A DNA stretch of 64,000 bases from Marsupella aquatica. Lineage: Eukaryota; Plantae; Marchantiophyta. Below, piece after piece: positions 1 through 64,000 of this stretch (within the stretch, counting starts at the first letter, position 1; each line of letters starts with the position of its first letter). The DNA is taken from the NCBI GenBank assembly GCA_973895155.1, contig OZ316898.1:9039079-9103078 (forward strand), read 5' to 3'. The notes under the pieces are model-generated. The model was not told where the DNA came from, ran no database searches, and saw only the letters and a program-made list of their open reading frames with translations. The position numbers were made by a program, and so were the translations under genes.

Positions 1-103
1 ATAATAATTATACATATTCATAGCTTTCGCGCAACTGTAGACTATAGACGCTCAACGCCGACCTTTCATTAATGTCCACATCGAAGTGTACTCTCTTAGC
101 ATC

Positions 104-120
104 TTTTAGGGTTTAGGGTT
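104..120 (+). repeat. Short interstitial plant telomere-like repeat, about 2 units of TTTAGGG
   Basis: ttttagggtttagggtt. Confidence 0.5.
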
Positions 121-3100
121 GCCATGACTGACATATCTAACCTAAATACATAATCGCAAACAACAGCTAAAATAAAGGGCTACTTTGTAGCCACATCTCT
201 AACATAAGTGGGAACAAAAGATAAACTAAGGAGCTAGAATCTACAGTGAAGCCAATAGCTAAAATTTTACTAATGCAACGCGATCAAACCTACTCTTTAG
301 GGCTAATGTCTAGAGTGAAGCCTCCACACAGTGACTTTTTACCCCGTCTAGACTGTGACTCTAAAAAGATAACAGAAAGGGCATAGTACACAAACATGGA
401 TGTGGGTAAAGATAACCTGAAGATAACAAGAAACGTTTTTTGGAAGACGTTTTTTTGTCTCATCTCTATATATATTCAAGGAATGGGTAATAGACTAGTA
501 GTTATTCACATGTAGGCAAGTCAACAAACACCTAGATGATTACGATAGGCTGAACAAATACTACTTGGGTTTGGCAATCTAATTTTTGCCTTAACAATGT
601 TCAGTGAAACTGAGGGGAGTCCCAAATGGGCGCAGTATTGTAAAAGCTAGCCAAGAAAGTGTTCCCATATGACTAATCTGCAAGGAAATACAGAATGAAA
701 TTTTTTATAAGAATGCAATTATGTAACAAGAGTTTTAGTTGTGCTTGACACTACTGTACTCCAAGGTAGGGGGAAGCACCAAGCTGGTGCTGGAGTACAA
801 TAGTTGAAATTGAACATAGGAACTGAGGTCAATACTATTTATCCAAGCTCAGGGGGACTGTTCAACAGGACCTTAGCAAGAAACACATAGTGTGGAGTCC
901 TACTCTACAAGCTGGCTCCCAAGGATTTTCTTCCCCATCCTCCCACATTGGGCTCCATACACAAGGGGACTTCCATTGCTCTCTGCGTTCTAGGTACCTT
1001 AAGCCTTTTTTTTGGGGGGGGGGGGGGGGGGGGGGCATCATCTACTATTGTTGACAATACAGGCTGGGCAATTCTATAACAGGGCGGTTGTCAATAATTC
1101 ATTCTCTGGCCATTTTGAGCCCCCATCAGTTCAACTGAACTCTATCCAGCCAATAATACAATCTAAAGACTATAATTATATAAGGGCTTAAACCTCAAAA
1201 CTGATAGAAAAAGTTATGGACAATCAAATACATGATCCTAACTTTTTGCCATTACCATAAGTTCCTCTACAAGATAAAGAGAAAGACCTAAAAAAATGGT
1301 GACAAAGCCCTATAAACAATGTTACGGCCAGATCTTCATGGCCAAAAGCCATCACCTACGCAGATGAGACTTTGAGACTCCCTTATCTGTTATCTTGTCC
1401 TTTCTTTCTCATGGTCTGTTTATGCAATGGCATGTTAGCATGAGCTTCCTTGGCTGTTTGACTACAGTGACAATTCTTAATTTAGAGTGGGGCCTAATTA
1501 AAGGTGCCATTTCAATGCACATTTGCTATTCCCAACGTGTCAGTCTTCCACTTCTTGCATATTCCTCAAAATCTAATTGTCAGGCTCACTCCCTTGCCTG
1601 TAGTTGCTTGAGAACACTTCCATTCAACATTACTTATTACGGAAATATTTTGCATTGCACAGGCATTGGACAAATCATGCATACAAAATAATCTTTTATA
1701 TTTTGTGAATTTCCATTATTCAGTGTTTTCTTAAGAGTTCAACATAGGTTGCAATTGATGGCTCAAGACATAAATCACCATGACTTGGGGGTCGCACTGT
1801 CACCTGCATCATTTGTAAGCCTGAGACCCCCTAAAATGTAAGAAAATTCTATTTGTTTATCCCTATAAGGTGGAATATTCTAAAAAATTGTTAAAACCCA
1901 TGACAATGTTATTACAAGACTCAAAATTGGATTCAAAAGAACCTAATGTTCTTCCACAAAAATTTCCAAGTCTTCCCTAAATTTAGAACCAATAAAATGA
2001 CTCAATTCTTTGTTGCACGTGATGTGCCAATTCTGTGAAAGTGAAACCCCCCAGCATCATGAGAACTACGTTCCTTAAAAAGAGGATATCAAACATAATA
2101 AGAAAATCATCAAGATAGCAGCAACCACCAAGGGCAGCAGCACCATAGGTGTTAACAGCAAAAGATGAAAAATATGGAGCATCACCCCTATTGAGATCTC
2201 AAAAGAAGGCACCCCAAATCTACAAGATATTAATGTTGGATAAACCCCAACATTTCATTGGATGACTTAAGGAATTATGTTTATGCTAAAACCTGTTTGG
2301 GGCCTTTTCCCCTCTTGTCCTTCCCTTCTTTGGGTTGCTCTGCTGTTGGGATCATCTCTCCCGGTTTGGTTTTTTTTTGCTTTTGGCACTGTGATAGAAA
2401 AAAATGTTTGGTGTGATCTCTAAAGGTCAACATACCTGCTGAGAAATGTTGGCTAAGTCTTAGCTAAGTCCGATCCACATCTATTGTAGTGACAAAGCCT
2501 AAGGTAACGATCCACATGTCATGTTGTACCAATATCACTGAAATCTGCTGACTAAACTTTGCTACCAAAATTGATTGTGGTGTTCCTATGGGAATGTCCG
2601 ATTGTGAATGTCTCAAGGCCATCAAACTAATGAATGACGAAGGGCTGTTCCTCCCCACAACAAGAAGTAGATAGGACTTTAATAGACTTAAGGGCCTAAG
2701 AGATTCTTTAATTTACCATTTTAGTAAAAATACAGAAGAGAGGTATGACTTTGTGGTAGCTCACTTGAGTAGCGATTGATAGGTCTTGGGTTCAACTATT
2801 GTGGGCCGACTCTTCCCAACTATTGTGGCTGACTCTTCCCTTTCTGTGGGGTTTCACAGATTTCTCTAAGTAAAACAAGAAATTTAAAAATTTCAAATAC
2901 ATGAGAAGTTCATTAAATAGAACTAGGCAGTGAATACACTTTTTGGCTAGGTATCAATGAAACACCAGAAAAGTAGACTGAGAAAACCTCTTTGTGGGGA
3001 AATTTGAAAATGACCATTCGCAAAGCCTGGAAGCAAGTAAAGAAATCTTTGTGGTGATCGAAGATTGCAAACTAAGTTACCACTGAGGTGGTGAGTGAGC

Positions 3101-4571
3101 AGCCTAGTGGAGATTATTTTACTGATCCAAATCTGGACTGGGCATTCTTCGTCTAAGATGCACCAAAATTCTAAGACAAAATCACACAATGCAGCAAGTT
3201 AAATTAGGTCACGAACACATTTTTGGTTAGGTATCAGCCAAACAGAAAAAGAGTACACCTTCTGGTTGAAAAACATACAACAATATATTTACAAGAAGGG
3301 CCAAACAACGTACAATATAGAACAAACAGAAAAGGTCCAACGCAGACAACCCGCAAAAGGCTGCTTAAAAAATAGAATATTTCCTTGTGACCAAGAATTG
3401 CAAACCAAGTTATCCCTAAGGTGATGAGTGAGCAAACTGGAAAGGTTATTTGTGTGCCCATAGATATCCGGAAAGAAGTGTGAAAAATCTTGCTCCATTG
3501 CGCGATTGGATTGCAGAGGGTGCAAATTTGTTGTGAAAATAATAATATGAGAAGATAGAGCGCAGAATTTACAACCCAAAATCTCCCAACTAAGTTGAAA
3601 ACTGTTACTTAATGGACCCATTAGGCACCATGAGTTTTTGGGTACCTTAATTTGAGGTCCATCAATGGTTTGGATCACTCATGGGTCCATAAAAAATTCA
3701 TTTTTTTTTAAAGGGCCATCAAATCAATCAAGTCAAACATATTTCTCGAACAGGTGGGTAGGGTGCTCAGGACAAGAGAAAGCACAAAAATACCGCAAAG
3801 AGATTATTAGGTTTAATTTCAGTCTCCATACGGTTCACGAGTAAATAACTGGTAGAATCTTACGTGTCTTCCTCACTGCAGCCCCCGGCAAATCCGGATC
3901 ATCGTCTCCTTGGACAATACTTGCCCCATAATATTCCCTGCCCAATGTACCCCCCCTCCCAGAAACGCCCGGGTTTCACCGCGTGTCGTGTCATCATGGG
4001 TGTCTTCGTTGACGGAATGACGCTTGCTTGTCCTGACCGCAGGACGAAAACACGTCTCCGGACAAAAAGGGGGGCACGGAAAAGAGAAGAAAGTAAATAA
4101 TAATAATAGAGCAAATAACAAACATGAAGGTCAAGTGGTAAAGTGTAACTGACTCCGAATCAGCACAACCAGCTTTTTGTACCAGTGCTGCCCGCGGATA
4201 AGATCCCACGACCAATTATTGGCTTGATACTCACCAGCTTATTATTGTTTTAAGGATTTTGGTTTTTCGCCAGACTGACTAATGTCACCTGTACCTGTAT
4301 GTCAAAGCGAAGAAACTTCTCTAATTTTTTAAGACTAAATTTTGACAGTTGAATATTAGATTCTGGTGGTCAATTTGGTCTGTGATTTAGATGCACTCCG
4401 CGGGTGCCGTAAGGAAGTTTTGCATGACTTTTATAGTATCTAGGGCATCTCGTTGGTGCCGATGGAGACAAAGTAATGGAAGGTGGCTAACTTTGACCAA
4501 AAGTGGTTACTAGTTTCTGGTGGGTGGAATTTGTGGTTAAGTTTTTGCACTTGGGAGAATTCCTCATACTT

Positions 4572-4690
4572 GAGACATATACTTGATAGACCGCCAACGT
4601 GAAAAATGTTTATTGGACCACATGAGTGACCATTGATAGTCTTAAATCAACATACCCAAAACCTCATTGGGTCTATCAAGTATATCTCTC
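4572..4690. mobile_element. Mutator-like MITE (~119 bp)
   Basis: 21-bp TIRs GAGACATATACTTGATAGACC / GGTCTATCAAGTATATCTCTC with 1 mismatch. Flanks cctcatact(t) / cctgatact(c) resemble a 9-10 bp TSD. The internal cactcatgg-like motif is shared with 8843-8996 and ~3605-3746. Confidence 0.65.
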
Positions 4691-6387
4691 CCTGATACTC
4701 ACACTCAAACACTTCTCTACCTAAACCCCATCACCCAGGGAATCCTCTTACCTAGGAAGAAACCAAGGAATAACATATATGCACTTTTATTGGCATCCCA
4801 GCAAATTTTCCTTCACATCATGATAGTGACCAGCTAAAATTTAAGGTTTTTCCTTTTTTTGCTAGGATGTCTAATTTCACCATGTGTGAAGGAGGAGATG
4901 CTAAGAATATCCCTTATATAATTTCCCATATTAGTTTCTGACCATCAGGTTTCCTTAGATTAAAGGATAAACCGTAAATTCTGAGAAATGCGGACGATGG
5001 CTAGGTGGGAAAGAGGCTAATGCAGATGGAAATCCTAGCAAATTTCTGTAAATAGTGGCAAAGACTTTCAGAGAGGTGGAATCTAGCCAATTTATGCCAC
5101 CAAAAAATATGTCCACAATGACCCAGGACAAATTTCCTCCCTTGAAATCACTTGTGTATTTTGAAAAATATTTAGGTTGAAAGAGACAAATTCATCAAGT
5201 ACTGTTGACTGTATACACTACCGTAGAGCAAACATGTAACACTCTTTCACAAGAAATAGTCATTCTCCTTCAATGACGTCTGATGCTGGACTTATCCATG
5301 ACTCGATCCATACTAGTTATCTCAAAGGGCAGTACTACACTAGGGGCGGGGCCTTAAACCATTTTGGGGTTGACGTTTTGGGGTGTCTATTAACTATTCA
5401 ACTATTCGTTCTTCTGTCTTGTGAAACTGGGTTTTGGATTTAGTACACCACTGGCCATATAAAAGGAGAAGCCTCCAAGACTTCTCACTTTTTCACATTA
5501 CTCTCCTCTACCATGAAACTTTCTTGCACAATTTCAAAAAACAAACTAAAAATGGTGGAACCAGGATTTTGTAATGGTAATGGCTCAATAGATTTCTTGT
5601 CACATGCAAACTCTGTGGCGTGACCATTTGAACAGGACTCAAAGTTTACAATGTCAAGGACGATGGTGCAGACCTGTCTTCGTCAACCTTGACATTGTCA
5701 TCACCTGTACAATGTTTCAGTGTTTGCATGTATTCTTAACTGACCTTGGCCTACAGCAACTGGATAAAGTATATAGTTGCAACGAAAGAAATTGAGAGAC
5801 TGCTTTTCAGTTTTGTTTAGACTCTCAGCCTGCTTATTTGCAAATCACATATTAGCCAAGTCAACTATATATATAAGAGCAAACAATAAAATTGAGAGAC
5901 TGCACAGTAAAGACATTGGCTAACTTGCAAATCACATAACCAACTCCTTTGCATAAAAGGTTACTAGAATAATAGGATTCAGTTGTAAAAAATGCGATAA
6001 GTTTAGGGTTGGGAATTATACTAACAGGGGAAATTACAAATGTAAGACGGCAAAGCACAAGAAATAGCTTGAGTTTTACCAGGGACCTGATCCATTTAGA
6101 GTGTCTTCTGATCTAAAAAGGTGCTAAGATATGCATTGCATATTGTCTGATAAAATGAGAAGCCACCAAGTGGTCCTTTCAAAATATCAACTCCAAAGGT
6201 GGACTGAACTAGACTGTCCACATTATGTTTTTGGGGCCCCCACTGCAGTTATGTAGGATTGGAAGGACTCCGATACAAGGGACCTCTCAACTTCATGTCA
6301 AGCCAAAGTGGACCAGTTACTAGAGATGAAAACTTGTGATGAAATCTGAAAGTAAAATCTCTGAAGTTGTTTCTCAGTGGTTGTACT

Positions 6388-6731
6388 TGTTGAGCATAGA
6401 CAACATTCGTAACAACAAGCCCATGAACCATCCAATGCACAATAATCGACACAGAGAGATACATGATTCACCTCCACATGAGGCTACGTCCACGGGAACA
6501 CACAAGAGCTTTACTGTACTCTAGGTCGACCAGCCATACCAAGCATCCACAACACAAGCTCTCCCTATCTCTCAATTAGCTCCGTAACAGTGAAACTAAG
6601 TTTCACCAGGGTCTGACATCAGCCCTGGCTATATGCACAACAACACTACCGCTAACATTAGCTTAGTCCTAACCCGAGTTAGACTAACTGTGGTTAGCTC
6701 ATGAGTCACAAGACTAGAGCAATATCTAACA
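6388..6731 (+). mobile_element. Solo LTR, 344 bp (family copy 1)
   Basis: TGTTGAG...CTAACA termini. Perfect 5-bp TSD GTACT (6383-6387 / 6732-6736). Homologous to 33836-34179 and 42889-43232. Confidence 0.85.
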
Positions 6732-7491
6732 GTACTCTACTTTTGTAAAGTCCCCCAAAATTAATGAAATAATTTTGGATATCTTTGAAAGGAAAATGCC
6801 CTCACAGAAGGCACTAACAATCTTCTTCTAAATCCAAGTGACAAGGGTGTCATACAACTCAGTCTCTATCCGCGAATTGAATTAGTGTTATTGTGGTCTC
6901 AAGAGTGAAAAATAGTGGCAAAAAAGCTGTTTTGAAAATTACACAAGAATTAGTGTTACATTAGACTCAAGATCACCCATTTCAACTAGCACTCGCAACA
7001 AAATTTGGAAAGACATATTTTGATAAACCTGCAAAAATTAGTGTTATTTTGGACTCATGAGTCACGTTTATCAAAATTACACTAATTTGGTAGTTATTAG
7101 ATAACAATAGTAAGGGTGAACAGTGCAGGAGCCTTTTGTTCTTTGGCGCATAAAATATTTCAAACCTTATAAATTCAATTGAGTACAAAATAAAGAGAAA
7201 ATACATAAGTTATTTGTCAATGCAAAATACTCTACGTTTCCAACTCGTCCGGCAAGTGGAGAATATTACCCTGAAGTACAGTCCTTGTTTGTGCCTGAAT
7301 CGACAGTGAAACACGAAAGCTTGTTTGTCCTCTTTCCCTTCACACGCCTTTTGTAGTTTTGTCTGTAATCCCTCCACCTGTCAACGCGCTCATGGCAGAA
7401 CGGGCATTTCCCTAGGGCAGGGCAGGTCAAAGGTGGGCCGTGGGTGTTCCTGGCAAATTGGGGCAAGGTCCGGGCACGGCACGAGACGGGG

Positions 7492-7703
7492 CGGGGCGGG
7501 CTGCAAGTCGGACAAAGAAAAGAAGACGGGAGTCCGGAGTGGGCAGGGAGTGGGCAGGGAGTGGGCAGGGGCTGCGAGTCGGACAACGATAAGAAGACCG
7601 GAGGGAGTGGGGAGGGGCTGCGAGTCGGACAACGATGGGAAGACCGGAGTGGGCAGGGGCTGCGAGTCGGACAAAGATGGGAAGACCGGAGTGGGCAAGG
7701 GCA
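7492..7703 (+). repeat. G-rich minisatellite, ~42-bp core, about 4 units
   Basis: Core GGGCTGCGAGTCGGACAACGATGGGAAGACCGGAGTGGGCAG; ctgc(a/g)agtcgg recurs at 7501, 7572, 7618, 7660. Confidence 0.85.
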
Positions 7704-7849
7704 GCATGTGTAACAAATAATTATGTATAGGGTAATTATAGTGTGGCCTGGGGTTACTAGTATGTAACCTTGTGACCAGAAAATGAAAAAATATTAACCT
7801 ACCTTTGTGACCAGAAAGTGAAAAAATGCTCACAGGTGATAACCTGGAA

Positions 7850-8075
7850 AATTTTCTGAGCTTTATGATAACAGGGCTCAGACTAGAACCCCAGCCCAAA
7901 GAGTCTTTATACTAAGCAATATTTTCCAGGAAAAGATTATCAGGTAGGACTTTCTGAGCACATGGTTATGAAAATGGTACCAGATATTCCTGTAGAAGAT
8001 GGCATTTGGAAAGATTTTTAGAGCTTTATGAGATTAGGGTTCAGACTAGAACCCCAATCCAAATAGTCTTTATCA
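7850..8075 (+). repeat. Diverged direct repeat, ~160-bp period
   Basis: gagctttatga...cagactagaacccca...agtctttat at ~7858 and ~8021. Confidence 0.6.
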
Positions 8076-8518
8076 TACATAATATCAATCCTTGGAAAGA
8101 GGTTAACAGGTAAGACTTTCCTAGTACAGGGTTATTTCCTAGCACAGGGTTATGAAAATGATAGCACCTATTAGAAAAGGTTTCTTCCTGACACAACTTA
8201 CTGCAAAAATATGGTACCCAAATACCTTACAAACACTTACAGTAGTTATGGGAAATTCCATCCCTGATACAGAACTTCAGCCTTCAGGTCTGTTTGTACA
8301 ACTTGAAATATTAGGTGAATTTAAGAGAACGTATGAGCATATTGATGTAAACATTGATTTATCAAAGTATACATACATTTTCGTAAGAAAAGAGATCTAG
8401 AAATCATTAATGACATTCGTTTTTCAAATTGGAAGAATACAAAATCTCATCTCTTTGTGCATGGATGCGCAAACCTGGTGTCCCTACTATATATCGTAGT
8501 GCTATATCCCAGTCCCAG

Positions 8519-8806
8519 CAAGACATGGATATTAATTATTTTTGGTTCCAAAATGAGATAACTCCATGTACAATATTACACCTGTTTTAGTTTTTCAGGT
8601 TTTAAATAATTTCAAGCACTAAAAAAAACTCAGTGTTTATGTTCAGAATATGCTCAAATGTACAAGACATGGATATTAATTATTTTTGGTTCCAAAAATG
8701 AGATAACTCCATGTACAATATTCACCTGTTTTAGTTTTTCAGGTTTTAAAACAATTCAAGCACTAAAAAAACTCAGTGTTTATGTTCAGAATATGTTCAA
8801 ATGTAC
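8519..8806 (+). repeat. Tandem duplication, 144-bp period x2
   Basis: caagacatggatattaattatttttggttcc... starts at 8519 and 8663; the copies are near-identical. Confidence 0.9.
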
Positions 8807-8842
8807 ATTTTGCACAATCACCCTTAAACATTTTGCCTCATG

Positions 8843-8996
8843 GAGAGATGTACTCGATGAACCCCTGAATTGAAATGTCTTACTTGAGAGACCCCATGAT
8901 TTTGGGTTGATTGATTTGATATCTACAAACGAACTGGATCACTCATGGGTTCATCAAGAAACACTTTGCATGTTGGGGTCCATCAAGTATTTCTCT
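8843..8996. mobile_element. Second, more diverged copy of the Mutator-like MITE
   Basis: gagagatgtactcgatgaacccc ... ggggtccatcaagtatttctct inverted ends; shares the gatcactcatggg core. Confidence 0.5.
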
Positions 8997-11323
8997 AGAG
9001 CAAAATTCTAAAAAATAATTATCGACCCGAATGACACTGCGGTTCTTACTGTAGTAGGGCCCTCCAGCTTTGCAATAGCGGTTGTGGTAAAAGCCTATGC
9101 GCCGACCGTAATGATGATGAGGGGCCTTCTACAGTAACTACTACGGTACTACCGCACCATTCTGCCAGCCAGCAGGTCTCACACGGAAGCACACTTTTTC
9201 TACCATAAAGGGGGTATTCGAATTGTCAACGTGGTGACGCGGTTGCTGGGTTACGCGCAGTGCTATCACACTACGGGTACTGTACTCCTCTTGTAGCACT
9301 GACCCTGCCCCACAAATCTGTTGGTCTCTATCACTCTATCATAGGAATAAATTAAAAAATAAAGAATTGCAAAGGAAGGGTAGGTATGATCCCAAACGCC
9401 AATAAAAAGTAAGTGTGTGTGTGTGGGGGGGGGGGGGGGGTGTTAGAACCGGAACAATACAAGAACCAAAAGCCAGAAAATAAAACAGCCCAATAACTGG
9501 AACTTCAAAAGAAGTAATAAGTGGACCCGCTTGTTTCTTTGCATAATTAAGGTGTTTCAATTTATGAGCTTGGTTGGAGTTTATGAATTAATGAATGCAT
9601 CTAAAGAATGTGTTTTTCATGACCTGAAATTGGTTTTTTGGAGCAAACAATTCTTTGGATCATTTAATTCAGAACTTACTTTTTATCAAGTTATTCAAAA
9701 GTTGTCATTGGAAATTTGAGAGTTGGCTTACCTAGATTAGCTACAACTTAAGTTTTGAGGCATGAACTTCTTGTGGAATGAGATACATTTAGTCAGTTAA
9801 TGACAGTTTTGGTTGATGACCTTTGCCCTTGTCCCTCCTGCATTCACTCTTTTCTCCATTTATTTCATAATTATTCGCTTGCCTTGATCTTTGTCGCTTC
9901 CACTCTCATGCAAGTCTGGAAAGCTTATCCTTTTGTCAATTTTTTGTAATTGGAAATCATAATTTCTATACTATAGTCTCTGATCAAAGGTCTTTTGTTT
10001 CAAGGCCTACTTTGTAGAGTGAAGGAATAGGCTGTATTTATCTCGTAGTCCAGTATTTTGACTATGCTTGTGAACAGGGACAGGCATGGGTAGTTTGGGT
10101 ATGAGCGGCCCTTCCTGTGAATACGCACCTGTATCTGAGTTAGTTCTGGGAAACCTAGGTTTATAAGGTCTGCCATGTGATCTCCATTAATACAGTTTTT
10201 TAGGCATATAAGATTTCTAAGTCTACATGAAAGCTATAAAAATATGCCTTTCAACTAGGATAATGTTTGAGCAAAGAAGCCCTACTGTAGATGGACAAAA
10301 GGGAAGTCTGTCCATCCATGAATGCTCATACAGGGGAAACCCTCGCACTCTACCAGGAACGAAGCACTTTTTCAGTTCATGTCTTAGTGGAATTCTCATT
10401 GGAATGAAAGGGTACCGTAAGGCTCAGAAGATTGGATTAGAGCACCCCCACCCATTGGAATGAAAGGGTACATTAAGGGCTGTGTTCCATTCACCCTCCT
10501 TTATGGCCTACCCCCGTTGCGTGACCCTCTCCAGGATTGTCGGAGCGAATGGCGGGCGTTTGTGGTTTGGGGGGTCACCCTTGAACAGATGGCAGAATGG
10601 GAAGGCAGCGAGGCCCTTCCGGTTCACAGTTCCACCCTTCGTATGACCGGTGAAGTCGGTTGCAGAGAACCTTTTACCTGCAGCAGCCCGTTCTGTGACC
10701 GATGAACTGTCGCTTCGACGGCGCTTTGACAGAAAAGTCCCTTTCGATGTCAATGTTCTCATCTCGCGCCAGGAAATGTCACGGCCAATTCATAGATTCT
10801 CGTGATCATGGATCATGTCACTTGCAGCACAGATTGTGCGCCTTTCGGATTGATCATCGATTGCAAGCTGAAAGTGAAATCATTTTCAGCGCCTTGCAAT
10901 TTCCAAGGCGCACTTGAGTTTCAGATTTTGCGGGGCGTTTTCCGTGAGTGACTCCCACTGGAGAAAATCAACCTGTATCCAATGCGCAATAGATTCTTTA
11001 TCATTCTTGGTGCTACTGAGTTTATCATGCGTTCATTGTCGTTTGTCGACTCTCGTGGTTTGCTCTCATTTCTCTCTTGATCTTTGGGAGCTCTCATCTG
11101 AATTGTTTCGTCAATTGGTTCCCATCTTTGGTAGATTCAAGCATTCAATCAACCTTGGCGCATAACAATCTTAGGTGTCTTAATTACACAGTAGCATTAT
11201 GAAACTGGTCGAGAGCTCCCAAAGATCTTGACATTTATGCTACTACTAACCTTTCTGCTTCTACGTACTAACTTTTCTCCTACAAATTGACAGGATCAAG
11301 GGATTCATTTGATTATAAGGATA

Positions 11324-12457
11324 ATGGTTGCATTTCCAGCAACCTCTGCGACTTTTGAAGCCACGAGCTGTGAATCTGCACCACCAATGCCTGGGGAATT
11401 CAGCACGCCAGCAAGTAGCACTCAAGCAGCTCCTTCCAATGAGTCCCTACCTGCCACCGACTCACAGGCCTTCTCAATGGGGGTTCGAAGTCACGTAAGC
11501 AACACACAAGCTCAAAGATGGAAAATGGCAGAATTGAGGTTGCTGCTTTCATTAAAGAAGGATGAGTATGAGCGAAGCATACTTGACACTCCACGTGATA
11601 GGATTAAATCTGCAGATGCTCGATGGCAGATTGTCACTGTAGGTCTGTTGAAGTATGGCTTCAACAGGAAGTAGGCTTTAATACGGAAGAAATGGGAGAA
11701 GTTGATGACTGATTTCAAGAAAATTTTTGATTACCAGAGAAAGCCTCCTTCTGGTGAGCTTGGCTATTTTGAGATGGGCTCTGAGGATAGGAAACGTTTC
11801 AACCTCCCACCGCAATACGATAGTGAGGTCTACAGATTAATGCAATGTTGGGTCCCTGGTAGGCGTGCAGTTCAACCTGACCCTGACCAACTAATGGACA
11901 GTTCCCTAGATGAAGAGCGACCCTTGTCAAATTCAGGAGGGACTCATCCAGCTGATACACAACCAGTAGCATATACAGAGGGTACCCAAGCAGAAAGCTT
12001 TGCTGGACCACGTTCGGAGGCAGATGAAGCAATGCACAGATCACAAGTAAATAATGAGCGAGATGGAGAGCGGGATGGACAGCGGGATCAACCACCCACT
12101 GGAGAAGAGAATTCCGAGTCCAATGCAGTCCCAAATCACCCTGCTGCACAGGGACGCTTGCTGAAAAAATCCAGGAAGGACAGGCTCGACGACCACTTTA
12201 AAAACGCCAATGCAGAGCTGGTGAAAGCAATGGCTGCACAAGCAGAAAAGAGAGATTTGAATGATAAGGCACTTTTGGATTGGGAAAAAGAAAAGCATGT
12301 AGTCATGGCTCAGAATGACTTGAAGAAGCACGCAGATACAGTGAACATGCAAGAGAAAATGTCAAGCGAAATTTCTGGAGCTTTACGTGACGTTTCCTCC
12401 TCATTCAAGTTTTTTGCTACGGAGATGAGCAAAAGTATTTCACGAGGGAGGGAGTAG
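11324..12457 (+). pseudogene. PIF/Harbinger ORF1 Myb/SANT (trihelix) DNA-binding protein, interrupted by one in-frame TAG at 11672-11674
   Basis: ORFs 11309-11674 and 11702-12457 share a frame: RWKMAELRLLL...RWQIV...GFNRK*ALIRKKWEKLMTDFKKIFDY. Trihelix Trp pattern, then a low-complexity linker and C-terminal coiled coil. Confidence 0.85.
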
Positions 12458-13734
12458 TAGGATTACCAGATGTGCGACCAGATGGCTAGGGAGATTGATA
12501 TGAGAGCTGATTTGGAAACCATGTTGATTTGGTCGTACTCTACTTGGCTGGAAAAAAGGGACATTCGAACTTATAGCCAAAGTTTACTGAAGGCACTTCG
12601 TCAATAAAGAATCCTTTTAGGTAGGTCAGTAGGATTAGACATAGGATTCAGCAACGCACAAAGCGGACAATCTCAAAGTTCTGAGTATATAGAAGAATGA
12701 CCTTGTCGTAGCTTCTAATTGTCCCGAGCTCAAGCTCTTAGCTCTCTTGGACGCATATATTAGGCTTGAGCTCATACAATGTTCATCTTCATTCTTATTT
12801 GTAGCTTAACATCTTCATTCTTATCTTGGATCCTCGTCTGTCTCGTATGGTGCTGAAATATTGAAGGGTGCACAGAAATTAGTGCGGGCCAGGGGAAAGG
12901 AACCATTTAAAAACTGGATCCACTGTTAATGTTCTCTTTTTCCCGTCATAGGTGTACACAATGATTTTCCAAGCTAAATTCGTAATTGCCCCCCGAATCT
13001 CCAGTCAAGGGAATGATTTTCTCATTTCTCCTAGATTCATGAAGGATCTGTACCATGTTGGTGCAAAAGTTCCAAGACCTTGAACGTCGCCATGGGAGGA
13101 GCTCCACATTAGAATTTCCTTTGCCCGCATTGCTCCTAGGTAAGAGTCTCCAACCCTCGCTGCTCTTCAAAGTCAAAAATTGTCCTCATTATTCAAAATC
13201 TCCTGGCTCCTGAATGAGTTATCTTTGGGAGAATCTGGACGGCCAGATGTTACACACAAACAGGGAAGGACCAAAAATCTGAGAAGATGAGGCAAATGCC
13301 TGAACAAACGTAGATATTTGCAACCATCAAGAATGAAATGACCAATACAATAGGTCTCTTTAAGAGCTCATATAGCTTGAGGCTATAAAACAACCACGAT
13401 TTGATACTGATCTAGATCATCATGCTAACTTCAATTTGACGTTGACAAAATGTACTCCTTGCTGATTAAGAAGCACCACGCGCCTTCTATACAGATCATC
13501 CCAACTCGAGATCTATCCAGACTGCACTCGATTCTACACAAGGAGCACATACTTTTAGCAGCTAGCAAGCTGATATGAAGAGGCAGACGCTGGACTCGAA
13601 AGAGACAGTAGGAAATATCTCAACGACTCTGCAAGGATAGTGCACAAAGGTTCCTCCTATTATTTACAGCCTCCATGAGCTGTACATGACCACAATACTC
13701 AGCAGCACGAACTTGAAACGTTCATGAAAACACC

Positions 13735-13822
13735 ATGCTTCATATACAATGAATGAAAGATTTGTATTCTTTTGTCTTCATATACAATGAATGCAAATTG
13801 TATTCTTTTGTCTTCATATACA
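13735..13822 (+). repeat. ~37-bp tandem repeat x2.3 downstream of the transposase stop
   Basis: cttcatatacaatgaatg...tgtattcttttgt repeated. Confidence 0.8.
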
Positions 13823-13896
13823 CCCAAACTTACTACATACTCTAAATATCCATCCAGAATTTATATCGTTCTAGTCACTCTAGAATTTACATGATT

Positions 13897-15378
13897 CTAC
13901 AACCTCAGCCTTCTTTGCACCTGCCTTGGGACTTCTGGCATCACTATAACCACTTCTGGCATTGCAGGAACCACTTCTGTCAATAGTAGATCTCGAGCCT
14001 CCTCCCCACCTTCAAATACCTCTCGTGCTGGAACTAGAACAACTCCATAGCCACGGGGGTGTGGAGGCACAACATCTCGAGCATTGAAGTGCTCTCCAAA
14101 CCGGATCATCAAATTGTGCAAAATACAACAGCAGAAAACCATAGGACCAACTCTGTTCACCCTGGGCTTCCACATAACTCTAGAAAGGATTCTCCAAGTA
14201 CCTTTCAACTGTCCAAATGCTCTTTCTACCACAATACGGGCTGATGAGTGCCTGTGATTCCATTCATCTTGGCGTACATCCAATCCCCTTGGATATGGCG
14301 TGATCAACCAATCAAAGAGTGGATAACCAGCATCAGCCAAGACATATTCTTTCAGGTCTTCCCCATTTGCACACCTGTACAATTGCCCTCTCAAATTGCG
14401 CCGCTGATACACAACCGATCTGTAAAATCCAGAGTTTCTTAGAAGTCTACTGTCTTGCACTGAACCAGGCCATCCAGTGCAAACATCAAGCAATCTCAAG
14501 TTGCAATCAACTATTGCTTGTGTGGTAATAGATATATTATGCTTCCAGTCATAATAGTCTTCACTACGTTCTCCAACAGGCAGCTCCAAGGGAAAGTGAG
14601 TTCCATCGAGTGCTCCACAGCAGTTGGGAAATCTTTTCTGTAAAAATCCTGCCTTCACTTGCTCCATCTCAAGAGCTGCTGGCCACCTAATTTCCTGTCT
14701 ACATCTAGAATTTATTGCTTTAATAAATTTCCATGTGCACTTGATGACAGTGCTAGTAGACACTCCAAAAAGTTCTCCAATACCAAGAATCTGATCTCCT
14801 GTACTTAACCTCCTCAATGCAATGGCAACTTGCCTTTGAACCAGTAGTTCACGATTGGGTAGGTCTCTCAATCCACGAGGAGGCCTGGTCACCATGTCAG
14901 CATGTACCATTGCACAAATGGTATAAAAAGTTGTAGGACTCATTCTGAAAAACTGTTTGAATCGTTCTGGGTCATCAATTGTTATAAATTCACTGTATAA
15001 ATCAAACCATGCAACGGTTCTTGGTTTTATGTACCAATGATTAAAGATTTCCCTGTGAAAAATCAGGTAGCTTTTAAGGATGTTGAGATAGCGCCAATGT
15101 ACAATTAAATTGTCCCCATCGTCTCTCCTTTTCCTGTTATGTATCAATACCTGCTCAAACATATCATTTGACCTGGGTTGATGCTGTTGGTTTAGTAAAA
15201 GTTGAATCAACACAGAGACCATTGCAACAGTCAAGGCCATTGTGGTACTGGCAAAGGCAGCAATACAATACAGATTGGAACTTGAACCTGCACCCCCCTC
15301 ACGTTGACCTGCAGAAGAATCTGATGTGCTTGAATGGTCGTCCACATCCATCTCAGCTGGAGCAACATTGGTGTCCAT
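13897..15378 (-). CDS. PIF/Harbinger DDE transposase (HARBI1/ALP1-like nuclease, DDE_Tnp_4)
   Basis: Motifs FRMS..TF, QVAIALRRL, FGVS.ST, GALDGTH (D), GWPGS..DSR, LADAGYP (D), VERAFGQLK (E), CCILHN. ORF is uninterrupted. A likely splice acceptor lies just upstream of the ATG. Confidence 0.95.
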   Translation of the reverse strand: MDTNVAPAEMDVDDHSSTSDSSAGQREGGAGSSSNLYCIAAFASTTMALTVAMVSVLIQLLLNQQHQPRSNDMFEQVLIHNRKRRDDGDNLIVHWRYLNILKSYLIFHREIFNHWYIKPRTVAWFDLYSEFITIDDPERFKQFFRMSPTTFYTICAMVHADMVTRPPRGLRDLPNRELLVQRQVAIALRRLSTGDQILGIGELFGVSTSTVIKCTWKFIKAINSRCRQEIRWPAALEMEQVKAGFLQKRFPNCCGALDGTHFPLELPVGERSEDYYDWKHNISITTQAIVDCNLRLLDVCTGWPGSVQDSRLLRNSGFYRSVVYQRRNLRGQLYRCANGEDLKEYVLADAGYPLFDWLITPYPRGLDVRQDEWNHRHSSARIVVERAFGQLKGTWRILSRVMWKPRVNRVGPMVFCCCILHNLMIRFGEHFNARDVVPPHPRGYGVVLVPAREVFEGGEEARDLLLTEVVPAMPEVVIVMPEVPRQVQRRLRL

Positions 15379-18300
15379 TTCTGACACAAGGAAAAAACAA
15401 TGGAAAAAAGATTAGAAACCACCTTCGACTGACTGAATTGTACTCTGCTGAGCGAAAACAAATTCAAACATTGCTCAGCAAATTACTTTGTCCTCCAGTA
15501 GGATCTCTCCAGTTTTGTACACCTCAAGATTTGCTTGCTTACATTATCGTGATTTACAATTCAGTGCATTTGTGTGATTGTGTAGCTGAAATATGTACAG
15601 AGGCAGAATCCACTGGAGGACTAAAATTTACACCAATCTTGCAGAGTCTTCTAACTTTTGCAATTATCTGTACCACATATCACAGCAGAGCAAGGGAGAC
15701 AATAAAAGTAATTGAGCGGAGAGGAAGCCCAGTGCACCTGAGTTCTAGTGTTCGAATTTAATTACTCAATGCAGCTTGCACTCTCATGTACTTATGGCAC
15801 GAGAGATCGGTCTCCAGTCATATACTGCACAAGAGAAGGACGATAGATTGGTCCCAGAAAGGCAGGCGGCCGGGTTGAATTAAGTCCAACAAAATGCTCC
15901 AATCAGAAAAAGCATTCTGCAGGGCTGCGACCTTCAACAGATTTCTTAAGGTCATTTGACTCCTGGATGCTGAGGACAATCTCCGGCCGCAGGTCAACAA
16001 CCTCTCTGATGTTTGACCATACGCCCCTCACTCGGAGCTCCTTTGTGCAGTTGAAATTCAAAGCAACTCGAGGGCTCCTCTCGCTCTAGTTTTTTCACCT
16101 AAGAAACTAAACTAGCAAATCCACCCGCCACCGAAGTAGTGACATAGAAAACCTTGCAAACAGAGCGAAGACGAGCAAGGATGAGTAACAAGAGCTCGAA
16201 AAGAGAACATCGTGTTCATCATCTCAGACTCATGCGACAGATGCTGCTGCGCCACAGTAGTCGCTCAATCCGGCCCAAGAGAGGGTGAGATGAATCCCGA
16301 GGACAATACAATAATAATAAATCAGGAGGGGCGCTTCCGGAAACGCAAATTGCTGCCGTCAATCACTGCGTGCGCCCGTGTGAGCATTCGAGATGGGCGA
16401 AGACTTTGAACGAAGGTGGAGATGGGGTGAAGCTCAGAGCACGGCCAAAAGCACTATTTGAGGGAAAGCGACAGTGATGGAAAAACGATGAAACACTCGG
16501 TGGGCCCCTCCCTCATCCCGCTTGCCCTGACTGCTCGACGACTTGGAGCTCTTTCATTTTATCAAAGGGGAGACTGTGGGTGTAAGCGGAGGAACCCCAT
16601 CCTCCCTATTCTGGTTGTGAGTGCACAATGGCATATCGAGCCCGATCGTCACACACCAGCGATGATGATCAGGACTTGCACTACAGCTCAGCAACAGAGA
16701 AGCTACAGGATTTGCGGAAGAAAGCAGCAGCAGGTGGAGGACATCGCGAGCTAAACTGAACACAATCGAGATCAACAACAATGCCAAAAAATTGCTCACG
16801 AAACCTCAAAAACCCCATAAACCTCAAAAACCTGAAGTCTGTGAGGGGAACGAAGAGCAATGTCGCGAAATGTGAGAAGTTGACAGTGACTCCAAGTCAC
16901 CGTCCTATTGAGCCGGTGTACCGTCACCTTAAAATCAACTTTTTGGGGGTGAGGAGTGCCGATGGAACCGCGGAGGATAAAAGGACTGGGATCGCCGAGC
17001 AGGGGGTGTCCGGGAGGGGGTATCGTATGCCCGAGGGCGAATGGAACACAATTCTAAGGCTCAGAAGATTGGATTAGAGCACCCCCACCCATCACAGGGA
17101 ATGCCTGGTTGGGACAATCTTTGCTATGACCTCCTTGCAAAATGTGTTTTGCATGGCACACTGTCTCTTGCCATTCTAAAAACCGAGATCCTGGCTCTCC
17201 AGATGATGCTTCCTGCCAGCCACTACTGGCAAGTTTGAGGTAGCACTAGTGTTTCCTCTAGAGTCTCGCCAAACTAACCTGATGGTGCCATTGCTGGAGA
17301 TCTGGATGGCCATCGTAGCACCCAAAATGGCAGCACTTGTGGTGGAGTGTCAAATAGCATCAACTGGTGGGGCTGTTCTCCTGGTATTCAACACCTTCTC
17401 CAACTTCACCTGCCAGAAAACTCATCATTCACCCAAATAGTGAGCGGTGAAAGGTTAACAGGTGGGGATGCTCGTAGCGAGTAAAACACAGGACCATATC
17501 AAATCATTGCTAGCTGGTTGTCCATTGGCCAGGCTACTTCCCACCCTTTCATTTTGATTCATTAAGCAGTATACCCTTAACTTATTATAGGTAACAAAGT
17601 GCTCATTTCAAAGTGGACGGTGTTAGAATCTACCTGAAATAGAACATGGAATCTCAAGTCTTCCAACCCATTTTAACATTTCATTTTTTGCCAATTGTGG
17701 CATGGTCACCTGGTTTAAAGGAGAAGATCTTAGGAAGATTCCTGATCTAGCTCACGGAGATTACTTAATGCCCGTCAGATCTCCATAGATTTAAGGATGA
17801 CTGTTAGATTCTTGCTAATGGGTTCTGTGATGAGGTCGGAAACTGGCTAATGGAAGACTTGAAACGTAACTAATTTTGGCCAAAAGTGACGAAGGCTTTT
17901 TCGAGAGGTGGAATCTAGCCCCAAACCCCCTTTTCGTGCTTCAAGTAGATAATATAAGTATCTTCGGGACGTACCCTCGGTAATAATATGTGGGCTGGAA
18001 TCCCCCAAACAATGCCACCATTGCAGGCATAAACCTTATTATATCATTATATAAATCACATATTGACACAGAATCTTGTGTGATGAGCGGCCACATGACT
18101 CCTAGTGAAGGATGACAAGTTGAAAACATAGAGATATTTACGGGCTTTTCAGTCAAGGCTTTAGTTTGTTAGCAGTTGGGGACTCTCTGGCCTTTTGGCT
18201 TTTCAGCTCTCTGGTTTTCTTGAGGTTTTTTTTCTTTCATTCCCTCCTTTATTGGGTCTCTTGCCTTTGGGATAGTGTCGTCCTGTATGGCCCTTTTTGT

Positions 18301-18499
18301 TCTTTGGTAGCGTTGTATGTATAGATATCTGTACTATAGCACCAAATAAGGGCCCAAACTCACAATCAAACCACACTCAAATGATTGGGAAAAGCAATTC
18401 CAACAACCTTAGACACTTATAAGCAACTCAAAGCATTTTTTCATTTTATTTTTTGAAATAAAGTTTATTCCAGTGAACCCCACACATGGGTCCACACAT

Positions 18500-19265
18500 G
18501 GGGGGACACCAACAGGCCCACTATGGCAAGTCAGCATCAGAAGCCAGAAAGAAACAACATAAAGAGTTTGGGTACCATGGACTCATTGCCCCACAGAGAA
18601 GTTCAACTCCATGTAAAATTTTATTCAAAGGTTTTCCCTCACTCAAGCCGTTTAGCCAGTTGCACAACATTTCTGCTGGGGTTTGGTTCCCCTTGCGCCA
18701 GTAAATAAATGATCCATATACTTCTTTTGGTATATTAAGCCCTACATTTTTTGGACAGATGATGGTTTTCTTAAGCAGGTTCAAAAGTGGGCTCCCAGCA
18801 GTGCAATGTACAGCACTCTCGCGAAACGAAGACAGGTGCACTTTACATCTCCTGGTGTCTGGAAAGCAACATCTCCCAATTTTGCAGGAGTGTTGTATCC
18901 TTCCAAGCATTTGGGCTTGCCCTGCTGATAATCACACATCAAAATGTGGTAATTTAGGATGTGCATTGATTGATTTTAAAAAAATAACAAGGTTTATCAT
19001 GGTATGGAGGAATGTAGTATGCCACATGTGTCATATTTTAATGTGCAGTTAGCAGGACCTGATGGTACTAACATCAGCAAGGAAGGACATTGATGAGTAG
19101 CTCCTGCCCAGGCACTTGCAAACAACAAGAATGAGCTCTACAGTAGATACCATGATTTGGAGGGCTCTGTAAGATTGGAGGGTCACGGTCCAAAGAACAA
19201 GGTTGTCGCTTTGCTGCATCTCTGATATGAAGATTTCATCAAGGAGGTGGAGAAATGCGTTCATT
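18500..19265 (-). mobile_element. Possible degraded L1-type LINE 3' fragment (zf-RVT-like)
   Basis: Minus-strand translation CKVHLSSFRESAVHC resembles the C..C...ES..H...C pattern; highly decayed. Confidence 0.3.
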
Positions 19266-19280
19266 TTGCAACATGGATAT

Positions 19281-19425
19281 GAGGGATATTACTCCCCACA
19301 GCCTAAACCCTAGACACTTCCTTGACAAGAGGGATATTACTCCCCAGAACCTAAAACCTAAACCCTAGACCCTTCCTCGACAAGAGGGATATTACTTTCC
19401 AGAGCCTAAACCCTAGACCCTTCCT
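19281..19425 (+). repeat. ~48-54 bp tandem repeat x3 containing telobox-like CCTAAACCCTAG
   Basis: gagggatattact...cctaaaccctagac.cttcc repeated three times. Confidence 0.85.
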
Positions 19426-22153
19426 TCAAGTGGCTTATTCTCCAAGGTCGTGGACCGTGTCACATCTGTAGCAGATCCCAAGACCACTAGTCTAGTCATT
19501 TTGAACTCACATATCTCATACCTTCTAACAACAATCAATGACTAGTGATCTCTTTGAGAAATAGAAATTAGTTCTCCTTACGAAAACATGGGTGACAGTG
19601 TGTTTTTGCACGGAAGCTTCTGCAGCGGACATGCACTCCATTTCCCCATGGAGGAGTCAAATCAATAGTTGGAACCAAAGTAGGAGGGTATATATCTCCC
19701 TTCATTCATCCATTGTCCATCAATCACTTCGGCGAAATTTGCAAAATAATTGACAATTGTGATCCATTTCAAAGGAAGCGGAGCTCAAACTTTGTACATG
19801 ACGGTGAGGGACAAGCAAGCACTTTCTCCTGTAGATCTTTAGCCCATTGTTTGTAAGTCTCTTGTGTAAATAGGGTGAAGGCGTACTTTGGCGGAGACTG
19901 ATCGCAGTACCAGGCCAGGTATACCATGGCGGAAAGGAAGACCCACTGACCTAGTACAGTCCACCATGACTGACATTGTCAATTGTACAGTACCAGCAGT
20001 TTGCGTTACATGATCCGGTCAGAATTATCCAATCCTGGACAACTTCGATCATTATAGGAATGATGTCAAAGAAAATCATCATTTTGTCCTTCCAACATTG
20101 AATCTAACTACCAGAAACAAGATATTCTCCATGAGAATTCACTCGTAGAACGTAACTCCTAGATCAACCTTCTTCACTCGCCACTCCGTGACTCAAAACA
20201 ATCTGCAATCGGCAAGGCTCCCAGATCAACCCTTGTCACTCTGGTTGGGCCAGTGATTTTCTGTCGGTTGGCAGTGGACGCGGCTCATACATCAGAAGCA
20301 GATCTTACTGACTTGTAAAGTCAAGCCTGACGATGGAATGGCACTCCGTGTCGGGGATCCTACCAAGTGACACGAGCAGATTGATGAGATTAAAAAAATG
20401 GCTTTTGCTGATAGATATACCCCTACTTCGACAACAAATGTCTATGCTCTGCTCGCTGTACCCTTGCTAAAACAGAGCTGCCCGGAAGCGGTAAGAGGTT
20501 GTTGCGGCACCACCCTGCGACCCCATGATCTAGCATGCGCTGGTGCCGTTGAGGCTTCCAGATCTCGTGCCGCTGCTGGTTCTGCTTCTAGGCTTGCGAT
20601 TGTACTGTACTTACCACAAATAAGTGACCGAATATAACGAGAGCGTGGGATTGGCCAAATGGGTGACGGCAGTATGGGGGGAAAGTCTGAGAGGCGAGCA
20701 AAGATTAGCTAAGGAGAGTCATCAACCGGACAACAACACGATCAGCCACTCAGGTAGCAAGCCTGTGAGTAGCTGGACTGGAGGACGAGGACGGCTCAAG
20801 CATCTGTTTGCGTTTCGTTGTGCCGCCGCCTGTGAACACCAATCGTCTCAGACGTTACATAATAGGCCAACCACTAGAGAGTTCCGAGGAACGATGAGAG
20901 TACGAAGATCCGAATCAAAGGCTGCCTAGTGTTTTGCCAAAGAATTTCAGCTCCACACCAAGGCATTAATTGTTTGTCCTATCAGGACTTCTGAAACTGG
21001 CTGATGAGCGGACTTTCCTACTCGAAGCTGTGCGCAACGGCCAAATATTGTTTGGTGAGTAGATAACACAACCAACAATTGGCTATGTCTCTAGCAACTG
21101 CTCAAACCTTGAATCGCACAATCAACAATTAAGACAACCGCACTGCAGTTGGTCCTTGCGACTGATTCTTGGATATAGCAGTTCTATTTTCTGTCAAGAT
21201 TCGCAAGGTACTTACAATATTCAGCCGTAAACTACTCCGAACGAGAAATTAAAACAGTTCGATTAGGTGACGAAATCATACAACATTCTTCCAGACTATA
21301 TAGACCTTGTAACCTTTGTGTCGTGTCCAGTACATGGTGATACGAGTAGCTGCGGATCCCACTTATGAGAGCATGCGACATCTCATATACAATTTTCAAA
21401 GATTCACCAAAACAGAAGACGTCCTCACGTTCCATAAACGAGAACAGAAAATGGATCGACACAGACTATTTGGTGTGGAGATCTGACAGAATAGATAGGA
21501 CCAAAATCTGTATTGAAAAGGAATCTTAGGCATCCTATTACCGGATAAAACCGTGATTTTGTAAACCAAGGAGTGTGAAAACAAAATGGTTTTACATAGA
21601 AATGTCCATAACTCGTATTTAACATCGAAGGCCGACGTCGGCCCCGTTTGGAAAGCTCACAATCCACATGCAGGGGGAGAAGGAGAGGAACTTCCAACTT
21701 CAACGAGGAAATTCACACAATGATGTCATGAGAAAAAAGTTAATTTATGAATCTTTGATTCTACAAGGATTTCTTTACTGCAATCATAGATTGCGAGCAG
21801 CAAGTTTGAACAAGGAAAAGTCAAACAGATACAAATTGATCATTTTTGGTGCAATCCTTGTTCTTGCTAATCTTTGAACAGATCTTTGCAGACAACGAGC
21901 AAAGAAAATCTAGGGCTTCCCCGATGCTGCAGAGCTTCACTCATATCCACAAGGTTTAAAATGCACATGAGGTACATTGTGCCAGATGTATACATCACCC
22001 ACTCAGGACAACACTATGAATCCACACCGATGTACTCAAGATGAACATCTGAAAGGTTGGTAGTTGCCACGAGGACTTCAAATTCTGGACTGATTACCCT
22101 TGCCGCTGAATATGTGTTATGGCACTCGTAGCGCCGGACCACAACCACTGCAT

Positions 22154-25100
22154 TTAGTTCACGAAAGACTTCAAGATATTCTTCCTGAGTATAAACTCAT
22201 CGACTTTGTTCGGGTTAACAGCCTGCAAAGCAATTAGGACAATTAGCAATTCATTAGCAGCAGTAAATGCAATTGCAGTGGTAGTACACAAGCATGAAGA
22301 CGTACAGTTTATCCACTTCAGAAAAAAACATACCCCACTAAGAATCCGCTCCAGTCGATCAACCTCCTTCTTGGCATATGCATCACCTTTCTCAAGGACA
22401 CTTTTGAATGATTTCAGATAGGTCTTCGCATAACTGGTACCAAGAAAACCATTGCAGGTTCCATCAGCACGAAAGCTAGAATCAATACACTTCAGAGAAC
22501 TACTAGAAAATGCCTTCGACAGTAAATGACATTGTTAATTGCAATTTGCAATTGCAATTGATATTACAATATAGAAGCGATAGAATATGGGTGTCAATGG
22601 TGGAATCCCAAACCTTGCAGCAGAACCTCCCAAGGTCGATGCAACTTCTTCGGCCTTGGTAATCAACGTCTTCTTCTCTTCTGCACTAGCTAACAAAAAT
22701 TCCTTCACAAGTTCGTCGAGTTCCTCGACCAAACCCGCCTGGAAACACACGACCAGCCCAATTTAGAACCTTCTTTTCCAAATACTACAGGCAAAATTTC
22801 AGGATGACCATTTGCTCATGTGTCTCATGTGACCTTCCCAAAGTATCGCACAATACAAGCCCACACATAGCGATGCCACTGACTTACCTCATCAGTAAGC
22901 TGTCCAGAACTTGATCGGTGGGTGCCTGAATTCTCATTAATGTACTCCACAAAGTCACCCAAACCGCGGTCCGCATCATAATCCACCCCCTCCTTGTTAT
23001 TCTTGGGGAAAAATTTAATGGTGGGGAACCCACTCACGCCAAATCTAAGCCAGGAAAAGGAGTCATCATCGGTTCAAAGATTCCAATGACTATCAAAGGA
23101 GACTCCGAACTAACAACAACAGCAACAAAAACCTTCACGATTTGGCGATCAGAATATAATCTGCATTTTGATTCAGTCTACAACTTCACAATATTCTGAT
23201 TTACGATTACAACGCTACTCTTCTTTTCTCCGAGGACAGATTGCATCTATACCACGGACTTGTTATTTTTAAGGCCACTCTTCCTGACAGGCTTAGGTTC
23301 AATGCATCGATGCTTATAATTGGGCATGGACTGCGTACTGTGAGATATCCAGAACGGTAAAGGAAGTAAGCTTAGAGAAATATCCAAGAGGTTGTGGGGA
23401 CGGAACATACCTTTCACCTAGATCTTTGTGTGCGTCGGCGTCAACCTTCGCAATAACAACATCCTTTTCTTTCTTGAAAGCACTGGCAACTTGCTCGTAT
23501 ACCTGTCCATGGGAAGCAAGAAATCCCACATCAAGATCTCCAAGAAGGCACTAGTGTAGAACAATTTCTCTACAGAGAGAAGCTAAAAACGTGGCAGCGG
23601 GTTTCTCTTGGAAAATGAGACTACCGGTAGTGAAACGCATTACTCGCCCGTGTATGCGATGCAAAAGTGGGAAAAAGCTGTGCCAGGCGGATGAAAACCT
23701 ACCGGAGCAAGGCTCTTGCAATGGCCGCACCTGCATAGATGACCCGTTTTGTCAAAATTGACGCAGATGTGCATCAAAGCCTATAACTTTCCTACTAAGC
23801 ACTTTCATGCTTGGTGACAACCAAGGTAACTGAATATACTATCCCAACACTACACAATTTGAGGAGCAAAGGTTGAGATCGACGCAGGCCGGGAAACTAA
23901 CATGTGCAGAACTCCAAAAGAAAACTTTCATGATAAGTAATTACAGCTACACTACAAGACCATGTCTGTGGTACTAACATCCGAACAAAAGCTCACCGAT
24001 TAATTTGAGAAGTAGAAGCTGTTTGAATGTACATACCAGGGAGCATAAAATTCAACTAGCACATCCTTTGTGTCGTCCAAAACAACAGAATCAAAGTTTG
24101 CGGGAGTCAGCACCACAACTTCAGACGGTGGTGTATGAGCCTTGGCACGGGTACCTGCGTGCAAGGAGTCCCAAAGCAACATTAAAAATGAGCAGATAGA
24201 AAATTTGCATTTCAAGTTATCATATAAAAACTGTTCCGGTTTCAAGTGTATCAGAATTGCGCGAACTGATGCACACATGAATAAAGAGTGACGTTTGGGC
24301 AAATGATCCAGTCCAAAACCCTTACGAATCTGGATACGAGAGAGGAAACCAAATCATCTTTTGAGAAAAGCGCATACATAGCAGTCCCTCCAGAAGTACT
24401 ATAATGCTGCAAGCTTCCAATTCGGATCAGACAAATTGCATCGACCACAGAATGGATAGAAGAAACTCGCAATGCCACCAGAAGTCATTGTACCTGCTTC
24501 CTCGTTGACATACTCAGCAAGAGCTTCCGCAGTTCGACCCCCAGAATAGCTGAAATTGCCAACAATGAGCAAAGTTTCAGCTAGTTTCAAATCCAAGCGA
24601 ATTGGTCCGAGGCAGGGCTTTCTCGTGCAACTCCAATTCCTCACCCAATTACCATGAGAACATGACTACGTGTAGGACTGATCTAAAATGCTGTGAAAAT
24701 CAGCTACCGCAGACGTAATAGCACGGCTGACTTTTAGATGCAACAAGGCAAGGCACGTACTCTTTAGGTTCCAAAGACCACTTAGGAAACCATTTAATGG
24801 TCGGAAACCCACCAACACCATACTTCGAACAAAGGGGTTTATGCTCGTCACAGTCAACCTAATATCACCCAAGAGAAAGCTCGTCAATCAACAACAGGAC
24901 GTGCTCCAGGCAATCGTCTGTACTAACCGTCATTCTAATTAGAGCTCAAAGTCAACGTTCACAGTTTCATATCTTGTAATAACATCGGCGACAGAACCCC
25001 TGTTGTTGAATATTAACAACAATATGGGAAATCAAACTGCATTGGGAGTGATGGGTGCGAGCCAAGAAACTAACCTTGGCAATTAAAACATTCTTCGTTT

Positions 25101-25783
25101 TCTTGAACGTCCCGGCAAGCTTCTCGTACTCGGGAGCTAGCTTCTTGCAGTGACCACACCTGCAAGAGTCGAGAACCTTGTCACACTCAAAAACAGTAAC
25201 GCGACAGATCTTTTCGACTATCTCCACCTTCAAGTTCTATATATACTCGTGGCACTCCTGACAGCACGGAACCTGGTCCGAAAATTCACCAGCATTGACC
25301 AACAACAAAGTGCTGCCTCACATTGCAGAGGAACAGGGCAAGGAGAGCGCTTCTGCAAGGGCATCCAAACCGACTCAACTTCCTGCCTTACACTACCTCT
25401 AGCACGTCAATCGGCAGCGCCTCGAGCAAAAAACAAACACAACAACTTAACCTAAATGTAAGACCTTCTGTCAAACCACCCAACCATCATCCGAAACAGA
25501 CAAAAGTCAAGCACGTGCAAGGCTCAAGAATCAATCGGGCTTCGCGCTCTTTGAAAGGGAGCGCTGGAACAGATCCCACATTTGTTTTGCATTTGTTTCT
25601 TCCAGTGTCCACTCACCATGGAGCGTAAAACTCCACCAGTGCGCCTTTATCCTGGCCAACCTCCTTCTCAAATGTGTCGGTAGTCAGTACCACCACATCC
25701 TCACCTCGAACTCCTCTCACATCGATAGAACACGCCAGCAGCACCACTAACGCCGCACACACTATCATCCATCTCCGATCCAT
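22154..25783 (-). CDS. PDIL2-1: Protein disulfide isomerase, PDIL2-1 type (a-a'-ERp29c). 11 exons: 25783-25617, 25159-25075, 24858-24761, 24549-24494, 24154-24037, 23730-23703, 23502-23411, 23044-22888, 22738-22614, 22433-22334, 22222-22154
   Basis: Signal peptide [18 protein letters not shown]. Two FYAPWCGHCK thioredoxin sites, each split by an intron. G.GFPTIK.FPK motifs. C-terminal ERp29-like helical domain ending [10 protein letters not shown] with no KDEL. All introns GT-AG with consistent phases. Confidence 0.95.
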
Positions 25784-27967
25784 TTCTGCTAGAATAATAA
25801 TCGATCGAGCTCAGCTCCAAAGCCGCTACTCTAGAACCCAACAGCCTCGATGAATCGATAGGTCTCTTTCAAGAAACTCCAATTCACGGTAAGAGCGCCC
25901 TAAACCTGTTTTCTACAGAAAGCGAGTTCGACGAACAGGCACCAAATAATTGTCGATCGCGCACGACGCAAAGAATGGTACTGAATCAAAATGTCACCTT
26001 CGTGACCATTTATGACCAGTTTTCTTCCGCTCGTGCGTTTTCGTCAGCCCATCGAGAGCGAGACCTTCCGAGGAACGGTCCTTCCCGCCGGCAAAGAGAA
26101 AGGCGTGACGCCGGGATATGGAGTCAATCTGAGCCGTCAGTCCTGGAGGATGAGCGGACTGGATCAAGAGATCGGGTGGGGGACTTAGCACGGGGTACCG
26201 GAAGTTTCCCGCTAAGTTTAGAGGATGCGTGGATCATTCGATCGGGAGGATCCGAGGGTTCATGATTGGACAGTTTGCCGGAACCGTGCGGAGGGATGGC
26301 CACGTAAAATGGGGCGTATGTCGGGGGCCTTCCGCTCGGCCTTTTCGGCCACTCTGGTCAAGGCCGGCTGGTCGTCCTAGACGGTGACCGTTCGGGGTGT
26401 CGAACGGCCGTCGGTGCACCGCTGTAGTGCTCTGTGGGAGTGTGATTCACAGTACAGTGATGCAGTCAGGTTCGACGGCGGATGGATTCAACGGCGTGCG
26501 AAATTGGATGGTCGCGAGGTCGAATCGCACAACTGCTCCCTCAAGATTTGGCCTCCGTCTGTTGGTGTTTACCACTCATTGGCGAATAGACAGTAATGAC
26601 GAAACGGGCGAATCTGATTGGGCGACACTGGGCAAATGCCGTGGGTGGGTTTGTGTCAACTGTGGGGTTAAATTGCGACTATCCACCAGGTTGAGGGAAC
26701 AAAATTCTCCACTTTTTTAGTTTTTAAAACGAATATTATTGAGTAGTTTTGGAAACCTGGATCCACCAGGGTTATTTTGGGGCAGTGGCCCTTTAAAGGG
26801 CCTTTGGCCAGGTATGTGTCTAGCAAACCATATATATAAGAGAGCCAAGAGACAGGAACACCAAACTGAGAGACATGATCCCAAAGGCAAAAACAAAAAC
26901 CAAGGAAGGGAGAGAAAAAGGAGTTGGTTGTTGTGGTGCTCTTTGACCACCACATTCTCTTTCCCTCAGGAACTAGTATACCCTCATTCCATATTTGCTC
27001 AGACCTGCAGGAAACATTAATTAATTTCCATTTTTAGACTTAATGCAAGGCAAGAACATTATTCTATTGTTTTAATTTTTATTTACTAAAGCAACATGTA
27101 CACTGAAAAGTCAGTGTTTACAAAGGGATGCTTAAAATGTTCTTATGAATTTTTTCTAGGTTTCACAAGGACCCCAAAAAATTTGGTCAGTCAGACCCAA
27201 ACCTTCCATACTTATTTATTTTTTGCATGAACCAAGATGACACTTTGGTAAAGTAAACCCATGTACCCAGTGAACACTCGCACCCAATACCTGGACATAT
27301 CCAATTAAATGTCCACATTAAACTGGGTCAGAGTATGAGAATGCCAGATTGGGTGGGATAGCATTGCATTGTAAACAGGTCTGTGACCAAAGACGGTTTG
27401 GTTATGGACCCCACTAGAGGTCCCTTCCAAAACCTGAGACTCCACAGTGCGTCACGTCATCATGACACGCTCCAAACAGGTATGGATTGGTTTACAAAAT
27501 AAAATTACTTCACCGTTCGTGTTTGTGGCAGGATTTTGGTAAAATTGAGGATGCCATGCCGTAAACCTTGATGTAAAAATGCTTGAAAAATAACTATTTT
27601 ATTTACCCTAGGTAGCAGACTGTTCAATTAGTAGGAGGCCCACCTTCCGTGTTTTTTACCCTGAGCAACCGCTGCCCACTCGCATTCTGAATTGTATTTC
27701 AATTGAATAATAACTAACTCTCTCTCGGCAAGTTGATCTGATGACAAAGTAATCGTGGCAATTTTCTCGACCTTCTGCTGCCACGAAGGAAGAAGTGGAC
27801 ATGATTCTATGTTGCATCACTCAACACTCCTTTCCATGGCGTCATCATTGCAGTTCCTAACTCGATGATGCCTCTCGTTACTGTTAGATTGTCCAACGCA
27901 TGAGGCACGAGCGAACGAAAGAGAAGCAAGCTTAGCAGGGTTCAGTAAGGGCCTCGTCTACGTGTAG

Positions 27968-28096
27968 ATGGTGTTGAAGAGCCTGGACATGAAAGAAGGA
28001 CATAGTTATAAGAAGTGTCAGCAGATGATCAAGGGAGTCTATGCGGACGGTAATGGGAAGGTGGACTTTCAGGAGTTCAAGGGGTACACGAACTAA
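27968..28096 (+). pseudogene. Calmodulin-like (CML) C-terminal EF-hand gene fragment
   Basis: MVLKSLDMKEGHSYKKCQQMIKGVYADGNGKVDFQEFKG has an EF-hand loop xxDGNGKVDFQE with the first Asp lost. No N-terminal lobe. Confidence 0.7.
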
Positions 28097-28892
28097 TTAC
28101 GCAAGACTGAATCATCCATCTCCCTCATATAGTCTTGATTGATCTGTTGTTATGGAGCCCAGTGAGAAGTCTGTTGCAAAATTCTTGGCTACTCATCACG
28201 CCACATGAGCGGTTTCCACCACAAACACAAATGGCAATGTGTTTGACAAACAAATACAATTTTTCGTGTTTGCCCTACAAACATGGTTAGACCCAGGAAC
28301 AATAAAAGCTTAAGAAAAGTGAAAATTAAGATGCCAAATTACAAATAGTGGGGGCAAAAAGTAACACTCCTATCATCATTTTCTTTAATTTTCAGATTAT
28401 AATGAATGGTTTTTATATTTGATTAATTTATTTAACAAACAGCAATGACTACCTCTACCTGTTAGATCTGATTGATGAACACATTTGATCATTTCCTAAC
28501 AAAGAAGACCGTGCACGATAGTGCATAATTGTCACAAGAAAGAGGCATGTTGTCAGAGTTCTTAGATAGAGGAATGAAATCCAATGCTGATGATTAAAAG
28601 TGACAAGCTGCACTTTAAACCAGTGGTACTTTAATTAAGTTAGTTACTGTAGTTGTTCATTTGGGATTTTCATGATGTTGTTTCCATGCTACTGGGGTAC
28701 ATTAGCATCCTAAGATGCATCGAAAGAGTATTTTATCCATGAATTGGTTGTCTCAAGCTTGTTTGGGTTGAGATTTTTTATGCAACTACCTAGCTCTGGG
28801 ACTTAGTTACTAAATTTGGATTTTTTCCCAAAACTTCTCAATGACTGTCATCAAACCAATAAGATGAAAGAGTTGAAGGGAATTATTAAACA

Positions 28893-29420
28893 CTAGCTCA
28901 ATACCCGTGTGTTGCACAAAAGAAATCGTGTCGGCCAAGATGTTGTTGAGAAAAAAAGATGTCTTGTCTGCCAAGAGGTCGTTGAGAGAAAATATGTCGT
29001 GTTAGCCAAGTGGTCGTGGAGACAAAAGATGTCATGTCGGCCGAGACATTGTTGAGGGAAAATACCCATGTGTTGCACAAAAGATGTCATGTCGCCCAAG
29101 ATGTTGTTATGTGGAAGATGTCATGAAGTAAAAAGATGTTGTTAAGCAAAAAGAAGTCATGCCAAAGATGCCATTATGTGAAATATGTTGTTAAGAAAAA
29201 TGTGTCATTTTGCCAAAGATATAGTGAAGTAAAAGATGTTATAAGAAAACAGGTGTTGTTTCATCCAAGTTGTCATTATGTGAAAGATGTTTTGAAATAA
29301 AAATTCAAGGAGAGAAGGAGCAAGTCTTTTTCATTGTTTTTTTTTACCCAAAATGCCCCTGCATTTGAATGACAACCACTCTATAAATTGGCACAACGTT
29401 ATATTATCGGTTTCAGGTAT
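28893..29420 (-). mobile_element. Non-autonomous Helitron copy C
   Basis: Minus-strand 3' end TGTGCAACACACGGGTATTGAGCTAG|T; AAGATGT arrays; diverged 5' end near 29360-29420. Confidence 0.7.
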
Positions 29421-29454
29421 AGGGTTTAGCAAAGATGATTATTATGTCGGTATC

Positions 29455-30207
29455 CTTTCAATCCCCGTGCGTTGCATAAAAGATGTTGTTTGGTTAAAGA
29501 CAACCACAAAAGTATAACAAAATGAGAGGTGTACCTTAACCTCCCACTTTAAATTCCCCATTTTCCTATATTTGGTCTTCTCTTTTTCACATCCACCATC
29601 ACTCCACTCGTTGTCCCCCCCCTCTCCCCACCCATGTGAGATCGAGGGGCTACCCTACTTTGCGAGTGTGCCCGTCACCTGACACCTTGCCATCAACACC
29701 CATGCCATGCGCCTCACTATGTCTTTGGACCATATTATTTTTGTTTTTTGGCATTGAAAATGACACTGCAAATGACTGTAAAAATCACCACAAATATTGG
29801 GAGAGTAGTTTTTTATTGATCTAGTGACTAAAATATTATTAGCAATTAAACTATTCTGGCCAGTATTACAAAAAATTATGATGCACACAATATGTACAAT
29901 GAATATGTACAATACTTACTTGCATGGATGTATTTGGTTGATCCTCGTGCATTGATCCTTTTGCATTGTGCTAAAGTCTCCCACTTCTTCTTTTCTGTGT
30001 CTAGTATTATTATTCTTGCTTGACTTGTGTCTAGTATGATTATTCTTGCTTGTCTTGGGCACTGGTGCAACTTTTTGCGATTCACACTAACCTCAACTTA
30101 CACTTTGGTTTTATTGCTTACCTTTGACCAAATTTTTTAATTTTTGTGCCCTGCAAATTTGAACTACGAATACTCTAAAAAGTGAAGCAACTGTGTACTA
30201 TATGTGT
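29455..30207 (-). mobile_element. Degenerate Helitron copy D, head-to-tail with copy A
   Basis: tcaatccccgtgcgttgcataaaagatg 3'-end motif at ~29458; 5'-end-like gtgtactata at ~30193-30202. Confidence 0.5.
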
Positions 30208-32005
30208 ATAGCTCAATACCCATGCTTTGCACAAAAGATGTCGTGTCTCCCAAGATATCGTATCCTCTAAGATGTTGTTAAGACAAAAAAGATGTTGTGT
30301 TGCCCACGATGTAGTTAAGAAAAAATATATTGTGTCGCCCAAGACGTTGTTAAGAAAAAAAGATGTGGTATCGCCCAAGATGTCGTTAAGAAAGAAAATG
30401 TCGTGTCGCCCAGCTGAAGATGTCATTACAAAAAAATGTTGTGTCGCCCAATGTTGTGTCGCCCAATGTGTCATTAATAAAGAAAAAAGATATTGTGTCA
30501 CCCAAGATGTACTTAAGAAAAATAATATTATGTCACCCAGAATGTCCTTAAGACAAAAGATATCGAATCAACCAAGATATTGTTAAGAAACAAAATGTTG
30601 TGGCACCCAATATGTCCTTATGAAAAGAAATGCCACGTTGCCCAAGATGTAGTTACGAGAAAAGTTGTCGTTAAGTAAAACAGACGTTAGGACAAAAGTT
30701 GCACAAAAGATGGTGTGGTGAGAAAAAGATGTTGAAGTGAAAAATAGATGTTGAGGTGAGAAAAAGAAGTTGAAGTGAGAAAAAGATGTCAAAGAGAGAA
30801 ATGTTGAGGTGAGAAAAAGATGTTGAGGTGAACAAAGATGTTGATGAGAAAAAACGATGTTGAGCTAAGAAAAAGAAGTAGAGCAAAAACTATGTCAAGG
30901 AGAGCAAAGATGGCGATATGAGAAAAATATGTGAAGATGAGGAAAAGATGTCGAGAGTGAGGGAAAGATGTTGTGGTGAGATAAAAATGTGAAGGTGAGA
31001 AACAGGTCAGATGTCGAGGTGAAAACAAATGTCAATGAGAAAAAGAGATGTTGAGGTGAGACAATGACGTCAAGGTGAAGAAAAGATGGCAAGGAGAGAA
31101 AAAGATGTTGAGGAGAGAAAACATGTCGAGGGTGAGAGAAAAATGTGAAGGTGAGATAAAGATGTCAAGGTGAGAAAAGATGTTGAGTCAGGTGCGAAAA
31201 TATATCGAGGAGAGAAACACACATCAAGGACCTAAACGATGTTGAGGGTGAGAAAAAATTGTCGTGAGAAAAATATGTCAAGGCAAGGTAGAGACTGAGA
31301 TAATAGTCACCGCAACATAGAGTCCAAGCACAACCAAGTGACAGAAAAAAATATGTTTTTTATTTAAAAATTTTAGAGAAATTAATATCATATATATTAT
31401 TTATACTCAAGAATTTTCAAAAATTTAAAGTTATTATCCAATTCCTTAAGTCTCAATTTTAATTTCACCTCGACATCTGACCTGTTCACATTTTAAACTC
31501 ACCTTCGACATTAATCTTGGTTGGGTTTGGGTAGGGTATGGGTAGCTTGGGCAGAGATAATTGAGATTAATAGAGACCTGGATGGATTTTACAGTTGCAG
31601 AAAAACAAAGTTTTATTTAAGACAGAGGATTGTTTCCATTTTTTCTTGGGTTTGTAAATAATACCATATCCATTTTTAGAGGATAAGGTATATAGTGACT
31701 TATGATACTCTTGCATACAAGAGCTTTAGGTACCTTTTTGCCTTTTGTTTCCATCATTAGATTCCTTTTTGTGTGAAAAGTGCATGCAACAAGGTTAGTT
31801 ACATTTTGTTCCATTTTTTTGTTTTGCGTGTCCACCAATTGATTACTGTTTGTGTGAAAAGATTTCCTGTACTTTTTGGTTCACTCTATATTTAATTTGC
31901 TTTTGGTTTTATCCCTTCTCTTTGTTGATTACTTCTTTTTTTGGCACTGTATTTTTGAATGACAACCACGGAAAAAAAGGCCCAACAGTGTATTATAGTT
32001 TAGGA
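30208..32005 (-). mobile_element. Non-autonomous Helitron copy A with minisatellite arrays
   Basis: 5' end A|TCCTAAACTATAATACAC (32005). 3' end GCAAAGCATGGGTATTGAGCTAT (degenerate CTAG). Colinear with copy B. Confidence 0.75.
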
Positions 32006-32294
32006 TGGAAGAAAAAAGTGAGATAGGATTAGGGACCAAATTATGGGTGGAAGGTTAGAGCGGGCAAGATAGGGAAAGAAACATGGGCTTTTAATTTTAG
32101 TATCAATAAACATTATATATATATAAAATTTCTCATTTAACCGCTAACAATGGCCCAACACAAAAACATGACCAAGGCCATTTTTGTAAACCAGGCCGCT
32201 TGCTAGTTGAGTCAGTTCATGAGCTCAATTATGAGCTCATCTTGCGAATTGTTGGAAATGTTTGGCTTCAAGTGCCACCAGATGACATTGTATA

Positions 32295-34579
32295 CTAGCT
32301 CAATACCTGTGCGTTGCACAAAAGATGCCATGTCATCCAAGATGTCGTTAAGAAAAAAAGATGTCGTGGCACCTAAGATGTTATTAAGACAAAAAGATGT
32401 TGTGTCGCCCAAGATGTCATTAAGAAAAAATATGCAGCACTGTCGCCCAAGATGTCGTTAAGATTTTGTGTTGCCCAATATGCCATTAAGGAAAAAAATG
32501 TGTGGTTTTGCCGAAGGTGTCATTAAGAAAAAAGATGTCGTGTCACCCAAGATGTCGTTGAGAAAGAAAATGTTGTGTCGCCAAAGATGTCCTGAAGAAA
32601 ACTAATGTCGTGTCGCCCAAGGTGTCGTTAAGAAAAATGTCGTGTCACCCAAGATGTCGTTAAGAAAAAAATGTCGTGGCACCCAATATGTACTTAAGAA
32701 AAAAGATGTTGTGTCACCCAAGATGTCGTTAATAAAAAAGATGTTGTGGCACCCAAGATGTTGTTAAGAGAAAAGTTGACGTTAAGTAAAAACTATGTTG
32801 TTAAGACAAAAGTTGCACAAAAGATGGTGTGGTGAGAAAAAGTAGTTGAAGTGAGAAAAAGATGTCGAGGCGAGGAGAAGATGTCGAGGTGAACAAAGAT
32901 GTTGATGAGAAAAAGAGATGTCGAGCTGAGAAAAAGAAGTCGAGCAAAAAATATATCAAGGAGAGAAAAGGGCAATGTGAGAAAAATATGTGGAGATAAG
33001 GGAAAGATGTTGTGGTGAGATAAAAATGTGACAATGAGGAAAAGGTCAGATGTTGAGGTGAAAACAAATGTCAATTCAATGAGAAAAAGAGACGTTGAGG
33101 TGAGGCAAAGAAGTCAAGGTGAAAAAAAGATGTCCAGGAGAGAAAACATGGCGAGATGAAAAAAAGATGTAAAGATGAGGAAAATATGTTGAGGAGAGAA
33201 AAGATGTTGAGGGTGAGGGAAAGATGTTGTGGTGAGAGAAAGATGGTAAGGTGAGAAAAAGATAAGATGTCGATGTGAGAAAAGACGTGGAGGTGAGGAA
33301 AAGATGTCGAGCCAAATGATAAAATATATGGAGGAGAGAAACAAAAATCAAGGACCTAAAAGATATCGAGTCAGATGAGAAAATATATGAAGGAAAGAAA
33401 CAAAATCAAGGACCTAAAAGATGTTGAGGGTGAGAAAAAAATTGTCTTGGTGAGATAAAGATGTAAATATTGTGAGGCAAGATGAGAGATGTCAAGGCAA
33501 GGTAGAGTTGTTGTGGTGGTGTTCAACAACTCATGCATTTGCACATAGAAATTGACGACGCGAGATAACGGTCACTGTAACATAGAGTCCAAGCACAACC
33601 GAATGATACAAAAAATTAGTTTTTAATTTTTTTAGAGAAATTAATATTTTATACATTTGATTTATACTCAAGTTTTACCAAAACTTTAAGGCTAATATCC
33701 AATTCTTTAAAAATCAATTTTAATAATTAGTTTTTAATTAATATTGAATAAATTTGTTATCTTTGTCAAGTTTGGGCTAGGCTAGGGGTAGCGTGGTTAG
33801 CTTGGGCAGAGGTAATTGAGATTAATAGGGGTATGTGTTAGATATTGCTCTAGTCTTGTGACTCATGAGCTAACCACAGTTAGTCTAACTCGGGTTAGGA
33901 CTTAGCTAATGTTAGCGCTAGTGCTGTTGTGCATAAAGCTAGGGCTGATGCCAGACCCTAATGGAACTTAGGCTCATTGTTATGGAGCTAGTTGAGAGAT
34001 AGGGAGAGCTTGTGCTGTGGATGTTTGGTATGACCGGTCGGCCTAGAGTGCAGTAAAGCTCTTGTGTGTTTTCGTGGACGTAGCCTCATGTGGAGGTGAA
34101 CCACGTATATTTCTGTGTCGACTATTGTGCGTTGGATGGTTCATGGGCTTGTCGTTACAAATGTCGTCTATGCTCAACAGTATGGATGGATCCAGCGGTT
34201 GCAAAAAAAAATAATTTTCAACTAAGGGCTAAGATTTGTTCCCATTTTTTCTTGAGTTTGTAAATGTACCCTTTCTAGAGTAAATGATATTATAGTGACT
34301 TATAGTGCATTCAATATTGTTTTCTTGTGTATCTATGATGGTACAGTCAGGTTTCTTCTTGATACTCGTGCATACAATTGAGTTAGTTTCATTTTTGTCT
34401 TTTGTCTCCACCATTTGATTCCCTTTTGTGTGAAAAAATTTACTGTACTTTTTGTCCACTCTATATTTAATTCGTTTTTGGTTTTATCCCTTGTGTCTAT
34501 AGATTACCTTTTTTGTTAGCACTGCATTTTTGAATGATGAGCACTGGAGAAAAGGTGCAGAGTGTATTATAGTTTAGGA
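32295..34579 (-). mobile_element. Non-autonomous Helitron copy B (contains nested solo LTR)
   Basis: 5' A|TCCTAAACTATAATACAC; 3' hairpin TGTGC-AAC-GCACA then GGTATTGAG-CTAG|T. Inserted between A and T with no TSD. Arrays of gtcgcccaagatgtcgttaagaaaaa and gatgttgaggtgagaaaa. Confidence 0.85.
33836..34179 (-). mobile_element. Solo LTR, 344 bp (copy 2), nested in Helitron B
   Basis: Reverse complement of 6388-6731; TSD GTATG (33831-33835 / 34180-34184). Confidence 0.88.
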
Positions 34580-36688
34580 TATATGGATGTTGGATATAGC
34601 AGCCCTGGATTTGGTACTTTGCTTTACGTGAAAAAACAAACATTTCAGTTCCTCTACCCTTATTCCTACAATCAGAAACAGCTTGACTATTGATTTACAG
34701 GGCCATCATTTTCCGGAAATGGTTCTTAGTCCTGATATTTCGTTCTCTGTTTTTCAACATCGTCACAAAATTCCTTAAAATTTTAAGCTGCTTTCTTTTC
34801 TAGGCTGTACAAAGAGTTGCTAATTAGGCTAGGTTTAAAACTAAGTAATATATAAGTTATCCAATGTTGGACATCAATACGTACATTGTTGAGCCTGCGT
34901 AATAAAGTATGAACAAGGTTGTTTGGGTAACATCTGTGGTGCTTCAACAAATTTAATTGGTAATTGTAGCAGCCAATTACACTATGTACACTATGTAGTT
35001 TCATGCACTTATCCAATTGAATTGTGCAGTATGCGGGCTTGGGGTATGAGGGTCCAATATGTGTTACCTGAGAATAAGGATGAGTAAGTGCATAAGAGAT
35101 TTCCCATGCACTTACACATAACTCGGATAAGTGCGGACTTGGGAAGTCTTCTTCAGTGGAGCCTGCACTTAGACACTCCAGACTCTTAGATACTCTTAGA
35201 TATTGTAGATTCTACAGTAATGGATACCCTTGTGATCGAATCTACCTTTATCGTTCGTGATTCTCCTAGTCTCGAGTCAACTAAACCCCATACTGCTGTT
35301 TACTTTGTGAAATCGCTACTGACTCCTTGCTGTGAATCTTTGTGTACTCATATCGCAGCGTTTACTCAACCAAAAGTTTTGCTCTTGGGCTTGTTCGGAT
35401 GACATTAGAAAATGCTTTCCAACCACACCCTAGTTGTCTTTCCGGTTGTCTTTTTCTGCAGGTTGTCACATCAATCCACCAAAAAATCCTATATTCTTCT
35501 CTTGCATGCAAATTTTGGGATTTGTGTCAATTCCCAGTTCACATTGCGTCCTCGTCTCTCTCTCTCAAACTCAGAGTAACTCAGAGTGCGTGGGCTCGTT
35601 GGATGTGCACACTGACTACTTAAAGTAGATGATGAATTTCCGGGATACTACCGCCATGGTGAGGATTTTACACAATGTCGCGTTCATTTGTGAAAGCGTC
35701 TGGGAAGCCCACCTCGATCAGGCAAGTAGAAAGCGGAGGACGCGCTGGCGCTGATTCAATGCAAGCGCAAAAAGGACCCAGGAAAACACAAAGCGAACTT
35801 CGAGAGTGCATTGATTAGTTGCTGAATGTCGAGCTGGGTCGTGGGCACAGGCGGGTTATCCGGTAGGACAAGGATACCGGAGACAGCTCGGAGAATCCGG
35901 TCAACAAAAATGTCCAGTACATCTACAGCGGTGAGGGACAACCCCGGGGACAACAACTGCAAATGTCACATCAAAGACAGGTGAGCATTCATTTTGATAT
36001 GATATGCTGTGCACTGTTTTGGGTAGTTTCTGAACTCGGTGAAATCAATTGATAGTAGATGGTCGACCTTTTGGCTGCAGGGATCGAGCCTCCTTATGTC
36101 ATGAGCGGTCCTGGTGCTTTTAAGGGTGTTTAATTAATTCATCTTGAAGGAATTAATTGATCGACTCAGCATCACATCATGGAGTGTCAGCAGCGACTTC
36201 CATTGTCGATCCTCTCGTCCTGCTGATGGGTACTGCCGGTTGGGATAATTCTTGTATGGGTGCACTAAGGAAGTGGACAGTATTAGTCTCATGAGGAAAG
36301 TTCTTAGAAGTCTACCATTTCCACACTCGGGGTCCGGGGGAGAGAGAGAGTTCCCGTCTTAACGTCCCGCTTCTGAGAGCTCAGACAGGGAGATTGTCAA
36401 CGTTTATTTGAAGTACGAATTTCATAGATCCTGAAAATCCCTCTTGAGTTGATCCGGGCTTACAACCCGGCTTACAATTGTGTTACAGGGAGCTTCAATC
36501 GCCGTCTCATGACCGTTTCGGTGATTCGCGAGCATATCTTGGAGGGCTATTTGGTTTCTTTCAGTCCCCCTGGTTTCTAGTTTTAGGTTCAGATTAAGCG
36601 AGGTTCCTCCTAATACGAGGTAGTGTTTTTCTAGTTCGGGACACGCGCATAGGAAAAGTTATCCAAGCACTCTTCCCAGACTGACAGC

Positions 36689-39496
36689 ATGAGCATAAAG
36701 AGGTTTGTTCTACAGTTTTTTATCGCGCTTACTCTAATGCCCATTCTGGGTAATGTGGTGAGCAATGATATATACCCTCTACTGCAAAAATACACCTCCG
36801 CTCGAACGAGACTCCTGATTATAATACCCTTAATTGCTGTTAACTGCGTGATCTTCGTCATTTATAAAGCCAAGCGTCGAAAATGTTTACTTTTAGATCC
36901 GGAAGCCAACCATCGTCCACATTCCCGGGTTGTCGGACTTATGGATCCTGAGGTGCGGAGAATGGTTGACTGTTATGCGAAGGAAAGAGAGGGAGTTGTA
37001 ACTCATGATGATACAATTACTACAACATTTTCCACCGACCTGCCCGAGCAACCTTTGCTAACAGAGCTCCAATCAACACTAAGTTTGGCTGGTTCCGGAG
37101 TGTTATATAGCAAGTTTAATATTTCTCTTAAAACTGGAAGCTCGGACATAGACTTCTTAACTTCGCAGATCACTGAGTGGATGACGAAAGCACAGAAAAT
37201 TGACCCGAATTGTACATTGCGGTTTGGTTCTTTTGCAGTGTTGAAATTCGAAGGTGAGTCCAAACTATGGTCATGGTCATCTTGCAGTTTGAAGAAGCTT
37301 AAAATCTTTACATTCATAGTTTTGTGAGTCCATCTGATCTGTTTTCAGACAGGATTTGGTTAGAGTCGAGGTTAGGATTTTTTTTCATGAAGATGTCTTA
37401 CGTCCTTCAAATTAGATGATTAGTTTCAACTCCCATTTCAACTATGTTTACGACTCGGTGATTAGAATATGTACGTGTCTAAGTGTATGAAGTCGTTAGT
37501 AATATTCACTGAAAAATAAGGTGTGAGATGAAATCATGTGATACCACTGCTTCTTGCATTTGCCAGATGGTGGCCTGAAATGGTGGAGGCTTCAAAAAGA
37601 GCGGACACCAACAATTCCCCATATTAGTAACTCTTCTTGGAACTTACTCAATAAACTAAGAGGTAGGTTACACAAAGTTGCAGAGAATCTCTAGCAAGTT
37701 TCCAATGTAAAATCCATTCCATGTTTCTTTGTCAAAGGTGAGCATTGGATCTGGTGCTTAAGTAGTTCATAGAAGGGTAGCCTCCATTTCCGGAATGGAC
37801 TGACACGGATCCCATGCCTTCTCAGATCAGGATTACTGAAGTCTTTTTCCTCTAATCTTCAGATAATTGCTGGTGTTGGTTGGATGTGGCTTTGGATTTG
37901 TATTGTGTAATACGTCAGAACACCACTGAATGAGTGCTTTTGAAATTGTTGGCAGGTTTTCTGACGACGACGGGCTTCGAGGAACCGAATCCACCTGCTG
38001 GTGTAAAACAGGTCGGTGATCGTTAACATGACACAATGTCCCACTAGTGCTTGCCTAGCTGTTAGGATTCCTGTTGACATGTCCGGTTCTGAATTGCTAA
38101 AATTGAAAGCGAAGATGGCTTAGCAACTATTGATACTGCTCGTCATGCAGGATCATGACGCTTTTAGTTTTAGTATCATAATGCTGGTTTTTAAAATCAA
38201 ACATAGTTTCTTTGAATTCATTTTCCAAGTCCACTTTTTGTAGAAACTTCCAGATTAATTTCAATCGGACCTTACACACAGTTGTCGTTCTTTGGAATTT
38301 GCAGCTCAACGATTCCGTTTGGGAGCTTTATTCTCCTGAGGGGAGGGTCCCTGAAATGGACATTGTCTTTTTTCACGGCCTTCAGTTAACTGACTTTAAA
38401 GACGCCTTCTGGAAAACTTGGCTCAGAGGTGAAGAAGAGTTGATTTGGCCCCCAAAATGTCGCAGCTGGAAATTTCCCTTCTGGAAAACTGGGCTCACCA
38501 GAGAAGATGCAGAGTTGTTGTGGCCCCAATGGCTCAGCGGGAGATTTCCTGGAGCACGCATATTATTAATCTCTTATAACTTTAGTGCAACTCAACCGAA
38601 TGCACTTGACTTGCATACATTGGAGTACAATCTTGGCAAGGATATGATCCAGTGCAATGTCGGGACCCGTCCAGTGATCTTTGTAGGTCACAGTCTAGGA
38701 GGAATAGTAATTAAGCTAGTGCTTTTGTCTGTTCTCAAGGAGAGAGATGGGTTGAACCCCAATAAGGACATCATCCGGAAAGCATTCCTTGATAACGTTA
38801 AGGGAGTTTTGTATTATGCTACTCCTCATGGGAGTTCTGAGAAGATCGCAGACCTGGCAAATCGAATACCAGGCGCGAATCCAATCTTGAGTCTTCTGAA
38901 AACCGTTGCCGCTAAGACGCCAACGATCAACGAAGAGTTTCGAAAACAGCGTGACAAATTCAAATTCAATGTACCGACACTCTCGATGGTGGAGTGTCTA
39001 CCGGTATCCGAATTTGTGAGTCCCCATTACCTGCTCGAACTGAATTCTATCCAATTAAGTTTCAAACGGAAATGTCAATCGTTTAGGGTCAATTGAAGGA
39101 ACCTCATGAGGTAGTGTTTCCACGTCGATTTACGCAGTTTACTTCTCGCAGCCTTTAGTTTGTTGGGAGTCCGCATATTGTGGGCTGCCAAGCAGATCCT
39201 GACTTTTCTTCGTAATTCTTTTTCTGCAGGGGTTTGAGGGTGTGGTTGTCGACGGCGAATCCGCTCGACATGACATTGACCAGTGGTACCATGCTTGGGA
39301 CTCGAATCATTTTTCAATTTGTAGACTAAGGAGATGGGGAGATAGGCTAGTTAGATTGAATTACTTCATATGTCAAAAACTAGCTGGATATCCTTGGGTT
39401 CCATGGGTTCCACAAAGGATGCCGCCAGAAATCTTGCCGACAAAGATGATGGGAAGCACGATGGGAAGCGCCATTCGAAGACGGCAATCCTCATGA
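36689..39496 (+). CDS. Membrane-anchored alpha/beta-hydrolase (SERAC1/PGAP1-like, similar to the N-terminal hydrolase of bryophyte HNL NLRs). Exons 36689-37253, 37567-37662, 37956-38011, 38305-39015, 39230-39496 (~564 aa)
   Basis: GT-AG junctions keep frame. Two N-terminal hydrophobic segments. Motifs DIVFFHGL, WPQWL...PGARILLISY, FVGHSLGG (GxSxG nucleophile), YATPHGS, VVVDGESA, NHFSICR (catalytic His). Confidence 0.8.
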
Positions 39497-40656
39497 GATT
39501 GCCGAAGACATTGTTGAGCAAAATATATCAAGAACTATAATACAAGGTTGTGCCTTTTTATGCCCTGGTGGTCATTCAAATTTGGAGTAGCTTTTGGGGT
39601 GGAAAAAACAGAAACTGCAAAAAGTGAAAGCAATAAAGAACAAATGAATTATATTTAGTGTGAATGAAAAAGTGAATGCACGTGTCCCCAAACTAGAAGG
39701 AAAAAGACAAAGTTTTCTCTTTACCATCCATGTATACAAATGATATGCTCTTCCCTCTACTATACAAGTTATACCATGTCCCTCCCTCTACCATCCATGT
39801 TACCTCTTAACTCCTTCTACCATCCATGCAATACCATGCTCCTCCCTCTACCATCCATGCTATATCATCCATGCATATGGGGCTACATAATGATAGTAGT
39901 TTAATTGCAAATATCACATAGTCAATCAAGTAGAGCATAATCTAATCAATGAGAGAAAAAGAGACCAAAAAGTAATAAAACAGAGGGAAACAAAGGAGGG
40001 GGGGGGGGGGGGGGGGGAGGAGTTGGTTGATTTGGGGTGGATTGTTGAGCTTTGAAAGGAAAAAAATGACAAAAGCAAAGAGAAAAATCATTGTCACTGT
40101 GTTATACTTTGGTGGTTGATGTGGCCTCTCTTTTGAGTCATGATATTTTTTACTCAATAACATCTTTTATGCAATGAGATCTTTCTAACAAACAAAATCT
40201 TTTACTCAAGCTATCTTTAGCAACATGGTAATTTTTCTCAACTACATCTTTAGCATAACCTCATCCGTTATGCATTGACATCTTTAGACAAACAATATTG
40301 TTTAGTAAATCAAGTGCAAGAGCATTTTGGGTAAAAAACAAAACAAAGAAAAAAAACTCGCTCCTTCTCTCATTGACTTTTTATTTCATAACATCTTTCC
40401 CATAACGACAACTTGGGTGAAACGACACCTTTTTTCTTATAACATCTTTTACTTCATGATATCTTTGGCAAAATGTCCCGCAAAGGTCTATATATGGCAG
40501 GCATTAGAGGCAATGTCAAAGGCAGTCCATTAGTCAGAGGCTAATGCAAGACTCTATTTGGGCTCTAAAAGAAAAATAAAATGGTAGAATGACTCACTTG
40601 ATACTCTAATAATTGAGTTCAACTTTCGCTTGTAGTCTCTGGAAAATGTCACAAAC

Positions 40657-40865
40657 TGTAAAATATCTGGAAGGGTAGATCATAATGTTTGTACCATTGT
40701 TTGTAAAATATCTGGAAGGGTAGATCATAATGTTTGTACCATTGTTTGCACAAGTTTCTTGTTTGTTGGGTGGATCCTGGGAGGTGAAAATGTCTGGCAG
40801 GGTAGATCATATTTGTTGTTTGTACCATTGTTTGCACAAGTTACTTGTTTGGGAGGTGGATCCTG
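40657..40865 (+). repeat. 45-bp tandem repeat and variants
   Basis: tgtaaaatatctggaagggtagatcataatgtttgtaccattgtt x2 plus partial copies. Confidence 0.85.
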
Positions 40866-41044
40866 GGAGGGGAAAGGATGAGAGGACAACTCCTCCTGGA
40901 TCCTCTCACCTCCCCTTTCTCCTCGATGATCTCTTCCCTGTTTTGGGTTTGTTTATGCCTCCTATGTAATTTTCCCATGTATACATACCTCCTTCTTGCT
41001 TTGTTTTTTCCCAATTTTTTGTTTTGGCACTGCCAACCCAACAG

Positions 41045-41207
41045 TAGATTTTGGATTTTGGATGTCTGACAACCACTGCAAAATAGACGGGACCTTGTGT
41101 TATAGGTGTTAATAGGGGCCTGTGAAAATGTTAGATTTTGGATTTTGGATGACAACGACTGCAAAATAGGCCGGACCTTGTATTATAGGTGTTAATAGGG
41201 GCCTGTG
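41045..41207 (+). repeat. ~85-bp tandem duplication
   Basis: tagattttggattttggatg...actgcaaaatag...ttataggtgttaataggggcctgtg x2. Confidence 0.85.
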
Positions 41208-42888
41208 TGACTTACCACAACAGTTGAAGCATTTGGTGGGGACTGCATATCCTGCCATTTGGAGTAACAGATTCACACTAGTGCAAATGCCCCCTAGAAC
41301 AGCAAATGGGGCACCGGTCCCAATCGAGCACATTTGGCATGCTGACCAGAAAATTCCATAAGTGTCATGTCACTAATTTTGCAAGACTCTTGTCATGGGT
41401 CTGTAAATACTTTTATTCTGACATTAAATAGGAAAAGGGGAAGTCATGATTGCCTTTCATGAAATTTAATTTTTTTATTTTTATCATAGTCAGATCTACC
41501 CAAACATACTCTTATCTCAGATATTTCCCTAAGCTGCCCAAAGCAACTGCCCAGACCTACCTGAAATGAAAATAATTTTGTTAAATTTACAAAATTCAAT
41601 TGGAAAAATAGGAAAAATAAAATGAAAACATAAATTTGGAAAATTTGAAAACTTTAAATATATAACATAAAAACATTTCTTTGCTCATGAAAAGAATTAG
41701 AAATTAAACAAATTGAAATAAATGGACTCCCTCCTAGGGCAAAACCATATTTGGACTCCACAAAGTGATGATTGCCATCATCCATCCTGAGTCCCCATGC
41801 TCTAGCCTTCACCCTCCCAGACAACAACACCTTAACAACAAAATGAGTGAGAAACAACAATATTTCCTGGCATCTCACATGCACATCTTTATCTTGCCTC
41901 AATGTTTCGGCATTGGGTTAGGCAACAACAACATTGCTGCAATGACAGCAACAATGACAATGTCCTTCATAATGACAACATGGTAGCAACATGACATGTA
42001 AGATGTCTCAACACCTTCATTGTCTCACTTGCGATACTTTGTCTTGCTTACATTTCTTTGTCAGATAACTTTCATTTCTTGCCTCCCTTGCATTTCTCTC
42101 TCTTGCCTTGACACCTTTGCAGGCATCTTTGTCTCACCCATACATCTTTGGCTTGTCTCAACATATAAGCTTTCCTCAACATCTTTGCCTCACCCCAACA
42201 TATTTGTCTCACCTCGACATTTTTGCATTGCCTCGACTTCTTCTATGCCCGCTTTTATGCAACGCATGGGCATTGGACTTGTTACTATATACTAAACTAT
42301 AGGTTGGATTTTATCTATTTTATTCAGAATAAATTAGATTATTAATGTGCACTTACATTATTGATGTCCCTGTACAATAGAACATTTATCTAAAAATAGC
42401 CTATGAAAGATTTTCAGATCTCTTTTGCAGGAGAAAACATTGATCTTTGTTAGAACAAAGAATTTTGCCCCTCACTTACTAGGAAGTGCTTTTTCAATTG
42501 TGTCTCCTCTCAAACTCTCACAGGGGATTGAGCTCTAAACCGTTGTGAACAGCCTTCCAAGCAGAGTCCACCCCACATAACAACACAAATGGCTAACCAC
42601 ATTGGAAGCTTCAAACTAGATACTTTGGCACTGAAATAGAATAAAGAACGGTTGATTGAAGGAAGAGGAAATGAATCCAAGCGAAGCTACAAGACATTTG
42701 CAAAATGCCAGGGAACAAGGAAGTGATTTGTGTTGTGGTACTCAACCATGTTGAAAGTTGCTCAGGATCATGGTGGATTCATTGTTGACAGCCATAGTGA
42801 CAGTACATTTTATGAAGAAACTCTTTTGTTTCATTTGTTATTTTCTGAAATGGAACTAGGACTGAAGGCCAGTATGGACTGGCACCTT

Positions 42889-43232
42889 TGTTGAGCATAG
42901 ACGACATTCGCAACGGCAAGCCCATGAACCATCCAACGCACAAGAGTTGATACAGAGAGATACGTGGTTCACTTCCACATGAGGCTACGTCCACAGGAAC
43001 ACACAAGAGCTTTACTGCACTCTAGGCCGACCGGCCATACCAAGCATCCACAACACTAGCTCTCCCTATCTCTCAACTAGCTCCGTAAAAATGAGCCTTA
43101 GTCCCCCAGGGTCTGGCACCAGCCCTGGCAATATACACAACAACACTTCGGCTAACCTTAGCTAAGTCCTAACCCGAGTTAGCCTAACTGTGGTTAGTTC
43201 ACGAGTCACAAGACTAAGAGCAATACCTAACA
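42889..43232 (+). mobile_element. Solo LTR, 344 bp (copy 3)
   Basis: TGTTGAG...CTAACA; TSD ACCTT (42884-42888 / 43233-43237). Confidence 0.88.
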
Positions 43233-45139
43233 ACCTTGTTTATAATGCCTACATGGACTATCAAAACTCAGATGGACTTTCTGAATGTCAAATTTGACTT
43301 GGACACCTTTACACGTACGGCTCAAAATTCCTGTAATAGTCAAGACACCACTTGGAGCCCATTTCAACTACTTCACTTGGTGTCTTGTGGCACTGGCCAG
43401 TGGTTGAACAGGTCTCCTTGGTGGCTTGAAGAGTAGACAGCCTCGACGAGAAAGATGTTACATCATTTCATGGGACCACCAGTGCTAAAGTTTTTGAAAT
43501 GTTAAGTGCAGTCTCGATATAATATTTGACTATCTTCAGGTTGATCAGAAATGAAACAAATAATTTCAAACTTTGTCAAGTAATAGATTGGACATCAGAG
43601 AACAAGCCATAAACATTTGAGCTGAACCTGACATCTGAAAGTACTCTAAATAAATGGACACAGCGCCATATCCTAAATGTATGGAATAAGCATGCTGAAT
43701 TCCAAGGTAACTAAGATTTCTGTCACAAAACTGTTGACAACTTGGCTACTTTAGTATTAGGAATTGATTCAAGTTCCCGACTTTAGTTAGTTTGGCCTAC
43801 ACGTCAGCCCTCCCGTGAGGGTTTAGGTTGGAGGGAGAGCACTCTCTCCCTCATGTTTCACATGTATTCTCATATGCGATGGATCATTCATGAGTTTCTC
43901 CACTCGTGATGTCTTGTCGATGTAACATCTGATTGAGTGTCTCTCTCATGTTTGAATTGAGTGTCTCTCTCATGTTTGAATTTGCTGACTAGTCTGAGAA
44001 CAAGTTTTACATAAATCATGTAGACATCAAGTTGTATTTTGAAAATGCCCGGAACAATTGCAAAGTTTTTGATACCTTGATGATTTTCTTAAGCCGCCAG
44101 CTAGACTCCACAATATGGGAGCAATGGAGAGACATGGATGTTTTGGATCACACCTTCCAACTAAGTGATCCATTTCACTTGCTTTCAAGAGGATTGATAT
44201 AGTAGCTTTAGGACAAAGAAGCTCCACTCTTCTCCAGGCAACATTGCTCGGCCATCCAGATAACACCACACCTCGCAGAGGGTCAATTTCATGGCTTGGT
44301 TCCTGGTGTTTGAGATCAGAGAACATGCTGGGAACATTTGAGCAACGTGCTGGGAACCCTTGAGCTTAAACTAACCAAAACACTAACCAAAACTTTGCCA
44401 TCATACTTAGGCGGCTTAGGCAGATGAATGGGATTCCAGTGGATGTGAACACTGCAGCGATGGTTACAGTCCAAACTAGTTGCCATGGACAACGTGTCAG
44501 TCCATCTGGGCTTCAGTTTCTCATAATATAACGTGAGATTTATTCATTTCTGTGGAAAATAACACTGAAATGCAATAGCTATTAACCCCTTCTTTGGCAG
44601 GAATACAAGTTTTACAGGCACAGATCTTGCACCCATGCCCTTGTGGACGAATTTGGTCTGCAACCCCAACTATCAACCCACCCTCAACCTACCATGTCAT
44701 TCCATGTCCTTCATTCTAGATCTTGTTTATACCAAATCCTAATTGCTCTGTGTCTTTCATGTTTTCTATAGCAGTAGGTAGCTCAACCCCAGTCCGATGA
44801 TGAAGACCATACGGATCAATCCTAATTTTCAAACGAACACACTGAAATTGAATTTGTCCAAAGAACAATACATATGGGTTCCGTATAAAACGCTCATCTG
44901 AACTCAACCCTCTCTAGGCATACAAATTCAATCGCAACCCCAACCTCGACAGCCACCCCATCAGAGAGTATTCGATCACATTTAAATCGGCTTCATTGGC
45001 CTCAAATGGCACGGCCATACCTGGGCTGGGTTGAATCAATTAGTCCTTGACACTAAGCGCCGAACAATTCATTGTGAAGGTTGAAATTGTTAAATACACA
45101 GCATATCAGGCCGGTGTACGTACTCCAATGCTTCTTCAA

Positions 45140-46403
45140 CTATCTAAACCAATCTCCACTCTTCCCACCTGTCTTAGATTCTAACTGCACGTTGGTAATT
45201 CTGATTTCCTTAGAAACAGCCTTGCACATATCATACACTGTGAGGCTGGCAATAGACACGGCAGTGAGAGCCTCCATCTCCACTCCAGTTGGGCCTGAAG
45301 CAGTGGCCTCTGCCCTGATCTCAACCGAATGCAGCTTGTCGTTTAGAGTGAGCATAACATCAACCCCACTCAACAGAATATTATGACAGAGAGGAATGAG
45401 AGAGCTGGTTTGTTTGGCACCGTGAATTCCTGCAATTTTGGCTACTGTGAGCACATCTCCCTTGGCTATGTTGTTGGCAGCAACCAGATTGAAAGCGTCC
45501 AAGCCCAGGAAAACTTTACCTGAAGCAACTGCAACTCGCTTGGAATCTGCCTTGTTCACAACATTCACCATGGAGGCTTTCCCAGCAGCGTCCACATGTG
45601 AGAGAGAATTAACCTTCAAAGCATTCTTCTCAGCTTGAGCAAGAGCAAGGGGAGCTTGCTGGAGATCCTCCGAACTGAGGTTGACCCTCGAGACCTGTTC
45701 TCCTCCTATCTGTGGAGGGCTCTCTGGTCGACTGCCAAACACAAGCTCCAGTTCCTGGGAAATCACGTCAGTCCCAATAATTAACATTAGATGATGCCTT
45801 AAGGACATTGTCCTAGCCTGTCAGCCACGGGACCCTGGTTATAAAATGAATGGTAGGGCCAAGGGATAATGAGCGAATTCATTTCTATGTATCACCGTAC
45901 CAATGGCCAACTGGACAATGAAATGTGCAGGGAAAGACAGGGTAGTGGATGAGAGTCAAGAGGACCCAATACTCGGAGAAAATGAATGTCAAGGCTCGAT
46001 GCCACCCTAAATTTGAACATGGGACATCCAGTCCAGAAAGGACATATCCAGACCATGACCATAACACAGTATCAAAAACCAATGCATAGGGAGACTGCTA
46101 ATGTAATGTTACAGTCCAAAAGATTTTCTGAGACATAGAAATGGAGAGCATGCTCAAGGGTTGAGTCGTCTATGCAAAAGAGTGCACAATGCTGCAACCT
46201 AAATGCTGGCTGTCTATAAACCCCTAAAATCGACTCACCTGGTTGAAATCTTTGACCGACTCATCTTCGACTTCTTTGCTGCTGAACAATCTCTTAACAC
46301 AGTCACCTGAAATTGGATAGCCATCACAGATGCCTAAGGACGCGCGCGGCAGAGCCAGAAAATTCGGCTTGATCCCCAGCAGAGCCCTCCTGACTCCAAA
46401 CAT
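45140..46403 (-). CDS. CNX3: Cyclic pyranopterin monophosphate synthase (MoaC family), mitochondrial. Exons 46403-46239 and 45754-45140 (~259 aa)
   Basis: LSHVDAAGKASMVNV, KGDVLTVAKIAGIHGAKQTSSLIPLCH, TGVEMEALTAVS, YDMCKAV, KTGGKSG. Arg-rich presequence MFGVRRALLG. Confidence 0.95.
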
Positions 46404-46719
46404 ACCTTCTCCTCCTCCTCCGCTCGGTACATCAAGTGAACCCACAACTCGACATCCACCTCAAACTGCAGCTCAACAAGGACTCCTCATTGCATAAACA
46501 GGATTACACGGCAAAACGCCTCGTCAGCCTTCTCTGCGTCTGTCCGTTTGTCTACCTTCGCTATGCCTTGATCCAATTCGCTTTTGCATATTCTTCAAAC
46601 TTCATCTAGCCTTGTACATATTGCAACCTCCATGTATGTGTCCGCCTATCTGTGTTCATCGCTGTGTCAATTTGGCAGCTTCTTTGTTTATCACCAACGC
46701 CTCGCCAATTCTTCAGTAC

Positions 46720-47320
46720 TCATCGGTGACAGAGCCTTGTTAGAAGATTAAATCCTTCGTGTAATCAAACTGTGTTGGGAGTAGTGGGAGCCAAGAAACT
46801 AACCTTGGCAATTATACAATTTTCGTTTTCTTGAAAGTCCTGGCAAGCTTTTCGTACTCGGGAGCTAGCTTCTTCCAATGACCACACCTGCAATAGAATC
46901 GACAACCTTGCCACACTAAGAGGAAGTAACACGGTGAGAGTAAATTTCCAGATCGATTCGGCTGTCTTCACTCTTTGAGTCCTACATGATTACTCCTGAC
47001 AGCACGCAATCTGGTCGAGAAATTCACCAACCATTGCTAAAAACATAGCAGCGGGTTTCCCTCAGAAAATGTGACCACCGGTAGTGAAACGCCTTGCTCG
47101 CTTGAATATGTGATGCAAAAATGGAATGGAAAAAAGCGTTACCAGGCGGATGACAACCTACTGGATCAAGGTTCATGAAGTGGCCGCACGACCCCGTGTG
47201 TCAACAACGACACCGAATGTCCATCAAAGCGTCGTACTTCCCTAGTTGGGTTCTTTCATGCTTAGTGACAACTAAGGCAACGTAGTACTATCCGAACATT
47301 ACACGGTTTGGAGAGCACAT
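46720..47320 (-). pseudogene. Rearranged duplicate fragments of the PDIL2-1 gene (exon 2 and exon 6 with flanking introns)
   Basis: 46720-47040 aligns to ~24983-25300 and ~47048-47320 aligns to ~23595-23870. CGHC has become CGHW and CGHF. 1-nt frameshift; exon-6 acceptor lost. Confidence 0.9.
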
Positions 47321-49010
47321 TTGAAGGTAGTGGAGTGAGCAACAAAAAAAGCATCAGCCAGAGTGAGAAACGGCCCAGGGTAACGGGGTCTCCAGAAGCT
47401 GTTCGCTCTGCTCGTCACTTTCCCTTGAAATAATGTGATAACACGTCGCTTGAGCTTCGCCACTCTGAACTCCTGAATCAACTCTCAAAGAAGTGACACT
47501 AAAGTATGCTCCCTACTGTCCTAATTTTATGTTGACTGAAAGCGAAATTAAATTGAAGTGTGGCGAATTCTACATCTCACAAATGAATAGATCTGAGTGA
47601 CGTGGAGAAACACAAAGACTGCCTTCGACCTGCCTGGGATGCATGTTTCAGGATAAATGTATGAATTGGAAAACGCTGAGCTAATTTAGCCATTGAAAAA
47701 GCGGATATGTGTATGCTGTTTGTGCTGCCTGGCGGGATAGTTCCTGCTGCTATTACTTTGGTTGTAACATTTATGCAAATTCTTTAATGCTGACATTGTG
47801 AGTTGGTTGTTCGAAATGTCCTTAGCCAGAGGTGAGCGGGGGCTCCGATCAAGATAAACGTCCTACTTGGGTTCATAATGGCGAAGAAACGCGAATGGGG
47901 AAGCTCGTGTCAAGATAGTGTGCTTCTCAAGTCTCATGTTATGGAGTGCCAGATGGCCACCATCCGCACATGGATAAAATTCTTCCTGTGCATGCTCGCT
48001 GTCCACTCCTGAGCAAATTTCCAACACTATCTCATTTGCAAACCATCTCAGTCTCATGAGTTAAGAACTACGACATCCGAGAAGCGTTGAAAGACCAGTG
48101 GTCGAATGCAGGGAAGTGGTCTTGCAGAACTGTGAGTCCAGAGAGGTAACATCAACCACTCGAAGAACCTTTTCTTTATTGTATCTTCCTGATTCATACA
48201 TTTCCACATTTGACAAGAAAGTACGCTTGTTGCACGTGGACTATTGTCGAGTGCATCTCGTTACACTCATGGTATCCATTACATCCTTCATCGTCCATTT
48301 AAACTCTCTGTGGATCAGACGAACCCCAACATCTCCCAACACATCCGATTGTCTCCAAAAAGTCTCACAAACTCTTTACAATAGTGGTGGCGGAAAAAAA
48401 TTGCTTCAGGCAATCAAGACAATTCGTCTGCCATGCTGAAGAAGAATAGCATATAATTTTTCTACTGCTTGATTTCCAAACACAGTAGTTGAACTTACTG
48501 ATCTTGGGGAATTGACCAGGGAGGTCTGGAAAAGAACCTCCCTCTGTGCACTTTAGGGTTTTAATAAACCAAAAATTAGGTGAAGGATAATGCATTTAGA
48601 GACCACAGTTCCAATGTACAATGCCCACAGGTGTGTCTCTGCATTGCTTTGCAGTGACTTGCATTTATTCTCAAGCTCGTGACTCACAGGTCATAAGATT
48701 TTTGACGAGGTTAGCCTCTTCGACTTGTTGAGGTGATATGACACTGTAAGGATGGAGAGGCACCCCCAAAATTGTATGAATCATGGTCTTCTTGTTCTCC
48801 GTCCTTGACCATAAAATGTTCAGCCATGTATGCTATGAATTGGAGTTGTTCTTGAGCAAACAATGAACATCAGTGAATTCATTGCTTTTCTGCCTATGAG
48901 CCCGTCATTTGCACGGCAGGTGAGGTAGATCTTGACAAACTCTCAAATCCTACCTGCTGGTCATCATGGGCAAGGACAATCGATAGCAGAATGACTGCAG
49001 GATTTTGCCG

Positions 49011-51067
49011 TCATGGTCTTTCCCCCTTGTGCAATCTATCCACACGTCCTCTGAATTGCTCCTCTTGCTCTGCCGTGCGCTTTGCAGCTGCCTTCTCATC
49101 TAACACCTGTATTGGAAACCATTCTGGAAATTTCCAGGTTTCCCTTTCCACTACTGGTATCGTAGCCTTTACTACTGGCTTTTGTACCACTTCTGTACTG
49201 GTTCGCTCAAGAAACCGTTTTAGGCGATATTCTTTCAGTTTATTTGCGCCAAACTGTAGGCCTGTCCCAACTGCAGCGAATAGCAAGGCACAAGGGAGAG
49301 CTCTAGAAGGACCACCTGCTTGTTGTCAGCAATATTCCAATGGTGACTAGTTTAGACACGATCCTTGATTTCAAATGATGTACCTGGAAATCTTGCCTCA
49401 TCGTAACAAAAAAAACAGATATCTTTCACTAAGCCTGAACATCCAAAGCATGTCATTCTAGTCACTTTGCATGTGGAAATGTGATATTAAACTACAGCAC
49501 TTAAAGGAAAAACGTTATGATACTTGACGACATTTACGCTACTTTACTGACTGATGCGGCCAATATTAACAATTTGTCTAGGATACATCTTACTCTAAAG
49601 CCTGCAGGGATGTTCTTTCTTTAATTAGTTCATAAAAAGGGCTAATATTGGATAGTTACCTTGAATTCGACCCAGTAGACCACCACTAGCCAGGCCCCCA
49701 AGCACACAATTTTCCAGATCATCAGGACCTGAAGCTCGTATCTCTCGAACAAACTCCTGAGACCCTGAAGCACTCTTAATGTTAGAAAGACGGTTTATAA
49801 ATTTGTATGGATGTCTGCTCATTGATAATGAACTCAGTCGATGCCAATCGTCCTCTGCTCAAGTGGAACTCTATCGAGCGAAGTCCAGATCCACAAAGCA
49901 GAGACGAAAACATTGGGTTATGCAAAAAACGAGGTGACTGAACGCAGAAGCAGGAAAGCATACCGCAAAAGCATAGAGTAACAAGAGCACAATTGATGCC
50001 CATACTCCCCATCCATTTGGGAATATTGGAGCCCTTAAATGTTCCCACAACTAGTCCGCTTCCTGCACCGACAGCAGCTGCACTTTTCCCACCATAATCT
50101 CAGGTAAACTCAGTTGGAAAGTACCCGCCTTTGTTTCTTCTCTAATTTCTAGCCGAGGGATTGTCCGAGTCAAACCAGTCAGTTTACCTTGAATGGGATC
50201 AATTCTTTTGTTTGCCAATTTTAATGATAACATGTGTACATGCATTCTCTAGTTTGCTACACCACACATTATTCATTTCTAGCTCTGGTAGCAATTTCTG
50301 CTCCTGTCTGTCCGAAAATTCACTTCTCGTGTTTACTTCTCACTGTTACTGCATATGGCGGTACAGCATCCATACTTAGATGTTAAAACTTCAAGCGTTA
50401 CGTTTGAACGGCTGCACTCTGGGCAATTGTTCCCAACTCATATCAGTAATCCTTTCAATCGGGCCCCCACCGCAGACCAAGCCCATCTGCTGTAAGTCAC
50501 TCTAGAAATCCATGCTTCTCTCCCTGATCGGCGTCTAAGGGTGTAAGGCTGGACAGAGTTGTTGGAAAATTACTCAAAATTTCAATGACATTTGTAGCCA
50601 TCCTGGCTAAAGCGACGATTAAATTAGACAGAAGTGACAGATTTGTCAAAAATCCAAGTTTCCATAACCCCACAGAGCCCAGGTGTCCTAACTAGAATGT
50701 CCTAACTAGAAGTCAAACACTACAGCAAAGATCTCGTACAGTCGGAAACAAGCTAACCAGGCCCATGGAGTGCACCGACTAAACATGATTGCCCGTCGAT
50801 AGTTGCAGTGCTACGTAGTACTTTCCAACACTACTGCGGAGCCACAAGTGAGGAATCGAGAAAACAAAAGGAGGTACCTCCGCAGAGAGTTCGATAGCCA
50901 ATACGCGAAGCCCAGCCGTCGCCTCCTGTGTAATTCACGGGCCTCCTCCCGATGCCCACTGCCCTCGCCTGCCTGTCCGTTTCGCCACTATTGAAAGATG
51001 GAGAATAGCCGCTGTTAACACGGTTGGTTGCAGTAGGAGCCGAAGTAGAGGTGGTGGTAGAATCCAT
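49011..51067 (-). CDS. Tim17/Tim22/Tim23 (PRAT) family membrane protein. Exons 51067-50878, 50077-49964, 49764-49660, 49315-49011
   Basis: Spliced product has GxxxG helices (LCGAAVGAGSGLVVG; VLGGLASGGLLG), R...DD..N motif (EIRASGPDDLEN) and C-terminal PEWFPIQVLDE. Phases are consistent. Confidence 0.8.
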
Positions 51068-53463
51068 TGAGAAGAATCGGACTGCCAGAAATTACGCCCA
51101 GCTCACAGAAAGGCTAGGATGCCTCATTGCAGTGACCATTACACGATGGGGTAAACGAAATTCGATGGAAGCTGATAGAAAGAGGATCGACTTGAGGTTG
51201 GGTTTGTGAATTGGGGGACTCACTATTTGGGCTGCTCAGTTTTTCACGGGGACGGCGGTGGGGCCGTTTGGACCCTGAGGGTCGCCATTCCAGGGCTTCG
51301 GCAGCTTTAGGGTAAAAGTTTTGAGACGGCCCGAACCAGGCACTTGATTGCAGCGGAAGTTTTGAGAGGGTCTGGCGTTCACTGATATCGTTCAGTAGAG
51401 AGTGAAGTGGCCTAAATTCAAATTGACACTGCTATTGCAACTTCAAAGCAATCACGGATTCTCCATTGAATGTCATCGTGCTAACCGTGACCACAAGCTA
51501 TTCAATTAATAGTCTGCGGCCATGAACGTGTAGAGAGTGTACTTGCCCGCCCTGGCGATCTAAGACCTGATCACAAGCAGTTCATGTCAAGATAACGAGA
51601 AGATGATTGTCTTTCCAACATGAAGCGAAGTAAACAAAGTCAGAAACTAACAGCAAAAATTGAGTGAAGAAAACAAACAGATGCAAGGTTCAATAAACAA
51701 ACTGATGCAAGTAATTAAGCTGCAGAAACACGTTTGACACAATCATATGCGTGTCTTCACTCGTTGACCTGCATTGCATTGGGCTCAGCAAATCTCTAAA
51801 ATTCAGACAAGAAAAAAAGCGGGGCATGTGCAAATGATGTACCTCTCGGCCAGGTTTGGAAGGGAGATGGAGCTTCATTAATATCTTGACCAGTTCCACA
51901 TGGACCACATCTATTGCCTCGGTGAGCCCTTCGCCTCAGGCTCCTGCTCGTGTACCTCGACAAGCTCAATTTCTAAACTTAATGCCCTTCGTGCTTTTTC
52001 TCTTTGTAGTTTTGAGTGCATTCATGGAGAAGAATGCACTGTCAAGATTTCGATCGGCTCATTCTGAAATTTATGATCTAATTTTCCAAAAATTGCTAAA
52101 CATAAAAATCTATTAAGATATTGGAATGTATTAAAGTCCTATTAGCAGAGCATTATGGGCACTAGTAACACCTCAAAACTCCAAACCTGAAGCCCAGATG
52201 GACCTCCACATTGTCTGCAAAACTCGGAGTAACTTCCTTGGAACCTTGAAATTGACTCCGAGAACATTGTTTACACTTAGGACTCCAATGTAAACATAAA
52301 CAGTTTCCTTACCGTTTGTAGTTGCATTACATCACTGAACAGTTCTCCTTGGTAGCTTGACTACTTGACTACCTTGAACCTGAAAGATGTCAAAACATCA
52401 TGCCATTACTCAAGAACACCAGTTTCCACTTGATCCACATGACTGAAGCATCAGGTGAAATCATGATTTACAATATTTGACCATCTTTGTGTTCATCTAA
52501 AATGGAGCAAATGATCACAAAAAAGTCTCAAACTTTGTCAGGAAATAGACTGGTGATTAGAGACTATGCTCAAAAAAATGTTAGCTTGAACAAAGGTCCA
52601 GAAGTCTTTCACTATTATGAAACACTAGCCCACTGATTATGAAACTCTAGCCCACTTCGTGTGTGTAGTATAATATTGTCAATAGTTACTAATGTTGAGT
52701 GGAAGTGTTGTTGAGCATAAGTGACATGGCCAGATAGTTAGACTGTCTTGTGAAACTGAAGTGGAAGCTATGATGAACATGAAAGGTTTATGTGATGCTA
52801 GTATAAACACATAAAACCTTGCTGAACACAAATGAAACATTTTTATTTACTCACATAGTAACTTTTGCACTTCTATTCCAAAGATGCCATGTAAACATGC
52901 ACTTGACTGGCAATAGAAGGTTATAATGCATTCTTTGATATTCTGACCATGCATCTCCATCCTCATTCAACTAAGGACTTGGATTCCCTTGTACATAATC
53001 TCTTACACTTCCTTATCATGACACTATAAAGTTCTTGTGTGCATCCAAGTAGCAATGTTGAACCTCTATGTCCATCTGAGCTTCCACTTCTGTAAAAATA
53101 CATAGTAAAACATTTTATGAAAGAATGATTAATGTGACTGTAAAGGAGCCCTTCACATGTGTGGCTGGTATTTGGGTTTATCATGCTCTACCAATGAGTT
53201 TGTGTCTCTGGTCATGGGTCCTGACCATAAATCTACACTGGAGTCGAATTTCAAATTGGATTAGGAGAAACTTCTGGCCGAGTTGGCTGTTTGCTGGTAG
53301 TTCTCCGTAAACTGAACGTATACATATAGTAAGGTCCTGCTTACACTGCATTGTGGGACTCGATCCAGTTGTGATTTTTCTGTGATACTCAGGGTGACTT
53401 ATGGGAGGACAAAAAATGTGTGATTGATCCCTAGTCCATGACCGTAGGTCTAAATTAAACTCA

Positions 53464-53811
53464 CCCTGAGTAAAGACGATATTCATAACGGCAAGCCCAT
53501 GATCATCCAATGCACAATTAATAATTGACACCGAGAGATACATGGTTCACCTCAACTGAGACTAAGTCCATGTAAATACACGAGAGCTTTATTGTACTCT
53601 AGGCCCATCGACCATTCAAAGTATTTTCAATACAAGTTCTCTCTATCTCTCAACTAGCTCTGTAACAATGAGCCTGAGTTTCTCCTCCCCAAACAAACTC
53701 TGCTTTGGGATATATTGTGCAACATGACTAATCTAACTAAGTCCGCAACTAAGGTTAGCCTTAACTATGGTTATAGTCATAAATGTAGACTTAGTGAGTA
53801 AATGCCTAACA
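53464..53811 (+). mobile_element. Degenerate copy 4 of the 344-bp solo LTR
   Basis: acggcaagcccatga...gagagatacatggttcacc...ctatctctcaactagctc...cctaaca; 5' terminus and TSD eroded. Confidence 0.75.
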
Positions 53812-55289
53812 CCATGTGCCTAATACACCATGAGTTGAGTTGTTTATTATTTTACTATTAGTTTGCCATTTATGTAAACTGTGATTTACTAGATTGCCTT
53901 TTTTCTGACATAGTACATAGCTTGCCGCTGATTAATTCTTTCTACTTATGACAATGCCATTGCTTGTGTTTGTGTTGAGAAAACTAACTCGGGTCAGTCC
54001 AATAGTTGTCTTTGCACCGAGTTTCTCGATTGGATGGCCCAGGTTTCCTCAAGGGGACTTTGACCGCCCTTGGGTCAGTGAACGAGGAGTGGGACTAAGG
54101 TTGAGTGATCCTATCCTCCCATTGATCTTACGCCCAGCCTCTCTCTAAGGCTTTGTATCTGTGCGCAGCCTCTGCCTTTGTCTCGTTGAGGGCGGTCGAC
54201 TTGAGGGAGACTGGATCCTTCCAATCGCGGATGGGGTGCAATGAAAGCTGGATGTGAATGAGCTAACCTTGGTTAATTTTCTTAACCCATAAATGAAAAT
54301 AGGGACATGATGATTTATAGGAAAAAGTAAATGACAAGGTATCTATTATGCCCAAAGTGGCATTCTACTGTAGTATATCCCCAAACTCTAGTCTCTCGAT
54401 GCCATTAGGCTACATTTCTTTCAGAGATGGTGAAGTGAAAAGAAGTCCGACATGAATCAATGGACTTCTCTCGCTTGGTGAACTCGGTTTTAGGGCTGCG
54501 AAATTTTGAGGCCCGTCTTGAATCTTGACGCACGGGAGCTGTTTCTTCTGCCTGCGAATTTTTCGATTGAATTGGATTTGAACCGCCCTTCTCTACCGAC
54601 ATCGCTCAATGTCGCCATAGGCTCGGGTTCCAGGTACTGAAGCAGCAGAAGTCGAGAACGGAGGATAGCAATACGCATCCAACAGATGCATCAGGGATGT
54701 CAAGCACCGACTGGAGGAGCGGTGGACTACGTCGTTCAGAGAGTACAGAGCACAGACCAGTGAAGTGGAAGCAACTTACGTTTGAGTGTCTTGGCTGACG
54801 TTTTGTGTCGAGATTTGTGGTCAAGTTCCACTCGACGCCATCTGTGGTACCCTGTAAATCTAAGCCTCACTGGTTAAGTCAGTTTTCTGTTCTTTGTTTA
54901 TCGAAGCCACTTCATTCCTCAGCAATTGGGGCTTCGGGGAATGTTAATTCTGCTCCTCACTCGCCAGAGCACTTCAGTTTGTTCCCAATCGTCTAACATC
55001 TAGGGTTCAGAGCTGAGAGCCGCGAGGTATTTCAAATTGTTGGATTATTTAGGAAGGAAGATAGACAGGCCGTCATATCACGGACATGGATGGGAGACCT
55101 TTGAATTCTTTTGGGGATATGAGTCTTGCACCGGATAGTTAGGTGATAGAAATAGTTCGCTGATTGACCCGGAAATCGCAGCAGGGTCTTGCTGCATATC
55201 AGTGTATTTGAAGCCTACATTGCTGTATACATTGTTGTTGGCGTTAGGAGTGCTAAGTCTCCGACTGCGGTCTTGTACTTGCTGTAAAG

Positions 55290-55931
55290 ATGACGGAGTT
55301 TTGGGTCAGTCAAGGGAACAAGTGGTGTGACTTCTGCAAGATATATATATCAAACAATCCGACTAGCATACGTACGCACGAATTGGGGACGCGACATAAA
55401 GAAAATGTTACGAAGAAGCTCGCCGGCATCAAAAAAGATACTGCCGTCAAGGAGAAGGAGAAATTGCTGGCTTTGAAGGACATGGAGAAGATCGAAACAC
55501 AAGCAAAGAAAAGCTACGAAAGAGATCTGGCGGCTATGCGTAGCTTAGATTCTACTCCGAAAGTGCCAGTCTCTGATGCCAAAAAGAAAGGCTCTGTGAC
55601 CAGGGTACAAGAGGAATCCTCAAAAGCGGTTCCAGCTGCACGAAGGGGAATTGGACGTGAGCTTGCCGACCAGACAATTGTCCCAAATGCTAAGTCACAG
55701 GCTCTTAAAGGTCAAAACTCTGCAACTCAAAATGTATCTAGTGCCTATCAATATGGAAGATCTAGTAAGGGGATGGTGGCATCTTCATTAGAGGTCAGCA
55801 AGAGGAAGAGGGTAGAAAAACCGGGGTCAAATTCTAGTGAAGAAGCTGCTGCATTGGCTGCGAGAGAATCTGCGAAGAAGAGGATCAAGGAGAGGGAGGA
55901 AGCTTTGTTGGGTCTCTATCATTCATTCTGA
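55290..55931 (+). CDS. U1-C/matrin-type zinc finger protein, ZOP1/WBP4-like; intronless CDS with no OCRE domain
   Basis: MTEFWVSQGNKWCDFCK...H...H zinc finger, then coiled coil. ZOP1-like C-terminus EEAAALAARESAKKRIKERE..LLGLY. Confidence 0.85.
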   Translation: MTEFWVSQGNKWCDFCKIYISNNPTSIRTHELGTRHKENVTKKLAGIKKDTAVKEKEKLLALKDMEKIETQAKKSYERDLAAMRSLDSTPKVPVSDAKKKGSVTRVQEESSKAVPAARRGIGRELADQTIVPNAKSQALKGQNSATQNVSSAYQYGRSSKGMVASSLEVSKRKRVEKPGSNSSEEAAALAARESAKKRIKEREEALLGLYHSF

Positions 55932-58373
55932 GATACCGTGAGGCTAGGAAACGGCGGTTGTAACTATGACTCTGAAGGGTCACTAGAAAAACGTGTCGAA
56001 CGAGTGTAGATCTCTCTAATTCTTGAATTGTGCCTAGTCTCTTCATTCTCAGGCTAGAAGGTATTCTTCGATTGTAAAACCTGGGCCTTAGCAGATGCTT
56101 TGGATTGCTCTGATGTAAGCGACTCGAAATGGGATTCTGGAGGAGTGAAATATGAGCCTTCACAGTCCAAGCTGATTCTGGATGATTCTTTGAGGCTCTC
56201 GTTGGGTGACATTGCTTTTGGCAGGTACTATACTTCATGGGGGTCTATTGAATTCCTTACTCTGTGAAAAGTTTCCTGAAGAAGTGCAAATGGTCGTCGT
56301 TTGCTCGTTCTACAGAGCAAATGACCACATGAGCTCTTATCTCTGGCTCAACAAAAGTGGTTATGAAACTGAATCCGAGGTCTAGTCCCGAAGACATACG
56401 AACCACAAGGAAGAGAAAACTATAGAAGGCGCCACGAGGGTACCCAAAACGGTTTCAGCAGATCGATTCACTCCATTGGTGGTTGTTGCATAAATTGCCC
56501 AGATGAAAGTTGATTGAGGAAATTGGGGTCCACAATTCAGGTACCCTATGGCCTTGGATAGAAGATTGAGGGGAGCTCCAGGAGGGAAACTCAACAAAAT
56601 AGAGTTTTCAAATTGGGACATGCACCCCCCGTCCACCTATTCCATGGACAGTTTTGGAGGTGGTCAACGGAAGTAGTAGTGGTCCTGCAGAAATATCTTT
56701 TCAACTAGAAGTAAACAAGAGATCTTCCCGTCACTCCTTTGGTTGGTGTCCTTGTGTGTGAGCCAAAGACTGTCCTTAGCCAAAAACGATGCTCCGATGG
56801 CTCGAGACTGGATGCGATCTTTAGTCTGCAGGTGACATTGTCTATGAATAAACGGCAAGTGCATTCAAGGGTATAGGAATTCTTCGAGAAAGTTGTGTTT
56901 GGAAATCAACCCTGTTCCAGTCTGAAATTGTCATGCGCTGTCCGTCTTAAGATCATTTTGGATGCACTCAGTTCCAAAATTTGTAAGTCAGTAGTTCACA
57001 GACTTCAGTTTTTGGTCAGAAATCATACTCGGCCACTAAAAATCCAGTTATACACTCGGGCTCATTGGCTTCACAGACTTCGGAAATTCGTTGTCCAGTG
57101 CTGACAGGTGGACTTCCCATTACATTCGGTAATCAATTCTTGTTACTGGTTTCTGCAAGAGATGTGTCCGTCATGTTTTTCTTGCAGTTTTCTTGTCAAC
57201 GGGTTTGGAATACGTCATAAGTATGTAATGAAATCTAGGTACATTCTAACAAGTGAATACCTAGTGGCCTTGCTATAATTATGTCACCATTGAATTAGTC
57301 ACTACTCTGCTCCAGATACCTAATCAAGCTGTGCATCGCCCAATGATTATGAAGTAGAAGTCGCTCCAAGGCTTTGATAGCCCATGGATTATATTGAGGA
57401 GACGTTGATGCCTTCGAGCACGAAATCCCAGGTCCTTAACCTTAGTTGATCTCTTCCGGGTGGCTAGCGACTTAACTTTGAGCTCTTGAATTACCACTTC
57501 AAATTTCTAACGAACTAAGATTTGGAACAATGTCCTCAAGTAGCATTGTGTACACAAGTAACGTTGTAAACAAACTTGTCGCACAGAACCATTTGTTGGC
57601 ATTATTGTACTGATCTGAAATCTTGTCAGGGTGCACAGAGAATAATGAAAGCCTGAAGCATTTTTGGAACATCCCTATACAAAATTTTGTTGACTCGTGA
57701 TTCATATCTCAGTGACCAAAACAGAGGAAGAAAATATGGCCATTTTTTGGCTAGCTACGAACATCGAAGTTGTCAGCCCGTGCTAGCCAAAGAGGGATAA
57801 CAGTCCAATTATTCTTCTCACGCAGTCGAGTGCCGACGAGATGCTGATTTGAGAGGAAAGTCTCCTGGCCGTCCATTGCGAAATTTGGCGGCTCAGATTT
57901 ACTAAAAGAGAATGTTCGAGAGTCTTGCTCTTCCTACTTACAGTGCAACTTCTCCACAGACCCTGTTCTTACCGTTCACTCCCGACGGCGGAGAAACTCC
58001 TCAGGGAACAAGGTGATGCAGGTGCTATGTTTTGGAAGATCTTGAATGAGGTGCACAGCTTGGGGATTCGGAGGAGCCGAGACCAGCCGAGACAGATTTT
58101 TCTATTTTGTCAACATAGTACCTGTCGCGTTGCATGACTGCTGTCCCGGTCTTGATTTGCCCAACGTGTGCTGATTTCAGCGACATCGTCTTCACTTTTA
58201 GAATTCGTTGTGATGATTAGAGAAGTTCACTCTTTGACATTGGATTACAATCCTTCGTATGCGAACCGCGACTAAGAGCTACATAAGCTTGCAAACGCAA
58301 GAATTGATCCCCTCGCTCCTGAAGCGAAGCTCTTGTAAGTTCGTGGACTGATTCATGATCTGTGAGCTTTATC

Positions 58374-61300
58374 ATGATGGCCAAGAGACGGCTGAGACCT
58401 GCTGCGTGGCGGTTGGGTCTTTCCTTGGGTGAGTTGGTAACGTGCTTCTTGTTGTAGAACTCTTTGGCCCACAGCTTTTGATTCCGAATATTTCAGTGTA
58501 CATTCAATTTTGATATTCTTGAACTAAGCATGAGTAAGCCTAAACCCTAAACCCCGACAAGCAGACGAAGCAATTTCTGAGGTGGTACGCGGTATTGACT
58601 TAATGTAACAGGTTCAGAATGGTACCAAAGGACTCTAGCCTCTTGGACGAGAGAACTTCGACCAACTGCACCTCTTTCATTATCGGGTAAGAAGGTAGTG
58701 CTTAGATTTTTCGCGTGTACTCTGTGGTCCAAGTGATTCATGTTTCTCAAGGTGGTCAACATGTGAGAACATATCATTTGTTGGTGACACACAATAAGCA
58801 ACTGTTGTTCTTTCGTCCTCTGTTGTCCTGATGATGACAGACCAGAGACGGACTGTAGAGGAACGTTGGCGGGAGTTTTTCTCAGATCCGTCACAGTGGA
58901 CGGATCACAGATTGGAGAAGGTAATTTCGTTACGATTGCTATGAAAATGGAAATAATTGGCTGTCTCAGTTCTTGCCCCGTGGAGAGTGTGCCATGGTTT
59001 TCTTTTTTCGTACTACCCTAATAGCACTACCCTTGACAGTCCTTCCTGAACCGGGCAGGGAGGAATGTGGGCTGATTAGCTGGGGTGGGATTTCTCTACG
59101 TAGGCAAATTTCAGATATCCGGACTTCAAAAACAGAAGGACTGGGGACGTTCTTTGGCTCAATGGAAAATTCAATCCCCCATGGGTGGAGGCACAGCTGG
59201 CTGCAATGTTACCGGGGTCTGTTAAGTTAACCATTTTTTCATGGAACGGAAGGCTCATAAAATATGTGAAAGCGGGGCAGTATGAGGAGGCAATAGAACT
59301 CTTTTCCCAAATGGAACAACTCGCATTGAATCTCGACAAGTTCAGTTTCATTCCTGCGATCAATGCATGCGCCAACTCACGCAACCTGGATGAGGGTAGG
59401 CGCATCCATGAGCAGATCGTACGTAGTGGGTTTGATTCCGACACAGATGTACGCACCAGCCTCATTGGCATGTATGCAAAGTGTGGTTGGATTGGGGATG
59501 CTCTCAGAATATTCAACAGCATGCCCACTCGCAGTGTGTTCGCTTGGAATGTGTTGATCCACGGATACGTGAAATGTGGGGAGGGGCAGTTGGCCTTGGC
59601 ATTATTTCTACAGCTTCAACGAGAAGGGGTGGAACCGAATCATTTCACGTTCACAGCGCTCCTGAATGCATGCGCCAGTGTGGGGGCTCTAGAGGAAGGT
59701 AAGCGACTGCATGAGCATGTGATTGCAAATGGTTATGCGTCTAATATCTTCATAGGGAGTAACCTCGTCAATATGTACGCGAAATGCGGGAGCATCAAGG
59801 ATGCTTGGGCAGTGTTTGAGCACATGCCCTCACGCGACGTAGTTGCTTGGACAGCAATGATCCAGGGGTATCTGCAATGTGGGCAGGCGGAGAAGGCAAT
59901 GGAACTATGTCGACGAATGCAGAGAGAACAGGTGGAGCCAGATGCCTTGACTTTCGTGAGGTTTCTCAATGCGTGCGCTAGTGTGGGAGACCTTGAAGAA
60001 GGCAGAAAAGTTCATGAACAGGCTTTTCGAAAAGGATTTGGATCCAATATCTTTTTGAGCAGTAGCCTGGTTGACATGTATGTCAAATGCGGGAGCATTG
60101 AAGAAGCTCGGGTAGTGTTGGAGAAGATATCTAGGTGCAACGTGGTTGCTTGGAACGCCGTGATTCAAGGATTCGTGAAATGTGAACAGGGGCAAAAGGC
60201 ATTGGAATTATTCGGTGAAATGAAACATAAATGTGTGGAGCCTAATTCTGTCACATTTGTGGGGTTGGTCAAGGCATGTACTAGTATGCAAGCCCTGGAG
60301 GAAGGCCGGAGTATCCACAAAGAGATCATTCAGAGAGGTTTTGAGTCGGATGTTATTGTGAGTAGCAGTCTCGTCGACATGTATGCCAAGTGTGGAAGTA
60401 TAGAAGATGCTTGGAGTGTGTTTGACAAGATGCCTGAACGCAATGTGGTGTCTTGGAGTACCATGATCCAGGGATTCGTAAACTGTGGTCAAGGGCGGAA
60501 GGCATTGGACCTCTACAATCAAATGCAATGCGAGGGCGTGGAACCGAATAATGTGACCCTTGTGGGGTTGCTGAATGCTTGTGCTAGTATACGTGCCCTT
60601 GAAGAAGGTAGGCGAGTTCATGATCTGATCACCGAAAGGGCTTGGGACTGTGATGCCTTTTTGGCGAGTAGCCTTATTGACATGTACGCTAAATGTGGGA
60701 GCTTAGATGATGCTTGTAGGGTTTTCAAGGAGATTCGAACTCGTGATGCTGTAGTCTGGAATTCTCTGATTCACGGATTTTTGAAATGTGAGGAAGACCT
60801 CAAGGCTTTGGAATTATTTCGTCAAATGCGACAGGAAGGGTTAGAGCCAAACTCTGTTACCTTTGTGGCAATTCTCAAAGCATGTGCAAGTCTCCGTGCA
60901 TTGGACGTAGGGATGGAGATTCATGAGCAGATTATTTACCTGGGTATGGACTCCGATGTATTTCTGGGAAACGGCCTTATTGACATGTATGCTAAATGTG
61001 GGAGAATAGATAATGCCTGGAGAGTGTTCAAGAAGATGCCCACACGGAGTGTGGTCTCCTGGAACACTTTGATTCAGGGATATGTAAAATGTGGTCAGGG
61101 CCACATGGCATTAGAAACATATGAGCAGATGCAGCGGGATGGGGCAGAGCCAGACTCCGTGACCTTTGTTGGGATGCTTAATGCATGTGCCAGCGTAGCA
61201 GCACTTGAACAAGGGAAGACTCTTCATGAACAAATATTGCGAAAAGGTTTAGAGGATGATATCTTTGTGGCCAATAGTCTCATTGACATGTATGCCAAAT

Positions 61301-62277
61301 GTGGGAATATAGAAGATGCTTCCATTGTGTTCAATAAAATGTGCACACGCAATCTGGTCTCTTGGAATGTCATGCTTGGAGGCCTCTCCATGCATGGGCA
61401 TGCTATTGATGCTCTTGCACATTTCGAACGAATGTGTTTAGAACGGGTAGAGATGGATAAGGTCACATTTGTCTCTCTCATTGGAGCTTGTAGCCATGCA
61501 GGCCTAGTAGATGAAGGTCTACATTACTTTTATTCCATGAGTTCAGTTTACGGTATTCCTGCAGCGACGGAAAACTATGCTGGCATAGTTGATCTTCTTA
61601 GCCGTGCTGGTCGTTTGCATGAGGCTGAGGACATGATTCGGACCATGGCCTGCGACCCACTTGTCACTGTTTGGATGTCCTTGCTTGGTGCTTGCAGAGT
61701 TCATGGTAATATAGAGATGGGTGAACGCACCGCAGAAGTGGTTCTGGAGATGGATTCTACGAATATAGCAGGCTATGTCTTGCTATCAAACATCTATGCT
61801 GCTGCTGGCAAGTGGGACAGCATGGCTAAGGTTCAACAGCGGAGATTGGAAAGAGGCGTGATCAAGCATCCTGGACGAACCTGGATTGAAGTAAATAACA
61901 AGTTACATTCATTTACCGTAGGTGATAAGGAGCATCCTCAAATACTGGAAATTCATTCAGAACTGGAACGATTGAGTGAAGAATTGACGGAGGAAGGTTA
62001 TGTTCCAGATATGAGATATGTTCTACATGATGTTGAGGAAGAAGAAAAGTTGTCTCATTTGTGTCATCACAGTGAGAAGCTGGCCATCGCATTTGGGCTC
62101 ATTAGCACACCTCCCGGTACTCCTCTCCGCATTATGAAAAATCTTCGGGTTTGTGGCGATTGTCATACTGCCACAAAATTCATTTCAAAGATAGTTCAGC
62201 GAACCATCATTGTACGGGATGCAACCCGGTTTCATCACTTTACGGATGGCCACTGCTCGTGTAGGGATTATTGGTGA
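58374..62277 (+). CDS. PLS-class PPR-E1-E2-DYW RNA-editing factor with N-terminal transit peptide and OSB-type PDF motif. Exons 58374-58428, 58612-58686, 58841-58920, 59104-62277 (~1127 aa)
   Basis: 7 PLS triplets + P2L2S2. PG box (KHPGRTWIE), [14 protein letters not shown], terminal DYW. Upstream exons have GT-AG ends and matching phases (1,1,0). Confidence 0.9.
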
Positions 62278-63172
62278 GCGGAGTTGTGTAATGCGTCTCT
62301 GGATTCAATACTCCAAACCTAAGTACAATATTGACGTGTGATCTGTTGAAGGGAAGAGAGAACCTCACATATTTGTAGAAACCGGAGTCTATAGCCTACT
62401 TATCATAATGATGTTCCTGGTGAAGACCAGACCAGATCATTATGAGTGGTCTTGGTCTCTGAAATCTGCCGTGGAAATCACATTTATAAAAAAAAAGTGG
62501 GCAGGATACAGAAGCAGGGAAGTAGCAGAGGACAACTTCCATGGTCGCTGAAGTTCGTCTTGACAGGCCGCAAGGGAAAATATACTACACGGAAACAGGT
62601 GCGTAGTACAGGAACTAATCTTAAAGAGGAACAGGACGAGAGAAGAGGACCACTACTGAGGTTGTGCTGCCCGAGCACTGCTTCGTACCGCAGAGCGAGA
62701 AACCACAACACCGAGTAAGAACTGGGTGCGGACGAGAACTTTACCAAAGGTAATCTACGATGAGGGTACCAAAAGGCCCAACAATACTCCTTCTATAACC
62801 ACAGACAGTAATTCCACTCTGCTGCATTGAAGGGTTTTATGGCCCACAACTGAAAAGACTTTCCAAATCTAATTTCACTTAATTCTTGCATTTTCTTACA
62901 GATGACTCCGTCAAGCTGAGAATCTTTGCTACTGTGAACTACCACCCTCGCGTACCCCATGGCGAGTGAGGCTGACAGTGAAAATCGACTGAACAAATCG
63001 TGCGACTGAAGGAAGCTGAGGAATTAATTCTAATCAAGTCCACTGAGGAATTTGTCAATCTTTTCTCCCGTCTATCACGAATCCGTCATTAGCGTGCAAG
63101 TTAACTCATTTGTCCGAATCATCGCTCATCATGCATGCACAATGAACTAGTTTTCTCCGAGGTTCCTCCACT

Positions 63173-63792
63173 TCAAGACGGTAAGATGTTCAGAGCAACT
63201 TCCTTTAATGTTGGCATCGTTTCCTGCTCATGTATGCACACGAACTGGTAATCCACTCTCCTCAATACTTGCCAAGGTCCTGGGTAAGCCCTGCCAGTAC
63301 CACGAAGTTTCAAATTTATGACTGTCTTGCAGAAGAAAATGTAACTAGCAGGTAAACGTTAAAGCTTCGTACCTGAAGAGAGTGCCTCCAGAACGGCCCT
63401 TGAAATTATGGATGTAGTATACTGTTTCAAATTTTGGGAGGAAGTTTTTTGCAAGAGCTCCCAGTTTTGGATAGAAGAAGGAAGGATAGTCTAACGAACT
63501 GTTAAGATTTTCCAATCCAAGATCAAAAGTCGGTATGTAACATATTTGGGGGCCCTAAGCCCGAGTTCCAGCCACACGTTTCTCGTATCCAGCTAATTCG
63601 TTGCTCAACTCTTAGCAGAGAATATTCACAAACAAAGAGCAGGTAATAAACCAATCACGGCAGATTATATAAAATAGCTCAAGTGAAGGATACAGCCACT
63701 CCTTATTCTATCCAGTTCACCGTTGAAAACAATGATTGGTCGTCCGGAAGCTTCGGCAGAATCTTTATACAGTTCCTCAACCGCAATCATCT
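63173..63792 (-). CDS. LPA3: 3' part of LOW PSII ACCUMULATION 3 (DUF1995 family). Exons 63792-63694, 63490-63373, 63290-63173; gene continues beyond the window
   Basis: EMIAVEELYK...IIVFNGELDRIRSGYYPSFFYPKL...ETVYYIHNFKGRSGGTLFRAYPGPWQVLR...MPTLKEVALNILPS*. Confidence 0.9.
63491..63693 (-). other. U12-type (minor spliceosome) GT-AG intron in LPA3
   Basis: 5' splice site GTATCCTT. Branch site TCTTAAC about 10-16 nt before the AG. No polypyrimidine tract. Confidence 0.85.
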
Positions 63793-64000
63793 CTACACCC
63801 CAAACACAGAAATACCCACCGCACATGAAATGGCTGAACCGACTTCGAAACCTACAACGTAGAACTCTTACAACTGGATCACCAGCTTTAAAATTACTCT
63901 AGTGACAGCACCTCATAGAATTCTGGTAGAAATTTCCTTTATCAACGAGGATTAAATTCTGTACATTAACACATCACCAAGGATTCAATTGTACAGTTGC

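Follow-up and report, generated by a model that had tools for sequence, protein, structure and literature searches.

A stretch of 64,000 nucleotides from Marsupella aquatica (contig OZ316898.1, positions 9,039,079 to 9,103,078), hereafter called the window, appears to contain a four-exon nuclear gene of this leafy liverwort whose predicted product carries one PDF motif of about 55 residues between a presequence and the first repeat of a PPR array that ends in a DYW deaminase. In the reading that we favour, to which we give a probability of roughly 0.6, this would be an editing-factor gene of an ancient type, with the motif serving as an accessory that grips single-stranded nucleic acid, without regard to sequence, at the 5' end of the PPR footprint. 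Among the site-specific RNA base editors of plants, PPR-DYW proteins are understood best, and work is under way to turn them into programmable editors. Current models and constructs all begin at the first PPR repeat, and published descriptions and motif schemes regard the residues before it as a signal peptide (PMC10482289, PMC9459714, PMC13324415), while the Marsupella gene has a predicted folded, conserved PDF module at this place. Such a module precedes the array in most of the sampled editing-type PPR proteins of liverworts, mosses, and lycophytes; it would be an overlooked component of the "simple" single-protein editosome that early land plants possess and would link RNA-editing and DNA-maintenance protein families via a shared exon pair.

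The predicted exons lie on the forward strand at positions 58374 to 58428, 58612 to 58686, 58841 to 58920, and 59104 to 62277 of the window, with canonical GT-AG borders and fitting phases (55 + 75 + 80 + 3174 = 3384 nt, or 1128 codons including the stop; a 1127-codon reading frame). An earlier note on this DNA had claimed three small exons spliced in frame to a long PPR exon, and at the sequence level all coordinates, borders, and phases of that claim hold. Exon 1 contains the ATG and the first 18 codons (plus 1 nt) of an Arg/Leu-rich presequence, is preceded by an in-frame TGA 15 nt upstream of the ATG, and ends at the donor G/GTGAGT, with the GT at 58429. Intron 1 (58429 to 58611, AG at 58610 to 58611) contains a telomere-like CCTAAACCCTAAAC at 58539 to 58552. 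The remainder of the presequence is found in exon 2, which is followed by intron 2 (58687 to 58840, GT at 58687, AG at 58839 to 58840). Exon 3 is an 80-nt mini-exon corresponding to the first half of the PDF motif (W.EFF..P.QW[T]D.R.EK); intron 3 (58921 to 59103, GT at 58921, AG at 59102 to 59103) is a phase-0 intron within the motif, and the second half (..YPDFK[N]RRT..LWL....NPPWVEAQL) occupies the start of exon 4, at 59104 to 59205. Together, exons 1 to 3 encode 70 residues. Exons 1 and 2 are Arg/Leu/Ser-rich, with no acidic residue among the first 20.

The exon model draws on comparison with, and the annotation of, another species, as the only four public runs that contain this DNA are of DNA or Hi-C type and gave contigs with no splice junctions. 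The orthologue of Calypogeia fissa, a close relative (P0001; 83% identical, 1129 amino acids), is annotated with the same four exons, and we used it as a stand-in for the whole protein, while searches, alignments, and scores on the Marsupella gene itself refer to single exons. Against the Calypogeia locus (L001), the exons are 83 to 90% identical and differ by indels of 3, 6, and 3 nt only: a single 3-nt indel in exon 1, one 6-nt indel in exon 2 (88% identity), and one 3-nt indel in exon 3 (90% identity). The introns are 73 to 79% identical, and most of their indels are not multiples of three (intron 1, 78.8% identity with indels of 1, 3, 1, 17, 1, and 4 nt; intron 2, 73.4% identity with indels of 1, 12, 2, 14, and 1 nt). 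Synteny with the Calypogeia locus continues downstream of the gene.

Exon 4 (59104 to 62274 without the stop) matches Pfam PPR_2 (7e-140), PPR (8.6e-122, 17 stretches), and PPR_1 (1.6e-69). A short conserved linker and the PLS-type PPR array extend from 59206 to 61701, and the AlphaFold model of the Calypogeia orthologue shows about 23 helical hairpins, with helix pairs at residues 116 to 886. The E1/E2 region (61702 to 61986) matches PF20431 E_motif (1.2e-16, exon-4 residues 867 to 929) and PF20430 Eplus_motif (6.4e-06) and includes a PG box at 61867 to 61893. It is followed by the DYW cytidine deaminase (61996 to 62277 with the stop; PF14432, 6.1e-44), in which HSE begins at 62068, CGDC at 62152, and the terminal DYW ends at 62274; HPGRTW of the PG box, HSE, CGDC, and the final DYW are all intact (61867 to 62274). 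The best homologues are annotated PPR-DYW proteins from bryophytes and lycophytes, and dN/dS of the PPR-DYW part relative to Calypogeia is 0.19. Consistently with the earlier assignment to PLS-PPR-DYW editing factors, the predicted product belongs to the PLS-class PPR-E1-E2-DYW proteins, a class that deaminates one or a few specific C residues to U in mitochondrial or plastid RNA. It resembles the Physcomitrium editors PPR56 and PPR65 and the consensus PPR-DYW structure (PMC13324415) in the PLS array, E1/E2, the DYW domain with PG box, HxE, and CxxC, the C-terminal DYW, and a presequence-like N terminus; exons 1 and 2 have dN/dS values of 0.7 to 0.9, and residues 1 to 47 of the orthologue's AlphaFold model have a pLDDT below 50.

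The PDF motif has no Pfam model. We built a 62-column HMM from 26 PDF motifs of other PPR proteins and ran it on the six-frame translation of the window. Only two matches were obtained, the next best having an E value of 0.16: the exon-3 frame (58798 to 58941) scored 39.9 bits (E 4.7e-11) over HMM positions 2 to 28, and the start of exon 4 scored 44.0 bits (E 2.4e-12) over positions 29 to 62, so that the two halves of the motif meet exactly at the intron. The motif had been described as complete; both halves are indeed recognised, but the copy is not fully canonical, with QWTD and PDFKNRR in place of the QWWD and PDFKHK found in 26/26 PPR-type motifs of the alignment. The second of these changes reads KNRR for KHKK over four residues, and at well-conserved positions EA has become DV; in the Calypogeia orthologue the consensus is retained at each of these sites (WWD, KHKK, EA). 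The summed exon-wise HMM scores amount to about 84 bits, compared with a median of 104.8 (range 77.8 to 115.2).

Relative to Calypogeia, dN/dS is 0.89 in exon 1, as expected of a transit peptide, and 0.15 in exon 3, which encodes the first half of the motif. In the second half (59104 to 59205) it reaches 1.11, from small counts of 12 nonsynonymous and 3 synonymous substitutions, and differs from the rest of the gene (Fisher test, p = 0.015). The second half of the Marsupella motif thus shows signs of relaxed constraint, and the drift at two otherwise invariant positions suggests that the activity of the motif may be weakened in this copy.

The N-terminal 50 to 60 residues are a true homologue of the OSB PDF motif, the identity that had been claimed from the letters alone. 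For a large HMMER scan we used a 34-column profile built solely from PPR genes and covering the second half of the motif only, because hmmbuild ignores the terminal gaps of fragments and, in a profile mixing exon pieces with full-length proteins, would have retained the PPR columns. This profile retrieved 649 protein clusters at E ≤ 1e-3 and 173 at E ≤ 1e-10. Among 109 long top matches, 33 contain a Pfam SSB domain and 7 contain PPRs, and the top matches include SSB/OB-fold proteins with C-terminal PDF repeats, i.e., the OSB architecture. On the complete HMM derived from PPR proteins, whose first half had no part in the search profile, each of these OSB-type PDFs scores 65 to 95 bits; P0223, for example, has SSB at residues 83 to 176 and a PDF at residues 327 to 384 (95.5 bits). 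Word-index searches with the motif alone gave no match, because they need several shared exact 5-mers within 40 residues, a result that does not indicate absence; relatives were recovered by the whole-exon search and the HMMER scan. A search of the ESM Atlas with the motif, PPR families being skipped, gave no usable match.

With the OSB family (Zaegel et al. 2006, as cited in PMC4166229, PMC6963530, and PMC13393729) the Marsupella protein has only the PDF module in common, and it is not itself an OSB. Exon 4 has no match to PF00436 or another OB fold at E ≤ 1 in Pfam, and the AlphaFold model of the orthologue has no beta-barrel. While OSB PDFs are C-terminal, follow the OB fold, and are often repeated, the Marsupella PDF is single and N-terminal and is partnered with a deaminase and an array that reads RNA. 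OSBs serve in the surveillance of mtDNA recombination rather than in RNA editing. PPR proteins with an accessory domain that is catalytic or binds nucleic acid, such as maize PPR4 with its N-terminal RRM, PPR-SMR proteins, OTP51 with LAGLIDADG, and RRM-PPR proteins, also combine a PPR array with a second, independent nucleic-acid-related module (PMC9459714, PMC13386178). Unlike in those fusions, the module in Marsupella is a PDF, and it is found on PLS-class editors rather than on P-class proteins. PDF is not among the PPR fusions surveyed in PMC13386178, and our literature search found no paper linking PDF with PPR or DYW, in agreement with the earlier statement that no functional description of this architecture was known.

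In AlphaFold models the PDF motif forms a compact unit of a helix, three short strands, and a helix, with a pLDDT of 81 to 94 when modelled alone and 71 to 89 in context, placed about 9 residues before the first PPR helix. Foldseek with the isolated PDF model returned nothing at E ≤ 0.001 (top row, a WWE domain at E = 2), VIA-align 2 against 48,161 chains gave a best Z of 2.7, and the second half of the motif, searched by sequence against the PDB, matched no chain at E ≤ 10. The PDF fold is thus unlike any solved structure in these searches, and structure gives no functional lead.

In the mechanism that we propose, the PPR array would run parallel to the RNA that it reads; its N-terminal repeats would face the 5' nucleotides and make the first RNA contact, which would place the PDF module just 5' of the sequence-specific footprint. 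There, the motif would most likely grip single-stranded nucleic acid independently of its sequence and could raise affinity, keep the target unfolded, or help to capture nascent RNA, while the chemistry would be performed on RNA by the DYW domain. The 5' end of the target and the N-terminal PPRs have been reported to dominate binding and first contact (PMC13324415), and editing by PPR56 is enhanced by native sequence upstream of the PPR footprint (PMC10482289). Moss PPR56 with only 14 residues upstream of the first PPR edits faithfully in E. coli (PMC10482289), suggesting that, at least in PPR56, neither site choice nor catalysis depends on an N-terminal module.

The ligand of the motif could, however, be DNA. 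The ssDNA-binding element of OSB1 is the PDF, not the OB fold (PMC6963530, PMC6451138), and OSB1 and OSB2 prefer ssDNA over dsDNA or RNA (PMC4166229), a preference easier to reconcile with a DNA tether than with an RNA grip. The PDF might then bind ssDNA in transcription bubbles, R-loops, or replication intermediates and concentrate the editor at the nucleoid for co-transcriptional editing, and both the strong homology of the PPR-borne motif to OSB PDFs over its whole length and its prediction as a separate, compact domain would agree with this. We consider such a tether unlikely, as the short conserved linker fixes the motif to the first PPR, a geometry that suits the strand held by the PPRs and not a second molecule, and the Marsupella copy has degenerated at positions that are otherwise invariant. 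Alternatively, the motif might cap the PPR solenoid at its N-terminal end and stabilise it, or offer a surface for protein-protein contacts or oligomerisation, and its similarity to OSBs would then say nothing about a ligand. It adjoins the first PPR helix via the conserved linker, and caps are required by many helical-repeat proteins. The tetrameric state of AtOSB2 (PMC6963530) and the occurrence of up to three tandem PDFs ahead of some lycophyte PPR arrays could be read in the same way, but we regard a role of this kind as improbable: the conserved aromatic and basic residues (W, F, K, H, R) form a signature typical of proteins that bind single strands, and both OSB and PPR proteins have kept it for more than 400 My, and the number of tandem PDFs in OSBs scales with the length of ssDNA needed (PMC6451138). 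PDF-guided deamination of cytosines in ssDNA is suggested only by the fact that one chain contains both a deaminase and a motif of the ssDNA-binding type, and it is hardly credible. The DYW and E1/E2 regions are of the ordinary RNA-editing PG type, the long PLS array specifies an RNA site, and in the orthologue's model the motif and the active site are at opposite ends of the solenoid, about 1000 residues apart. The same motif is also found on PLS/E-type PPR proteins without any deaminase; a DYW-type tripeptide end (DYW/DFW/GYW/EYW/NYW/SYW) is present in only 23/42 PDF-bearing homologues.

The motif could also be a decaying relic in this gene, with a PDF that was functional in the ancestor coming under relaxed constraint in this lineage and contributing little now. 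The substitutions at invariant and well-conserved positions, the contrast in dN/dS of 1.11 with 0.19 elsewhere, and variant contigs in public runs ("organism B") that carry Calypogeia-like residues at 58841, 59112, and 59135 point in this direction. We find such decay unlikely, because the first half of the motif is constrained, the reading frame is open, the splice sites and the majority of signature residues (FF, PDFK, LW, PPWV) are intact, and the substitution classes of both changed signature residues also occur in genuine OSB PDFs, which tolerate PDFKN and W[E/R/Q/Y/F/L]D; moreover, only 15 substitutions stand behind the dN/dS contrast. That exons 1 to 3 lie outside the mature mRNA, so that translation would begin within exon 4 (where the first in-frame ATG is at 59206) and the similarity upstream would be a dead remnant, is very improbable. 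Although many public gene models of relatives begin directly after the motif (e.g., P0097 and P0119), the comparison with Calypogeia reveals conserved splice sites, in-frame indels, and exons more similar than introns, exon 3 has the low dN/dS given above, five genes from four genera have been annotated with the same exon structure, and a protein beginning at 59206 would have no presequence.

The architecture is not confined to this gene. The earlier note spoke of a chimeric editor; the chimera is not singular but belongs to an old, widespread architecture, found in Calypogeia, Sphagnum, Ceratodon, and Diphasiastrum homologues, i.e., in liverworts, mosses, and lycophytes, and in at least one fern. 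Among the sampled close PLS-class PPR homologues, the PDF is present in 5/6 from Calypogeia, 9/12 from Sphagnum, 1/1 from Ceratodon, and 11/18 from Diphasiastrum, and the Adiantum PPR protein P0158 has N-terminal PDFs; none of the 26 sampled homologues from Ginkgo and Cryptomeria has the motif. PPR-type PDFs cluster on the tree (5 changes versus 33 in shuffles), and a single clade of them is not rejected (p-AU 0.41).

In 5/5 PPR genes checked (L001 to L005; two from Calypogeia and those from Ceratodon, Sphagnum, and Diphasiastrum), an intron interrupts the motif at the same position, and each gene has a mini-exon of matching size and content. This shared exon structure and the exon/intron comparison with Calypogeia bear out the proposed conservation of the intron-split motif. 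An angiosperm OSB-type gene (L007; 1009/1450) has a phase-0 intron at the identical motif position. A PDF intron is not universal among OSBs, as a three-PDF OSB gene of Sinapis (L006) has all its PDFs in one exon. The architecture and phase-0 intron common to many liverwort, moss, and lycophyte PPR genes, together with the fern PDFs, show that the fusion is ancient. A more far-reaching scenario, which we regard as speculative and quite unlikely in its entirety, would make the PDF the ancestral single-strand-binding accessory of land-plant PLS-class editors, acquired once by exon shuffling from an OSB-like gene (as the shared phase-0 intron would indicate) before the bryophyte/vascular split. 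At the nucleoid it would help to catch target RNA that is nascent or unfolded, or else the displaced strand of DNA. Seed plants would have lost it, and the boosting of PLS-PPR binding would have passed to MORF/RIP helper proteins, which are restricted to seed plants (PMC13386178). The 80-nt mini-exon with the first half of the motif is absent from many public gene models, and the annotations of editing factors in non-seed plants are consequently truncated in a systematic way.

The gene reads on the forward strand from an ATG at 58374, with an in-frame TGA 15 nt upstream, and comprises exons at 58374-58428, 58612-58686, 58841-58920, and 59104-62277. Its three introns have GT and AG borders (GT at 58429 and AG at 58610-58611; GT at 58687 and AG at 58839-58840; GT at 58921 and AG at 59102-59103). 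The exons sum to 3,384 nt, or 1,128 codons including the stop, and their phases fit; the last one adds 27 codons upstream to the listed 1,030-aa open reading frame. Base-by-base reading of 58000-59500 agrees with the earlier note, in which three small exons were joined in frame to the long PPR exon. The Calypogeia fissa locus (L001) is alignable across the entire gene region. Splice dinucleotide pairs are conserved in 6/6 cases, exon identity is 83 to 90% with indels of 3, 6, and 3 nt, and intron identity is 73 to 79%, with indels of 1, 3, 1, 17, 1, and 4 nt in intron 1, 1, 12, 2, 14, and 1 nt in intron 2, and 1 and 14 nt in intron 3. It is this cross-species comparison that supports the predicted four-exon splicing; the four sequencing runs that match this DNA consist of genomic or Hi-C contigs (loose ends at GATC) and show no splice joints. 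The locus is syntenic with Calypogeia on the downstream side, given that 63172-63880 (reverse strand) and the DUF1995 gene that follows the Calypogeia ortholog are 79% identical; 53000-58295 contains no match to the Tim17-like gene that precedes the ortholog in Calypogeia. Intron 1 contains a plant telomere-like repeat, CCTAAACCCTAAAC (58539-58552), and these 17 nt are missing in the Calypogeia ortholog.

The window sequence was analyzed exon by exon. Exon 4 matches the Pfam families PPR_2 (7e-140), PPR (17 stretches), E_motif, Eplus_motif, and DYW_deaminase (6.1e-44), and its PG box, HSE, CGDC, and terminal DYW are all intact. Consistently with the PLS-PPR-DYW deaminase proposed from the sequence, the predicted product is thus an intact PG-type PPR-DYW editing factor, its editing function being assigned from these domains. 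A whole-exon homolog search recovered PLS-class PPR proteins, the best match being P0001 of the leafy liverwort Calypogeia fissa (1,129 aa; 83% identity over 100% of the query).

No Pfam model covers the N-terminal segment. The annotated N terminus of P0001 matches all three small exons and continues into a canonical PDF motif. We built a 62-column PDF HMM from 26 complete PPR-type motifs and searched the entire window with it in all six reading frames. The exon 3 frame matched HMM positions 2-28 (39.9 bits, E 4.7e-11) and the first 35 residues of exon 4 matched positions 29-62 (44.0 bits, E 2.4e-12), so that the halves abut precisely at intron 3; no further match was present in the six-frame 64 kb, the next having an E value of 0.16. 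The PDF domain is genuine and conserved, and the array's N-terminal end is attached to it by a short conserved linker. In an AlphaFold model of P0001 (alignment of 56 homologs), residues 1-47 are disordered and PDF forms a small domain (residues 50-108, pLDDT 71 to 89) in which helices at 51-60 and 99-106 flank three short strands at WWD, FKH, and LW. From the first PPR helix, which starts at 116, the model continues through ~23 hairpins and E1/E2 to the DYW fold. The PDF of P0246, modeled alone, has the same topology (pLDDT 81 to 94). Neither Foldseek nor VIA-align 2 returned solved structural relatives (best VIA Z, 2.7), and no PDB sequence carries the motif.

The earlier note had recognized the N-terminal segment as the PDF motif of OSB proteins, and homology searches bear this out. 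A HMMER profile of the second half of the motif from six genes, run against 1.84 billion cluster representatives, matched 649 proteins with E<=1e-3, of which 173 reach E<=1e-10. The top-ranked matches are mainly 300- to 530-aa proteins with 2 to 6 motif copies close to the C terminus. An SSB/OB-fold domain precedes the repeats in P0132, P0148, P0152, and P0223 (Pfam), and scores below the Pfam cutoff in P0137 (Sinapis alba) and P0121; among 109 long matches, 33 have SSB and 7 have PPR. An SSB/OB fold followed by C-terminal PDF repeats is the OSB architecture (PMC4166229, PMC6963530, PMC13393729). The OSB-type copies score 65 to 95 bits each over both halves of the full HMM, which was built from PPR proteins only. 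The first half had not been used in finding them. The sequence homology of the PPR-borne and OSB PDF motifs is therefore solid. One to five PDF repeats have been described in OSB proteins (PMC13393729); some proteins, P0121 (Kingdonia uniflora, 1,160 aa; weak SSB match near the C terminus) and P0122 to P0124, have 9 to 13. PDF repeats are also present in P0156 (Coptis chinensis, 1,526 aa) and P0144 (Striga hermonthica, 1,063 aa), whose annotations name a kinesin motor domain and "interactor of constitutive active ROPs 2"; merged gene models or additional fusions involving PDF may explain them.

Diverse land plants possess PDF-PPR proteins. Among the best 120 PPR homologs, a simple PDF[KR] pattern finds the motif in 36 and the HMM in 42, including 5/6 from the liverwort Calypogeia, 9/12 from the moss Sphagnum, 1/1 from the moss Ceratodon, and 11/18 from the lycophyte Diphasiastrum, with 0/3 from ferns and 0/13 each from Ginkgo and Cryptomeria. 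Several motif-negative Diphasiastrum homologs are gene models beginning directly after the motif. The HMMER scan found two N-terminal PDFs in a PPR protein of the fern Adiantum (P0158), and in some lycophyte proteins the array is preceded by two or three in tandem. Only 23 of the 42 motif-bearing homologs end in a DYW-type tripeptide (DYW/DFW/GYW/EYW/NYW/SYW); the motif therefore accompanies PLS arrays in general.

Annotated proteins mapped on their loci revealed one shared exon layout for two genes of Calypogeia and for those of Ceratodon, Sphagnum, and Diphasiastrum, namely, presequence exon(s), a 78- to 81-nt mini-exon with the first motif half, a phase-0 intron after "..R.EK," and a long exon. 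Angiosperm contig L007, encoding the C terminus of a single-PDF OSB (68% identity to P0223 up to the stop codon), is interrupted at the identical motif position by a phase-0 intron with GT-AG borders; a three-PDF OSB gene of Sinapis has no intron inside PDF. PPR-borne PDFs cluster on trees of 111 to 151 PDF domains (5 to 7 changes versus 33 to 36 in shuffles), and a single clade of them is not rejected (p-AU 0.41). These 62-column trees are compatible with one origin, no more. The framing as a unique chimera was wrong, as the gene belongs, in slightly degenerate form, to an old and common architecture. Searches of accessible full text returned no papers linking PDF to PPR, DYW, or RNA editing, and PDF is absent from a kingdom-wide survey, dated 2026, of the domain fusions of editing factors (PMC13386178). 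No functional description was found in searchable full text; prior mention in subscription papers is possible, and the architecture is apparently undescribed.

In Ceratodon purpureus P0054, a PPR-DYW protein, the second PDF half occupies its own 177-nt exon (L002:1094-1270), and a ~100-residue non-PPR spacer separates motif and array, while the linker is tight elsewhere. Many public OSB and PPR gene models lack the ~80-nt mini-exon (P0183, P0194, P0209, P0212, P0215, P0231, P0243, and others; P0097 and P0119) and open with translated intron ending in "..LQ" (CAG acceptor) or directly after the motif. This is apparently a systematic misannotation brought about by the conserved intron.

In OSBs, PDF is the element that binds ssDNA, which it prefers over RNA and dsDNA (PMC4166229, PMC6963530, PMC6451138). 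For affinity and first contact, the N-terminal PPRs and the 5′ portion of the target matter most (PMC13324415); PPR56 edits better with native sequence upstream of the footprint, and PPR56 without its N terminus still edits in E. coli (PMC10482289). We tentatively favor, at a probability of roughly 0.35 to 0.4, an RNA grip, in which PDF, positioned just 5′ of the PPR footprint, would hold single-stranded nucleic acid independently of sequence. The main rival, the nucleoid-ssDNA tether of the earlier note, seems unlikely, and a cap or interaction module is a more doubtful proposition still. Deamination of DNA by a PDF-bearing protein is very unlikely, because the motif lies at the opposite end of a ~1,000-residue solenoid from the active site and is also present on PPRs without a deaminase.

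A further reading, overlapping with the others and about as improbable as the tether, is that PDF is decaying in the window copy. Compared with Calypogeia, dN/dS is 0.89 and 0.71 for the presequence exons 1 and 2, 0.15 for the first motif half, 1.11 for the second, and 0.19 for the remaining 1,023 PPR-E-DYW codons. Within the second half, 12 differences from Calypogeia are nonsynonymous and 3 are synonymous (Fisher test versus the rest of the gene, p=0.015); the counts are small but suggest relaxed or shifted constraint on this half in the window lineage. Where QWWD and PDFKHK are shared by all 26 PPR-type motifs, that of the Calypogeia ortholog among them, the window has QWTD and PDFKNRR, and its exon-wise HMM scores sum to ~84 bits versus a median of 104.8 (range, 77.8 to 115.2). 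These deviations fall inside the family range, since PDFKN and W[E/R/Q/Y/F/L]D also occur among the OSB copies. Contigs of "organism B" have the Calypogeia-like state at 58841, 59112, and 59135. They differ from the window at ~20 sites in 58078-60113 and may come from a sister species or a second subgenome or be allelic; three of these differences are coding changes in or beside PDF (D to G, F to L, and R to K), each restoring the Calypogeia residue.
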